DNA of 63,597 nt, counting the filler, from Octopus bimaculoides (lineage: Eukaryota): the NCBI RefSeq assembly GCF_001194135.2. It is 3 parts of 3 records of this genome, joined end to end, with 100 filler letters (N's around TTAATTAATTAA, not from the genome) between each part and the next. Parts side by side here need not be neighbours in the genome. Positions count along the whole stretch, not along the records: positions 1 to 29,453 come from NC_068999.1; 2 more parts are not named here. One strand, given 5' to 3'. The position numbers and the translations under genes were made by a program. Shown piece by piece: positions 1 through 63,597 of the stretch. Under the pieces are notes generated by a model that was not told where the DNA came from, made no database searches, and worked only from the letters and a program-made list of their open reading frames with translations. The first letter of the stretch is position 1. Each line of letters opens with the position of its first letter.

Positions 1-150
1 GTAGTAGTAGTAGTGGTGGTGGTGGTGGCGGCGGCAGTAGCAGTGGTGGTGGTAGTAGTAGTAGTGGTGGTGGTGGTAGCGGTGGTAGTGGTGGTGGTGG
101 TAGTAGTGCTGGTGGTGGTGGTAGTAGTAGTAGTAGTAGTTGTTGTTGTA
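1..150. repeat. (GTA/GTG)n trinucleotide microsatellite
   Basis: gtagtagtagtggtggt... visible directly. Confidence 0.95.
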
Positions 151-643
151 AAGAAAGCACAGGAAGGCAGAAAGTGAAGACAGATAAAAGGTGATAAAAA
201 AATTATATATAAAAATGGAACCTGAAGAAGAATGTTCACAATGACAAGGAAAATGTAGAAGAAAGAAAGAAGTTCAACAAGATAACATGAAACAAATAAA
301 TTTACATTATTGATGTAAGAAATCATAATGATCTAATGTGCAGCAGCATCAAATTATAGAATGTCATGCATGGCTAACTTTACAGAAATAGAAACTGAAA
401 CATATGATGCAAATCCAATTAAAATGTAAATTTGCATTAATACATTTTTATCATCTTTACAAAGTAAAACTGTTGCAAAAACCACGAAATAATCTGAAAA
501 TGAATTGAATATGAAACACACACACACACACGGGCAAATAACAAACCTGTCTAAATGATGATTAGATCTTTTAATAGATTAAACAGCAATAACAAGTATG
601 AAATGGTATCAGTATGCCAAAATAAACTTATAAAATAACATAC

Positions 644-718
644 CAGACTCCAAAATCTGTTCAAGGTGAAGTCTTTTGTTTTTACATTGATCAAGTGAGG
701 TTTGTAAAAATTTCTTTT
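644..718 (-). CDS. Internal exon (75 nt, phase 1-1) of unidentified minus-strand gene: (E)KKFLQTSLDQCKNKRLHLEQILES
   Basis: Acceptor ttgcttcttttcag|, donor CTG|gtatgt; open in the frame set by the 5389-5439 exon. Confidence 0.7.
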
Positions 719-1799
719 CTGAAAAGAAGCAATCAAAATCTCATTTTATTATTAACACTTGATAAATTTAATCTATAGAAACATAATTTTTATTTTNNNN
801 NNNNNNNNNNNNNNNNNNNNNNNNNNNNNNNNNNNNNNNNNNNNNNNNNNNNNNNNNNNNNNNNNNNNNNNNNNNNNNNNNNNNNNNNNNNNNNNNNNNN
901 NNNNNNNNNNNNNNNNNNNNNNNNNNNNNNNNNNNNNNNNNNNNNNNNNNNNNNNNNNNNNNNNNNNNNNNNNNNNNNNNNNNNNNNNNNNNNNNNNNNN
1001 NNNNNNNNNNNNNNNNNNNNNNNNNNNNNNNNNNNNNNNNNNNNNNNNNNNNNNNNNNNNNNNNNNNNNNNNNNAAAAAAAAAAAAATTTTTAAATAAAT
1101 AAATTCTTTTGAATTTGAAAATGTTTTCTTAAGGAATTAAATTCAAAGCAAACAAATTGAAAAATTGTATCTCATTTTCATTTCTGAAGTAAAGATAATG
1201 GATCAATATAGATTAAAAAAGAACAAAAAAAAGCAAAAAATCTTTGTTGTATTTTTTAAAATTCTTCCATCTAAAATATAAATCAATATTCATAAATGTT
1301 CTATAATTTAATTTTATTGTTCAATTAATTTCATTTGAACTTCTATTGTTACATTACACAGTTAGATTAGTGGAAAAATATTGTAAATAATTTCCAGTGT
1401 TAGCATTAGAATCTTTGAGAAAAGCCAACTTAGAGTCTACTTTTATTAACAACAATGACCAGAAAAATGATTTCAAGGGTTAAAGAAGAAAAAGAAATTC
1501 AATAAGGAAAGAAAAACAAAAATTGTAAGATTTTGTATTTTAAATCTTACTCTTAATTTTTAAAAATTGCATTCATTAAAACATGCTGCAAATTTTAAAA
1601 GAGTTCAATCCTGATTAGAAAGATTGCTTCACATTTACATGGTATAAAATTTGATTCACATTGCATGGCACCTTGAGCATGTTTTCTGCTGTAGTCTCAG
1701 GTTGACTTAAGCCTTGTCAGTGAAATTGGCTTGATAAAAGTTATATAGAAGCTTGTCTATGCTCTTGAGTAGTAGACTTAATATTTGTTAGTTGGTTTA

Positions 1800-2062
1800 A
1801 CTTTTAGTGTAATTTTGGTGGCCTGCACCAGCTATGTAAGTACCTCTGTAATTACTTCTATCCAAGGCATCCTCCTTGCCTTTGTAGCAGTTGACTGTAA
1901 TATATCACACTAGTTGCTGAATATGATACCTTCTTGGACCATCTGATGAGCAATGCAGGCAACAAGTTCATATCTCCTTCCTGAGATTTTAAGCCTCTCA
2001 GTGGTGATTCCTGGTGGACCAAGGGCTTTCCCTGTTTTCATATCTTTAATTGTTCTATCTAT
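1800..2062 (-). mobile_element. RTE-clade LINE reverse-transcriptase-region fragment (decayed)
   Basis: Minus translation KTGKALGPPGI and, after a frameshift, CYKGKEDALDRSNYRG, matching RTE GKAPG and YKGKGD..NYRG motifs. Confidence 0.8.
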
Positions 2063-2130
2063 CATACTGCTGTTGTAGTATAAAGTTAGAGCTTAACTTT
2101 CAACACAGCTTTGAATATTCTTATTTCAAC

Positions 2131-3058
2131 GGATCTATTTTAAAACGGGGGCGCCAGTTTTCATTTATGTTTTATGTAGTGTTTTTGGTACCGAAAGACT
2201 TTCAAACTTCGTATACTTATCTATTTTGTGTTATAGAACAGAAAAATATTTTTGTATTCGAATTTATTTCATGTAAAAAATTGTCTTATTTCGATAATTT
2301 CTACTAATCACTGATATCTATTCAGTTGAAAACAGTTAGTGCTGTAACGGTGTATATCGTATTAATCCCCTAACCCTAACCCTAACTAGACTGTTAACCG
2401 TAACTCTAACCCTATCCCTAAAACTAACCCTAACTCTAGAATCCGAACTCTAAAATTGTTACACACATAGATACNNNNNNNNNNNNNNNNNNNNNNNNNN
2501 NNNNNNNNNNNNNNNNNNNNNNNNNNNNNNNNNNNNNNNNNNNNNNNNNNNNNNNNNNNNNNNNNNNNNNNNNNNNNNNNNNNNNNNNNNNNNNNNNNNN
2601 NNNNNNNNNNNNNNNNNNNNNNNNNNNNNNNNNNNNNNNNNNNNNNNNNNNNNNNNNNNNNNNNNNNNNNNNNNNNNNNNNNNNNNNNNNNNNNNNNNNN
2701 NNNNNNNNNNNNNNNNNNNNNNNNNNNNNNNNNNNNNNNNNNNNNNNNNNNNNNNNNNNNNNNNNNNNNNNNNNNNNNNNNNNNNNNNNNNNNNNNNNNN
2801 NNNNNNNNNNNNNNNNNNNNNNNNNNNNNNNNNNNNNNNNNNNNNNNNNNNNNNNNNNNNNNNNNGTCAGTGATTGGTTGAAATTACAGAAATACAACAA
2901 CTTTAACATGGAATAACTTGCGAATTCCTTTTTTTTGTTAAGAAGACTAAGAGTAAAAGATGTTTTATATGACACATTCTACCAGTGTCCCAAGTTTCAA
3001 AGTGTTTCGTTAGTGTTTCGTTAAGAAAATACTGGCGCCCCCGTTTTAAAATAGATCC
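2131..3058. mobile_element. Non-autonomous DNA transposon (MITE) with 28-bp perfect TIR, longer imperfect sub-TIRs and 8-bp TSD; Merlin- or hAT-like
   Basis: GGATCTATTTTAAAACGGGGGCGCCAGT at 2131-2158 and its reverse complement at 3031-3058; ATTTCAAC at 2123-2130 and 3059-3066. Confidence 0.9.
2367..2440. repeat. Degenerate (CCCTAA)n telomere-type repeat inside the MITE
   Basis: ccctaaccctaaccctaac...ctctaaccctatccctaaaactaaccctaac. Confidence 0.8.
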
Positions 3059-4379
3059 ATTTCAACTACCAGAAACAAGCTATATTTCATGTTTTCATGA
3101 TAATAGAGAAAACCAACTGCAAATATATATGACTACAAAAGATTGGCCTGTTTACTACTCTCTTTAGCTAACCATGAAAAAAATGATACATGCTTTTGCC
3201 TTAATATAAGAACAATCTTATATAGTATAAACATTACAAATAATCGACTGCCATATCTTGCTGGTACTTATTTTAGCAATTTTAGAATGATGAATGATAC
3301 AGTCTTTAATAAGAAAATTTCAAATTATGTTGAGCAGAGCAAACTATGTTTGAGTAATATCTTCAAACCTAACATACTAATCAGTCATGGTGTATGATTT
3401 ATCTTATAAATTGTCCTCAACTTTATATAAGATTTTCTGTGAAGATTTTATTACTATATAACTGCAATATTCCAAGTGGTACAATATAGAAATAGCCATT
3501 TGTATGGGATACTTCTAAAAGAAATGAATTAATATGATGCATAAATAAATATTCATAAAAGGAAATAGTATTAAAAAAATTGAAGATGGATTGCTCTCAA
3601 GAAAATTCAGTAGACGAAAGACCAGAATACTATTTAAAAATTATAGGAAGTAATTAAAATAAACATAAGACAGAAGATTAATCTTCATACTTGAAGCTTA
3701 CAGAGCCATTACAATGGAAAATATACCAAATTTTCAAAATGAAATATTAGCATTAGTATTTAACTAGTAGAATAAACAAAAATTAAACAAAAAGAAAGAA
3801 AAAAACAGATTAGCAATATTAATAAACTGGTTTTAAATGGCTTTTGATTTCTTTGAAATGACAAAAATGTTTAATCTAAATTCAAAATATGTAACTACAT
3901 TATTTAATCTCTCTGTGACGGAATTTTTGATCTACATCTCAAAACAATGACTGAATATATAATCAAGTGATAATAAAGATGTTTCTACTCCATTTGGTAC
4001 CTTATTGACTATGTTGAAGCTGAAACATTGAATTCTGTAGCCTCTTGTTTCTGCTGCATCAGTGCTTATGATACTCTAAAGTTGACCAAAATACATATTC
4101 TTTTTAATCCTTGAGCCATGTAATATATATTGGAAAGATCTTTACACTAATAGATATCCACCTAATTAATTCATACACTGCATAGTGCCTTTAAATTTCA
4201 ACAATTTTCAACGAAGATAAAGAATTCTAAATAAGAAAGCATATTCAATGTTTCAGGAATAAGGATTGAAAGCTTGAAGTGAGCAATCAGGAAATTTGAT
4301 TCTCTTCAGATGATGAGGCGATGACAAGTGATTGAGACCTTTTGTCAATTTCCTGTGCTTGACAAGACACCTCTAGTCA

Positions 4380-4597
4380 TGGCCAGTACTAGTGACAGTA
4401 AAAGACTCCCGTGCTAGTGACACATAAAAGGCACTCACTATATTCTGTGGAGTGGTTGGTATTAGGAAGGGCATCCAACTCAAGAGACCAATCCAAAACA
4501 GACTGAAGCCTGATGCAGCTCTCTGGCTTACCAGTTCCAGTCAAAATGTCTAATCCATACCAACATGGAAAACAGACACTAAATGATGATGATGACA
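4380..4597 (+). mobile_element. SINE family D, old copy with (GAT)n tail
   Basis: gagtggttggtattaggaagggcatcca...catggaaaacagacactaaatgatgatgatg; homologous to 25618 and 61433 copies. Confidence 0.8.
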
Positions 4598-5048
4598 ATG
4601 ATCAAATTTGCACTACAGTTTGAGAACTGGAGGAGATTTTATGCGTACATATATGAGTGTGTATGCATGGTTGTGTCTCCTTATCTTCACATTGCATGAT
4701 AGTTGCAAATGAGTGACTGTCACAGAAATAGGGTGTCTTATTTCCAGTCTTCTCTAAAAACATTTCACTGTATCTTATCTATTGTATGTATGTATGTATG
4801 TATGTATATGCCTCTTTCTCACATGCTTACATACACCCTTCCCACAAGCATAAATGCTGCAGTGCTTTGAATGGAGACAAGGTAAAATCTGCATTCAAAT
4901 TAAAAGATTTCCTCCAATCGACTTCAAGAAGCTTAATTAATGATCATGTATATAATTATGGTGATTATATGAATTTTATATATAGAAAAACTATTTTATT
5001 GAGATATAATGAAAATTTAAGTTAAGACTCTAAATTTAATGCCGGAGC

Positions 5049-5176
5049 ATCATCATCATCATCATCATCATCGTCGTTTAACGTCCGCTTTCCATGCTAG
5101 CATGGGTTGGACGATTTGACTGAGGACTGGTGAAACCGGATGGCAACACCAGGCTCCAGTCTAATTTGGCAGAGTT
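5049..5176 (-). mobile_element. SINE family D, 5'-truncated young copy
   Basis: catcatcgtcgtttaacgtccgctttccatgctagcatgggttggacg, near-identical to 61433 copy. Confidence 0.9.
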
Positions 5177-5388
5177 TTAGACTGTGCTTATAATTTAAAG
5201 TCTGAGTGGCAAGCCATTAAAAAACTATTGTTTCTTTTATGATATATTCCACCAACCAGTTAAAGGCATCTAATGAGATTCTTTAGAGAAACCATAGATT
5301 AGATTGTAAAAATGGATAGTGACCTATGAGTAATAACATACAGCAAAAGATTAAACCATTTTTAGTTTTGAAAAATATTTAGCCTTAC

Positions 5389-5439
5389 CATAAAGTAATT
5401 CACATACATTTATAAATGGAATTCCATATGAATACCATT
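5389..5439 (-). CDS. Internal exon (51 nt, phase 1-1): (E)WYSYGIPFINVCELLY
   Basis: Acceptor ctaacctctcctctctag| with branch-like ctaac, donor TATG|gtaagg; only this frame is stop-free. Confidence 0.8.
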
Positions 5440-5599
5440 CTAGAGAGGAGAGGTTAGTATTCTAGCAGCAATGAATTAACAAACTACTGCCATATCAAAT
5501 ATGAGCTGTATCATCATAACCATGATAGTCATCATCATCTAAGCAGGTCAAATACCATGAATTGCCACCTCTGTCTTTTTTGGAATACCCTTATATACA

Positions 5600-6230
5600 T
5601 TCACAGCATTTCTGTCAGTCTGACTCTTGATATTCTTCCATATAATCCCTGGTTTTAGCCTTTCTTCCTATTCATTTTACTTTTTATTAACAGTTGCTGC
5701 AAACCTTTTTTTTTTTCTAATTAAGTGTCCAAAATATTTTTGGTTTTTCTTTTTGATGGTGTCTCATAAAATTTTCTTAATTTTCATCCTTTTCAGTTCT
5801 TTATCATTGGTTTTGAGTTCTGTGCATGAAAATCTCAAGTCTTGCATATGCTCACATCTCAAAGACTTACTTGATAGCACTTTCATTAATATCCATGTTT
5901 TAGATCTATATCATAGACTTGACCATTTTAATAATCTTTTTCTGATTTAACTATAAATGTCTTTTTTTTTATATTATTATAAATATATGACTATTTTTGG
6001 AAGGAATTTTTATGCCCTTTGATGCCTGCTTCATATTTCCTGCTTTCTACTTGCATATATCCTGCATATATCAACTTTTGTGTCTGCTCATTTAGATTAC
6101 CCACCAGTTTTTTTTTTTGTTTTTTTTTCTTGCTGATTACCATTGAACCTGTTTACGTTGCATTCATGCTAATCATGCTGATCTATGTGACCAAAATTAA
6201 AATTTTACATATCTAGCTCTGGTACACAAA
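5600..6230 (-). mobile_element. Decayed RTE-like LINE ORF2 C-terminal fragment
   Basis: Minus tttgagatgtga...atttcatgcacagaactcaaaaccaatgataaagaactgaaaagg resembles the FEMW..RI.W.E.KTNEEVL motif; many lesions. Confidence 0.5.
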
Positions 6231-6323
6231 AGCTTTAGTGGATTTGCTTTTCAACTCTGTCATTTCAAAGTTGATTAGATGGACTATATTTTTACAAAAA
6301 GAGTATAGTCAAATTCTTCTTAC

Positions 6324-6368
6324 CTCTGTCACTAAACATTGGCTTATTGATTTCATTGACAACAATAT
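6324..6368 (-). CDS. Internal exon (45 nt, phase 1-1): (D)IVVNEINKPMFSDR
   Basis: Acceptor taattaacag|, donor AGAG|gtaaga; in frame with both neighbours. Confidence 0.75.
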
Positions 6369-7224
6369 CTGTTAATTATACCTATGTACATTCATTGACT
6401 GTAGTTTGCTTTTTAGTGAGGTTTTTTTTTATATATAGTTTAGTCAAGAAAGTAAGCGTTGTGCTGATTAAATCTTTCTCAAGGCTCTCAAAACTGATGG
6501 AAAGAAGAGAGGAAGATATCTTTAAACCAGAGACAATGGTTTCTTTTTCATATTTTCAATATAAGAGTATGGAAAAGATACAGCAGAGTGAGAGGTGCTT
6601 CAACTCTTCAACTAACTCATGAAACAGCATCATTATAGAGATTTTCTTAACTAGCAAAGGTTTCATTTTATTTTTCAGTTAATTACCTTCTTGTGTCACA
6701 GCTAACTAGTTTCACAAAGTATTTGCTTTCAAACTGATAAATCAATAGTTTATATTTCATTATCTCCACTGCTCATTAGTCGATGGCAAAGAACTTGACT
6801 GTCAAATCACTAAATAAAAGTATCCATTCTTTAAAGGTAGCATTGCTTACAACTTCGATCGCTAAACAATTTGAGTTTACAGATTGCATAAAAATGTTAT
6901 TCTGTTATCCTTTTACTGGTTTAAATTTTGGACTGCAGCCATGTTGGGGCACCATTTTCAAGGGTTTTTAATCTATTATGTCAAACACAGTTCTTATTCT
7001 AGTACTCACTTGACTGATTGTGCTCGTATTGCAGGCTACTATAGCCTAGGCTGACTGATGTCTTGAGTGAAAAATTGGAAACTGTTGTTCTATGTTTATG
7101 CCCTATTACTTAGCAGTTTAATACAGAAATCAATAAAATCACAAGACAAAATTAACTGCTAAGGTCAAAATGATTAACTGAAACTTATCAAGCTGGTGCC
7201 ACACTATAGGTGTAGTCTGGGAGT

Positions 7225-7415
7225 GTGCAGGAAAAAATGCTTAGCAGCATTTCTTCTAGATCTTCATGTTCTAAGTTCAAATCCCACCAAGGTCAACATT
7301 GCCTTTCATCCTTTCTGACTTGATAAAATAAAGTACCAGTCATGTATTGGGATCGATGTAATTGATTAAACCCTCCCCTCAAAAATGGTAGCCTTGTGCC
7401 AAAATAGGAAACGGT
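7225..7415 (+). mobile_element. SINE family A, old CpG-decayed copy
   Basis: atgcttagcagcatttc...gttcaaatcccaccaaggtcaacattgcctttcatcc...gccttgtgccaaaat. Confidence 0.8.
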
Positions 7416-7677
7416 TACTAAAACAAGAATAAAAGAATAAATCAGGGTTTTATGCGACTTGACCCTGCTTCTTTTTAATTTAAATATACAAAGAAAAGGT
7501 TTTATAGAAATACAATGTAAATAAATAATCTTTCTTGTTAATTAGAAATTAGAAACAATATTCATAAATAAAGTAACATAAAATTTATTTACTTTTTTAA
7601 TGAAAACAAAATTAAAGTGAGAGAAAAAAAAAGCAACAAAGACATTTTCTTCAGAATTTGTCTTTGAATTATCTTAC

Positions 7678-7718
7678 CATTCTGTAGTTCATTTAAAGTA
7701 TCATCGAGTGCTTCCAGT
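7678..7718 (-). CDS. Internal exon (41 nt, phase 2-1): (L)LEALDDTLNELQN
   Basis: Acceptor ggatttcag|, donor AATG|gtaaga; heptad-like peptide; in frame with neighbours. Confidence 0.8.
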
Positions 7719-7914
7719 CTGAAATCCCCACAGGAAAAAGTCATAATGTTCAGGTATCTTTAACAAAAAGAAGAAAAACAAAGTTATTTCTGTGATAGCA
7801 ACAGTTGATATAATGCTAATTATTAATGATGGCATTGATGACACCATCACCACCACTATGACCACCATTACCACCACCATATTAACAACAACAACAACAA
7901 TAATGTTTTCTGCT

Positions 7915-8125
7915 ATAGGCATAAAGCTAGAAATTTTTGGTGGATGGGGGAGGGGCTAGGTGATTACATCAATCCCAGTGCATAACTGGTACTTATCTCA
8001 TTGACTCTGAAAAGATGAAAGGCAAAGTCAACCTCAGTGGAATTTGAACTCAGAATATAAAGAAGTACAAGATGCTGCTAAGCTCTGTGTCCAGTGTGCT
8101 AATGAATTTGCCAGCTCACTACCTT
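7915..8125 (-). mobile_element. SINE family A, old copy
   Basis: gatgaaaggcaaagtcaacctcagtggaatttgaactcagaa...gccagctcactacc. Confidence 0.8.
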
Positions 8126-8169
8126 AATAGTAATAATAATAATAATAACAATTGCTGGTAATTACAAAA

Positions 8170-8345
8170 TATGCTTAGGGGCGTTTTTTTCTGGCTCTTT
8201 ACATTCTGGATTCAAATTCTGCCAAGACCAACTCTACCTTCATCTTTTCAGGGTTGATAAAATAAACACTAGTCAAACACTAAGGGCTGATGCAATCAAT
8301 TGACTTACTCCCTTAAAATTGTTAGCCTTGTACTTATAGCAGAAA
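8170..8345 (+). mobile_element. SINE family A, old copy
   Basis: ggattcaaattctgccaagaccaact...gggttgataaaataa...gccttgtac. Confidence 0.65.
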
Positions 8346-8374
8346 GAATTATTATTATAATTATTGTTGAAGAT

Positions 8375-8581
8375 AGTATTTATTATTAATTCTTAAATTA
8401 TTATATTCTGAGAGCAAATCTTGCTAAATCTTACTTTACATTTAGTATTTATTATTAATTCTTAAATTATTATATTCTGAGAGCAAATCTTGCTAAATCT
8501 AACTTTACATTTAGTATTTATTATTAATTCTTAAATTATTATATTCTGAGAGCAAATCTTGCTAAATCTTACTTTACATTT
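8375..8581. repeat. 69-bp minisatellite, 3 near-perfect copies
   Basis: Units start at 8375, 8444, 8513 (agtatttattattaattcttaaatt...ctttacattt). Confidence 0.95.
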
Positions 8582-8776
8582 AATTATTTCAGTGTCAGTA
8601 AAATGAGTGCCTGTTAAATGTTGGAGTTGACAATATCAACTACATTCTTCTCCACAGTGATAGTTTTGTACCATTCATAAAAATAGTATCAGATAGATAT
8701 ATCTAATCTACAGTATTCAAGTATTTCCTCTAAGTGTCAGATCCTATAGAACCTTTGGGTTAGCAGATTCATTTAC

Positions 8777-8808
8777 AGCTTTTTCTGATTCATTATTGCA
8801 CTATTTGC
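8777..8808 (-). CDS. Internal exon (32 nt, phase 0-2): ANSAIMNQKK(L)
   Basis: Acceptor aacatttcag|, donor AGCT|gtaaat; the other two frames have stops; CT+A gives Leu with the next exon. Confidence 0.7.
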
Positions 8809-8900
8809 CTGAAATGTTATAACTGATATTTTTCAAAGTTACCTGTCCAAATCAAGACAATTATCATGCCATCACTTACATTCTGAGCTAGTCATTTTAC

Positions 8901-8929
8901 ATCCTGCTCCATGATCACCATTATTTTTT
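8901..8929 (-). CDS. Exon (29 nt, phase 1-0): KIMVIMEQD
   Basis: Acceptor catttatgtatcag|, donor GAT|gtaaaa; 92-nt intron to next exon; the internal ATG could instead be the start codon. Confidence 0.55.
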
Positions 8930-10539
8930 CTGATACATAAATGATTACTTTTTTATTTTTTCCTTTTTCTCTCTGTCTTTCTTCTCTTTGTTTTCTATCA
9001 CATAACTTTGTAAATGAATAATCTGGTATTTATTTTAATGGCCTACTGTAACATTATTTTAATGTTACAGTGCGTTTGTGCCCTAGGTGTCAGGAAGACA
9101 CTCAGCCAGAAATGGAAACAAAATTGAAAGAAAATGATAATGAAAATAATAATGATAATAATAATAATCCATTCATGTATTTATTTATTTATTTATTTTT
9201 TTAAATACATATTTTACCTGTGAATTTGCATGTGTAAACTGGGAATGCATACAATGAGCTTCTCTGCCATAGGTGTACGGAAAACACTCAGCGAGAAATG
9301 GAAGAAAATTTGAAGAAAGAAGAAAAACAACAACAACAATAATAATAATAGTTGTTGTTGTTGTTACCATGCCAGCATAGAAGGTCAACATTAAACGATG
9401 ATGATGATGATGATGGTGTTGCTGTGGTTTGTTGAGTTTTTGTCATCATGAAAATAATGACTACATATTTTCAACAAAAATCAAAAGTAGTGAAATATCA
9501 CTCCTGGAAATGTAGAATATGCTAACATTTCTACATTGCCATTTGTTAGTTTAGTGATGTTCAAATTTCCATAAACTGTATTAGGCTATTAGAATATTTA
9601 AAAGAGATAGGTGAATTTTGATTTGCAATTTGCAATTTGCACTAAGCATCAAATTTTCTTTAGATTAGCATATAGGATTTAAAATACCTTGGGACACAAC
9701 TTACATTAATAAAACACATCTGTATATGACTTCAAATGATTAACATGAAAAGTTTATAAAGTAGGAGCAACTGAGACACAATAAAAAAAAGTCAGCAAAA
9801 TATTCATTCAGTATTTACCCAATAAAAACAAGTGAGTATCCAAATAATTGAGGGAGTAAGGTATGTAGGTCTCTCAGTTCATATATACTGAATTGTGAAG
9901 GCAACATAGTGTAGGCAATCCTCTGAATTCTTTCTATGTTGTTGTTTAGCACTAGACCAGCTCTCTGATTAACAACAACTGCAATCAAAGACATTCCAGC
10001 TGTAGCCATCCTATCTTTTTACAAAACTAGAACTACATTGTTTAATAGATCTTGGTTTTTTAAAAACAAGTTCCAATGTTTTGAGTTCTTCAGAATAAAG
10101 ACAACAAAATTTTCGCATCCTCTGTGTTTGAGAAACATACTGCTACTGTCTTTTTGTTTAAGTTCACTGGAACAAGTAGAATTAGAAGCATTGCTCAAGG
10201 GTACAATACCTATGTAATATTAACATAATTACAGCAGTGGACTGGCAAAACATGTAGTGTGGCGAATAAATATAATTTGAAAATTATTTCATGCCCATCA
10301 AGATAGATTGAGTTTTTATCCCTCTAAGTGAGATTCAATCCAAGAAAACAATATTATGGCATTTATATTTAGCAACTTGGTTGTGCAAGAAGTAAACTTA
10401 TTGAAATCCATTTTCAAGAATTGCTTGTGATTTTCAGTAGGAACCATTTCACTTTATTTATGTCACTAATTTCAAATAAAGCATAAATATCAAAACTTCT
10501 CTTCTCTTCTAAAATATATAATATTTAAGCTGAGTTAAA

Positions 10540-11240
10540 AGAAACCATGCTAATGACATGACCCTTCATTTCTCCACGATCTTCCTCAACCATGCATCAT
10601 TCTCATGCAACCTAGACACCAAATGCCAAAGCTGCATTATCATCATGAATGGAGACCTCAAGAGCATCCTTCAGTCAGGCCATGCCAACTTTGTCTCTTT
10701 TAACAGCAAAAGAAAGCTTAAGCACTACACATATCAAAAATAAAAAAAGAAACAAAAAAAACCACCACTATGGTACACACCCTCTTAACAGGAGTGGCAC
10801 TCAGAGTTCTCATAGTTACACCAAATGCTGGCCTTACTATCACTAAAAATCTCTCCTAGTGAAAGTACAGCCATAACATATTTAGGATGACATCTCAAAG
10901 ACTGGCTCTTCTCTTCAGGGCCAGAAAGTATTTTGGATGCCAATAGTTACTGACACCTTATTAAACTCACAAGAGACCCGCAATGGCCTATTCTTCCCAT
11001 ATTCACACAGAAATTCTGAGCTGCATTCAGAAAAATTCACTCAACTGATTGGCAAGTGATCCCTAATGGACATACTCCTGTTTCCAACCCAGAGGCATGC
11101 TGTCTCCTCCTTCAGTCTTTTCTGTCACTATTGTAATGCCTGCTCTTATACCTCCTCAATCAGGAACCACTAATCCACTTGTCTTTTCACCTCTTATCAC
11201 TCTCGTTGTATCTAATACCACTCATCCCTATATTAATCAC
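10540..11240 (+). mobile_element. Decayed CR1/Jockey-group LINE ORF2 C-terminal fragment
   Basis: From 10902: LALLFRARKYFGCQ*LLTPY*THKRPAMAYSSHI, resembling LG.LFR.RKYF...LL.LYK..IRP.MEY.SHIW. Confidence 0.65.
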
Positions 11241-11543
11241 TGTTCTCAGTTCTTCTCCAGAATATAATCCATCTGGAATCTTCTCTTAACTCTTCTTTTC
11301 TTGCAGGTGTTGACCTTTAACAGATTAAATAGAATATTAACAGCATCAAGCTCAACAAACTCAGAGGGCCTGCAAAAGATATGACCACTGCCCCTGTCTC
11401 CAACCCCAACAAGTAAAAGAACTAAACAAAATCCCATAAGAAACATATATACAATAATCTCTTGCACAGTTTCTATATATCAAATTCAATAATAAATCAT
11501 TGACTAAGCTGAGACTGTGATATAATACACTTGCTTAAGATGC

Positions 11544-11917
11544 GCAATGGCCCAGTGGTTAGGGCAGCGGATTTGCGGTCATAAGATCGCGGTTTCGATT
11601 CCCAGACCGGGCGTTGTGAGTGTTTATTGAGCGAAAACACCTAAAGCTCCACGAGGCTCCGGCAGGGGATGGTGGCGAACCCTGCTGTACTCTTCCACAG
11701 GCGGCGAGCTGGCAGAAACGTTAGCACACAGGGCGAAATGCTTAGCTGTATTTCAAATGCCGCTACGTTCTGAGTTCAAATTCCGCCGAGATCGACTTTG
11801 CCTTTCATCCTTTCGGGGTCGATTAAATAAGTACCAGTTACGCACGGGGTCGATATAATCGACTTAATCCGTGTTTGTCCCCTCTGTGTGTAGCCCCTTG
11901 TGGGTAGTAAAGAAATA
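11544..11917 (+). mobile_element. Chimeric SINE: family B tRNA-like head fused to a full family A SINE, 17-bp TSD
   Basis: TSD ACACTTGCTTAAGATGC at 11527-11543 and 11918-11934; A box tggcccagtggt, B box ggtttcgattccc; junction ctcttccaca|ggcggcgagctggcag at 11700/11701. Confidence 0.9.
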
Positions 11918-13497
11918 ACACTTGCTTAAGATGCTTCAAAATGAGATTGAACAGAGAACAACATGGTTACAAAATGAAATTTTTACCCACGTGACCAAGC
12001 CTTTGTTTTTCAAATTTCTCTTTTTCTCTTGTACAGCTATAATTTGAGTCTGTTTATGTATGTCATATCATTTATGATCAGCAGTGGCTTAAAATATTTC
12101 TGTGATGATTCGACATTCTTGCAAACTTAATGTATTTTAATGCTCAAATAAAATCCAAACAAAAATGCTGTACTAAATCTACTTTATATCACTGAATAAA
12201 CTGAGACTATATAATTTTCTTAGAATAAAATTTCCTCTGCATTTTACACACCATGAATTTATTTCGTGCTGTTGTCGTTCACTTTATAAAACTCTGACGT
12301 CAGAAAATATAGTGTTACTTGTATAGCAAGGAATATTAAGAAAGCTTTAAAAATCTATGTTAAAATATGATTTATATTCTATACTCATAGTTCACCATCA
12401 AGAAAGAAAAAAATGTAAACACTCATAAATTCTGAGATCCGAAACATTAAATGTTTTAAGAGATAAAAATATATGCTATTTAAAAGTGATAAAATCAGAT
12501 TTATAGATTCTGAAGATTCTAAAGATTTTAAAGATGGGCTGAATAATTAACGCTCTGGACTGTTTACTCTAATGTTCATAAGTAGGAGCTTTGCCTATGG
12601 CATTATGATGAACCATTAGGGAGAAAACAAAACAAAACAATTTACACTGCTTACTTCAATCAGCTCAGATGAAAGAGTTATTTGAATGTTAGGAAAGTAC
12701 AAAGCTTGAAAACTATGCCATTACATAATCCTCGTTATCATCTCTGACATCATCCTTATTATCATTCTTACCATCACCTCCACCCCACAACAATCATCCC
12801 TGCCAACCATCATCATCATCAGCAGCAACCAACAAAAGAACCCATACGTGATTGCTTTCCTGTTAGAAATAAAAGCCAAATCTCTTTCAAATCATACCTT
12901 ACCATTTTCAAAAGGGAAATCTCATTGATAATATAGTCCTCTAGGACTATAAATTAACTTGGAAGAATAAAAAAAAAAGGGTTGATCACTACAGCAATGC
13001 TTTTGATAATAGTCCTATGTAGTAATAGCTGACTTGGGGTTCAACCAAAAACAATTACCTCCATCACCACTAATGTTATTAACATCCTTATCTTTATCAG
13101 TGCTGCTGTTGTAATGGACATATTTCCATGGAGGTCTTGAATATAGCACCTTTCAGTGCATGTTAAGCTCTGTATCATGAACATGATTTAATCTTTTAAA
13201 GTCTAAGCTAACTAACCTCATGCAAAAGTCTTCTTTCACCTATCTCCATCACATGTAACTCTGTACCTTCATTTCATAGCATTGATGAATTTGTTGCATA
13301 CTGACACAGAAAGAGAAGCGCATGCACACACACACACACACACACACAGAACCCCCCTCTCTATCTTTCTCCCCCGCACTGAAAACAATGTCCAAAACAA
13401 TGATGCTCTCTCCACCTGACACAATCTAACTGCTGCCCTATTCTAAAGCCGTGCTGTCTCAATATCTTTTGTCTTCTCAATATTTGTCACCTGCAAC

Positions 13498-13697
13498 ATG
13501 GCAAGATGGCAGAATTGTTAGCACACCTGGCAAAATGCTTAGCAGCACTTCATCCTTCCTTACAAATTCCACCGAGGTTGACATTGCCTTTCATTCTTTT
13601 CAGGGGTCGATAAAATAAGTACCAATTGAATACTGGAGTCGGTGTAATTAATTTACACCCCGCCCCACCACACTTGCTGGCCCTGTGCCAAAATTTT
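13498..13697 (+). mobile_element. SINE family A, old copy
   Basis: atggcagaattgttagcacacc...ggggtcgataaaataagtacc...ggccctgtgccaaaattt. Confidence 0.85.
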
Positions 13698-14805
13698 CAG
13701 TCAATATTTGCCATCTCTATGTAACTTCCTACTACAACCAACACTACCACTTCTACTGTTGCTGCCTAAACACATTCAGTGCACATTCTTCTCATGCTTC
13801 CTCTGCACCACAGGATTTTTCTTTCTACCCAACCAGATAAGAAACAAAGGTAACCCCACTACAATTCAAAAAGACTAATAGGGATCTGTGTCAATGAAAA
13901 TCAATTCAAAGAAGTTAAAAACAGAGAATGTTTCAGAGACAGCTTGTTTCTCTTCACTTTGTTCAGCTCTTCTCTTTTAAACTTTGTCCACTCTGGAATT
14001 CCCTTCCTGTCCACATTTACTTGCTGACCATCAAGCTATAAGAATTCAAATGGCATCAACTACAAGATCTCAACAACAATCACATTCATTTTCCCCAGTT
14101 GTATCTCTTGAGTGAGAGAAGGGGGGTTACTAAAAGAATTAATAGCAACTAACACTCACCTTACAGATTAACAAACAAAATTAAAATGTCAAACTAATTA
14201 AAAGCTTGCACTATGTTTCTGTCACTATTGAATAGTTGGCATTAGCAAGTGAATTCTACCATTAAAAAAATTTACAAAAACTAACTTCATTGACTCATGG
14301 AAATATCTGAATGTATGAAAGAGAGAAATTTTTGACATGTCACCTACTGCAGTCATTGAACTGATAATTAATCCTCAACAATATGGTGGTGATTAGAATT
14401 GGAAGTGGGTTCCATAAACTACCAAAGTCATTGGGTCATCACTAAAGTGAAAATTAAACTCATGTTAGGTTTTATATGTATTCTTCTCCAAGGCTCTATG
14501 GTAAAACTTGAAATAAGTAATATTACAGGTCCAGAAAACATTATCTAGTGTTACTTTTGTTTACAGTATGTTTTAATCATACGTGTTTGATTAATGCTTA
14601 AACTGTTTGTGAGTTAACTAACTGGTGATGCAATACTGAGGGCTGTTCCAACATTCCATGGACACAACCAGCTGTAACTGGGTAGAAATGGGATTTATCA
14701 TGTAGCAGTGTTTTCTTTTTTTTTCTCTCATTAGTGAGAAAGTTAATTTTTGACAAAGAAAGATGTATGGTTGAATATTGTACTTTGTTACATTGTTTTT
14801 CAAAG

Positions 14806-14875
14806 GTTCAATTGAAAGAGGAAACAAAGCCTTTGGAACCCTTTTCAGAGCCTTCATGACTGTGGGAGAAAAGAA
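14806..14875 (+). CDS. Isolated candidate plus-strand exon (70 nt): SIERGNKAFGTLFRAFMTVGEK
   Basis: ttgtttttcaaag| acceptor and GAA|gtaagt donor with one stop-free frame; no confirmed partner exons. Confidence 0.25.
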
Positions 14876-16084
14876 GTAAGTTTTTCTCAAATGCCTACAA
14901 CAGAGTGGGCGCTGCTAAAAGCTCCTAAGGGTCAGGTAATGGTGTTAAAAAGGCCAGTGGATGAAGTCTACCACCTGAGAATGGGAATATTTTCTCTATA
15001 CAGTTTCTATCTACTACCTTTCACTCAGAAAATTTTGGTTGGCCTGAGGCTAGGGCTGAAGAAACTTGTCCAAGTTGTGAAGCAGTAAGACCAAACCTGA
15101 AAGCATGTGATTGCAAAACAAACTTCTTGACTAGACAGCAACAGCTGTGACTATTATAGACACCTTATATTATGAATTATAGTAGAATGTGAAGTAAGAT
15201 CAGCGAGGTAGCAAACTACACACAGTAAAAGTATTCAGTTCTGTGTTTCATTTTCTCAACCACTGAACTATCAAATTTTTGTAGATTGAGGAAGTATGTA
15301 CAATCCTGGATGGCTGTTTATCCATCTAAATAAGTATTATAAATTGATTTCTTACATATTCATAAAATCTTGTGATAGAAAAAGTGGCAAAATAATAATT
15401 GGGTGAGTTTCACGTATTTTTTTCTCTCTCTTTTTCTGAAGATAATAGTGATGGCAGGGATCTGAAATAGCCTTAATCAGGAGTCAAAACCCTGTTACCA
15501 ACTTTCTTTGCTAAGATGCTTATCTAATTTCTTTGACAGAAACCAATAGCTATGAAATTGCCAGTCTGATGAAAGGAAATAAAATCTTAGCTGTAGTTTT
15601 GACTGACATAAAAGAATTGAAATAAACAAAAGAGCTAAATTTAAATTGGTTGAGAATTTATATAGGAGACCTGATGATGATGATGGTGATGACAACAGCA
15701 ATGAGGATAATGATGACATTAATAAAAAGAAGAAAGAAGAGTAGGAGACAAAGGAGAACTGAGGAAATGATAGCAACACTGATGAAGATGAGGATGCTAA
15801 CTTTTCTAAGAATATAAATAAAAAGATAAATTAAAAAAATTAAACAACAAATAAAATTAATTTCATCTCTAGTCACTTATTTCTGTGTATCTCCTCAGGT
15901 ATTACTGCCAGTTACACCTGCATCTTATAACATTCATGTAATCCACCTCTTCAATATGAACTAATTATAAAAGATACCATCCTTCTCACAAACCCTTCTT
16001 GCCCTTTTCTATCTAGCAATACATGGATCTGCTTCAGTTAGTGATGGTCACAATGCCTCTACTTCCAGATGCTTCTTAATATTA

Positions 16085-16280
16085 TTGATATTTTTATCAT
16101 TGTCATTGCTTTCACCACCACTGCCACCATTACCATTACTGCCTTAACCAGCACTGCCGCTGCCAGAGACACTGTTGCTGCTACACTCCTCACCACCACC
16201 ACCACCACCACCACCGCCACTGTCGCCGCCGCCACCTCCACCATCATCATCATCATCATCATCATCATCACTAATATTAT
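16085..16280. repeat. Mixed (ACC/GCC/ATC)n trinucleotide low-complexity tract
   Basis: accaccacc...gccgcc...atcatcatc. Confidence 0.9.
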
Positions 16281-17745
16281 CATGAATTTCTCTTTAACAC
16301 TAGCATTTGCATATTTAAGATATAAAATCAAAATACATCCATTTAAATCAAAGAATATTTTAAAATCTCTGATGGTACATATAGATGTATGTATGTACAT
16401 GTAAAATAAGTATATTCATGTATGAGTATGAGTTGATGTGTGACTAAATGTTTTTGTATAACTATATACAAAAAANNNNNNNNNNNNNNNNNNNNNNNNN
16501 NNNNNNNNNNNNNNNNNNNNNNNNNNNNNNNNNNNNNNNNNNNNNNNNNNNNNNNNNNNNNNNNNNNNNNNNNNNNNNNNNNNNNNNNNNNNNNNNNNNN
16601 NNNNNNNNNNNNNNNNNNNNNNNNNNNNNNNNNNNNNNNNNNNNNNNNNNNNNNNNNNNNNNNNNNNNNNNNNNNNNNNNNNNNNNNNNNNNNNNNNNNN
16701 NNNNNNNNNNNNNNNNNNNNNNNNNNNNNNNNNNNNNNNNNNNNNNNNNNNNNNNNNNNNNNNNNNNNNNNNNNNNNNNNNNNNNNNNNNNNNNNNNNNN
16801 NNNNNNNNNNNNNNNNNNNNNNNNNNNNNNNNNNNNNNNNNNNNNNNNNNNNNNNNNNNNNNNNNNNNNNNNNNNNNNNNNNNNNNNNNNNNNNNNNNNN
16901 NNNNNNNNNNNNNNNNNNNNNNNNNNNNNNNNNNNNNNNNNNNNNNNNNNNNNTTTTCATTGAAGAACAGTATGCTGAAATAAATAATAAATAACATTTT
17001 AATAAAAAGTAAATTTAAAGTAAGTTCCCCAAAATGTATTTTGACTGAAACATTAAATGCTATGGTCTTTTGTGTTATGTTATAGTAATAAATACATAAA
17101 TAATAATTTCAATTGAACTGTAAATAAGTGAAATACATAGAATATAAAACTTAAAGTCTAACTCTATAAATTTAACATAATACTGCTTTAGATTTCAAAT
17201 TATGTTTGGGACATAATATTTTACCTTTATATTAGATACATAAGTTGTTTACAGTGAAAGAAGTTGGAAACTAGGCATTGCTCTCCTTTAGCTGTTGAAA
17301 AATTAGTGTACAAAAAGAAATTGGAATTATGAAATTTTACAAAATAAGATGTTCAAGAAATATGTGTTGATGATAACCTGTCCAAATGAGAAACCAAGAA
17401 ATGACATACTTTCAGTCAGTGAACACAGTGATCAATATGAAATGAACAGTCATTGAGAGCATGTTCAAAATAAAAGGACATTTTAAAATTGGATAAAGTA
17501 AGGTTATTAAAAAATAATTGGATAATTATTTCATCAAATAGGGGCCAAAAAAATAACAAAACTGGTAGGAACAGACACAGATACAAAATTATATGATGTG
17601 ACTTTTATAATACAGAGTATATTTTAAATAAAAAGAGATCACTAATCTCTCTAGTGGTTGCCTTGTTCTCTAAGATAACAATGAGTTTAACAATGTGCAG
17701 AGTTGTAGCAATGAAACTATGCCAATAATGTCACATCTTGCTTTA

Positions 17746-18124
17746 TATAGGGTCATTCCATAAAATATGCAATTTTTTTATACTACATTTATTTTTCAAA
17801 ATTAAGTTCATTTTTTTTTTAAATCTAAAATATACTTTTTCATTTTCTACAATGCTCTTCCATCTATCTTGTAGACTTGCAAGGGCCCTCTTACAAAATT
17901 CACTTGTCCATGAGGAAAAATATTCCTCCAGTATTGGTCTGACCTTGTCTACAGAATTCATATTTTTTCTGTCCAAATGATTTCGAAGATTGCGGAATAA
18001 ATGATAATCAGATGGGGCAATGTCGGGTTAATATGGTGGGTGAGGCATTGTTTCCTATTCAAACTGCTCCAGCGTTTGGAATGTCATCCTCTCTGTATGT
18101 GGCTGAGCATTATCCTGATGGAAC
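17746..18124 (-). mobile_element. mariner 3' fragment with terminal inverted repeat
   Basis: Minus: HQDNA...HPPY*PDIAPSDY...LASLQDRWKSIVENEK, ending ...atggaatgacccta+TA. Confidence 0.9.
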
Positions 18125-18290
18125 TCATAAAGCTAAATATGTCGAATATGTTCCTTTGTCACTTTTATTATAGCTTTGAAAGAATAACTGTTAAAGTCGA
18201 ACTGCACTCTTCAAAACTTGTGCTAAGAGTAAGTACAAGGTAAAATTACTACCTGCTTTTATAGCAAGATGATGCAAATAGTTTTCAATA

Positions 18291-19195
18291 ATGGAAGTGA
18301 GAAAGAAGCCTATTTGGCATATTTTGATTTATGAGTTCAATAAAGGCAACAACACAATGGAAAGTGTGAGGAATATTAATGCAGTATATGGGGATCAGAC
18401 AATAAGTGTAAGCCAGTGTCAATGGTGGTTCCAGAAATTCTGAGCCAGAAACTACAGCCTAGAAGACAAACTTTGTTCTGGAAGATCTATAGAGCTCGAC
18501 AAGGATGCCCTGCAAACCCTGGTGGAACAAAATCCAATCGTAACTGCTGAGGAACTAGCAGAGTAGCTTGAATTTGGTCATTCAACCATTCATCAACATC
18601 TGCATGCCATCAGAAAAGGCAGCAAATTGGGTCAATGGGTTCCTCACAAACTTTCCAAGTCTAATTGCATGCAGAGAGTGAATATGTGCTCTTCTTTGCT
18701 GCCATGTCTCACAAATGAGCCTTTTTTGAACTAAATAGTGACTGGTGATGAGAAATAGGTTCTCTATTAAAATGCCAAATGCTGAAAACAGTGGATAGGG
18801 AAAGGAGAAACACCAGCACCCCAGGCTAAAGAACATCTTCACCCACGTAAGGTGTTGTTATCTGTTTGGTGGGATATAAAAGGTTTAGTCCACTTTGAAC
18901 TTTTAAACCCAAACTAAACGATAACAGAGGAGATCTACTGCGAGCAGCTTGAGTCAGTGCTAGAAGGAAAACAACCATCTTTGGTTTCATGACAAAGGGT
19001 GTTCTTTCATCAGGATAATGCTTGGCCACATATAGTGAGGATGACATTCCAAAGGCTTGAGCAGTTTGAATGGAAAATGATACCCCACCCACCATATTAA
19101 CCAGACATTGCCCCATCTGATTACCATTTATTCTACAGTCTTCAAAATCATTTGGACAGGAAAATATAAATTCTGTAGACAAGGTCAGAACAGTA
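18291..19195 (+). pseudogene. mariner (DD34D) transposase pseudogene, multiple stops, truncated near the C-terminus
   Basis: MEVRKKPIWHILIYEF..., WVPHKL, IVTGDEK, HQDNA, Y*PDIAPSDY; 34 residues counted between second and third Asp. Confidence 0.95.
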
Positions 19196-19719
19196 CATCC
19201 ATAGATACAAGCATATGTATAAAAATGCATGCATGTATATATGTATGTATGTGTGTAACTAAGTATATGTATACATGCAAATATATGTAGGGAAGAGGGG
19301 GTCTTGTTGATAATTAACCCTGCTTTCATCAACAAACTTATGAGTAAAGGTATCCTAGCCATGCCATCTGGTTTTATTTATTTAGCTTTTGAAGCTGGAT
19401 ATGAAGAGATACATCATCTATTTTTAAGACAGTAGGAGGTAATTTGATGGTGGTTTGGCTGATATTATTAGCAAATAGAATAACCATATAGTGGCTTCAA
19501 TTATTGACACACTGTATAAATCGGTGCCCTTGTGCCACAAATAAGATATTATTATTTCAAAGCTTTACAGCCATGTAAATACCAGCATGAAATTGAATAT
19601 ATTTGAGAAAAAAAGAAACAAACAGATCCAAAAACATTTGATTAGCTGATATAGAAACTGTTATTGCTTAATTATAATTTTTTCCCTCTTTTCTGTTCGA
19701 TAATTTATTCAGAACTTAC

Positions 19720-19747
19720 AGATTATAGTTATTTTGATAACAATAGA
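19720..19747 (-). CDS. Candidate micro-exon (28 nt), not placed in the chain
   Basis: Strong acceptor ttgcatttgatatttctag| and donor TCT|gtaagt; open as SIVIKITII or YCYQNNYN. Confidence 0.25.
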
Positions 19748-20175
19748 CTAGAAATATCAAATGCAACAGAAAAAGCAGCAGTGTGTTGAAAGTATTTTCT
19801 AGCTTATCACAGCTACATAAAAATCACTTAAGTGAGTCTATTCCCTCAGGGGGTTTATTTTGGTGGACTACCAACATTGATATAAAAATGGGCATTAAGT
19901 TGTAGTCAGAGAAAGCCACAAGAGGAATGCTTTCACACCAAATCTTGTTAATGGAAACAGTATTAACTCCGATGTTTGGCATTGATCAATGTTCTCTAGC
20001 AAAGTATAACCTATCACAGGAGAGTTGCAATCACAGCAGTCAACATTAACAATTGTTGATTGGATAGCAGAATACAATCTAGCATGTTGTCAGCTTTCTC
20101 ACTCACTATGCAACAATTTGATAATCCATCTTTCTAATCATATAGATTCTGCTAGTATCTTTTTTATATGCTCAC

Positions 20176-20226
20176 CTTCAACATTATCTATACAATTTAT
20201 CTTTTGGGAAATATAATACTTTTTTC
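20176..20226 (-). CDS. Candidate exon (51 nt, phase 1-1): (G)KKYYISQKINCIDNVE
   Basis: Acceptor gaacctaatag| after a T-rich tract, donor GAAG|gtgagc; one stop-free frame; phase-compatible with 8901-8929. Confidence 0.45.
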
Positions 20227-21987
20227 CTATTAGGTTCTCAGAGGTGAAAAAAAATATTTAGTGGATCTTTTTGCAACTTTGCTACATTTTTAAAGGTGTT
20301 CTTTCACTATAGCAATCATATTGTATTTTATGTACTTTACAATGTGTGAATTTGATAGTGGAAGAATACTGAAGTGTCTATAGAGTTGCAATTTCAAATT
20401 TTGTAGATGTTTAATGTTTATTTTCACTTTATAGCTTGAATATTGCATCTTGGAAAGTGGTTTTAAATTGAAAAAGAAAAAAAGTCTGTGAATGTAATTT
20501 CAATTTGTGTTGCAAGAGAAGGAAGTAGTGTTAGAACAATTCTGATAAACAGCAAGACACATTTCCTTCTCTGATTGGTATTTTCAATAAAAGTTATAGT
20601 GATGAATAAATGTAATCTCATCACACACACACACGTCAGCTGTGTACAATAAATAACTATACACTACAATATGTATTGAGTACTTTTTGTCCCGTTTGTG
20701 AAAGAAAATATTTATTACCTTAAAATATAATTAAATGAAATGGTATTCAAAAAGTGAAAAAATCATAAAAATTACTCTCCATGTTGAATTTAAATTATGG
20801 AATTTCACACACACTTACCAACCTACCCTCCCGCTCTCTGTCTCTGCCTGTCTGTCTATCTGTCTGTCTCTCTCCCTCTCTCTCTCTCTTTGTTCTCCCA
20901 ATATATATTCACACATCTATATATTTGTACCTATGCCCTCTCCTCTCTAGCCCCTCTCTCTACAACTCTTTCCTTTGTGTGTGTGTGCATGCATGTGTGT
21001 GTGTTTGCATGTGTGTGTAGCATTTATTTACTCATTGCCTGCTACCAAGCTTAGTATGTGCATCCATCCTGTACCTCTTGTATTAACTCTTTCTGTATTT
21101 CCCTTTTACTCCCTTCCTCTCTTTCTATATGATGTAAACTATGACTGGAGAAACCAACCAACCAACCTTTTATATCATTTATTATTATGTAGAAACATTT
21201 AATGTTCATTTAACATTTAATTAAGTGAAATTTCAGACTATTCTGAGAATTCATTCAACTATGTCAGTTATTCCTCAACTTGTCTGATGGTGCATTGCCA
21301 ACTATGAGTGGCTCTAAATAAGTTTCTCAAACTTCTTGAAATTCGTTTTGAGTGTATTGCTAAACTTCCAAATGGCTGTTCCCTCTCTGATTGCTTATAG
21401 AGCCTTTGATTTGCTTCTGCTGTAAATCAAAAGCCCTACAAACAATGATTTTTTGTTTTCTATCAACATTATTTTAAGTGCAAAAATTCCATACTTTAAT
21501 TGCAATTTTCAGTTATGTATTTGACCTATAAAATTGTTTTTGAGCCAGTTCAAAACTGACATATGCTCTGCTGATAAATCAATAGCCAAGGTATCTCTAT
21601 TATACTCTAATGGTTAATAGGAATAAATACAAGGGTTAATATTTTTTTTTACTTATAATGAAAAGTTGACATTTTTATAACAAGGAATTAAATCCATTGC
21701 AGCAATATACTTTTTCATATTCTAAGGTGAAAGGAGTGCCCTTTTAATTCTATATTTGGAAATATTTCTTTGATTATACTTGATGTTAAAAGTTCAAAAT
21801 ACAATCAATTTCAGATTCATAGTGAATTCAGTTTGTTTGAATATGTAACACAGTGTTTGCTTGGTACATAATCGTAAATTTTTCATATAACTCTACAAAT
21901 TTTTGAATAAATATCAATTGTTGTAGCCAACTTGTCCGTCTAAATAGCAAGATTCTCTTTTCTTCAGGATCCACCATATTTGCATAT

Positions 21988-22130
21988 TTGCAAGTCTACC
22001 AGATAGATGGAAGAACATTGTATAAAATGAAGGACAGTATATTTTAGATTAAGAAAGAACTTTGTCTATCTTAATTTTGAAAAATAAAAGAAGTATAAAA
22101 AAACTACATTATTTATGGGATGACCCAATA
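21988..22130 (+). mobile_element. mariner 3' end with TIR, same family as 17746-18124
   Basis: ttgcaagtctaccagatagatggaagaacattgt (ASLPDRWKNIV)...ttatgggatgacccaa+TA. Confidence 0.85.
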
Positions 22131-22179
22131 CACACACACACATATGCTTGTTATTGTTTGTCTATGGACATATATGTCG

Positions 22180-22537
22180 TTAGGGCAGCGAACTAGCGAT
22201 CATAGGATCGTGGTTTCGATTCCCAGACCGGGCGTTGTGAGTGTTTATTGAGCGAAAACACCTAAAGCTCCACGAGGCTCCGACAGGGGGTGGTGGCGAA
22301 CATTGCTGTACTCTTCCACAGGCGGCGAGCTGGCAGAAACGTTAGCACACCGGGCGAAATGCTTAGCCATATTTCAACTTTCTCTCACTCTTACTTCCTG
22401 TTTCTGCTGTGCCTGTAATTCAAAGAGTCAGCCTTGTCACACTGTGTCATGCTGAATATCCCCAAGAACTACGTTAAGGGTACACATGTCTGTGGAGTGC
22501 TCAGCCACTTGCACGTTAATTTTACGAGCAGGCTGTT
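22180..22537 (+). mobile_element. SINE family B carrying an internal ~55-bp family A 5' segment; runs into a gap
   Basis: ctcttccaca[ggcggcgagctggcagaaacgttagcacaccgggcgaaatgcttagccatatttc]aactttctctcactc... Confidence 0.85.
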
Positions 22538-23877
22538 NNNNNNNNNNNNNNNNNNNNNNNNNNNNNNNNNNNNNNNNNNNNNNNNNNNNNNNNNNNNNNN
22601 NNNNNNNNNNNNNNNNNNNNNNNNNNNNNNNNNNNNNNNNNNNNNNNNNNNNNNNNNNNNNNNNNNNNNNNNNNNNNNNNNNNNNNNNNNNNNNNNNNNN
22701 NNNNNNNNNNNNNNNNNNNNNNNNNNNNNNNNNNNNNNNNNNNNNNNNNNNNNNNNNNNNNNNNNNNNNNNNNNNNNNNNNNNNNNNNNNNNNNNNNNNN
22801 NNNNNNNNNNNNNNNNNNNNNNNNNNNNNNNNNNNNNNNNNNNNNNNNNNNNNNNNNNNNNNNNNNNNNNNNNNNNNNNNNNNNNNNNNNNNNNNNNNNN
22901 NNNNNNNNNNNNNNNNNNNNNNNNNNNNNNNNNNNNNNNNNNNNNNNNNNNNNNNNNNNNNNNNNNNNNNNNNNNNNNNNNNNNNNNNNNNNNNNNNNNN
23001 NNNNNNNNNNNNNNNNNNNNNNNNNNNNNNNNNNNNNNNNNNNNNNNNNNNNNNNNNNNNNNNNNNNNNNNNNNNNNNNNNNNNNNNNNNNNNNNNNNNN
23101 NNNNNNNNNNNNNNNNNNNNNNNNNNNNNNNNNNNNNNNNNNNNNNNNNNNNNNNNNNNNNNNNNNNNNNNNNNNNNNNNNNNNNNNNNNNNNNNNNNNN
23201 NNNNNNNNNNNGATAAATATACATATACATCAAACCACACACACAATCATCACAACTGTCTCACAAATCTATATTACATATGACCATACATACACTCTCA
23301 TAAATAACTTTATAGAATCATTTTCTGATCAATAGATGTAGGTGATTTAGATAAGAGACATCATGATAGAGGCAGTGTGTTGATGATCTGTAGAAAACAG
23401 AAAATGGTTTGTTGACAGTTTAACAACAGCAGTTTGATAATTATTCAAGATACATTGCTCAAAGATTATTATTTTAATTTGTGAAGAACATTTAGTAGAT
23501 ACCAATCAGTTTTGTGCCTAGAAGTGAAAATATCAACCAGTATAATTTATGCCAGATTGAAGCTATTCTTGAGGAATAACTTGATAGTTTAAAAGATAAG
23601 TCCATTCAGAAGAAAAGCAGATATATTTCTATGTCTGCATAGGTATATGTAATTCAGTGTTGTATCATGCATGTATATTATGTGTGCATGTGTCTCTACC
23701 TATATGATCATACACACACATACATAGTATATATTTGTGTATGTGTGCGTGTAAGTGTATGTGTGTGTATGTATGTATAAATGTGTGTGTGCATATAAGT
23801 ATGTATATATGTGAACGCATATGTGTGTTGTGTTTGTGTACATGCATGTGTTGTGTATGTGTGTGTGTATATACATC

Positions 23878-24045
23878 ATGATGATGATGATGATCATCAT
23901 CATCGTTTAACATCCGTTTTCCATGCTGGCATGGGTTGGATTGTTTGACTGAGGTCTGGAGAGCCAGGAGGCTGCACCAGGCTCCAATCTGATCTGGCAA
24001 TGTTTCTACAGCTGGATGCCCTTCCTAATGCGAACCACTCCAACA
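23878..24045 (-). mobile_element. SINE family D
   Basis: catcgtttaacatccgttttccatgctggcatggg...ggatgcccttcctaatgcgaaccactc. Confidence 0.9.
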
Positions 24046-24317
24046 GTAGTAAAACCATTATCATCATCACCATCATTATATTCGTTTCAAATGGACAGCA
24101 GTTTTGCGGGAGGGGCTAAGTTGATTATATCAACCCTGGAAAGACGCATCACCATCCTTAAGATTAACATCTATTTTGCTATGCTTGCATGGGTCAACGG
24201 AGAATATCATGATTTTACATCCATTTTCTATGCTGGTATGGTGGGTTGGACAAGTTGTCAGTGTGCGAGTCATTTCTTATTGGCATCTCCTGCTGTCCCA
24301 CAGACTTGTGCTCATAC

Positions 24318-24336
24318 CTGTCATTTGGTTTAGATT
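24318..24336 (-). CDS. Candidate micro-exon (19 nt): NLNQMT if phase 0-1
   Basis: Acceptor cctctttatttatctgtag|, donor CAG|gtatga. Confidence 0.3.
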
Positions 24337-25617
24337 CTACAGATAAATAAAGAGGTTGTTAATCCTCAGCTAGGCAATATTACAGACTTACAATCCTATG
24401 CATTCTCTGTTCGTTTTACAGTGTCTGCCAGGTGCATTTGTCATGGCACCAGCACTAAAGATGTCTCAATCATCAATCATTCTAGACAGTGTGTGAGGAG
24501 GGACTTTTCTACAATAGCACCAGCTCAGGGGTCATGTGTCTTGTACACAGTAAATGTAAAAAGTACTCAGTAACCTCAGATGTATTCTTCTGATCAGGTG
24601 AGTTTGGAGGGAAATAGGAGAGAAAGCAATGACATCATAAAGGCCAGAATGGATTAACAAAAGGGGGCAAGTGTGTTGGTGTAGGTTATATTTAGTAAAT
24701 TTAGACATATTTTGTTCAGGTGACCAATGAGGGAAATAAGAGAAAGAGGGCAATGGCACCCTCTTATACTATGGCATTCTTTCATCTCAGCTCCTATCAA
24801 TGAAAGACTGCAATTATACCGGTTTCACACATGTATATGCAATCTGATACCAAATCATGCACGAGCTCATTTAACGCTACCAATACACATGAAGTTGACA
24901 CACACAAAGTCAGACTGCACACTCTGCACACAAGCAACACTGCATGCAATTCAAACTTACTTGGATATGCACCTGTATACTTGTTGTCTTGTATATGTCA
25001 CCTCAGATTCCCTCTTCTGATACCTATGATCTTTCTGACCTTGCATCACATCCATCTGTATCTTATACACTTTAGATTCATCATTCACAATTCAAAACAT
25101 TGTTCAATTTTCACATAATGCACATTTCTCTAAGTTTTCCTGGAACCATTCATTTTTGAAAATTCACGAAAGCAGGGAGTGATGAAGCAGATTATTATAT
25201 GGACTCTTAGCCAGGAATTGAAACCTTAGTCTAGATTTTTCTGTGAGCTCCTTTCCATTGTTCTTGGCATTACCACTTAGCAGTTTATAAGAGTCAACTG
25301 TCATACTTAGATAAGTCTTATCATTTCACTTAACATCTTAGGTTAAATTTAGTTCAACTGAAATAAACACACTCTCTTCTTTTGCTCTCAAGACTTCCTT
25401 CTAATTTCCAATGTGTCTTCTACTATAGTTCAGGCCAACCAAAGGTGTACGAATAAACTTGCTGAGAATGAAAACAAAGCAGTCCATATATGGAACCTGA
25501 TGCAACTCTGATCAAACCATCCAACTCATACCAGCATGGAAAACAGATGTTAAAGGATGATGATAATGATGATGACATACATACACACACACACACATGC
25601 ATATATATATATATTCT

Positions 25618-25776
25618 GAGTGGTTGGCGTTAAGAAGGGCATCCAGCTGTAGAAACTCTGCCAAATTTAGATTGAAGCCTGGTGTTGCCATCCGGTTTCA
25701 CCAGTCCTCAGTCAAGTCGTCCAACCCATGCTAGCATGGAAAGCGGACGTTAAACGATGATGATGATGATGATGAT
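25618..25776 (+). mobile_element. SINE family D, young copy; an older tail lies at about 25495-25575
   Basis: gagtggttggcgttaagaagggcatccagc...ggaaagcggacgttaaacgatgatgat. Confidence 0.9.
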
Positions 25777-26026
25777 ATATATNNNNNNNNNNNNNNNNNN
25801 NNNNNNNNNNNNNNNNNNNNNNNNNNNNNNNNNNNNNNNNNNNNNNNNNNNNNNNNNNNNNNNNNNNNNNNNNNNNNNNNNNNNNNNNNNNNNNNNNNNN
25901 NNNNNNNNNNNNNNNNNNNNNNNNNNNNNNNNNNNNNNNNNNNNNNNNNNNNNNNNNNNNNNNNNNNNNNNNNNNNNNNNNNNNNNNNNNNNNNNNNNNN
26001 NNNNNNNNNNNNNNNNNNNNNNNNNN

Positions 26027-26133
26027 TAAATAAGTACCAGTTACAGACTGGGGTCAATATAATCGATTTAATCCGTTTGCCTGTCCTTGTTTGTCCCCTC
26101 TGTGTGTAGCCCCTTGTGGGTAGTAAAGAAATA
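26027..26133 (+). mobile_element. SINE family A 3' half emerging from a gap
   Basis: taaataagtaccagtt...gtcccctctgtgtgtagccccttgtgggtagtaaagaaata. Confidence 0.9.
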
Positions 26134-26718
26134 ACACATACATACATACACACACGCACACACACATACATACACACACACACACACACACATGTTAAAT
26201 TCAAATTACAATAAACGTAAAGAAACAAATGAAGTTTGCTTTTAGAAGTGTTGAGATGTCTAAGAAAGTTAAAGAAGTGATTTTAAATTCTCAATCGCAG
26301 GATAATTCTAATAATATAACCTGAACAGGATAAACTACCCCTATTTTTGCAGAAAGAACTGTAGGGGGTTAGCTACGCTTCTATTTTATTATAGTTTACA
26401 AATAACAATAAATTTATTTAAGTAGAATTTGGCTAATTTACTACTTTAAATACAGAAAACAAGTAACTAATTCGACAAACTTAGAAATTAGCTGAACAGT
26501 TTTGTACAATAAATTTAAAAGATGAGAAACATACAAAGTGATAAATTAGAAGAATTGGAATTCTTTGCCAAAATATTTTAAGTAAAAACTTTCTTATTCT
26601 TTACTTGAAGTAAGAGTTTGTCCTTTACTTTTCCAGGTTTATAATCGTAAGAATATCACTTTCCATGTTGACATTTTTCCATGTAATAACATTCCTCTCC
26701 ATTATAAACATTATAAAC

Positions 26719-27077
26719 AACCACATGGTCCCGGGTTCAGTCCCACTGCGGGGCATCTTGGGCAAGAGTCTTCTACTATAGCCTCGGGCCGACCAAAGCC
26801 TTGTGAGTGGATTTGGTAGACGGAAACTGACAGAAGCCCGTCGTATATATGTATATGTGTATGTGTGTGTCTATATGTTTGTGTGTCCGTGTTTGTCTCC
26901 CCAACTTCGCTTGACAACCAATGCTGGTGTTTACGTCCCCTGTAACAGAGCGGTTCGGCAAAAGAATCCGATAGAATAAGTAATAGGCTTACAAAGAATA
27001 AGTCCTGGGGTCGATTTGCTCGACTAAAGGCGGTGCTCCAGCATGGCCGCAGTCAAATGACTGAAACAAGTAAAAGA
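26719..27077 (+). mobile_element. SINE family C, near full length (extreme 5' end missing)
   Basis: B box gggttcagtccc, core gggcaagagtcttctactatagcctcgggccgacc, tail ggcggtgctccagcatggccgcagtc...gaaacaagtaaaaga. Confidence 0.9.
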
Positions 27078-27224
27078 GAGAGAGAGAGTATTTATCTCCA
27101 TTATCGTTTTGTTTTCGTCCAAACAATCGCAGTGGAAGGAGTTTATTCTCTTTTGTTTTTTAAAGGGTTTAGGATCGAGAGAATGAGCAATAATAAATAC
27201 CAGCAATATGATAAATACACTCAC

Positions 27225-27240
27225 CTTTGATAATGAAATA
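27225..27240 (-). CDS. Candidate micro-exon (16 nt), or 3' end of a non-coding first exon
   Basis: Acceptor tcaactcatttttatcag|, donor AAG|gtgagt; reads ISLSK in phase 2-0. Confidence 0.35.
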
Positions 27241-27354
27241 CTGATAAAAATGAGTTGAAATAATATTTTATGTTTAAACTTTGATGGATTGTGTTGAAGA
27301 ACAAAAGAAAATGATTCAGAAAGAAGAACTGAATAAAGCAGACGATAATTAAAG

Positions 27355-27405
27355 ATCGGGAAAAGTCGGAAGTTTTCGGTAAAACACGGCGTCAACGGAA
27401 ATATT
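27355..27405. promoter_or_regulatory. Possible CpG-containing promoter element with ETS-like cores
   Basis: tcggaagt (27366-27373) and acggaaat at the edge of the CpG-poor domain; motif-only evidence. Confidence 0.25.
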
Positions 27406-27639
27406 TGATTTTTTAATTTTCTCCCTGGTTATGAAAACATTCGCGTGCAAATTAAATATTTAAAAGCTATGAGCAAACCAACAGGATTTGCTAGAAATAA
27501 CAGTCAAAACATTGCTTAAAACAGACATTTATTAGTTAAGAACGAAAGTTTGTAATACACTCAGTGACTTTATAAAATATATGATCTTTCTCACATCTCC
27601 TTCTCCACATAAATTCACGAAGATAAGAGTCAACCATGG

Positions 27640-27930
27640 AACGGTGTGTCCCACACCGGCGTTTGTTTCTACGCTTTAAAGATGCCCGCATGCGCAACAC
27701 CTTTGGTTACTATGGAAACAGTTATTCGCCACGATGAAGTAAGTGTAAAACACTCGCTTCTGATTGACTAAAATACCAAAATCTTTCAAATTTTAAAGGC
27801 TAATAACTTTTTAATTATGAATCTATAGGGAAAATTAATTTAATTTTCATAATTAGCATGCAAAACTTAATCCATTTACCAAATTTGAAAACAATTAGAA
27901 TAAAATCGTAAACAATGACGAAAAGTCATA
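27640..27930. other. Motif cluster (NRF1-like gcatgcgca, X-box-like gttactatggaaac, ctgattg); probably a DNA-transposon terminal region
   Basis: Motifs seen at about 27688-27718; downstream ctgattgactaaaataccaaaat resembles the 2866-2900 sub-TIR of the MITE. Confidence 0.35.
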
Positions 27931-27934
27931 AAGA

Positions 27935-28250
27935 TAGGTGGATGGACTACATTGCAGGTCTCGGTACGCTGTCGAAAGCCTCCCCCAAGTCCCAGAACAC
28001 AGATGCTACTTGAAGATACTAGTTGTTCTTCTGTTGGTGACTAAAACTAATCGCAATGTTGGAAATCTTTCGTATCTTCAGTAAATATCTCAGGATCGCT
28101 TTCGTTCTTCAGCCTTTACCCTTCCTCCGAGCGAAAGAAATATCTCGAAGTATTTTCACCGACGTCCTAAAGATTCTGCCATCTTCGGGAATGCTTTCTG
28201 ATTTGTTCGACAAAAGAACCAGCTTGAGACGACAGGATTAAACACTGTCA
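27935..28250 (-). mobile_element. RTE-clade RT fragment (decayed)
   Basis: Minus VFWDLGEAFDSVPR corresponds to the RT motif DLEKAFDRVPR. Confidence 0.65.
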
Positions 28251-28269
28251 CAGTAAGGCAAAATAAGAA

Positions 28270-28445
28270 GAGCGCCAGATGAAGTGCTTTCCGCTATTTA
28301 GTTACGTTTCGTTTAAGTCCTGAGTTCAAATCCCACCTCGTCGACTTTGCTTTTCATTTTTCTATAGAATATGTAAAATAAGTAACCTTCAAGCACTGAA
28401 TGTCGATCTAATGAAACTACTAATCCTTTCCGAAATGTTTTGCCC
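28270..28445 (+). mobile_element. SINE family A, diverged
   Basis: ctgagttcaaatcccacctcgtcgactttgcttttcat. Confidence 0.65.
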
Positions 28446-29453
28446 TTGAGATTATTGTTTAGAAATAATTAACCGTTAATAGAATCTTTTTCCATGGCAA
28501 CGGGAGAAGCAGAAACACCCAAATACACAAACTCTAAATAAAGAAAAGCAGCTAAAAAATTGATAAACCAACCCTAAAAGCATAACTTTTGATGAAGATT
28601 ATAAATTCGGAAATTTCCTCAATCAGTTCGACAAGTGCACGTTTATCACAGAAATAGGAAGAAAGAGATTTTCTTTTTCTTAAAAGAAGAAAGGAAACAA
28701 AATTACGAAGGGGTGAAAATCAATAAAAGCAGACGCTAGATTCCTTGCAAGTCTGACATTTTTCACTTTTATAACAGTGAAAACTATGGGGAAAAAGAAA
28801 ATTATTATTTGTTGTCGATAGATCGTCAGGAATCTATAAGTGTCAAATGAAGAAAGAGAAAGGGGGAGAAATATATATGTGTGTGTGTGTGTGTGTAAAT
28901 ATGTGACAATTATTTGGTAGCCATGATAAAACTCCGAGTTTCGGATGTCGGGGCGGAAACCCACGCCGCTATCTCTTCAGTTATCGGGCCATCGAAATTA
29001 AAAAATGCTATGAAAATGACCGCTATTAAGACAAAGGGAAATTGCTGTGTGATTGACCATTATTTAGAAAAAAGAGCTATTAGAATGACCGCTAAGTGAG
29101 GGGAGAGAGTAAAGGTAAGGGAGTAAAAATGTTCATAGTATTCGCGTAAGCGCACCAGTCCATACATACACATGCGCGTCCGTACACCCACGTACTTGCG
29201 CCTATATGTATATACTCATCCACCCTCACTTGAAATACACACATGCTCACCCACACATTCGCCAAAAAATATATACATACTCGCATACACGCTCGCACAC
29301 GCACACGCGCGTACAAAAAGGTTCACACACACGTCTATATACGCACATGCACAAGAAAAAAACAGGACTAAAGGCAAAATACAGAAAAATGTGTAAAAAA
29401 TAAGTAATAGAAATAAAACACGTCTGTATACGCACATACTCGTAAGCACGCAC

Positions 29454-29553
29454 NNNNNNNNNNNNNNNNNNNNNNNNNNNNNNNNNNNNNNNNNNNNTTA
29501 ATTAATTAANNNNNNNNNNNNNNNNNNNNNNNNNNNNNNNNNNNNNNNNNNNN
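29454..29553. other. Artificial 100-bp scaffold spacer: N44-TTAATTAATTAA-N44
   Basis: Palindromic six-frame stop linker centred in Ns; identical construct at 49400. Confidence 0.97.
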
Positions 29554-29730
29554 TAGGGCAGCGATGTCAAATTCTCTTATACACCAGATGTGCCATCAAA
29601 ACTCTTGATTGGACTATATCAGGTGCAGGAGAAGAACCATGCAAGGAACGTGAAGAGAGCAAAGCATAAAGACAGAAAATCACGGTGGTGCTCCAGCATG
29701 ACCACAGCCACTTGGCTGAAACCCATAAAT
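29554..29730 (+). mobile_element. CR1-like LINE 3' end
   Basis: AAMSNSLIHQM followed by ggtggtgctccagcatgaccacagcc...gctgaaac; same as 53890-54015. Confidence 0.7.
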
Positions 29731-30689
29731 AAATAAATAAATATGTATGTATACATAGTAAAGTCTATTTGCCAACGTAAGTTGACAGTCCTGATTAGGA
29801 TGATGTCACTAGCTTTTTTAGCCCCAGGGAAACAGGGAAACCTCTTTTCCTTTTGCTGAGGCTAAATAAGGGTGCAGTCCTTACATTGACAAATAGATTT
29901 TACTCTGTAGAACTCTACTACTTACTTCTCGCTCAGAGACTTAAAAGTATATATGCATACATATGTGTGTGTGTATACATACACACACATATACGTATGT
30001 ATATATATATGTATGCATGCATGTGTGTGACTTAAACATGCTGGCAGAGTTGAAATTCGTAATACGAATTTGAAAAATTCAGCTTCGGAGGGAGAGAGAG
30101 ACATAGATAACGATATATATTACATATTAATCGGTGTATATATATATATTGGTGTATAAAATAAATTTATGAATTATATATCATACGCAATGTGAGAGTA
30201 GTTATATAGACAAAATCGATAGCAATGAAATTATATAAAATATTATAATATATATATACATATAGTTATGTATATACGCTTGTGTGTAAATGTATACAGT
30301 TATATTTAAGCGTATGTATTTATAACGAACTCGCGCGCACACACACACACACGTGTGCATTTATATGTAAATGTGTGTATGTGTGTTTATGTGTTTTTGC
30401 CTACTGTAAATAAATTGTTTTTTTTATCTATGTATTTACGAGTTTATTCCATGCGCATTCCTGTTTATACCTGCCCAACCTATTTGCATAAACACAGGTA
30501 TATAAGTATAAAATGCGTCTTTATGGAGCTAATAAAAGTGTAATAATAACATAACAGATCATTGAGAGACATATATTTCGCACATATTTCTAGTCGTTTA
30601 TCATATTTATTATTAATCGATGTTAATAGTACATAGCGAACTCTTTCAGCCGAGCGTTCACTGATTATGGAATTACAAGTAGTTGCATT

Positions 30690-30907
30690 ATGGCGGCAAG
30701 CTTACAGATTCGCAGATCGTCGGACGAAGCGCTTCGCGGCTTTTGTTTTGGTTCTTTACATGCTGAGTTCCAATCCGGCTGAGATCATCAACTCTGTGGT
30801 TTTTGTCCTTTTGGACCAGATCAAATAAGTAGCAGTTGAATGTTGGCATAATCGGTTAAACCCGCTCTCCTCAATACTCCTGGTATTGTGCCAAAATTTG
30901 AAACCAT
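30690..30907 (+). mobile_element. SINE family A, diverged
   Basis: ggcggcaagc...gagttccaatccggctgag...ttgtgccaaaatttgaaacca. Confidence 0.7.
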
Positions 30908-30916
30908 TCTTATCAT

Positions 30917-30963
<47 letters not shown>

Positions 30964-31270
30964 TGTATTCCTGTGTTTTGCATAATGTCCATACTTTTTA
31001 CTCGATTTCCCCTTCCTCTGCCATTTCTTCCCATCGGCTTTTCCATGCAAACCCACATACATATTGCAAACTGTCCTTTTAATGGCCCTCTTATCTGATG
31101 CTTCTGTAGCAAATAAAAAGAATTATTATCATTAATGTTATAATTAATATTATTATTTTATGATCATCATTACACACACATACGTGTATATGTATGTGTG
31201 TGTGCGTGTGTATATGTATGTGTATGTGTGTGTGTTTATACATACATACATACATACATACATACATACA

Positions 31271-31301
<31 letters not shown>

Positions 31302-32329
31302 GTATTTTGTAGTACGAAACACTATGTGAATGATATTAAATCATGATGAACAGATTTCTACTGTTGAATGAATTATTATTCCAATGTTATTTTTCTACTT
31401 CTTTACATTGATCCTCTGCTTTTGTTGATATTTTGGGATTGTATTTTGCTATTAATAAACCTTTTGAGGAATTTTATATAGGAACGGATGCACATGAATG
31501 ACTACTGCCATCGGCTGTTCATGCACTTACAAGAAGACATCATTGCTGTATATTACAATGTAGAGCACGAACCAAATCCAGAGAGAAAAACCATTCTTTG
31601 CGAAAGCTATATTTTATATAGGATACCACAAAAGGAAATACATTAGCTATGGAAACTATAAATAGTAAGAGACAAAGAAATCAACACATAGGTAGCGCAC
31701 CTCATGAATAAACAATGATAAAAACTTGGCATTAACAGGTGAACATTTGTTTTGATACATTTGTTACCAGTTCAAATATGCTTGAGGCATATTCGAACCC
31801 GTAAGAAAGTTATTCATTGTAATTTTTCAGGGAGATAGTTTTTCGTAGGATGCATGCAGTTTGGAGTGGTTATCTCCTCCTCAGCAATAGAGGGTGCAAA
31901 GGCAGACACTGCGAGCTGACACAAGAGACAGGTCCCTCTTTTGATATTACCGTCATCGTTCGATAGCTGGTCGTGCTATTTAGCGACTGGCCGTAAACAA
32001 AACACGGGGTGACAGCGCTAAGCAGTGATGTGGATTGCCATGGTTCTTGCTGCTCATTTCAAAAATGGATTAATAAGACACTTCTAACACTGACATCTCA
32101 TTCAGAAGATGGGACTGAGAAGTTCTCGAAAATCTTGGCACGGATACGTTTTCGTTTCATGTTACACATAAAAGACGAATATGGGAAGAGAATCATTCAT
32201 AAAACTAAGTAAATTTGAACATATGAAATGTCCCAAATAATACGCGCGCGTGTGTGTGTATGTATATGTGTGCGTGTATGTGCGTGTGTGTTTATGTGAG
32301 TCTGTGTATCTGCGTATATATGTGTGCCG

Positions 32330-33130
32330 GTATCAGTTCTTCAATTTCCAACCAGACTTTTTATGCTCAAGTTCCGTGAGAACAGCAGACGATTTTAGCC
32401 TTCCTGAGGGCTTATCAATTTAAGTCTCAAACTATAGGCAAGTCCTGCAAACACGGGATCTATATTAAATCAACGAGCAGAGCACTTGAATATGTCCCCC
32501 AATGTGGTCATATCATCCTCGTCTACGCTAAATGTACAACATTCGCCTAGAATCCTTAAAGAGCGTTACTACAAAATCTAGGCCTCACGATCACTGATAT
32601 TCTCTTTTAATGAACGAAAATCAATATAGAAAAGACTGCACCTCAAAGATTGGCTTTCTTCAGAGCTAGGAAATCTTTTTTCTAAAACTACTAACTCTAC
32701 AAAGTTCAATTCCTACACACAAAGAGGAATAGGTTCCACTGGAGGCCCGGGGCTTCAGATATGCTCCCATAAATCGTGGACAACATTAGAAAAAGATCAT
32801 TCAACGGATTGCTATGATGTCAGTCACACGTTTCAGACTGTTTTGCCGCTACACTGCTGACTTCCGTTCCTCGGACCTTGTCAAATACACTCATTTCTTC
32901 CTGATTCACACATTTTTCCATTTTTGTCCACATCTCAGGTCTTCCTACTGTAAACTTCAACTCTCAAAAACTTTCTTCTAGAATCCCCCCCACTTTTTTT
33001 TTTTTGAACCAGATGATATGCAACTTTTCAAAGCGAACGCCAACCGCATTTACCCCACCATTTTACTCTCAGATCTGTAAATAACTTGGGCGCAATTCCT
33101 TCCTCTTCAACAAACCAATGACTAACATCT
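32330..33130 (+). mobile_element. Decayed CR1/Jockey-group LINE C-terminal fragment
   Basis: LAFFRARKS at 32650 and QLFKANANRI near 33020; same type as 10540-11240. Confidence 0.5.
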
Positions 33131-33524
33131 AAAAGGTAAAGCGACGGCCAATGTTGAAATGCATTCGTATAATACATTTATTTACTTGTATAATTGTATG
33201 TGTTTGTATCAGCATAATGCCTATATTATTCACTCATCTATTTATGTACCTTCTCATATATATGTGTGTGTCTGTGAATGTGTATCCTTGTTTGTCATGA
33301 AATTTCTGGTTCTCATTGATTTTCTTGCCTATAAATATCGAACTTCCTTTAATTAACTAACAAAATAGTGTTTTTAGATCAGCTTGATAAACGTATAATT
33401 AAAAAATGCAAGGAACACTCAATTCCAAAAGCAGCTATTTAGAAATCTAGAATACATGAATACATGTTCAAAATTAACGGAAATCTATACTTGGAAATGG
33501 TCAGACAGACAGACAGACGGACTG

Positions 33525-33575
<51 letters not shown>

Positions 33576-33627
33576 AAAACACAAAGGAGTTAACAAGGGA
33601 TATTAATCCAGGCGAAATACATCTTAA

Positions 33628-33775
33628 CCACATGGTCCCGGGTTCAGTCCTAGTGCGTGGCACCTTGGGCAAGGGTCTTTACTATAGCCTCGCGCCAGTG
33701 TCTTCTACTATAGCCTCAGGCTGACCAAAGCCTTGTGAGTGGATTTGTTAGACGAAAACTGAAAGAAGCACGGCG
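33628..33775 (+). mobile_element. SINE family C 5' part with internal ctatagcctc duplication, abutting the Tc1 fragment
   Basis: aaccacatggtcccgggttcagtcc...gaaactgaaagaagcacggcg. Confidence 0.85.
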
Positions 33776-34766
33776 AAATGTTTGGTTTATCAAGAATACT
33801 GTCAGCTTTTGAGAAACAGGGAAAACCCTCCTCGTCGAAAGAAAACTCCGGGAGAAAACCAAAATTTTCAGATAGGGACAGTCGGACCCTTATGCGAATT
33901 GGGAGAAAGGATCACAAAAGTACAGCTCCCAATATTACTGCAGAGCCTAATGACCACCTTGAGAACGCCGTTTCAACAAAAACTGTTCGCTGGGAGCTGC
34001 ACAAAGCCGGATTTCACGGGAGGGCTGCAATCAGAAAACCACCACTTTCAAAAACAAACGTTGCAAGTCGTTTAGAGTGGAGTAAAAACCTACAGAATTG
34101 GTCCCTAGAACAGTGGGAAAATGTTATTTTCTTGGACGAGACATCATTTACCTTATTTCCAACCACAGGCCGAGTATACGTGTGGAGACAGCCAAAAGAA
34201 GCATTTGACCCAGACTGTCTTCTTCCAACTGTTAAACATGGAGGGAGATATGTGATGATCTGGTGGGTTATATCTTGGAAATCCGCCGGTTCAATGGTTT
34301 CCCTTCATGGCAGAATAAATAGTCAGGACTATTTAAGCATTTTATCTGATCAAATTCATTCTATATTTGTGGAACTGTTTCCGGAGGGAAACGCAATCTT
34401 TCAGTATGATAATGCACCAATTCACACAGCTAAAGTTGTTACCGAATGGCACTAGGAACATTCTAGTGACGCTGAACATCTTATCTGGCCATTACAGTCC
34501 CCAGATCTCAATATTATTGAACATTTAGGGTGCAGTTTAGAAAAACAAGTAAGGAATCGATATCCTCTACCATTATCACTACAAGAACTGGAGAATTTTT
34601 TAGCTGAAGAATGGACAAAAATTCCTTTGGAAACAATTCAAACTTTGTACGAGTCCATACCTCGTAGAATTCAAGCTGTAATTACTGCTAAAGGCTGGCC
34701 TACCCCATATTAAAATAAATTTCTTTGAAAGTTTACGGTGTTTCCATTATTTTGTCCAACCCCCTG
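33776..34766 (+). mobile_element. Tc1-like transposon, 5'-truncated; transposase with one premature TAG (34453), natural stop at 34711, 3' TIR
   Basis: GRKPKFS, IFLDETSF, TVKHGG, QYDNAPIH, WPLQSPDLNIIE, AKGWPTPY*; TIR ggtgtttccattattttgtccaaccccctg. Confidence 0.95.
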
Positions 34767-35298
34767 AATGTGTGTGTGTGTGTGTGTTTGTATGTGTGTG
34801 TATTTGCGTGTATGTATATATATGTATGTACATAGATTCTGACAGACGTCTGTCATAACTTATAATACATGCGCACAACGAAAAGCAGATTCTATTGAGA
34901 AATAACGGGTGTGAGTTAATGAGCTATTTTTCGTATCAGTCAGTCAACCTGTCTCTTTCAACAACAGTTTAGCGTTGGAAGCGACAAACTTAATATACAT
35001 AATATATGCATGACATAATTACCCACGCCGACGCAAGCACATATAGGACCTAAATAGATATGTGCGTTATACGAGTGTGGACGTATTTCAACATTGGCGG
35101 CTCTCGAATGCTATAACATTTACGTAACACCATCAACGTGAGTTTTACGATCGGTGTGGTAGAAGGATTGTGTGAATGTCTTTTGAACACCCACCGATAC
35201 TGGTATGAGTGATCCTGTTACTATTCGTCGCGAATAGGAACAATTGGGAGGAGTGGTTAGAGTGAGTCTTGGGAGGTGCTGTCCAAGCTTGATTCACT

Positions 35299-35334
<36 letters not shown>

Positions 35335-35618
35335 TTATTTATATATTTTAATATATGTATCCACATCTATCTANNNNNNNNNNNNNNNNNNNNNNNNNNN
35401 NNNNNNNNNNNNNNNNNNNNNNNNNNNNNNNNNNNNNNNNNNNNNNNNNNNNNNNNNNNNNNNNNNNNNNNNNNNNNNNNNNNNNNNNNNNNNNNNNNNN
35501 NNNNNNNNNNNNNNNNNNNNNNNNNNNNNNNNNNNNNNNNNNNNNNNNNNNNNNNNNNNNNNNNNNNNNNNNNNNNNNNNNNNNNNNNNNNNNNNNNNNN
35601 NNNNNNNNNNNNNNNNNN

Positions 35619-35689
<71 letters not shown>

Positions 35690-35989
35690 CAATAATGTAA
35701 TTGGTTTCATATTTCGATATTGACATCCGATGATATGATCGGTAATCGATATAACTATTGATTATTGAAACGTACATAATCAAATATCTGATATTACAAT
35801 AATTCGTTTTTGTTTTGTTCTTGTAAACTATGTTTGTCGCCCGCAGCCCGACTCTATATTGATTCTTTCCCTAACGGCGTTATACTGGAGAGTGAGTTTC
35901 AACGACAAACAGTTGTTACTTCTGCTTTTGGAGAGGGTAAAAAAGAAAGCTTTATTCGCCTGGATGGCGTCTGTACCGTGAACAGGAGG

Positions 35990-36185
35990 TGACATACTGA
36001 GACACTGGAAAACTCTTTAGTAACAACTGTGGCAATCAGCACATTGGATAGGTCTGTAGTTTCCATCCACCGTAGAGCGCGGGTTTGGTGCCCTACGACT
36101 CTCATGTGAACGGCCCAATGAAGGACAGTCTCCAAGAACAGCCATTTCATGACACATAGGAAGTGAAATGTGGCTGCGAACAACA
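35990..36185 (+). mobile_element. Old mariner transposase C-terminal fragment
   Basis: From 36064: HPP*SAGLVPYDSHVNGPMKDSLQEQPF resembles HPPYSPDLAPSDFHLFGPMK. Confidence 0.65.
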
Positions 36186-36189
36186 AAAG

Positions 36190-36191
36190 GC

Positions 36192-36249
<58 letters not shown>

Positions 36250-36485
36250 ATAGCCGAATTGTATTGGTTTCTTTGTAGATTTTCTCAAACAGCCCTCTAT
36301 TCATTCACATTTAACTTCGAAGTTGTTGCCATACAGTGTTGTTGTTTTTGTTGTTGATGGCGGCGGCGGCGGCGGCGGTGGTGGTGGTGGTGGTGGTAGT
36401 AGTAGTAGTGGTGCTGATCGTCGTCGTTATGACGAGAAGGAGGAGGACGACGACGACGACGACGACGAAGAGGAGAAGGAGGAGG
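36190..36485. repeat. (GTA)n, (GCG/GTG)n, (ACG)n, (GGA)n trinucleotide tracts
   Basis: Direct inspection. Confidence 0.95.
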
Positions 36486-37656
36486 TTAAGTAAAATTGAT
36501 ATAACAAGAAATAGAGGTGTAGAGAAATGAAGAGAATTCGCGACTACTACGATGTTGATGATGTTGGGAGGTTGTCTTTGGTGTTGCCTCTTTTTAATTC
36601 TCTAAATATTTTTCCACAACTTAAATACCAACATTTGGCGACAGCTCTGAAAACAGCCTTTCATGTTTACGATCAACAAAGACTGACCAATTCAGCTCCT
36701 CAACCCCAACCCAGATCGAAGATCGAGTTGAAGGTTAATCTTCTGACCGATTAACAGGTAATATACCGGATTCAGAGGATATATTATTAAATAGAAATTT
36801 CATAATTTCATGTTGCGGATTACCTATGTAAATATAAATTTGTTTTTAATTTTTTTGTTCTCAAAAGGCACATAAATAAATTTTCTTCATTCTTCTTTAG
36901 TTTGATTGTAGGGAAAATTTTTAGGTTAGTAACGCGACAATTTTGGTTTGATTTTGATAACTAACTTCGGTTTCAAGAGTAAACACTTCTCTATTTATTC
37001 TTTCCAGATATTCTCAAGCTTCAAATCTAACGAACAATAATTGCTGTAATGGTGGTTAATTTATTAAGTAGACGTACATTGTCGGCAATGAAAAATTAAT
37101 TATACGCTGAGAACTTTGCTTAATATTCCGCCCAGTGTGCATCACACTGTATAAATTATAAATTAATTGTCTTTTCCTGTGACATTGATAGCATATTAAA
37201 CGCAAAACTATTTTAGCCAGCAAGTCATCATTCTTATATGATCCCACGCCTTACTACTTCATTTCACCATCTTTATACACTAATTACTTACAGATCCATG
37301 GATATCTTTTCTTTCTTGGCTATCAGCAACCTTTTAAAATATCGTATATGAAATGCCAACTATTTTGCATCTCCTTGCCCAGAAAATTGCATTTTTGCAG
37401 TAACTATGGACAGTTTAGTTATAATTCCCACACTTTCCTCGATGTATAATGTTTGCTGTAACCGGTAAATGCATTCGTCTATGTATATACGACCACCATA
37501 CATTTCTCCTTAAACATACCTGTATATATTTTATCTATGTTCTGTCTCATCTCTTCCAGTCAGGGATGCATGATTTCTATACAATCAGCTTTTTCAGACC
37601 TTCTGTAGTGGTAACAGGACAAACAAGTGACATGATATTCAGCTGTGCTTTCATAG

Positions 37657-37731
<75 letters not shown>

Positions 37732-38499
37732 TGTCACTCTCGTAACATAACATTCTAGAAACCAGAAACAATACAAGGTTAAAACGTTCTAACAATCTAT
37801 AAATGTTATTCCTCATCTACCATTATTCTCTTTCGTTTAGTCCACACATCTATAAAAGAAGCAAGAACAATTCAAATAGATGGCTTACTTCTTCAGACAG
37901 AAAATATTTTATCTTTGAACAGTTATTGACATTTTACAAATCATAATAAGTCATATAAGTGAGAGACCAACTTCTACTAAAACATTCTAAACTAACTGTA
38001 ATGGTCATTTGCTTTAGATAAGTATTCAATTAAGGCTAATCTACAAGTGTCGACTAATATACTATACATTCTCTTTATCGATTCCTGTCACAGTTACAAT
38101 AGAGTAGAGTCCCCTGATCTTACTGTAATTGTGCACAAACCTAACCCATGTACTTTTGTTTCCTTTTTACACTTCTATATAGTATCCCATCATGCCTTGT
38201 ACACATTACTTTTTCACCAAGATTTCTCTTTACAAATTCAACTCCCTGGAATTCTTTCTTTGTTAGCATTATCTACGCACACTGACATTCATGAACCTCA
38301 TTGTCATAAACAGTAAAGTGAATCCTGCGGGGATCGTAGACATTGCACCACTTATGAGTATCTCATAAAAACCATTAACTCTTTGTCCCCTACAAAACGA
38401 TGTCATGAAGATCTTGTTGGAACCCATCAACCAACTCCTCATTCAATATTCAGAAACATAAGAAAGAAAAGATCTAGATTTAGGTATATGAAAAAAATA

Positions 38500-39150
38500 A
38501 ATGATCTCCTAGATACTTGTATTCCAATCACCGTTTGCTATCTCCTCGAAGATAATGACTTGCTCCCTGAAACCCAGCATGGCTTCTCCTCAGGAAGAAG
38601 CTGCCTTACACAGCTTTTGCAGTATTATGAATGGGTGCTGAATCAAGTAATGAATCCAACGTGGATGTGTTATATCTTTTACAAAGGGCTTTGATAACGT
38701 TTATCATGAATGATAGGTCACAAGCTACGAAAACTCGGCGCAGTCGGTCAACTGGGAGTGTGGTTACATGATTTCTTAAAAGAGAGAAACCTGGCTATAG
38801 AAGCCAATGGAGACCTCTCTCCAAGAACACAGTGATAGTCGGTGGAAGCCTCAGGAAACTGCTTTGATAGCTCTTTCAGACGTGCCATCAGTTTCACAGA
38901 CATTGACACGTACTAGCTATGTAGATAACACAAAAGCAGTATAAGCTGTCAAGGAGCCTTCCGATGCAAATCCTCTACACAAAGACCTATGCCATACAAA
39001 AATGGGCAAAACAAAACAACATGCAATTTATTTCCAAGCCCTCCGCTATCAGCTAGCTAGTGCTCACAAGCGCAACAACGACACTCTAGACGAAATGGAG
39101 TGATCTGCGGATTAATACGAGCAACAACGCCTCGTTTCGTATCACCAAAA
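38500..39150 (+). mobile_element. CR1-group LINE reverse-transcriptase fragment (decayed)
   Basis: QHGFSSGRSCLTQLLQYYEWV; later SYVDNTK (YADDTK equivalent). Confidence 0.85.
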
Positions 39151-39204
39151 TGGTGGTAAAGTGGAGGCGAACGGTGGCGCGAAACAAAATCTATTCTTTT
39201 ATTG

Positions 39205-39457
39205 TTTTAATTGTTTCAGTCATTTTGACTGCGGCCATGGTGGAGCACCGTCTGAAACGATTTCAATCAAAGAACTTGGCCCCAGGGATTATTCTTTGTA
39301 AGCCTAGTACTTATTCTATCGTTCTCTTTTATCGAACCGCTAAATTACAGGGACATATACTAACCAGCATCAGCTGTCTAACGATGTCGGGGGCACAAAC
39401 AGACACATACGCACATAAATATATACATATACATATACATACATACATATATATATA

Positions 39458-39503
<46 letters not shown>

Positions 39504-39910
39504 GGTGATGTAAATCAGCTGTTATTCATCAACTTTATCTCCATTTTCTGCTTTCCTTATATATATATATACATACATACATATACGACGGGTTGATATA
39601 TAGGAGGCTATTGTAGAGGACATTTCTTATTTCTTTATTGCCCAAAAGGGGCTAAATATAGAGGGGACAAACAAGGACAGACAAAGGGATTAAGTCGATT
39701 ACATCGACCCCAGTGCGTAACTAGTACTCAATTTATCGACCCCGAAAGGATGAAAGGCAAAGTCGACCTCGGCGGAATTTGAACTCAGAACGTAGCGGCA
39801 GACGAAATACCGCTAAGCATTTCGCCCGGCGTGCTAATGTTTCTGCCAGCTCGCCACCTTATAGTAGAGGACATTTGTCCAAAGTGCCACGCAGTGGAAC
39901 TGAACCCAGA
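39205..39910 (-). mobile_element. SINE family C interrupted by a SINE family A copy (39626-39863, minus)
   Basis: TSD GTAGAGGACATTT at 39613-39625 and 39864-39876. Confidence 0.85.
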
Positions 39911-41619
39911 ACCACGTAGTTGGGAAGCAAGCTGCCTGCCATCCAGTCTCGCCTGTGTCCATAGATATTTAAGTTATCTTGACACTTTTTCTATAGAATT
40001 TAGAGCCATCGCTAAAGACTGCGGCGTTTCGTATACGAATACATCCCTATAAACAATGCGACAGACAAATGGGTAATGTGTATATGAGTAATAACTCGTG
40101 AAATATATATGTATATACCCGTTACCTATTTTCCTTCTATATTCGACCGCATTGTTTACATATGCGAAACGTCTTAAGCTTCCGTGCTGGCTCTGAATTG
40201 TATAGAAAATCTGTACAGATAAACTTTAAAGTTAAAACAAAGCACCGCTCACACGAAATTAGAATTTAGTATTGATTTATAAGCCTTCAATATACTCAGC
40301 AGCATATTATGGCTGCAAAACGAAATACTGTTCCCCTACCAGCAATTAATGTGTCTTTTTGCGCGCCCGCATGTGTGAGTGTGTGTGCGTGTATATATAT
40401 ATATATATATATATACATACATACATATATNNNNNNNNNNNNNNNNNNNNNNNNNNNNNNNNNNNNNNNNNNNNNNNNNNNNNNNNNNNNNNNNNNNNNN
40501 NNNNNNNNNNNNNNNNNNNNNNNNNNNNNNNNNNNNNNNNNNNNNNNNNNNNNNNNNNNNNNNNNNNNNNNNNNNNNNNNNNNNNNNNNNNNNNNNNNNN
40601 NNNNNNNNNNNNNNNNNNNNNNNNNNNNNNNNNNNNNNNNNNNNNNNNNNNNNNNNNNNNNNNNNNNNNNNNNNNNNNNNNNNNNNNNNNNNNNNNNNNN
40701 NNNNNNNNNNNNNNNNNNNNNNNNNNNNNNNNNNNNNNNNNNNNNNNNNNNNNNNNNNNNNNNNNNNNNNNNNNNNNNNNNNNNNNNNNNNNNNNNNNNN
40801 NNNNNNNNNNNNNNNNNNNNNNNNNNNNNNNNNNNNNNNNNNNNNNNNNNNNNNNNNNNNNNNNNNNNNNNNNNNNNNNNNNNNNNNNNNNNNNNNNNNN
40901 NNNNNNNNNNNNNNNNNNNNNNNNNNNNNNNNNNNNNNNNNNNNNNNNNNNNNNNNNNNNNNNNNNNNNNNNNNNNNNNNNNNNNNNCACACACACACAC
41001 ACACGTAGACACACTGAGAGACATACAGAGACAGAAATAAAGAAGGTGACGATGTGAAAGGGACAGAAAGATTATTGTTATATATATACGAAGTCATCTG
41101 AAGTGTTGTTTAACCTTTAACTTTTATAAAAGCGAAATAAATAACATCACAATATCGTAAACAGAATCGAATTCTCATTAATTTATTCATTAATTAGTGT
41201 TTTATTTCACTAACAATGGAAAATTGTCTTGAGAGGTAGTTTAATGACTGTCTGCAATGAAGTAGAAAAATACATCCGTTTATATCACTTCCAATTTTGT
41301 TATTTTATACAACGAGTCGGAGTATGTGTAGTTTCTATACGTTTCGTGGTTAGTGATGTAGTGTAGGAAATACAGCCGTGAATATCAACGTCTGCTACTT
41401 AAATGCCAAGTGCTAACTTCTATTCAGTTCTGTAGTCTAAGGACCGCGTGAACAGTATCATGAACATGAGACTTCATTCTTCTCTTAGGAAGAGCATTAG
41501 ACAACATCTAAATGTGAATCGGGATAAGCAACAGAGAACTTTAGATCTGATGAAAAGCTTAAATCCAGCACACTAAACATAGTGCTTTCATTCGCATATA
41601 TGATGATGGCTTTCCACTG

Positions 41620-41800
41620 GCAACAGTCATTGGACTGCAGGCATTCTACGACACCACCTTGAAGGTTGTAGTCGAACGAATGAAACCTGGTACTTATTTT
41701 TAAGCCTGGTAGTTAATCTATCGGTCTCTTTTTGCCTAATCGCTAATCCCTGATTTATGGCGACGTAAACAAGCACCAGGTATCAAGTGTTGGTGGGGTA
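41620..41800 (-). mobile_element. SINE family C 3' part
   Basis: gactgcaggcattctacgacaccacc...gcctggtagttaatctatcggtctcttt. Confidence 0.65.
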
Positions 41801-42134
41801 CAAACACAAACACACACAAATATATATGTATGTATGTATGGACGGATGGATGGGTGGATGGATGGATGGATGGATATGCATATGATGAGCTTCTTTCAGT
41901 CTGCCAAATACACACACGAAGCTTGTCGCCACATTTCATTCCATAACGGCTACCTCTGAAGAATGCAGGTTTACATAATCGGACTATTACCTAACACTCC
42001 GTTGCCCCTCCCTCCAGTGCGAAACCTATTCGCAAGATCAGCCATAATGGATATATAATACTGTATCCCACTTTTAATATATACTGCTCTACATCTTAGA
42101 ATGTGACTCTGCTCTGGTTTATGTTTTCTACAAG

Positions 42135-42137
<3 letters not shown>

Positions 42138-42231
<94 letters not shown>

Positions 42232-42302
42232 CAAAGAGAGAGAGAAAGAGAGAGAGAGAAAGAGAGAGAGAGAAAGAGAGAGAGAGAAAGAGAAAGAGAG
42301 AA

Positions 42303-42342
<40 letters not shown>
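42138..42342. repeat. (TA)n then (GA)n microsatellite
   Basis: Direct inspection. Confidence 0.97.
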
Positions 42343-42343
<1 letters not shown>

Positions 42344-42884
42344 TGTATATGTATAGAGGTGCACATAACCATGCTTATTATTTAAATGTGAATGGGTTGT
42401 ACGTGAGTGTGTTTTTCGTTGATAGCTTCAACAAATTCATCTTGACACATCTGAGAGTTACTAATATTTTATATGTTGTATCACAATTACCAGCAATTGC
42501 TTTAAGTTTAATGTTATGTGAAAGATGTCGGGCCCCGCTCTATAAATGATGCAGTAACCACCTTCTCGGTTTCCTTCAAATTTGTTTACAATACGATATG
42601 TCGTAGTAAAGATGGTATTCCCCTACCCACGTGACAAAGTGGTATGACGGAGCAATTACAAAGTCAGACAGTCAGTCGTCGTAGGAGGCCAGTAGTAATA
42701 GAGTCGTTGTACGAGTTCTCAGATGGAGTCAATGTCAGTTACATGATATATACGAGTTCGAGTTACCGTCAAGGTAGACGCTTAAAAATCATTTCCTTGC
42801 GGTGCTATCAGCTATAGCACGATAGACGTGTTTGAGATAATAAGACGCGGAATACCGCCATACCATAATATTCTTTTCTACTCT

Positions 42885-43085
42885 AGGAACAAGGCTCTAA
42901 ATTTTGAGGGAGGGTGACAGTCGAGTAGATCGATTCCATTACGCAACTGGTACTTAATTTATCGACCCCAAAAGGATGAAAGGCAAAGTCGACTTCGGCG
43001 GAATTTGAACTCAGAACGTGAAGACTGACGAAATACCGCTAAGTCATTTCGCCCGGCGTGCTAACAATTCTGCCAGCTCGCCGCC
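42885..43085 (-). mobile_element. SINE family A, well preserved
   Basis: gatgaaaggcaaagtcgacttcggcggaatttgaactcagaacg...ctgccagctcgccgcc. Confidence 0.92.
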
Positions 43086-44954
43086 CTGCTACAACATAAT
43101 ATATTCGGGGGCAACAATACTACAGTACCGACAATAACATACAAGTGGACGAGGATCCACACATTATAACATTATCTCGGAAACTAAGCATTGTTTAAGA
43201 GTGAATGTTTGCTTCGAGGGGAAAGTATTTCGGTTCTTTTGAACCGAAGTTGTCTCACTTGGATTATCAACAAGACTGTTCATTCCAAAAACTATTTTCA
43301 TTTCCAAATTGAGAAAAGTGTGTCATGAAAATACAACGTTTATGTTTGGTGCGTGTGTTGCCGTGTGTTTTTAGGTTACTTACTTTGATCGGTGTGTATT
43401 TATCGTCGATATTGAAAGATGATATTGAGAGTCATCGAAAGATCAAAGACATGTGAGAGGAGCAAAGAAATGAAGCTTCTGTATGTTCTACAGCTAACTT
43501 TGATTGGCCATAGCAGCTATTTAAAGTGTAGACAAAAGACTTTCACGTTGTCTCCAATCAAGAGAATTTGATCTAATTGGAAAATAACTCGTTAACCTAG
43601 ATGACCACGCCAAAATTCGCCACATTTGCGTCTATTTGCGCATTGATGACTGTACAGACTTCCGCTTCTTGAAATAACTAAAAACGTTTTTGCATATCAT
43701 CTCTCCGTAAAAAATAATTACAATAAACTTAGAGCCACTGATAACGCACTGATAGACACTTTGATGTTTTCAATACAACTTGTTCGTTTCAATGTCGTAT
43801 CATACTCGCACCAAATCATCTCAAATTAAGCCACTGATCTTTGTCACTTCTTTCTCTTTGCAGCTGATCCACGTCTTGGATTTCTTCCTGATAATTTTGC
43901 AGATGAAATATAAGCTTCTGCTATGATGGTCTTCTTTTTGCCAACGGAAAATACCACTGCATTATTAGGAAAAGAGACGATATTCTTCCTATGTGAGAGA
44001 ATGATTAAAAGCAACGCAACATGCCATTAATCGGTTTTAAGACAAGGATTAAGAAGGTACTTTTTCATACTTAGAAGATAATTCAGAGCATTCAACGGAA
44101 GCAAAAATTTGGCTTCCTAGATTGAGGGGGCAGCATCATTAAATTACATCCGTAACTATAACGAAGCTGCCGGTGCTCACGCCCAAGCAGCCAAGGAATT
44201 GTTCTACGTTCATCAGTGTACCATCTGGAACGGAAACTACGTTCTCTATTTTGTGTTGAATGAAAATGAAATTAGTTTACTGCCGAACATATTGCTGTTG
44301 AGAATATAAGAATCACTTTTGTCTTCAAGGTTGAAAAAGACAGCTTAACACTACTGCTTAGCAGAAATATTTCATGAAAATTCAGGTTGGTCAATGCTCG
44401 TTTACTAATTAAAATACGCACGTTCAAGGACAAGATTATCAACAATGCATCTACCTATCATTTGGAAATCAAGCAAAAAGGCATGGATTTAATGTCTAAT
44501 ACCAAGATCAACCAACGCTGTTACTCTTTCAAGAAACTTGTAGAAATAACATAGAGCGAAGGCCATAGATATCCAATCAGACTAGTTTCAAATAACCGAG
44601 ATTTATTTGTGCAGATATCAGAAGAAATGACAGTACTGGTTTGGCAAACGAAAGGAGAATACAACTTTGAATACGGACGATCTTGAAGTTGACAGAGTAC
44701 CACGGTTGATGCTTATCTATTAAAGAGATAATGGATTTAGGACAGCAACATTGGCATCCTGAAAACCCTAAATCCTACAACTGAATTTTTCAGTAGCTAT
44801 ATGTGGGGTTCTTCAGTCGTTTGGCAATGATATCAACAACATTTGTGGTAACAATGATATTGAAATTACACACTTACGCTCATAACTCTATTCATACGAC
44901 GTTCCTTTTGCCATGCAGTTTTAGTATGCATCTAGTGATCTAAGCGAAGTATTA

Positions 44955-45213
44955 CTACATACATACATACATACATACATACATACATACATAGATACGT
45001 ACATATATATACATACATACATACATGCATGCATGCATGCATTCTAACATGCATACATACATACATACATGCATACATACATACATACATACATATATAC
45101 ATGCATGCATACATACATACATGCATACATACATACATACATACATACATACATACATACAAACATATATGTACATACTTGTACACATAATACACACACA
45201 CTTAAATATTCGC

Positions 45214-45272
<59 letters not shown>
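44955..45272. repeat. (TACA)n and (GATA)n tetranucleotide microsatellites
   Basis: Direct inspection. Confidence 0.97.
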
Positions 45273-45274
<2 letters not shown>

Positions 45275-46536
45275 CACAGACATATGGAGAACAGATTTTT
45301 CCTTCTTTTTTCTCTTTTAGATGGGTTTAACAATCATGACCACGTTCCAGTTTAAACATTTTATTATGCTTGCTTCGTATTTCTAATGAAGACCATCACA
45401 ATTTCTTTGCACAATTCCTAAATATAGAATATAGAATATTTTAGTTTCAGAATCAATTCTTGGTTTCTTTACGTCATCAAGCTCGTATCCTGACTGTTTG
45501 AGTTACACATCATCAGATACGTGTCTTCTTGTTTGCGCCGTGTGTGCTGTTTGTGTTTTTATTAAGTTTTGTAATTGTGGAATGATTCTGCTTTCCTAAT
45601 TAATCATCTCATAGTTTGGAGGAATTCTATAAATAAGGAAGCGTTGTTTATAAATATTTTCCTCTGTCTAGCTTTGTTTGATTATGTCTGCTGTGGTATA
45701 TTGCAATCTATCCTTGCTATGAATGCATGGTGATCCTACGATAGATTGTTCCACAAATATGATCAATATAACAGAATTTCTACCAGTATATTTGGCATGG
45801 TGTTACTATCGCTCATACAAACATCACTGACGTATTCAAAAATGGGTCACCTGTCTGATTGGCATTACGTCATTCTCTGACAAGCTTCAGACTCTATTTC
45901 ACTGGTTCACTAACTCCTCTTTGTGTTTTTCTATCGCTACTATAATAGCCACTGCTCGTCAGAGCTGGCTGGCTCGTGACACTACTACCCATCTTTTCAC
46001 CTCTCATCAGAATTGGTTTGTATAAATCCCTAGGTCTAACATACAGCGATACTCGCAATTCCACTCACGGACATCGGATCTCCAGAATGTTTTCCCTGCT
46101 CAGGTGTTACTTACAGGTGCTATCTACAAAAGTACAAATTAGATATTAATGCATAAATCTCGCCAGTTTAGAACATTCTATGAAGGTCATTGACAGTATT
46201 CCTTCCTACGGAAGCTAGACAGACAGACAGGTAGGTAGGTAGGCAGACAGACAGACAGAGAGATGTACGTACATGTATGTACAATTATGCATGTTGTGTA
46301 TATGCATACATCTGTGGTTAAGTATGTGTGTGTCTGTGTCTGTGTCTGTGTGTGTGCGTGTGTGCGCGTGGGTGTGTGTGTTGGTGTTTGGTTTGCGTTG
46401 AACACTGGAATGAGAAATTTAGAGATAGGAAATCAGAAAAACTACGTTTATATTTATAGATTCGAGAGAAGGAGAGAGAAAGAAACGAAACATTGAAAAG
46501 CGAATTGCGGTGTGAAGTGGGGGTTGAAAAGAAGGA

Positions 46537-46588
<52 letters not shown>

Positions 46589-46935
46589 AGTGAAGGAAGG
46601 AAGGAAGGAAGGAAGGAAGGAAAGAAAGAAAGAAATGAACAAGTTAAGAGGAATAGTGGGTGGAGAGATAAAGAATTTTTAATCATCCATCCCTCACCCC
46701 CACCCCCCAACCCTCTCCGGAAGATTATGATCAACCGTCAAAGATTAGATTTTGAAGCGTGCCATCTACAATTGGTGAGGCAAAATATGATCTATAGAAC
46801 CAGCAGCAAGAATGGAAACTAAGATGAAGACACAAGCACAATAATACATACAGTGAACTCTAAAGGCACTCAGTTAATCTGAAGTCACTATTCTCTGTGC
46901 TAATCCGATTGCTAGACAAATTCTTTCTAACTTAC

Positions 46936-46951
46936 TTGAGGCACGACCAAA
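46936..46951 (-). CDS. Candidate micro-exon (16 nt): (V)WSCL in phase 1-2
   Basis: Very strong acceptor gttcttgtttgtttgtttatcag| and donor CAA|gtaagt. Confidence 0.4.
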
Positions 46952-47103
46952 CTGATAAACAAACAAACAAGAACACCTTTACTGCCTTGGCCTTCCGTCT
47001 TTGTTGAACGACGTTATCGATGTATCGGAAGGAAATAGCAATACATCATGTTGATTTATTAAAATATGATACACACAGAATGTGTATAAAAAATTATGTA
47101 TAC

Positions 47104-47167
<64 letters not shown>

Positions 47168-47348
47168 TGTGCATATAAATATATATATATAATTATATAT
47201 ATTTACTTTCTCCTAGTTAATAATTAATTCGGACAAAATAAATTGGTTAATAGATACCAGGGTAGCAAAGATCACAAAATGACTGTCGTGTAACTCCTGT
47301 TTATGAGGTAGAAACTCCTTGTTATTTTGGGTACTTGAGTATATATAA

Positions 47349-47769
47349 ATTTAGTCAATGGAGTATAACGCATATGTTAAGAAAATTACAAATTATACCT
47401 TCCATAGGAATAGGTTATGTTGAAAAGAATGTAATCTTCTCTTCAAGGAAATGCATGGGAACCATCTTAAACGTAAGACATTTTAACCGAATATGAAAAC
47501 TGTAGTTGGAGAAGGTTGTAACGTAATTTATTTGAAAAAGCCGTTGGAGGCTGGGACGCTACTAGACAGTACGTTGGACAAGAAGGGAAGAAAAGAAGGA
47601 AAGAAAAAAAGAAAGAAAATTTAGAGTTCCCATGCATTTCCCTGAAGAGAAGATTACATTCTTTTCAACATCACCTATTCCTATGGAAGGTATAATTTGT
47701 AATCTTCGAAAGATATGTTGGAAATAAAAGTATTCAGTTGACATATGCGTTTTACTCCATTTACTAAAT
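47349..47769. mobile_element. Foldback MITE in a TA-rich site, possibly Tc1/mariner-type
   Basis: Arm 47349-47462 is the reverse complement of 47626-47769; ~80-bp near-perfect core, ~35-bp indel in the right arm. Confidence 0.85.
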
Positions 47770-48950
47770 ATATATATATATATATACATATATATATACA
47801 ATTTATATTATTATATGATTGAACGCCACTCATCCTCTTCCAAGTAAGTTTTACCTTAATAATTCTGAGGCGCACTCTTTACGGTCTTTTTACCCTTTCG
47901 TTTTTCTCACTTTCTCTCCCTTATTCATTTACCTCCTCTTCTCCCACTATTCTATCCTATTACTCTGTCACTCTCTCTCCCTCAGGCCTCTTCCCTTGCT
48001 CACGTGGCTCCCACGTAACCATCGGCCATCTTTCTTTCTTCTAACCTGTGTTTCTTTGTTTCTCTCCATTGTAGCTGGAACAAGGAAGACCTGTTCTTGT
48101 CTGTCTCCTGTCCAAGCTTGATTTACGCGTTCGCCACCACAACCTCGTTTAGGCTTAGCAGCCCTTCCTGTTTGTTTCCACTGCCCTGTTTGTGTTACCA
48201 ATTCTGTCCCTTCGCAAAATCCCATTATATTTAATTTGCTTTTCGGGAGCAACTGTTTTATCGAAAGTGTATATTATTGTTAAATGCTCGAAATACGAGA
48301 CTAGAAAAACAGCCAACAACTGATGAACGGTCGTTCTTTATGTCGTTTGTTTTGTTTTCCATTTGTGTCTTTTGTTGTTCGAAAGAATAGTTCATATTAC
48401 ATGTACTCTTGCTTCGTATTTTTCTGTTGTACACGTTTCGTGACGTCCGGGGCCCACATATGCGTATATATATACACGTATAGATGTATGTGCATATACG
48501 TATTTATATATGCATATATATTTTTTTAATATTATATATATATAATATAGGGTAAAATTAATCAATCAATTAATTAATTAATTAGTAATTAATAATTTTA
48601 TCAATTACTACGTTAAAAAAACCTTTCTAGATGAATTATACAAAATATTCTTTAATTATATACATAATTATAATCAGGGATCAGCTAAGTGCCTCGCCAG
48701 GTAATGAATTAGAAATAGACGCTAATGTCTTTTCAACTACCATAAAAATCTCCGAGAAAATAACACATTTTTTTATGTAGGTAAAAAGAAAAATGATGAA
48801 TCCACACGACTTTCCGTTAACCACAGACGCATTTCGAATTTAAAGTATAGATATATATGAATACATATACAAAATTCTAATTCAAGTAATAGCTAAATAG
48901 AAAGAGAGAGAGAAAGAAAGAGTTAATGGACAGACAGACAGACAGACAGA

Positions 48951-48951
48951 C

Positions 48952-49004
<53 letters not shown>

Positions 49005-49290
49005 CATTTCTTTTATTAGCCACACAGGGCTCAACGAAGATGGGACAAATATAATGTAGAGCTTTTCTTTTTGGGAGGGGGAAGGGAAAAAAAAGGGGGG
49101 GGGTCGATCAAAAGGGATCGAGAAAAAAAAAGAAAAAAAATGGGCAATCAATAGGGATCGTGTATCACACAGTAATGTTCTCGTGTTAAAGGAGGGGAGG
49201 ACAGTTTAGGTTTGGCCGTGGAAAGAAAAGCCTACGGAAAAGACCACGGTAACCTTGGTCAATATTCTCATTGAAGAAACTATAACAGTA
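48951..49290 (-). mobile_element. Non-LTR retroposon 3' end with AATAAA and (ATCT)n tail; clade not determined
   Basis: Minus ...tttgtcccatcttcgttgagccctgtgtggctaataaaagaaatgtatctatct. Confidence 0.5.
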
Positions 49291-49399
49291 AGTGACTCTC
49301 TTTTGCCTTTTTGTTTTCTTTTTTTTTTCTTGGATTTTTTTTTTTAGTTCATAGGGTTATGCTCAAGATAGCTCCGTCATTCACACGTGCCATCCTTGC

Positions 49400-49499
49400 N
49401 NNNNNNNNNNNNNNNNNNNNNNNNNNNNNNNNNNNNNNNNNNNTTAATTAATTAANNNNNNNNNNNNNNNNNNNNNNNNNNNNNNNNNNNNNNNNNNNN
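49400..49499. other. Artificial 100-bp scaffold spacer: N44-TTAATTAATTAA-N44
   Basis: Identical to 29454-29553. Confidence 0.97.
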
Positions 49500-49581
49500 T
49501 GTGTTCTTTGCTACATTGGTTTCTATTAACCCATTTATTCTATCAGAAGAATTTTTATTCATTAAGATAGAAGAAATACAC

Positions 49582-49632
<51 letters not shown>

Positions 49633-49643
49633 GAAACAATTAC

Positions 49644-49662
49644 CAGCTTTATAAAGTGAGAT
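49644..49662 (-). CDS. Candidate micro-exon (19 nt, phase 0-1): ISLYKA
   Basis: Acceptor catccttattatag|, donor CTG|gtaatt. Confidence 0.3.
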
Positions 49663-49709
49663 CTATAATAAGGATGTAATTTTCTCTATACTCTTTTCTC
49701 TTTTACTTG

Positions 49710-49830
49710 TTTCAGTCATTTAACTGTGGCCATGCTGGAGCACTGCCTTTAGTCGAGCAAATCGACCCCAGGACTTATTATTTGTAAGCCTGGTACTTAT
49801 TCTAGCGGTCTCTTTTGCCGAACCGCTAAG
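49710..49830 (-). mobile_element. SINE family C 3' part; a 5' part lies at about 50270-50405
   Basis: ggccatgctggagcactgcctttagtcgagcaaatcgaccccaggac. Confidence 0.85.
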
Positions 49831-50231
49831 CTATGGTGATATATATAAATGAAAAAAAGAAAAACAATGTACGTGAGGACATGTACAAGAAGTGTATTAG
49901 ATTGACGATCAGTGAAAGGTGGGAGTTTAATATTTTGAGCATAGCTCTTTGTCAGGAAGAAGAAAGGGAAAAATCCAAAGAAGGAGGAAAAGAAGAAGAA
50001 ATCACCAGCAGAACATGTGTGGTTACACTGCTGAAGTGCACAGAAAAATGAGTGCACATTAGTGCAGTGCAGGAACTGACTGATATCTGCGCAGGTCCCA
50101 AATTCGTCGCAGTGGGGCATGAGAAGTGTGAAGCAGATTCACCTACCGAGGAGTGAACGTTCAGCAGCAGAAAGGGGACGGTTGGGTGGTATAGGTGGTA
50201 TGGCGACCACTGTGCATGGGAGTGGGGTGGT

Positions 50232-50272
<41 letters not shown>

Positions 50273-50629
50273 TTTCTGTCTATCAGATTCACTCACAAGG
50301 CATTGGTTGGCCCGGAGTTATAGTAAAAAACACCCTTGCTCAAGGTGCTGCACAGTAGGACTGAACCTAAGACCATGTGGCTGCTAAGCAATCTTCTTAA
50401 CCACTCAGCCACATCTATGCCTTGTTTTCTTTTCAACTGAGCCATACAAGCATGGAAAAGCAGACGTTCAATGAAACAATGAACAAATGCTGGATGATGC
50501 CTTGCCCTCTTTTGCAATCGTCTTCTGTCTAACTCTAACAAATGCCATAGTCTTTAACCAGGGCAGTCTTTGCTGTCATCACCAACAGAACGTGGGTGGT
50601 GGTGATGGAAATGAAGACAATCATCAACA

Positions 50630-50974
50630 TCGTTGTCATCATCATCATCATCATCATCTTCAACTTCATCATCATCATCATCATCATCTTCAACGTCATC
50701 ATCATCATCATCTTCATCATCATCATCATCTTCATCATCATCATCAACTCATCATCATCATCAACTTTATCATCATCATCTTCATCATCATCATCATCAT
50801 CATCATCTTCAACATCTTCATCATCATCATCAACTTCATCATCATCATCATCATCATCATCATCTTCATCATCTTCAACATCTTCATCGTCATCATCATC
50901 AACTTCATCATCATCATCATCATCATCATCAACTCATCATCATCATCATCATCATCAACTTCATCATCATCAAC

Positions 50975-51011
<37 letters not shown>

Positions 51012-51026
51012 ACTCATCATCATCAT
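50630..51026. repeat. Long interrupted (ATC)n tract with CTT/CAA variants
   Basis: Direct inspection; runs into a gap. Confidence 0.97.
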
Positions 51027-51665
51027 NNNNNNNNNNNNNNNNNNNNNNNNNNNNNNNNNNNNNNNNNNNNNNNNNNNNNNNNNNNNNNNNNNNNNNNNNN
51101 NNNNNNNNNNNNNNNNNNNNNNNNNNNNNNNNNNNNNNNNNNNNNNNNNNNNNNNNNNNNNNNNNNNNNNNNNNNNNNNNNNNNNNNNNNNNNNNNNNNN
51201 NNNNNNNNNNNNNNNNNNNNNNNNNNNNNNNNNNNNNNNNNNNNNNNNNNNNNNNNNNNNNNNNNNNNNNNNNNNNNNNNNNNNNNNNNNNNNNNNNNNN
51301 NNNNNNNNNNNNNNNNNNNNNNNNNNNNNNNNNNNNNNNNNNNNNNNNNNNNNNNNNNNNNNNNNNNNNNNNNNNNNNNNNNNNNNNNNNNNNNNNNNNN
51401 NNNNNNNNNNNNNNNNNNNNNNNNNNNNNNNNNNNNNNNNNNNNNNNNNNNNNNNNNNNNNNNNNNNNNNNNNNNNNNNNNNNNNNNNNNNNNNNNNNNN
51501 NNNNNNNNNNNNNNNNNNNNNNNNNNNNNNNNNNNNNNNNNNNNNNNNNNNNNNNNNNNNNNNNNNNNNNNNNNNNNNNNNNNNNNNNNNNNNNNNNNNN
51601 NNNNNNTATATATATATACTGTGAGAAAAGAGCGAAACAAATAACAAGATAAGCCTGGTAGATAC

Positions 51666-51697
51666 GGTAATAGTTGTGCGTTTGTGTGGTGGGATTT
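51666..51697 (-). CDS. Candidate exon (32 nt, phase 1-0): (E)IPPHKRTTIT
   Basis: Strong acceptor cttcttaatttctttgccattag|, weaker donor ACC|gtatct. Confidence 0.3.
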
Positions 51698-51889
51698 CTA
51701 ATGGCAAAGAAATTAAGAAGTTACAGCCTTATCATGACAGACTGAAAGAAAATTAGCCCCACTTTTTTGAAAGTATTCAATATCTTCTAACGTTTTAATT
51801 AGCAATTTCCTTTTATCAGTAATGTTTTTGTTTTTGTTTTCTCTCAAAGATATTGTAATATTGCAACAGTCTTTAAGGCGGCAAGCGGG

Positions 51890-52255
51890 CATCATCATCG
51901 TCGTCGTCGTCATCGTCATCGTCATTTTCATCATTATCGTTGTCACCATGGTGACGATGGTGACGATGGCAATGTTGATGCTGTTGCTGCTGATGATGAT
52001 GATGGTGATGGTAGTGGTGTGATGTTACTGCTCATGATGATAATAACAACAACGGTGATGATGATGATGGCGGTGGGGGAAGTGATTACGATGATAATGA
52101 TGATGATGATGATGATAACGACAACAATGATGATGAAGATGATGATGTTGGTGGTGGTGGTAGTGATGATGATGATGATGATGATGATGATGGTAATACC
52201 AATGATGATGATGACAACAATGATGATGATGATGATGATGGTGGTGGTAGTGATA

Positions 52256-52290
<35 letters not shown>

Positions 52291-52370
52291 GATAACACCA
52301 ATGATGATGATGACAACAATGATGATGATTATGTTGATGATGATGGTGATGATGATTGTAATGGTGGATC
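51890..52370. repeat. (ATC)n then (GAT/GGT)n trinucleotide low-complexity tract
   Basis: Direct inspection. Confidence 0.95.
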
Positions 52371-52409
52371 CAGTATAATATCTGAGAAGCAAATCAGTGA
52401 GAAGCCAAC

Positions 52410-52442
52410 CTTCACCCATGTCTAGATTGCTTGTTTTCAAAA
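52410..52442 (-). CDS. Candidate exon (33 nt, phase 1-1): LKTSNLDMGE
   Basis: Acceptor attcttagatttcag|, weak donor GAAG|gttggc. Confidence 0.25.
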
Positions 52443-52654
52443 CTGAAATCTAAGAATATTTCTCCGAAACCAAAATACCATAACAGACAAGAATTCAGTG
52501 GAGTTAATTTACAATTTTTTGTTAACCCGCTTTTTTACTTTTTGTTTCCTTCTTTTTCGTTTTTTTAACTGAAATTTGAATTTAATCCAAAATTGAAATT
52601 CAATAAATGAAACAACGAAAATTTTAACTTTATTCAAAATTAAAATATACAAGC

Positions 52655-52812
52655 ATAAGGTGTGGCTGAGTGGTAAGTAGCTTGCTTACCAACCACATGG
52701 TTCCGGGTTCATTCCCACTGCATGGCACCTTCGGCAAGTGTCTTCTACTATAGCCTCGGGCCAACCAAAGCCTTGTGAGTGGATTTGGTAGACAGAAACT
52801 GAAAGAAGCCCA
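52655..52812 (+). mobile_element. SINE family C 5' part with Pol III boxes, runs into a gap
   Basis: A box tggctgagtggt, B box gggttcattccc. Confidence 0.9.
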
Positions 52813-53676
52813 NNNNNNNNNNNNNNNNNNNNNNNNNNNNNNNNNNNNNNNNNNNNNNNNNNNNNNNNNNNNNNNNNNNNNNNNNNNNNNNNNNNNNNNN
52901 NNNNNNNNNNNNNNNNNNNNNNNNNNNNNNNNNNNNNNNNNNNNNNNNNNNNNNNNNNNNNNNNNNNNNNNNNNNNNNNNNNNNNNNNNNNNNNNNNNNN
53001 NNNNNNNNNNNNNNNNNNNNNNNNNNNNNNNNNNNNNNNNNNNNNNNNNNNNNNNNNNNNNNNNNNNNNNNNNNNNNNNNNNNNNNNNNNNNNNNNNNNN
53101 NNNNNNNNNNNNNNNNNNNNNNNNNNNNNNNNNNNNNNNNNNNNNNNNNNNNNNNNNNNNNNNNNNNNNNNNNNNNNNNNNNNNNNNNNNNNNNNNNNNN
53201 NNNNNNNNNNNNNNNNNNNNNNNNNNNNNNNNNNNNNNNNNNNNNNNNNNNNNNNNNNNNNNNNNNNNNNNNNNNNNNNNNNNNNNNNNNNNNNNNNNNN
53301 NNNNNNNNNNNNNNNNNNNNNNNNNNNNNNNNNNNNNNNNNNNNNNNNNNNNNNNNNNNNNNNNNNNNNNNNNNNNNNNNNNNNNNNNNNNNNNNNNNNN
53401 NNNNNNNNNNNNNNNNNNNNNNNNNNNNNNNNNNNNNNNNNNNNNNNNNNNNNNNNNNNNNNNNNNNNNNNNNNNNNNNNNNNNNNNNNNNNNNNNNNNN
53501 NNNNNNNNNNNNNNNNNNNNNNNNNNNNNNNNNNNNNNNNNNNNNNNNNNNNNNNNNNNNNNNNNNNNNNNNNNNNNNNNNNNNNNNNNNNNNNNNNNNN
53601 NNNNNNNNNNNNNNNNNNNNNNNNNNNNNNNNNNNNNNNNNNNNNNNNNNNNNNNNNNNNNNNNNNNNNNNNNNNN

Positions 53677-54020
53677 GCATAGTGCCAAGGACTCCAAATT
53701 TGTCATCAAGATGTAGGACAAGATACTGCAATAGCCTGGGCTTCAAAGGTCCACAGCTCTTCAATATCCTCCCGAAGGACCTGAGAGACCTGCATGCGGT
53801 GGATGTAGGTGTCTTCAAGAAAAGGCTGGACCTCTTCCTGTCAGGTGTCCCAGATGAACCAACTTCGCGGCAGGAGGTGCAGATGAGGGCAGCTGCATCA
53901 AACTCTCTCATGCACCAAATGTCAATTCCTGAAGTAAAATTCGTGAAGTAAAATTGTGTAGCAACACCAAATGGCAGTGCCCCAGCATGGCCACAGCTCA
54001 TGAGCTGAAACTAGATAAAA
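53677..54020 (+). mobile_element. CR1-like LINE 3' end with uninterrupted ORF2 C-terminus
   Basis: NSLGFKGPQLFNILPKDLR...FKKRLDLFLSGVPDEP...RAAASNSLMHQ; tail ggcagtgccccagcatggccacagc. Confidence 0.9.
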
Positions 54021-54308
54021 TTAAGGATTAAAGAGCAAAAATGAAACTGATGAGGATTCTCAAAATCCAATCTGTTCTTATGCGAGTAGATGCACACACT
54101 TGGGTGTGTGCAGCAACAGTTCAACCAACACACATACATGTATGTATGTATGTATGTATGTATGTATGTCCTTATTCAGTTTCATTTCAAGATTTCTTGC
54201 CAATAGAGAAAGAAGCAGTTTCTAACCTAGATCTAAGCTCCCTTCATTGGAATTTCAATATCAACAACAGGGTATTTTTGTAAGTATGTATGTATGTATG
54301 TATGTATG

Positions 54309-54715
54309 TGTCAAGTCTTCATTAAAGGCCTGTGATATGCAGGACACTGACTGGGAGAACAATGCCTGTCATCGCCACGAATGGAGGAAGCAGGTTGAGG
54401 AGGGTATCGACACTTTTGAGAGAGGCACGTATCCAGCATGAAGAACTTAAGCGAGCTGCGCGAAAGTGCACGGTTCGTATAGTGAATGGGGAAAGCTTGG
54501 TCTGCAATGTTTGCAGTTCGTGTATGCTTGTCAAGAGCAGGGCTCATTAGCCACCAACGGAGCCGCAAATGCAAAATATAAGTTAGTCCTAGAGCACACA
54601 ATGTTCCTGNNNNNNNNNNAAATGCAAAATATAAGTTAGTCCTAGAGCACACAATGTTCCTGAAGGTCAGCAATGGTCTTCCTCGGTCACGAGTGGACGG
54701 CCATCATGTATACAT
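54309..54715 (+). mobile_element. RTE (BovB-like) LINE 3' end
   Basis: KSSLKACDMQDTDWENNACHRHEWRKQVEEGIDTFE...LVCNVC...GLISHQRS (C2H2-like finger), frameshifted. Confidence 0.85.
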
Positions 54716-54769
54716 GCAGATTTGTATATTTGTTTTATGTATGTATTCTCACGCATATAGTCGCATATC

Positions 54770-55015
54770 TAGACATGCTCATATATATATTTAAATGATA
54801 AACTTCTGGAATGTTTTACAGACTTTTACAGTTCCAGTGATGGATTGAATCTGTAGTCTTCAAATCAGCTTCCTCTATGTTTTAGTTCCTCTAATCCTTC
54901 AGAAGACCCTAAATTGAACATTGTATGTAACACATCAAATTTGGGTCCAGCTGTTAGATATCTACTGAACCATCTTTATAAAATCTGGTAGTTTATGCTT
55001 CATAAATTTTGGATC
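54770..55015 (-). mobile_element. Interspersed repeat, possibly the C-terminus of an RLE-type (R4/NeSL-like) non-LTR element
   Basis: Minus RKLI*RLQIQSITGTVKVCKTFQKFII*; an inverted homologue lies at 57010-57120. Confidence 0.4.
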
Positions 55016-55039
55016 AAGTTCCATTTGAGTATATGTATA

Positions 55040-55049
55040 CATGTGCATT

Positions 55050-55100
<51 letters not shown>

Positions 55101-56150
55101 GTGTCTGTGCATGTGTGTGTTTGTGTGTGTGTGTGCGTGTGTTAGTGTATGTGTGTGTTAGGTTCTGTGTGTGTATGTGTTGTATGTGTATGTATGTGTT
55201 GTATGTGTGTGTGTGTGTAAGTATCTCAATATGTGTTAATGGATGTGCATGTATTAGTGTGTGTGTTAGTGTCCATGCATGTGTGTGTGCTTGTGTGTAG
55301 GTATTTATGTGTGCATGTGTTTGTATGACAGTGTGTGTGTCTGTGTGTGTTAGTGTATGTAGGTGTGTTTTAATGTCTGTGTGTCCGTTAATGGGTGTGT
55401 GTGTTAGGTTCTGTGTGCGTGTGCATGTTAGTGTGTGTGTTAGTGTCTGTGTGTATGTTAATGGGTGTGCGTGTATATTAGTGTGTAGATATTTGTGTGT
55501 GTATGTATGTGTGTGTGTGTTTGTATGACAGTGTATGTATGTGTATTAGTGTCTATGCATGTGTGTGTGTGTGTTAATATGCAGGTATTTATGTGTGTGT
55601 TTTTGTATGTGTGTGTATGTCAGTGCCTGTTAATGGGTGTATGTGTGTGTGTGTTAGTGTCCTTGTGCATGTGTGTGTTTGTATGATAGTGTATGTGTAT
55701 TGGTGTGTGTGTGTGTTAGTGTCTGTGTGTGTGTGTCAATGAGTGTGTGTGTGTCTGTGTTAGTGTCTATGCATGTGTGTGTGTGTATGTGTGTAAGTAT
55801 TTGTGCATGTGTTTGTATGTGAGTGTTAGTATGTGCATGTGTGTGTGTTTGTATGTGTGTGTATTAGTGTCTGTATGTCTGTTAATGGGTGTGCATGTAC
55901 ATGTATGTGTTAGGTTCTGTGTGTATACATATGTGCATGTATGTGTGTGTGTGTTAGTGACTGTGTGCATGTATGTACTTGTATGACAGTGTATGTCGGT
56001 GTATTAGTGTAACTGTGCATGTTTATGTGTGTGTGTGTATGTTAGTTTCTGTGTGTGTGTGTATGTGTTACAGTTTGTGTGTGCATGTTTGTTAGTGTTT
56101 ATGTGTGTTTGTGTGCATATGTGTGTGTGTATGTCAGTGTATGTGTTAGT
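55040..56150. repeat. Degenerate (TG)n complex tract with recurring gtgttagtgt sub-motif
   Basis: Direct inspection; mirrored by the (CA)-rich tract 56460-57005. Confidence 0.95.
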
Positions 56151-57159
56151 GAATGTTTAAAAATTATAACTTAGCAGTTCAGCAGAAGAAATTGATAAAA
56201 TACGTTGCAGACTTAACTCAAAATAAGTACGGGGGGGGGGGGCTTGTTAGACTAAACCCATTGAAGGTGGTGCCCCAGCATGGCCACAGTCCAGTGACTG
56301 AAACCAATTAAAGGTGAGGCAAAAGGAAGGTTTCATTTCTTTTTTTTCAATTTTTTTTATTTTAATTTTCAAAGAATTATTTTTAAGCATTTTCAAAATT
56401 ACAATTTCTCTTTCAAAAAACAAAAAAAAAAAGCAGAAAAGCACCCCCTCCTACTTGGCCGCACACACACACACACTAATACATAAATGCAATCACTGAC
56501 ACAGGAGCACATATGCACGAACACACACATTAACATATTAGCACACACACACACCCTAACATACATACACACACACTGACACACAAACACATGCACAAAC
56601 ATACATATATTTACACACTAACACATGCACACACACATTCATATTCTGACATAAACGCACACAGATACTAAAACACACAAACACATACTAGCACACATTA
56701 AGATGCAAACACTAATGCACATGCTAACACACACTCACTCTACCACACACACACACACACACTAATGCATGCTCAAACACACATGCACACACTAACATGC
56801 ATGCATGCACATTAACACACACACCACCAAACACACATACACACTCTAATACATGCTAAAATTCGCATGCTCACACTCTAATATGCACACGCACACGCAC
56901 ACACACTAACACGTACACACACTAATTCGCACACACACTAATACACACACACACACACACACACTAACATGCATGCGTATACATTAACACACACACTAAC
57001 ACACACACAAATCCAAAATTGATGAACAGCTAACAGATTTCATAAAGATGGTAAATAGATATTCCAGAGCTGAATTTAAATTTAATGGGTTCCAACGTAC
57101 CACTTAGGGTCTTCTGAAGAATTTGTGATGGTTCAAATAACTAATATGATACAAGCATG

Positions 57160-57480
57160 GCTGGGTGGTAAAGAAGTTTGCATCACAATCATGTGGTCCC
57201 TGGTTCAATCTCTCTGTACAGCACATTGAGCTTGCGTCTCTTTTTTTTTTTTCATCTGGTGTGGCTGTGTGGTAAGAGGCTTGCTCCCCGGTCACATGAT
57301 TCCAGGTTCAGTCCCATCGCATGATACCTTGAGCAAGAGTCTTTTATGGTTCCACAACTAGCCAAAGCCTTGTGAGTACATTTGATAGACAGAAACTGAA
57401 AGAAACCCGTTCTGTGTGTGTGTGTGTGTGTTGGTGTTTGTCAGCCAGCATTGTTTGACAACCGGTGTTGGTTTGTTTAT
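57160..57480 (+). mobile_element. Two tandem SINE family C heads, old
   Basis: ggctgggtggtaaagaag...ggttcaatc, then ggctgtgtggtaagaggc...ggttcagtccc...gccttgtgagt. Confidence 0.7.
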
Positions 57481-58794
57481 TTTATACCCTTTTTTTTTAC
57501 GTTGGATATAGAGATTTCACAAAGCAGGGACAGACACAACTGTCTTCACACGACATATTTCAAATTACTCCACTAAACACGATACTCCAATAATTACAAA
57601 CTCTCTCAAAAATCTCAGCAAATTCTACAAACTCTCAAGGACCCCTATGATCTTCTCTCAGCCCTAACCAATATTCTACTCTTGATAAGAGTTCGGCTAG
57701 TCCATTCTTCCAGTTCCATGGGGGTGTCAATGACTCTTGCCACAACAGTTTACATCCCTGTGACATAGTGGTTCAGCAAAATCAGACTGATAGAATAAGT
57801 ATCAAGCTTAAAAAGAAGAAAATAAAAAATAGGTACTAGTGTTGATTCATTTAATTAAAAATTCTTCCAGGCAGTGCTCCAGCATGACCACAATCTCATA
57901 CTTGAAGCAAGTAAATAATCAAAGATGAAAAATATACCTCAAAATTAACTGAAAGTGAGACGTTTTGGCACAGCCATTTTGTCGCCACCTATTTGGCATT
58001 GCCAGTTCGACGTTGGCTCATTTGACATCAAGCATTATTATGTTTATAGGGTGGGAGCACAAGCAGTGATGTGTATAAATGCAAAGTTTATTACCAGTTT
58101 GAATACACCAGTGGCACATTTGAATTTGTAAACCAGCAATTCACTGGGTTGAAAAGGAGAGAGAGATGGAGAGAGAGAAAGAACGGAACAGAGAGAGATA
58201 AAAAGAGAGAGAAAGACAGTAAGAAAGAAAGAGAGATGGAGACAGAGGAAGAAAGGGGGAGAGGGGGAGAGAATGAAAGTAAGACATTCAAAGAAAGGAA
58301 ACGTAATAATGCAACGTTATCAGTTTGAATCCGCTGGTGGCACATTTGAACTTGTTTTGTCATGGAGAAAATTTCTTGCTGGTCTAAATCAGCTCACAGC
58401 GCCGCCTACCCAGACTGTAAGATGCAAGCATTTCAGAGGGTTATCTCCTCTTCAGTCACAGAAACTTTTACTACTACTACTACCATCACAACCACCACTA
58501 CTGCTACTACTACTACTACCACCACCACCACCACCACCACTACTACTACTATTACCACCATCACTACTACTACTGCTGCTGCTGCTGCTATCTATGATTA
58601 TAATAAATGGCTTAAACTGTTTGAATATAATCTATGATATAGATTTTACAAGAACTCCTTTAATTAGAGATATTATCTTAATTAAAAATATTAACAATCT
58701 AGTTTCCATCTAATTAGGTAATTAATATCTTAAGAAGGAACAAACTTGGAGAAAGATTGTGTTAGGAACGAAGCATTTATTTTTCCCTTTACCT

Positions 58795-58960
58795 GGGTGC
58801 AGATGTGGTTGTCTGGTTAAGCAGCTGGTTTCCCAAATGCATGGTTCCAGGTTCTATCCCACTGAGTGACACCCTCGGCAAGTGTCTTCTAGTAATCGCC
58901 CCAGATCAACTGAAGACTCGCTGGTGGATTTGGTAGATGGAAACTAAAAGAAGCCCATCA
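58795..58960 (+). mobile_element. SINE family C 5' part; another copy at about 59125-59240
   Basis: ggttccaggttctatcccactgagtgacaccctcggcaagtgtcttc...gaaactaaaagaagccc. Confidence 0.8.
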
Positions 58961-59248
58961 TATATATATAGTTTAAAATTTACAGAAATTGAAAGACGAA
59001 GAAAGGTGAAGGGACAACAAGCAGGTGTATTACTTCGGTGCTTGGGAAGAATGGAAAAGTCTTCGAGGTTTCAAGCCTGCACTCTTTGACAAAAATGATT
59101 GAGAGGAAAAAAATGTGTAAGGGCTAATGGTTCAGTCCCACTGTGTGGCACATTGGGCAAGTGTCTTCTACTATAGCCTCAGGCCGGCCAAAGCCTTGTG
59201 AGTGGATTTGATAGATGGAAGCTAAAAGAAACCCATCGTATATATGTA

Positions 59249-59299
<51 letters not shown>

Positions 59300-59341
59300 A
59301 ATCATTAATCCCTATATATATATGGATGTGTGTATTTATAT

Positions 59342-59849
59342 ATATTTGAACTAGGCGAGTCAATATTGTTTGCTTGCTAACACGAAACAACAATGATAAT
59401 TCATGGGCACTTTGAGATGGATCTGACTCAATGGTGGCTTTCAGTTTGTTATTATCCGCCTTTGTTTCTGGTCGACCGCATTGCTCATTTGTGAGGTCAA
59501 AGTTACCAGAACGAAATTTTGAAAACCAATTTAATACTGTCTGCTGTGTTATAACATTAGAATGAAATACTCCATTAATATTCTAAGCCGTCTGTGATAC
59601 TGTATTTCCAAGAAAGAACTCATATTTCAAAATTGTACAAATTTCTGACTTATCCATCTCTATACAAAAATAGCAAAAAACGATTTATAAATACTTTATA
59701 TAAAGTGCAAAATGAGTTAGAATAAAGAAATAGATGTGTCAGCTTTCTAACAAAAAATAAAAATTGTAAAAATATAATAATGGTGCAAAATGAGCAGCCG
59801 TCAAAGTTTACCCTATACCTTACTACAAATTTCATACTTCACAACCTAA
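59342..59849 (-). mobile_element. mariner 5' fragment: TIR plus N-terminal DNA-binding region (ATG at 59657, one stop)
   Basis: TA+ttaggttgtgaagtatgaaat; MDKSEICTILKYEFFLGNTVSQTA*NINGVF...WFSKFRSGNFDLTNEQCGRPETKADNNKLKATIESDPSQSAHEL. Confidence 0.9.
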
Positions 59850-59959
59850 TAAGATGGCAGAGAGTGTGATTTAGGGGACTTCTTTTTGGCTGCTCTTTCT
59901 AGCAGAACAAGCTACTATGTTGATGTCTTTTCCTCATTGCCCACGATAATGATAGTATT

Positions 59960-60049
59960 GTTGGTGCAGATGCTGATGATGTTGATGATGATGATGATGA
60001 TGATGATGAGGATGACGGTGATGATGAGGATGATGTTGACGATGATGAC

Positions 60050-60080
<31 letters not shown>

Positions 60081-60370
60081 TTGATGATGATGATGATGAT
60101 AATGATGATGATAAGGATGACGGTGATGATGATGATGATGTTGACGATGATGACGATGATGATGATGATGACGATGATGATAATGATGATGATGACGATG
60201 ACGATGATGATGATGATGATGATGAGGATGATGACGAGGATGACGGTGATGATGATGACGACGATGATAAAGACGGGGATGATGACAATGATGGTGATAG
60301 TGTTGGTGGCTGCCACCAACACCATGGTAGCGGTGGTGGTGGTGGTGTTGAGGATGGTGATGACGACTGA
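59960..60370. repeat. Interrupted (GAT)n tract
   Basis: Direct inspection. Confidence 0.97.
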
Positions 60371-60836
60371 CATCACTAACGATGGAAAATCCTACATTGT
60401 GTTTCCTTCAATTATATTTTGTATTTTTCTAACACTTCCCCATTTCCAGCCACTGCCTCACAATTTTGTTATGTTCTTGTCATTGTTGCTGATGTTGTTG
60501 TTGTTGCTGTTGTTGTTGTTGGTGGTGGTGCTGCTGCTGCTGCCGCTGCTACTGATAGTTGTAGTGGTGGTGTTGATGGTGTTGATAGTGGTGGTGATGG
60601 TGGTGGTCGTGGTTCAAATTCTGGCCGTTGCCATTGAAAGAGGAAATCTAAGAATAGAGAGGTGTTCAATAAACGGCACCAATCAGATTGCATAATTTAC
60701 AATTAACAACAGCAGCAGCAACAACAACAACAGCAACACTGTTGGTTATTGTTGTTGTTGTTGTTAGTAAGCCAGTGTTTATTTTGGGCCTAAAAGAGAG
60801 ACACAAAAAATGTACCTTTTCTCTATTAAAACTACA

Positions 60837-60837
<1 letters not shown>

Positions 60838-60925
<88 letters not shown>
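60838..60925. repeat. Pure (CA)n microsatellite
   Basis: Direct inspection. Confidence 0.98.
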
Positions 60926-60928
<3 letters not shown>

Positions 60929-61049
60929 AACACACTTTGAAATTATATTTCACAAGAAAACCACCATTATTGTTATTTTGATTTTATTTCCTGATCACAT
61001 TATCAATGCTACTGCTACTGTAAAAACTGTTAGGTAATAGAGATGTATT

Positions 61050-61375
61050 ACTCAAATACGCGGAGAATCTTGGTTCGACAGAGTGCCAAACACCAACCTG
61101 TGGGAGAGGGCCAAACATGTTCAGATTAGACAAAGGAAATGGGAAAGAACCCTCAAATGTGATACAACAAGCACTTGAGTGGAACCCACAAGGGAAAAGG
61201 AAGTGAGGATGCCCGAAGCAGACATGGAAGCGAAGCATTTTGGATGAGCTCAGGACCACTGGCCTGACATGGGAAGCAGCCAGGAAACACACCAATGACC
61301 GCAAAAAGTGGAAAATAACTGTTGAAGCCCTATGCTCCACAAGGGGCAAAAAGGATTAAAGAAGAAGAAGAAGAA
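61050..61375 (+). mobile_element. RTE-clade LINE 3' end with (GAA)n tail
   Basis: ALEWNPQGKR...WKITVEALCSTRGKKD* then gaagaagaag. Confidence 0.88.
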
Positions 61376-61430
61376 GCATTATATTGGGTGTGCTAATGGT
61401 TCTGCCAGCTTACAACCTTAATAACAACAA

Positions 61431-61432
<2 letters not shown>

Positions 61433-61467
<35 letters not shown>

Positions 61468-61665
61468 GTTTAACGTCCGCTTTCCATGCTAGCATGGGTT
61501 GGACGATTTGACTGAGGATTGGTGAAACCAGATGGCTGCACCAGGCTCCAATCTGATTTGGCAGAGTTTCTACAGCTGGATGCCCTTCCTAACGCCAACC
61601 ACTCCGAGAGTGTAGTGGGTGCTTTTACGTGTCACCCGCACGAAGGCCAGTCAGGCGGAACTGGC
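61433..61665 (-). mobile_element. SINE family D, most complete copy in the window
   Basis: catcgtttaacgtccgctttcc...ggatgcccttcctaacgccaaccactcc...ggcggaactggcaac. Confidence 0.92.
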
Positions 61666-61694
61666 AACAACAACAATAATAATAATCCTTTCTT

Positions 61695-61890
61695 CTATAG
61701 GCACAAGGCCAGTAATTTCGAGGAAGTGGGTAAGCTGATTACATTGTCCCCCAGGACTCAACTGGTACTTATTTTCTTGACCATAAAAGGATGAAAGGCA
61801 AAGTCGACCTCAGCAGAATTTGAACTCAGAACGTGCAAACAGATGAAATGCCACGAAGCATTTTACCCGGCATGCAAATGATTCTGCCAT
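61695..61890 (-). mobile_element. SINE family A
   Basis: ggcacaaggcc...aaggatgaaaggcaaagtcgacctcagcagaatttgaactcagaacg. Confidence 0.88.
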
Positions 61891-61929
61891 CTTACCACTT
61901 TGATAATAATGATGATGATAATAATAATG

Positions 61930-61986
<57 letters not shown>

Positions 61987-62089
61987 GTAGCAGTGCTATG
62001 CTAGATTTTGATTTACATCATTGGAAATTTAGTTTATGCTTGGTTTAAAGCACCAAATTCATTGGATAACAATAACGAATTCTTATTAC

Positions 62090-62104
62090 TATACTCTCTC
62101 TCTA

Positions 62105-62137
<33 letters not shown>

Positions 62138-63597
62138 GTTAACCATTATCTTTCTCCCTTTCTCTTTCTCTCCATCCCCATCTATTCTCTTCTCTTCATT
62201 CTCTTTTTATCCCTCACTTTCTCCCCCCCCCTGCTCTCTCCCTTCCATTCTCTTTCTAACTATCGCTCTTCACGCCCTCTCTCCTGCTCTTGCTCTCTCT
62301 CTCTCTCTGTTTCTGTGTCTATCTTTCTCTCTCATTTGTCACTTTCTGAATCTCTTTCATTATCTCTCTCTCTTTCTATATCTACCGTATTCCCCTCCCT
62401 CTCTCTCTCTCTCTCTGTAATCCTCTGAATCTCTCTTTATCTCTGTATCTCTCTTACCCTTTCATCATCTCTCCCTCTCTCTCTCTCTCTCTCTCGCTCT
62501 CTCCCTTTCATATATCACACACTCTCCCCTCATTCTTTTTCCCATCTCTCTGTCTCTTTCCCCCATAAGTATAAAACCACTACAACCACCACTACCTCTC
62601 CACCACCCCTGCCACTACCACTACTACCACCACCATCACCACAAACACATTACCACAACCACTACCACCATGATAACAGTCATCACCACCTCTACTACCA
62701 CCACCACCACCACTACTACTACCACCATAACCACACACCCACAACAACAACAACACCCCACCACCACCACCACCACACACAAGAACTGTGGATTTTCTAA
62801 TTTACAACAAAGACACAACAAATTGTTTGAAGTGGCCATTTTTGGAGGGGTGGAGGAGGCTGGGAGCATGATGGTTGTGGGGGNNNNNNNNNNNNNNNNN
62901 NNNNNNNNNNNNNNNNNNNNNNNNNNNNNNNNNNNNNNNNNNNNNNNNNNNNNNNNNNNNNNNNNNNNNNNNNNNNNNNNNNNNNNNNNNNNNNNNNNNN
63001 NNNNNNNNNNNNNNNNNNNNNNNNNNNNNNNNNNNNNNNNNNNNNNNNNNNNNNNNNNNNNNNNNNNNNNNNNNNNNNATTAAAAGATAAATCAATAAAT
63101 AATAAATAAATAAAATATAAATATAATTGAAACAAAAAAAAAAGCAATTTAAAAAAAAAAAAACTGTAATGGCTTTTAATACTGCAGTCAGGTAAACACA
63201 AATGGTTTATATTTATGTCATTCTGTATTTATTTATTGATTTCAGGATAGATTTGTATATGTATATATATACATACATACACACTTACATACATACATAC
63301 ATACATACATACAGACATACAGATAGACATACATACATACATACATACATACACACTTACATATAAACATACAAACATACATACATACACACTTACATAT
63401 ATGCATACATATTTACATACATACATACACACACATACATACAAACATACATACATACATACATACACATACATACAAACTTACATACATACACACTTAC
63501 ATATATACATACATATTTATATACATACATACATACACACACACACATACATACATACATATGTATGTGTGCATATGCTGTATTTATATATATATAT
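62090..63597. repeat. CT-rich, ACC-rich and (TACA)n low-complexity tracts with a gap
   Basis: Direct inspection. Confidence 0.93.

What the first reader, a model, noticed from the sequence alone, without database searches (positions are those of the whole stretch)
644..8929. Hidden minus-strand gene made of six very short exons, spliced in one frame
Seen: exons 8901-8929 (29 nt), 8777-8808 (32), 7678-7718 (41), 6324-6368 (45), 5389-5439 (51) and 644-718 (75). All have AG/GT ends, and their phases (1-0, 0-2, 2-1, 1-1, 1-1, 1-1) interlock into KIMVIMEQDANSAIMNQKKLLEALDDTLNELQNDIVVNEINKPMFSDREWYSYGIPFINVCELLYEKKFLQTSLDQCKNKRLHLEQILES without a stop. Alternative frames are mostly closed. The peptide has heptad-like acidic helices flanking an aromatic WYSYGIPF motif. 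I do not recognise the family. None of it appears in the ORF track, and ab initio predictors often miss such exons.
Basis: partly seen in the sequence, partly recalled or inferred. Interest (0 to 1): 0.72.

Follow-up and report, generated by a model that had tools for sequence, protein, structure and literature searches.

The report
Two real exons, four chance ones
Two of the six proposed mini-exons belong to an octopus gene that RefSeq already annotates (a coiled-coil protein faintly like the meiotic protein SYCE1), while the other four look like chance matches, so the proposed 90-residue peptide is probably not a real product.

Summary
All have AG/GT ends and splice in silico to the quoted stop-free peptide. 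That property carries no weight: the same 8.4 kb allows about 1e13 stop-free six-exon chains, and the opposite strand about as many.

An exhaustive HMMER search with the open stretch around exon 6 found XP_052830870.1, 'uncharacterized protein LOC106867251 isoform X4 [Octopus bimaculoides]'. In that protein, window 7757-7678 is joined directly to 718-644.

- Exon 6 is a real annotated exon with both ends correct.
- Exon 3 has the correct donor, but its acceptor at 7718 lies inside the annotated 80-nt exon.
- Exons 4 and 5 sit in the annotated 6,959-nt intron, which also holds both assembly gaps. Adding them lowers the protein's only family match, SYCE1, from 23.1 to 16-17 bits.
- Exons 1 and 2 have mediocre splice sites and are absent from X4.

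I could not retrieve isoforms X1-X3, so alternative use of the four extra segments is not excluded. The gene is already annotated. The only small gain is a sub-threshold SYCE1-like assignment.

The parts
7678..7757 (-). Annotated 80-nt coding exon of LOC106867251 isoform X4. It encodes (R)YLNIMTFSCGDFRLEALDDTLNELQN. The acceptor is ttaaag|A at 7758/7757 and the donor is ATG|gtaaga at 7678.
   Evidence: tblastn of P0121 places residues 19-47 on 7759-7673. The sequence was read directly. The in-silico splice reproduces P0121 residues 20-70. Site scores are acc 4.4 and don 4.1. GC is 0.38 against 0.26 in the flanks.
644..718 (-). It encodes (E)KKFLQTSLDQCKNKRLHLEQILES. The acceptor is ttttcag|A and the donor is CTG|gtatgt.
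   Evidence: The HMMER hit was found with window:612-740:-. tblastn places residues 45-70 on 722-645. The junction residues E (G|AA) and V (G|TN) in P0121 fit both ends. Site scores are acc 5.8 and don 3.7.
719..7677 (-).
5389..5439 (-). It has very good splice-like sites and a TACTAAC-like branch site, is 51 nt long and is in phase. It is absent from X4 and poorer in GC than its flanks.
   Evidence: acc 4.8 and don 5.5. It is not in P0121. Its inclusion lowers the SYCE1 score from 21.7 to 17.4 bits. GC is 0.24 against 0.33 in the flanks. About one such decoy is expected in an intron of this size, my estimate from the density.
6324..6368 (-). It has a strong donor but only a median acceptor.
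   Evidence: acc -8.4 (top 49% of AG sites) and don 6.2. It is not in P0121. Its inclusion lowers the SYCE1 score to 16.0 bits. It shows no GC contrast, 0.31 against 0.31.
8777..8808 (-). It would have to splice into 7718, which lies inside the annotated exon.
   Evidence: acc -2.2 and don -2.4, in the top 15% and 27% of sites. It is not in P0121. It adds nothing to the SYCE1 match.
8901..8929 (-). It does contain an ATG in a fair context (aataATGg).
   Evidence: acc -6.0 and don -2.6, in the top 34% and 30% of sites. It is not in P0121. It adds nothing to the SYCE1 match.

Best explanation
The region is part of an already annotated Octopus bimaculoides gene, LOC106867251, on the minus strand. 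Two short coding exons lie in it: 7757-7678 (80 nt) and 718-644 (75 nt). In isoform X4 they are spliced directly to each other across a roughly 7-kb, repeat-rich, AT-rich intron. The first coding exon of X4 and all exons after 644 lie outside the window.

Two of them are these exons. Those four are most likely pseudo-exons.

The protein is a coiled-coil protein. Its N-terminal 120 residues align collinearly, but below Pfam's threshold, with SYCE1, the synaptonemal complex central element protein 1. If it is the orthologue, it would act in meiosis as a central-element component that stabilises synapsis.

Shown here: the exon coordinates, the direct junction, and the identity with the RefSeq protein. 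Inferred: the pseudo-exon status of the other four segments, the SYCE1 relationship and the function.
For: - An exhaustive HMMER search of window:612-740:- gave a single hit, P0121 (E=9.7e-7). P0121 is XP_052830870.1, LOC106867251 isoform X4 of O. bimaculoides.
- tblastn places P0121 residues 19-47 on 7759-7673 and residues 45-70 on 722-645. Nothing else in the window matches credibly.
- Splicing 7757-7678 to 718-644 in silico reproduces P0121 residues 20-70 exactly.
- The acceptor at 7758/7757 follows a long pyrimidine tract.
- The two confirmed exons are richer in GC than their flanks (0.38 vs 0.26 and 0.31 vs 0.25). Exon 5 is poorer (0.24 vs 0.33) and exon 4 is equal.
- Chance gives about 1e13 stop-free six-exon chains here.
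- SYCE1 (PF15233) scores 23.1 bits, E=8.3e-5, over residues 4-121 against profile positions 24-143 of 152, straight through the 7678/718 junction. Adding exons 1-2 gives 21.7 bits, exon 4 gives 16.0, exon 5 gives 17.4 and both give 16.3.
- None of 71 composition-, register- or block-preserving decoys hit SYCE1, and only one had any Pfam hit at E<=1e-3.
- SYCE1 is reported to arise in Bilateria (Fraune et al., as cited in PMC4132317).
Against: - Only isoform X4 was seen. It is not on record as the gene's longest product, so a longer isoform exists that I could not retrieve. It might contain some of the four extra segments or use the 7718 acceptor, which is 39 nt from 7757 and therefore in frame.
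- XP_ records are computational models, and I could not inspect any transcript evidence.
- Segment 5389-5439 has better splice-site scores than the two confirmed exons and is in phase.
- The SYCE1 match is below Pfam's gathering score (23.1 vs 27 bits).
- BLASTP against human SYCE1, typed from my memory and not verified, is not significant (E=0.15).
Confidence: 0.78

Rival explanations
1. Some of the four extra segments are genuine alternative exons of LOC106867251. Candidates are 5389-5439 as a 51-nt in-frame cassette, or exons 1-2 as an alternative 5' end joined to an alternative acceptor at 7718. They would be used in isoforms I could not see.
For: - 5389-5439 has the best site scores in the region (acc 4.8, don 5.5) and a TACTAAC-like branch site. 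Its only open frame is the phase-compatible one.
- X4 is not the longest product of the gene.
- 7718 and 7757 are 39 nt apart, so both acceptors keep the frame.
- Exon 1 carries an ATG in a fair context.
Against: - None of the four is in X4.
- Ten guessed isoforms built from X4 plus or minus these segments are not in the 15-billion-protein collection. This is weak evidence, because it assumes the X4 C-terminus.
- Each insertion lowers the SYCE1 score by 4-6 bits, and exons 1-2 add nothing.
- Exon 5 is poorer in GC than its flanks, unlike the confirmed exons.
- About one decoy of this quality is expected per 7 kb of strand (my estimate).
- Exons 1, 2 and 4 have at least one mediocre splice site.
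Confidence: 0.15
2. The reader's full six-exon model is a real transcript that encodes the 90-residue peptide as written.
For: The chain is stop-free with canonical dinucleotides. Two of its exons are real.
Against: - It needs all four unsupported segments at once, plus an acceptor inside an annotated exon.
- The chain-level statistics are at chance level.
- The Erf4 Pfam match of the peptide (E=0.046) is at noise level. Among 149 decoys there were 20 family matches at E<=0.05, two of them genuine mariner fragments. The peptide has no similarity to GOLGA7.
- The insertion breaks the SYCE1-like alignment.
Confidence: 0.03
3. There is no real gene here: the RefSeq model is itself a prediction artefact and all the segments are chance.
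For: - XP_ records are model proteins.
- The N- and C-terminal tails of X4 look non-native (MVFGGRRTEVLLLLHYG......CYKDNINYMVLLSMKIFF...).
- There are no Pfam hits in the three minus-strand frames of 1-9498.
Against: - The two exons have top-percentile splice sites on both sides and GC contrast with their flanks.
- The spliced product continues into about 170 residues of coiled coil with a collinear SYCE1 match that decoys do not reproduce.
- From my general knowledge of NCBI's pipeline, multiple numbered isoforms normally rest on transcript alignments.
Confidence: 0.04

Closest known systems
RefSeq gene LOC106867251, protein XP_052830870.1 (uncharacterized protein, isoform X4, Octopus bimaculoides)
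   Same: Window 7757-7678 and 718-644 encode residues 19/20-70 of this protein exactly, on the same strand and in the same order.
   Different: The rest of the protein (residues 1-18 and 71-244) lies outside the window.
SYCE1, synaptonemal complex central element protein 1 (Pfam PF15233)
   Same: The protein is a coiled coil. It aligns collinearly over about 120 residues, covering profile positions 24-143 of 152, at E=8.3e-5, and decoys do not reproduce this. SYCE1 is reported to be present from Bilateria on (PMC4132317).
   Different: The score of 23.1 bits is below the gathering score of 27. Pairwise similarity to human SYCE1 is not significant. No expression or interaction data are available.
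Pseudo-exons in long introns (intronic segments with good splice-like sites that are not spliced; my general knowledge)
   Same: Segments 5389-5439 and 6324-6368 lie in a 7-kb intron, have splice-like ends and are open in frame, yet are absent from the annotated product.
   Different: Their non-use has been shown for one isoform only.
Micro-exon genes (MEGs) of Schistosoma
   Different: Here only two short exons (80 and 75 nt) are confirmed. The 80-nt exon is not a multiple of three. No signal peptide is seen, and the protein is an intracellular-type coiled coil.

Membership tests
   The feature does not discriminate: about 1e13 such chains exist on this strand and about 3e12 on the other.
   Only 644-718 and the 3' part of 7678-7757 are in XP_052830870.1, and they are joined directly. 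Guessed isoforms containing the other segments are not in the collection.
   Exons 1 and 2 are in the top 15-34% of sites only, and the acceptor of exon 4 is in the top 49%.
LOC106867251 (RefSeq gene) | The window encodes part of the protein exactly, with splice sites at the junctions | tested here: met
SYCE1 (PF15233) | Score at or above Pfam's gathering threshold (27 bits) | tested here: not met
   21.3 bits for X4 and 23.1 bits for the core without the odd termini.
SYCE1 (PF15233) | A collinear match over most of the domain that is not reproduced by coiled-coil decoys | tested here: met
   Residues 4-121 align with profile positions 24-143 of 152. None of the 71 decoys (the reversed sequence, 40 heptad-register shuffles, 30 heptad-block shuffles) hit SYCE1.
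SYCE1 (PF15233) | Meiotic (gonad) expression and binding to central-element partners | not testable with these tools
   No expression or interaction data are available.
Erf4 / GOLGA7 (PF10256) | Pfam gathering score (29.3 bits) and similarity to family members | tested here: not met
   14.1 bits, E=0.046. Among 149 decoys there were 20 family matches at E<=0.05. BLASTP against human GOLGA7 found nothing. A profile of 120 vertebrate GOLGA7 sequences scored -1.1 bits.
Micro-exon gene (Schistosoma MEG type) | Most of the coding region is made of symmetric micro-exons, and the product is secreted | tested here: not met
   Only two short exons are confirmed, and one of them (80 nt) is not symmetric. 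No signal peptide is evident in P0121. The definition comes from bioRxiv 10.1101/2023.06.21.545858.

The most novel reading that the evidence does not exclude
One or more of the four extra segments is a genuine but unannotated alternative exon of the SYCE1-like gene. The best candidate is the 51-nt in-frame segment 5389-5439, which would insert an aromatic, helix-breaking stretch (EWYSYGIPFINVCELLY) into the conserved N-terminal coiled coil. That would give a regulated variant of a cephalopod synaptonemal-complex protein.
Probability: 0.1. Interest if true: 0.25.

Novelty: already known. Interest (0 to 1): 0.15.

Why it matters
It matters little biologically. The gene is already in RefSeq, and the proposed six-exon peptide is most likely wrong. 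There are two modest take-aways.

1. The 'uncharacterized' LOC106867251 may be the octopus SYCE1 homologue. That is a cheap lead for cephalopod meiosis, testable by gonad expression.

2. There are two methodological lessons. In AT-rich, intron-rich genomes, chaining AG..GT open segments always succeeds, so interlocking phases are not evidence. Only the per-site splice quality pointed to the real exons. Separately, the word-indexed protein search missed an exact 25- and 26-residue match that the exhaustive HMMER search found. I would have wrongly dismissed the whole finding without that last search.

Tried and rejected
- **Word-indexed protein search.** I searched with the 90-residue peptide and with 2,545 residues of concatenated open segments from 300-9100. 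Both found nothing, although the matching protein is in the collection. These were false negatives of the tool, and I had at first read them as evidence against any gene.
- **Erf4/GOLGA7 lead.** The Pfam match was E=0.046. I spent one protein search on human GOLGA7. BLASTP, a local profile and 149 decoys showed the match to be noise.
- **Other database searches on the window.** The PDB sequence search with the peptide found nothing. Pfam on the three minus-strand frames of 1-9498 found nothing; my attempts to pass DNA references failed because of stop codons. Rfam and tRNA scans found nothing.
- **Contig look-ups.** The look-up of encoding contigs on two window ORFs and on P0121 found nothing on record.
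- **N-terminus of X4.** I searched the window for MVFGGRRTEVLLLLHYG and did not find it.
- **Guessed isoforms.** I looked up ten guessed isoforms by exact sequence, and none exists in the collection.
- **Comparison with human SYCE1.** The PDB holds no SYCE1 against which to verify the human sequence I recalled. BLASTP to that recalled sequence was not significant.


Full report
**1. The observation.**
I extracted the six minus-strand segments (8901-8929, 8777-8808, 7678-7718, 6324-6368, 5389-5439, 644-718). Each is preceded by AG and followed by GT. The description is therefore literally correct. Both assembly gaps (797-1074, 2475-2865) fall in what would be the last intron, so no reading frame crosses a gap. 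Exon 6, however, sits on a 796-bp piece that is joined to the rest only by scaffolding.

**2. Is the chain more than chance?**
The window is about 31% G+C, with 0.074 stops per codon.

- In 600-9000 there are 934 AG..GT segments of 25-80 nt with an open frame on the minus strand and 738 on the plus strand.
- They can be chained into about 1.1e13 and 3.0e12 stop-free six-exon paths. With stricter site rules there are still 48,132 versus 45,223.
- The claim that 'alternative frames are mostly closed' (9 of 12) matches the expectation of 7.9.
That is no better than the best chain in block-shuffled sequence, 12.3 +/- 7.1.
- The best chain on this strand (42.5) keeps 7678-, 5389- and 644- but uses three quite different partners.

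The chain as such carries no information. What does stand out is site quality at three segments: 7678-7718, 5389-5439 and 644-718 have both sites in the top 1-6% of all AG/GT sites in the window. Exons 1 and 2 are mediocre, and exon 4 has only a median acceptor.

**3. Homology: first a false negative, then the answer.**
- The word-indexed search of 5.8 billion proteins found nothing for the peptide.
- It also found nothing for 2,545 residues of concatenated open segments from both strands of 300-9100.
- The PDB sequence search gave nothing.
- Pfam gave only Erf4/GOLGA7 at E=0.046. I showed this to be noise. There was no BLASTP similarity to human GOLGA7. A profile of 120 GOLGA7 sequences scored -1.1 bits. 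Among 149 decoy peptides there were 20 Pfam family matches at E<=0.05, two of them genuine mariner fragments.
- Pfam on the three minus-strand frames of 1-9498 was empty, and so were Rfam and the tRNA scan.

At that point I would have called the finding an artefact. The one exhaustive HMMER job I was allowed went to the 43-residue open stretch around exon 6 (window:612-740:-). It returned a single hit, P0121 (E=9.7e-7). This is XP_052830870.1, 'uncharacterized protein LOC106867251 isoform X4 [Octopus bimaculoides]', 244 aa. The protein is in the collection that the word-indexed tool searches. Searches were therefore false negatives of that tool.

**4. What the annotated protein shows.**
- tblastn places residues 19-47 on 7759-7673 and residues 45-70 on 722-645. 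Nothing else in the window matches credibly.
- The sequence shows an acceptor ...ctttgtttttcttctttttgttaaag|A at 7758/7757 and the donor ATG|gtaaga at 7678.
- Splicing 7757-7678 to 718-644 in silico gives YLNIMTFSCGDFRLEALDDTLNELQNEKKFLQTSLDQCKNKRLHLEQILES, which is P0121 residues 20-70.

- Exon 6 is a real annotated exon with both ends correct.
- Exon 3 has the right donor, but its acceptor (7718) lies inside the annotated 80-nt exon.
- Exons 4 and 5 lie in the annotated 6,959-nt intron (719-7677), which also contains both gaps.
- Exons 1 and 2 are upstream and absent from this isoform.

The direct 7678>718 junction also supports the order and orientation of the scaffold pieces across the two gaps. 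The first 18 residues of X4 and everything after ...ILES are not encoded in the window.

**5. The four other segments.**
- The two confirmed exons are richer in G+C than their flanks (0.38 vs 0.26 and 0.31 vs 0.25). Exon 5 is poorer (0.24 vs 0.33), and exon 4 (0.31 vs 0.31) and exon 2 (0.31 vs 0.30) barely differ from theirs. Exon 1 is slightly richer (0.34 vs 0.29).
- From the density of equally well-flanked open segments elsewhere in the window, I estimate that about one such decoy is expected in a 7-kb intron. A single open frame has a one-in-three chance of being in phase.
- Adding the segments to the real protein does not help its only family match (section 6). Exons 1-2 change it from 23.1 to 21.7 bits. 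Exon 4 lowers it to 16.0, exon 5 to 17.4, and both together to 16.3.
- Ten guessed isoforms (X4 with or without these segments, and with alternative starts) are not in the 15-billion-protein collection. This is weak evidence, because it assumes the X4 C-terminus.

One caveat remains. X4 is not on record as the gene's longest product, so a longer isoform exists that I could not retrieve. In addition, 7718 and 7757 are 39 nt apart, so an alternative acceptor at 7718 would keep the frame.

My estimates that each is used as a real exon:

| Segment | Probability |
|---|---|
| 5389-5439 | about 10% |
| each of the other three | about 5% |
| the full six-exon peptide | about 3% |

**6. What the gene is.**
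P0121 is a coiled-coil protein. Its best Pfam match is SYCE1 (PF15233) at 21.3 bits for X4. For the core without the odd termini the score is 23.1 bits, E=8.3e-5. The match covers residues 4-121 against profile positions 24-143 of 152 and runs straight through the 7678/718 junction. This is below the gathering score of 27. However, none of 71 decoys (the reversed sequence, 40 heptad-register-preserving shuffles, 30 heptad-block shuffles) hit SYCE1, and only one had any Pfam hit at E<=1e-3.

SYCE1 is reported to appear in Bilateria (Fraune et al., as cited in PMC4132317), so a mollusc orthologue is plausible. BLASTP to human SYCE1, typed from my memory and not verifiable in the PDB, is not significant (E=0.15).

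I put the SYCE1 relationship at about 50%. If it is true, the protein would be a central-element component of the synaptonemal complex acting in meiotic synapsis. That function is inferred, not shown.

**7. Comparison with known things, and verdict.**
The closest known object is the RefSeq gene itself. The defining features are not met here. The four extra segments fit the well-known class of intronic pseudo-exons (my general knowledge).

The finding is partly right, because a real minus-strand gene with short exons is there and two of the six exons were found. But the gene is already annotated, the proposed peptide is most likely not a product, and the argument used (interlocking phases) has no force. 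Novelty: already known. Interest: low.

Noticed in passing
tools:: The word-indexed protein search reported no candidate for queries that contain exact 25- and 26-residue stretches of XP_052830870.1. That protein is in its own collection. The exhaustive HMMER search found it. Negative results from the indexed search on short eukaryotic exon queries are therefore unreliable.
   Followed up: yes
window 2368-2438: A degenerate telomere-like repeat, (CCCTAA)n with about 12 copies and 69% matches, directly abuts the assembly gap at 2475-2865, inside the gene's intron.
   Followed up: no
window 2128-2161 (+) and 3028-3061 (-): A 34-bp inverted repeat (ggatctattttaaaacgggggcgccagt..., 94% identity) flanks the same gap. 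It could be the terminal inverted repeats of a small DNA transposon, or a palindromic region that broke the assembly.
   Followed up: no
window 1913-2092 (-): An open stretch with a LINE reverse-transcriptase-like motif (DMKTGKALGPPGITTERLK) lies in the intron. It is not significant in Pfam.
   Followed up: partly
window 7232-7405, 7947-8117, 8166-8368, 11555-11870, 13500-13694, 22176-22377; second family 4439-4604, 5048-5177, 23854-24042, 25512-25776: There are two families of short dispersed repeats (SINE-like, 70-96% identity, in both orientations). Several copies lie in the introns of the gene. They gave no tRNA or Rfam match.
   Followed up: partly
   Followed up: no
window 17743-19362: A decayed mariner-type transposon. 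Transposase pieces lie in several frames at 18282-18914 (+), and two decoy peptides containing them hit HTH_48 and Transposase_1. It is flanked by inverted 193-bp copies at 17931-18123 and 19005-19196, with a related piece at 21988-22130.
   Followed up: partly
window 7733-7735 (-), inside exon 7678-7757: An in-frame ATG (aacattATGact, M24 of X4) could be the start codon of isoforms whose upstream exons are untranslated. It would give MTFSCGDFRLEALDD.... One guessed protein with this start and the X4 C-terminus is not in the collection.
   Followed up: partly
window, minus versus plus strand: By my matrix, strong donor-like sites are about twice as frequent on the minus strand (32) as on the plus strand (14), while acceptor-like sites are equal (93 vs 89). 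The cause is unknown; it may be compositional.
   Followed up: no
the six proposed exons: Their lengths rise monotonically along the gene (29, 32, 41, 45, 51, 75 nt). I found no meaning in this.
   Followed up: no
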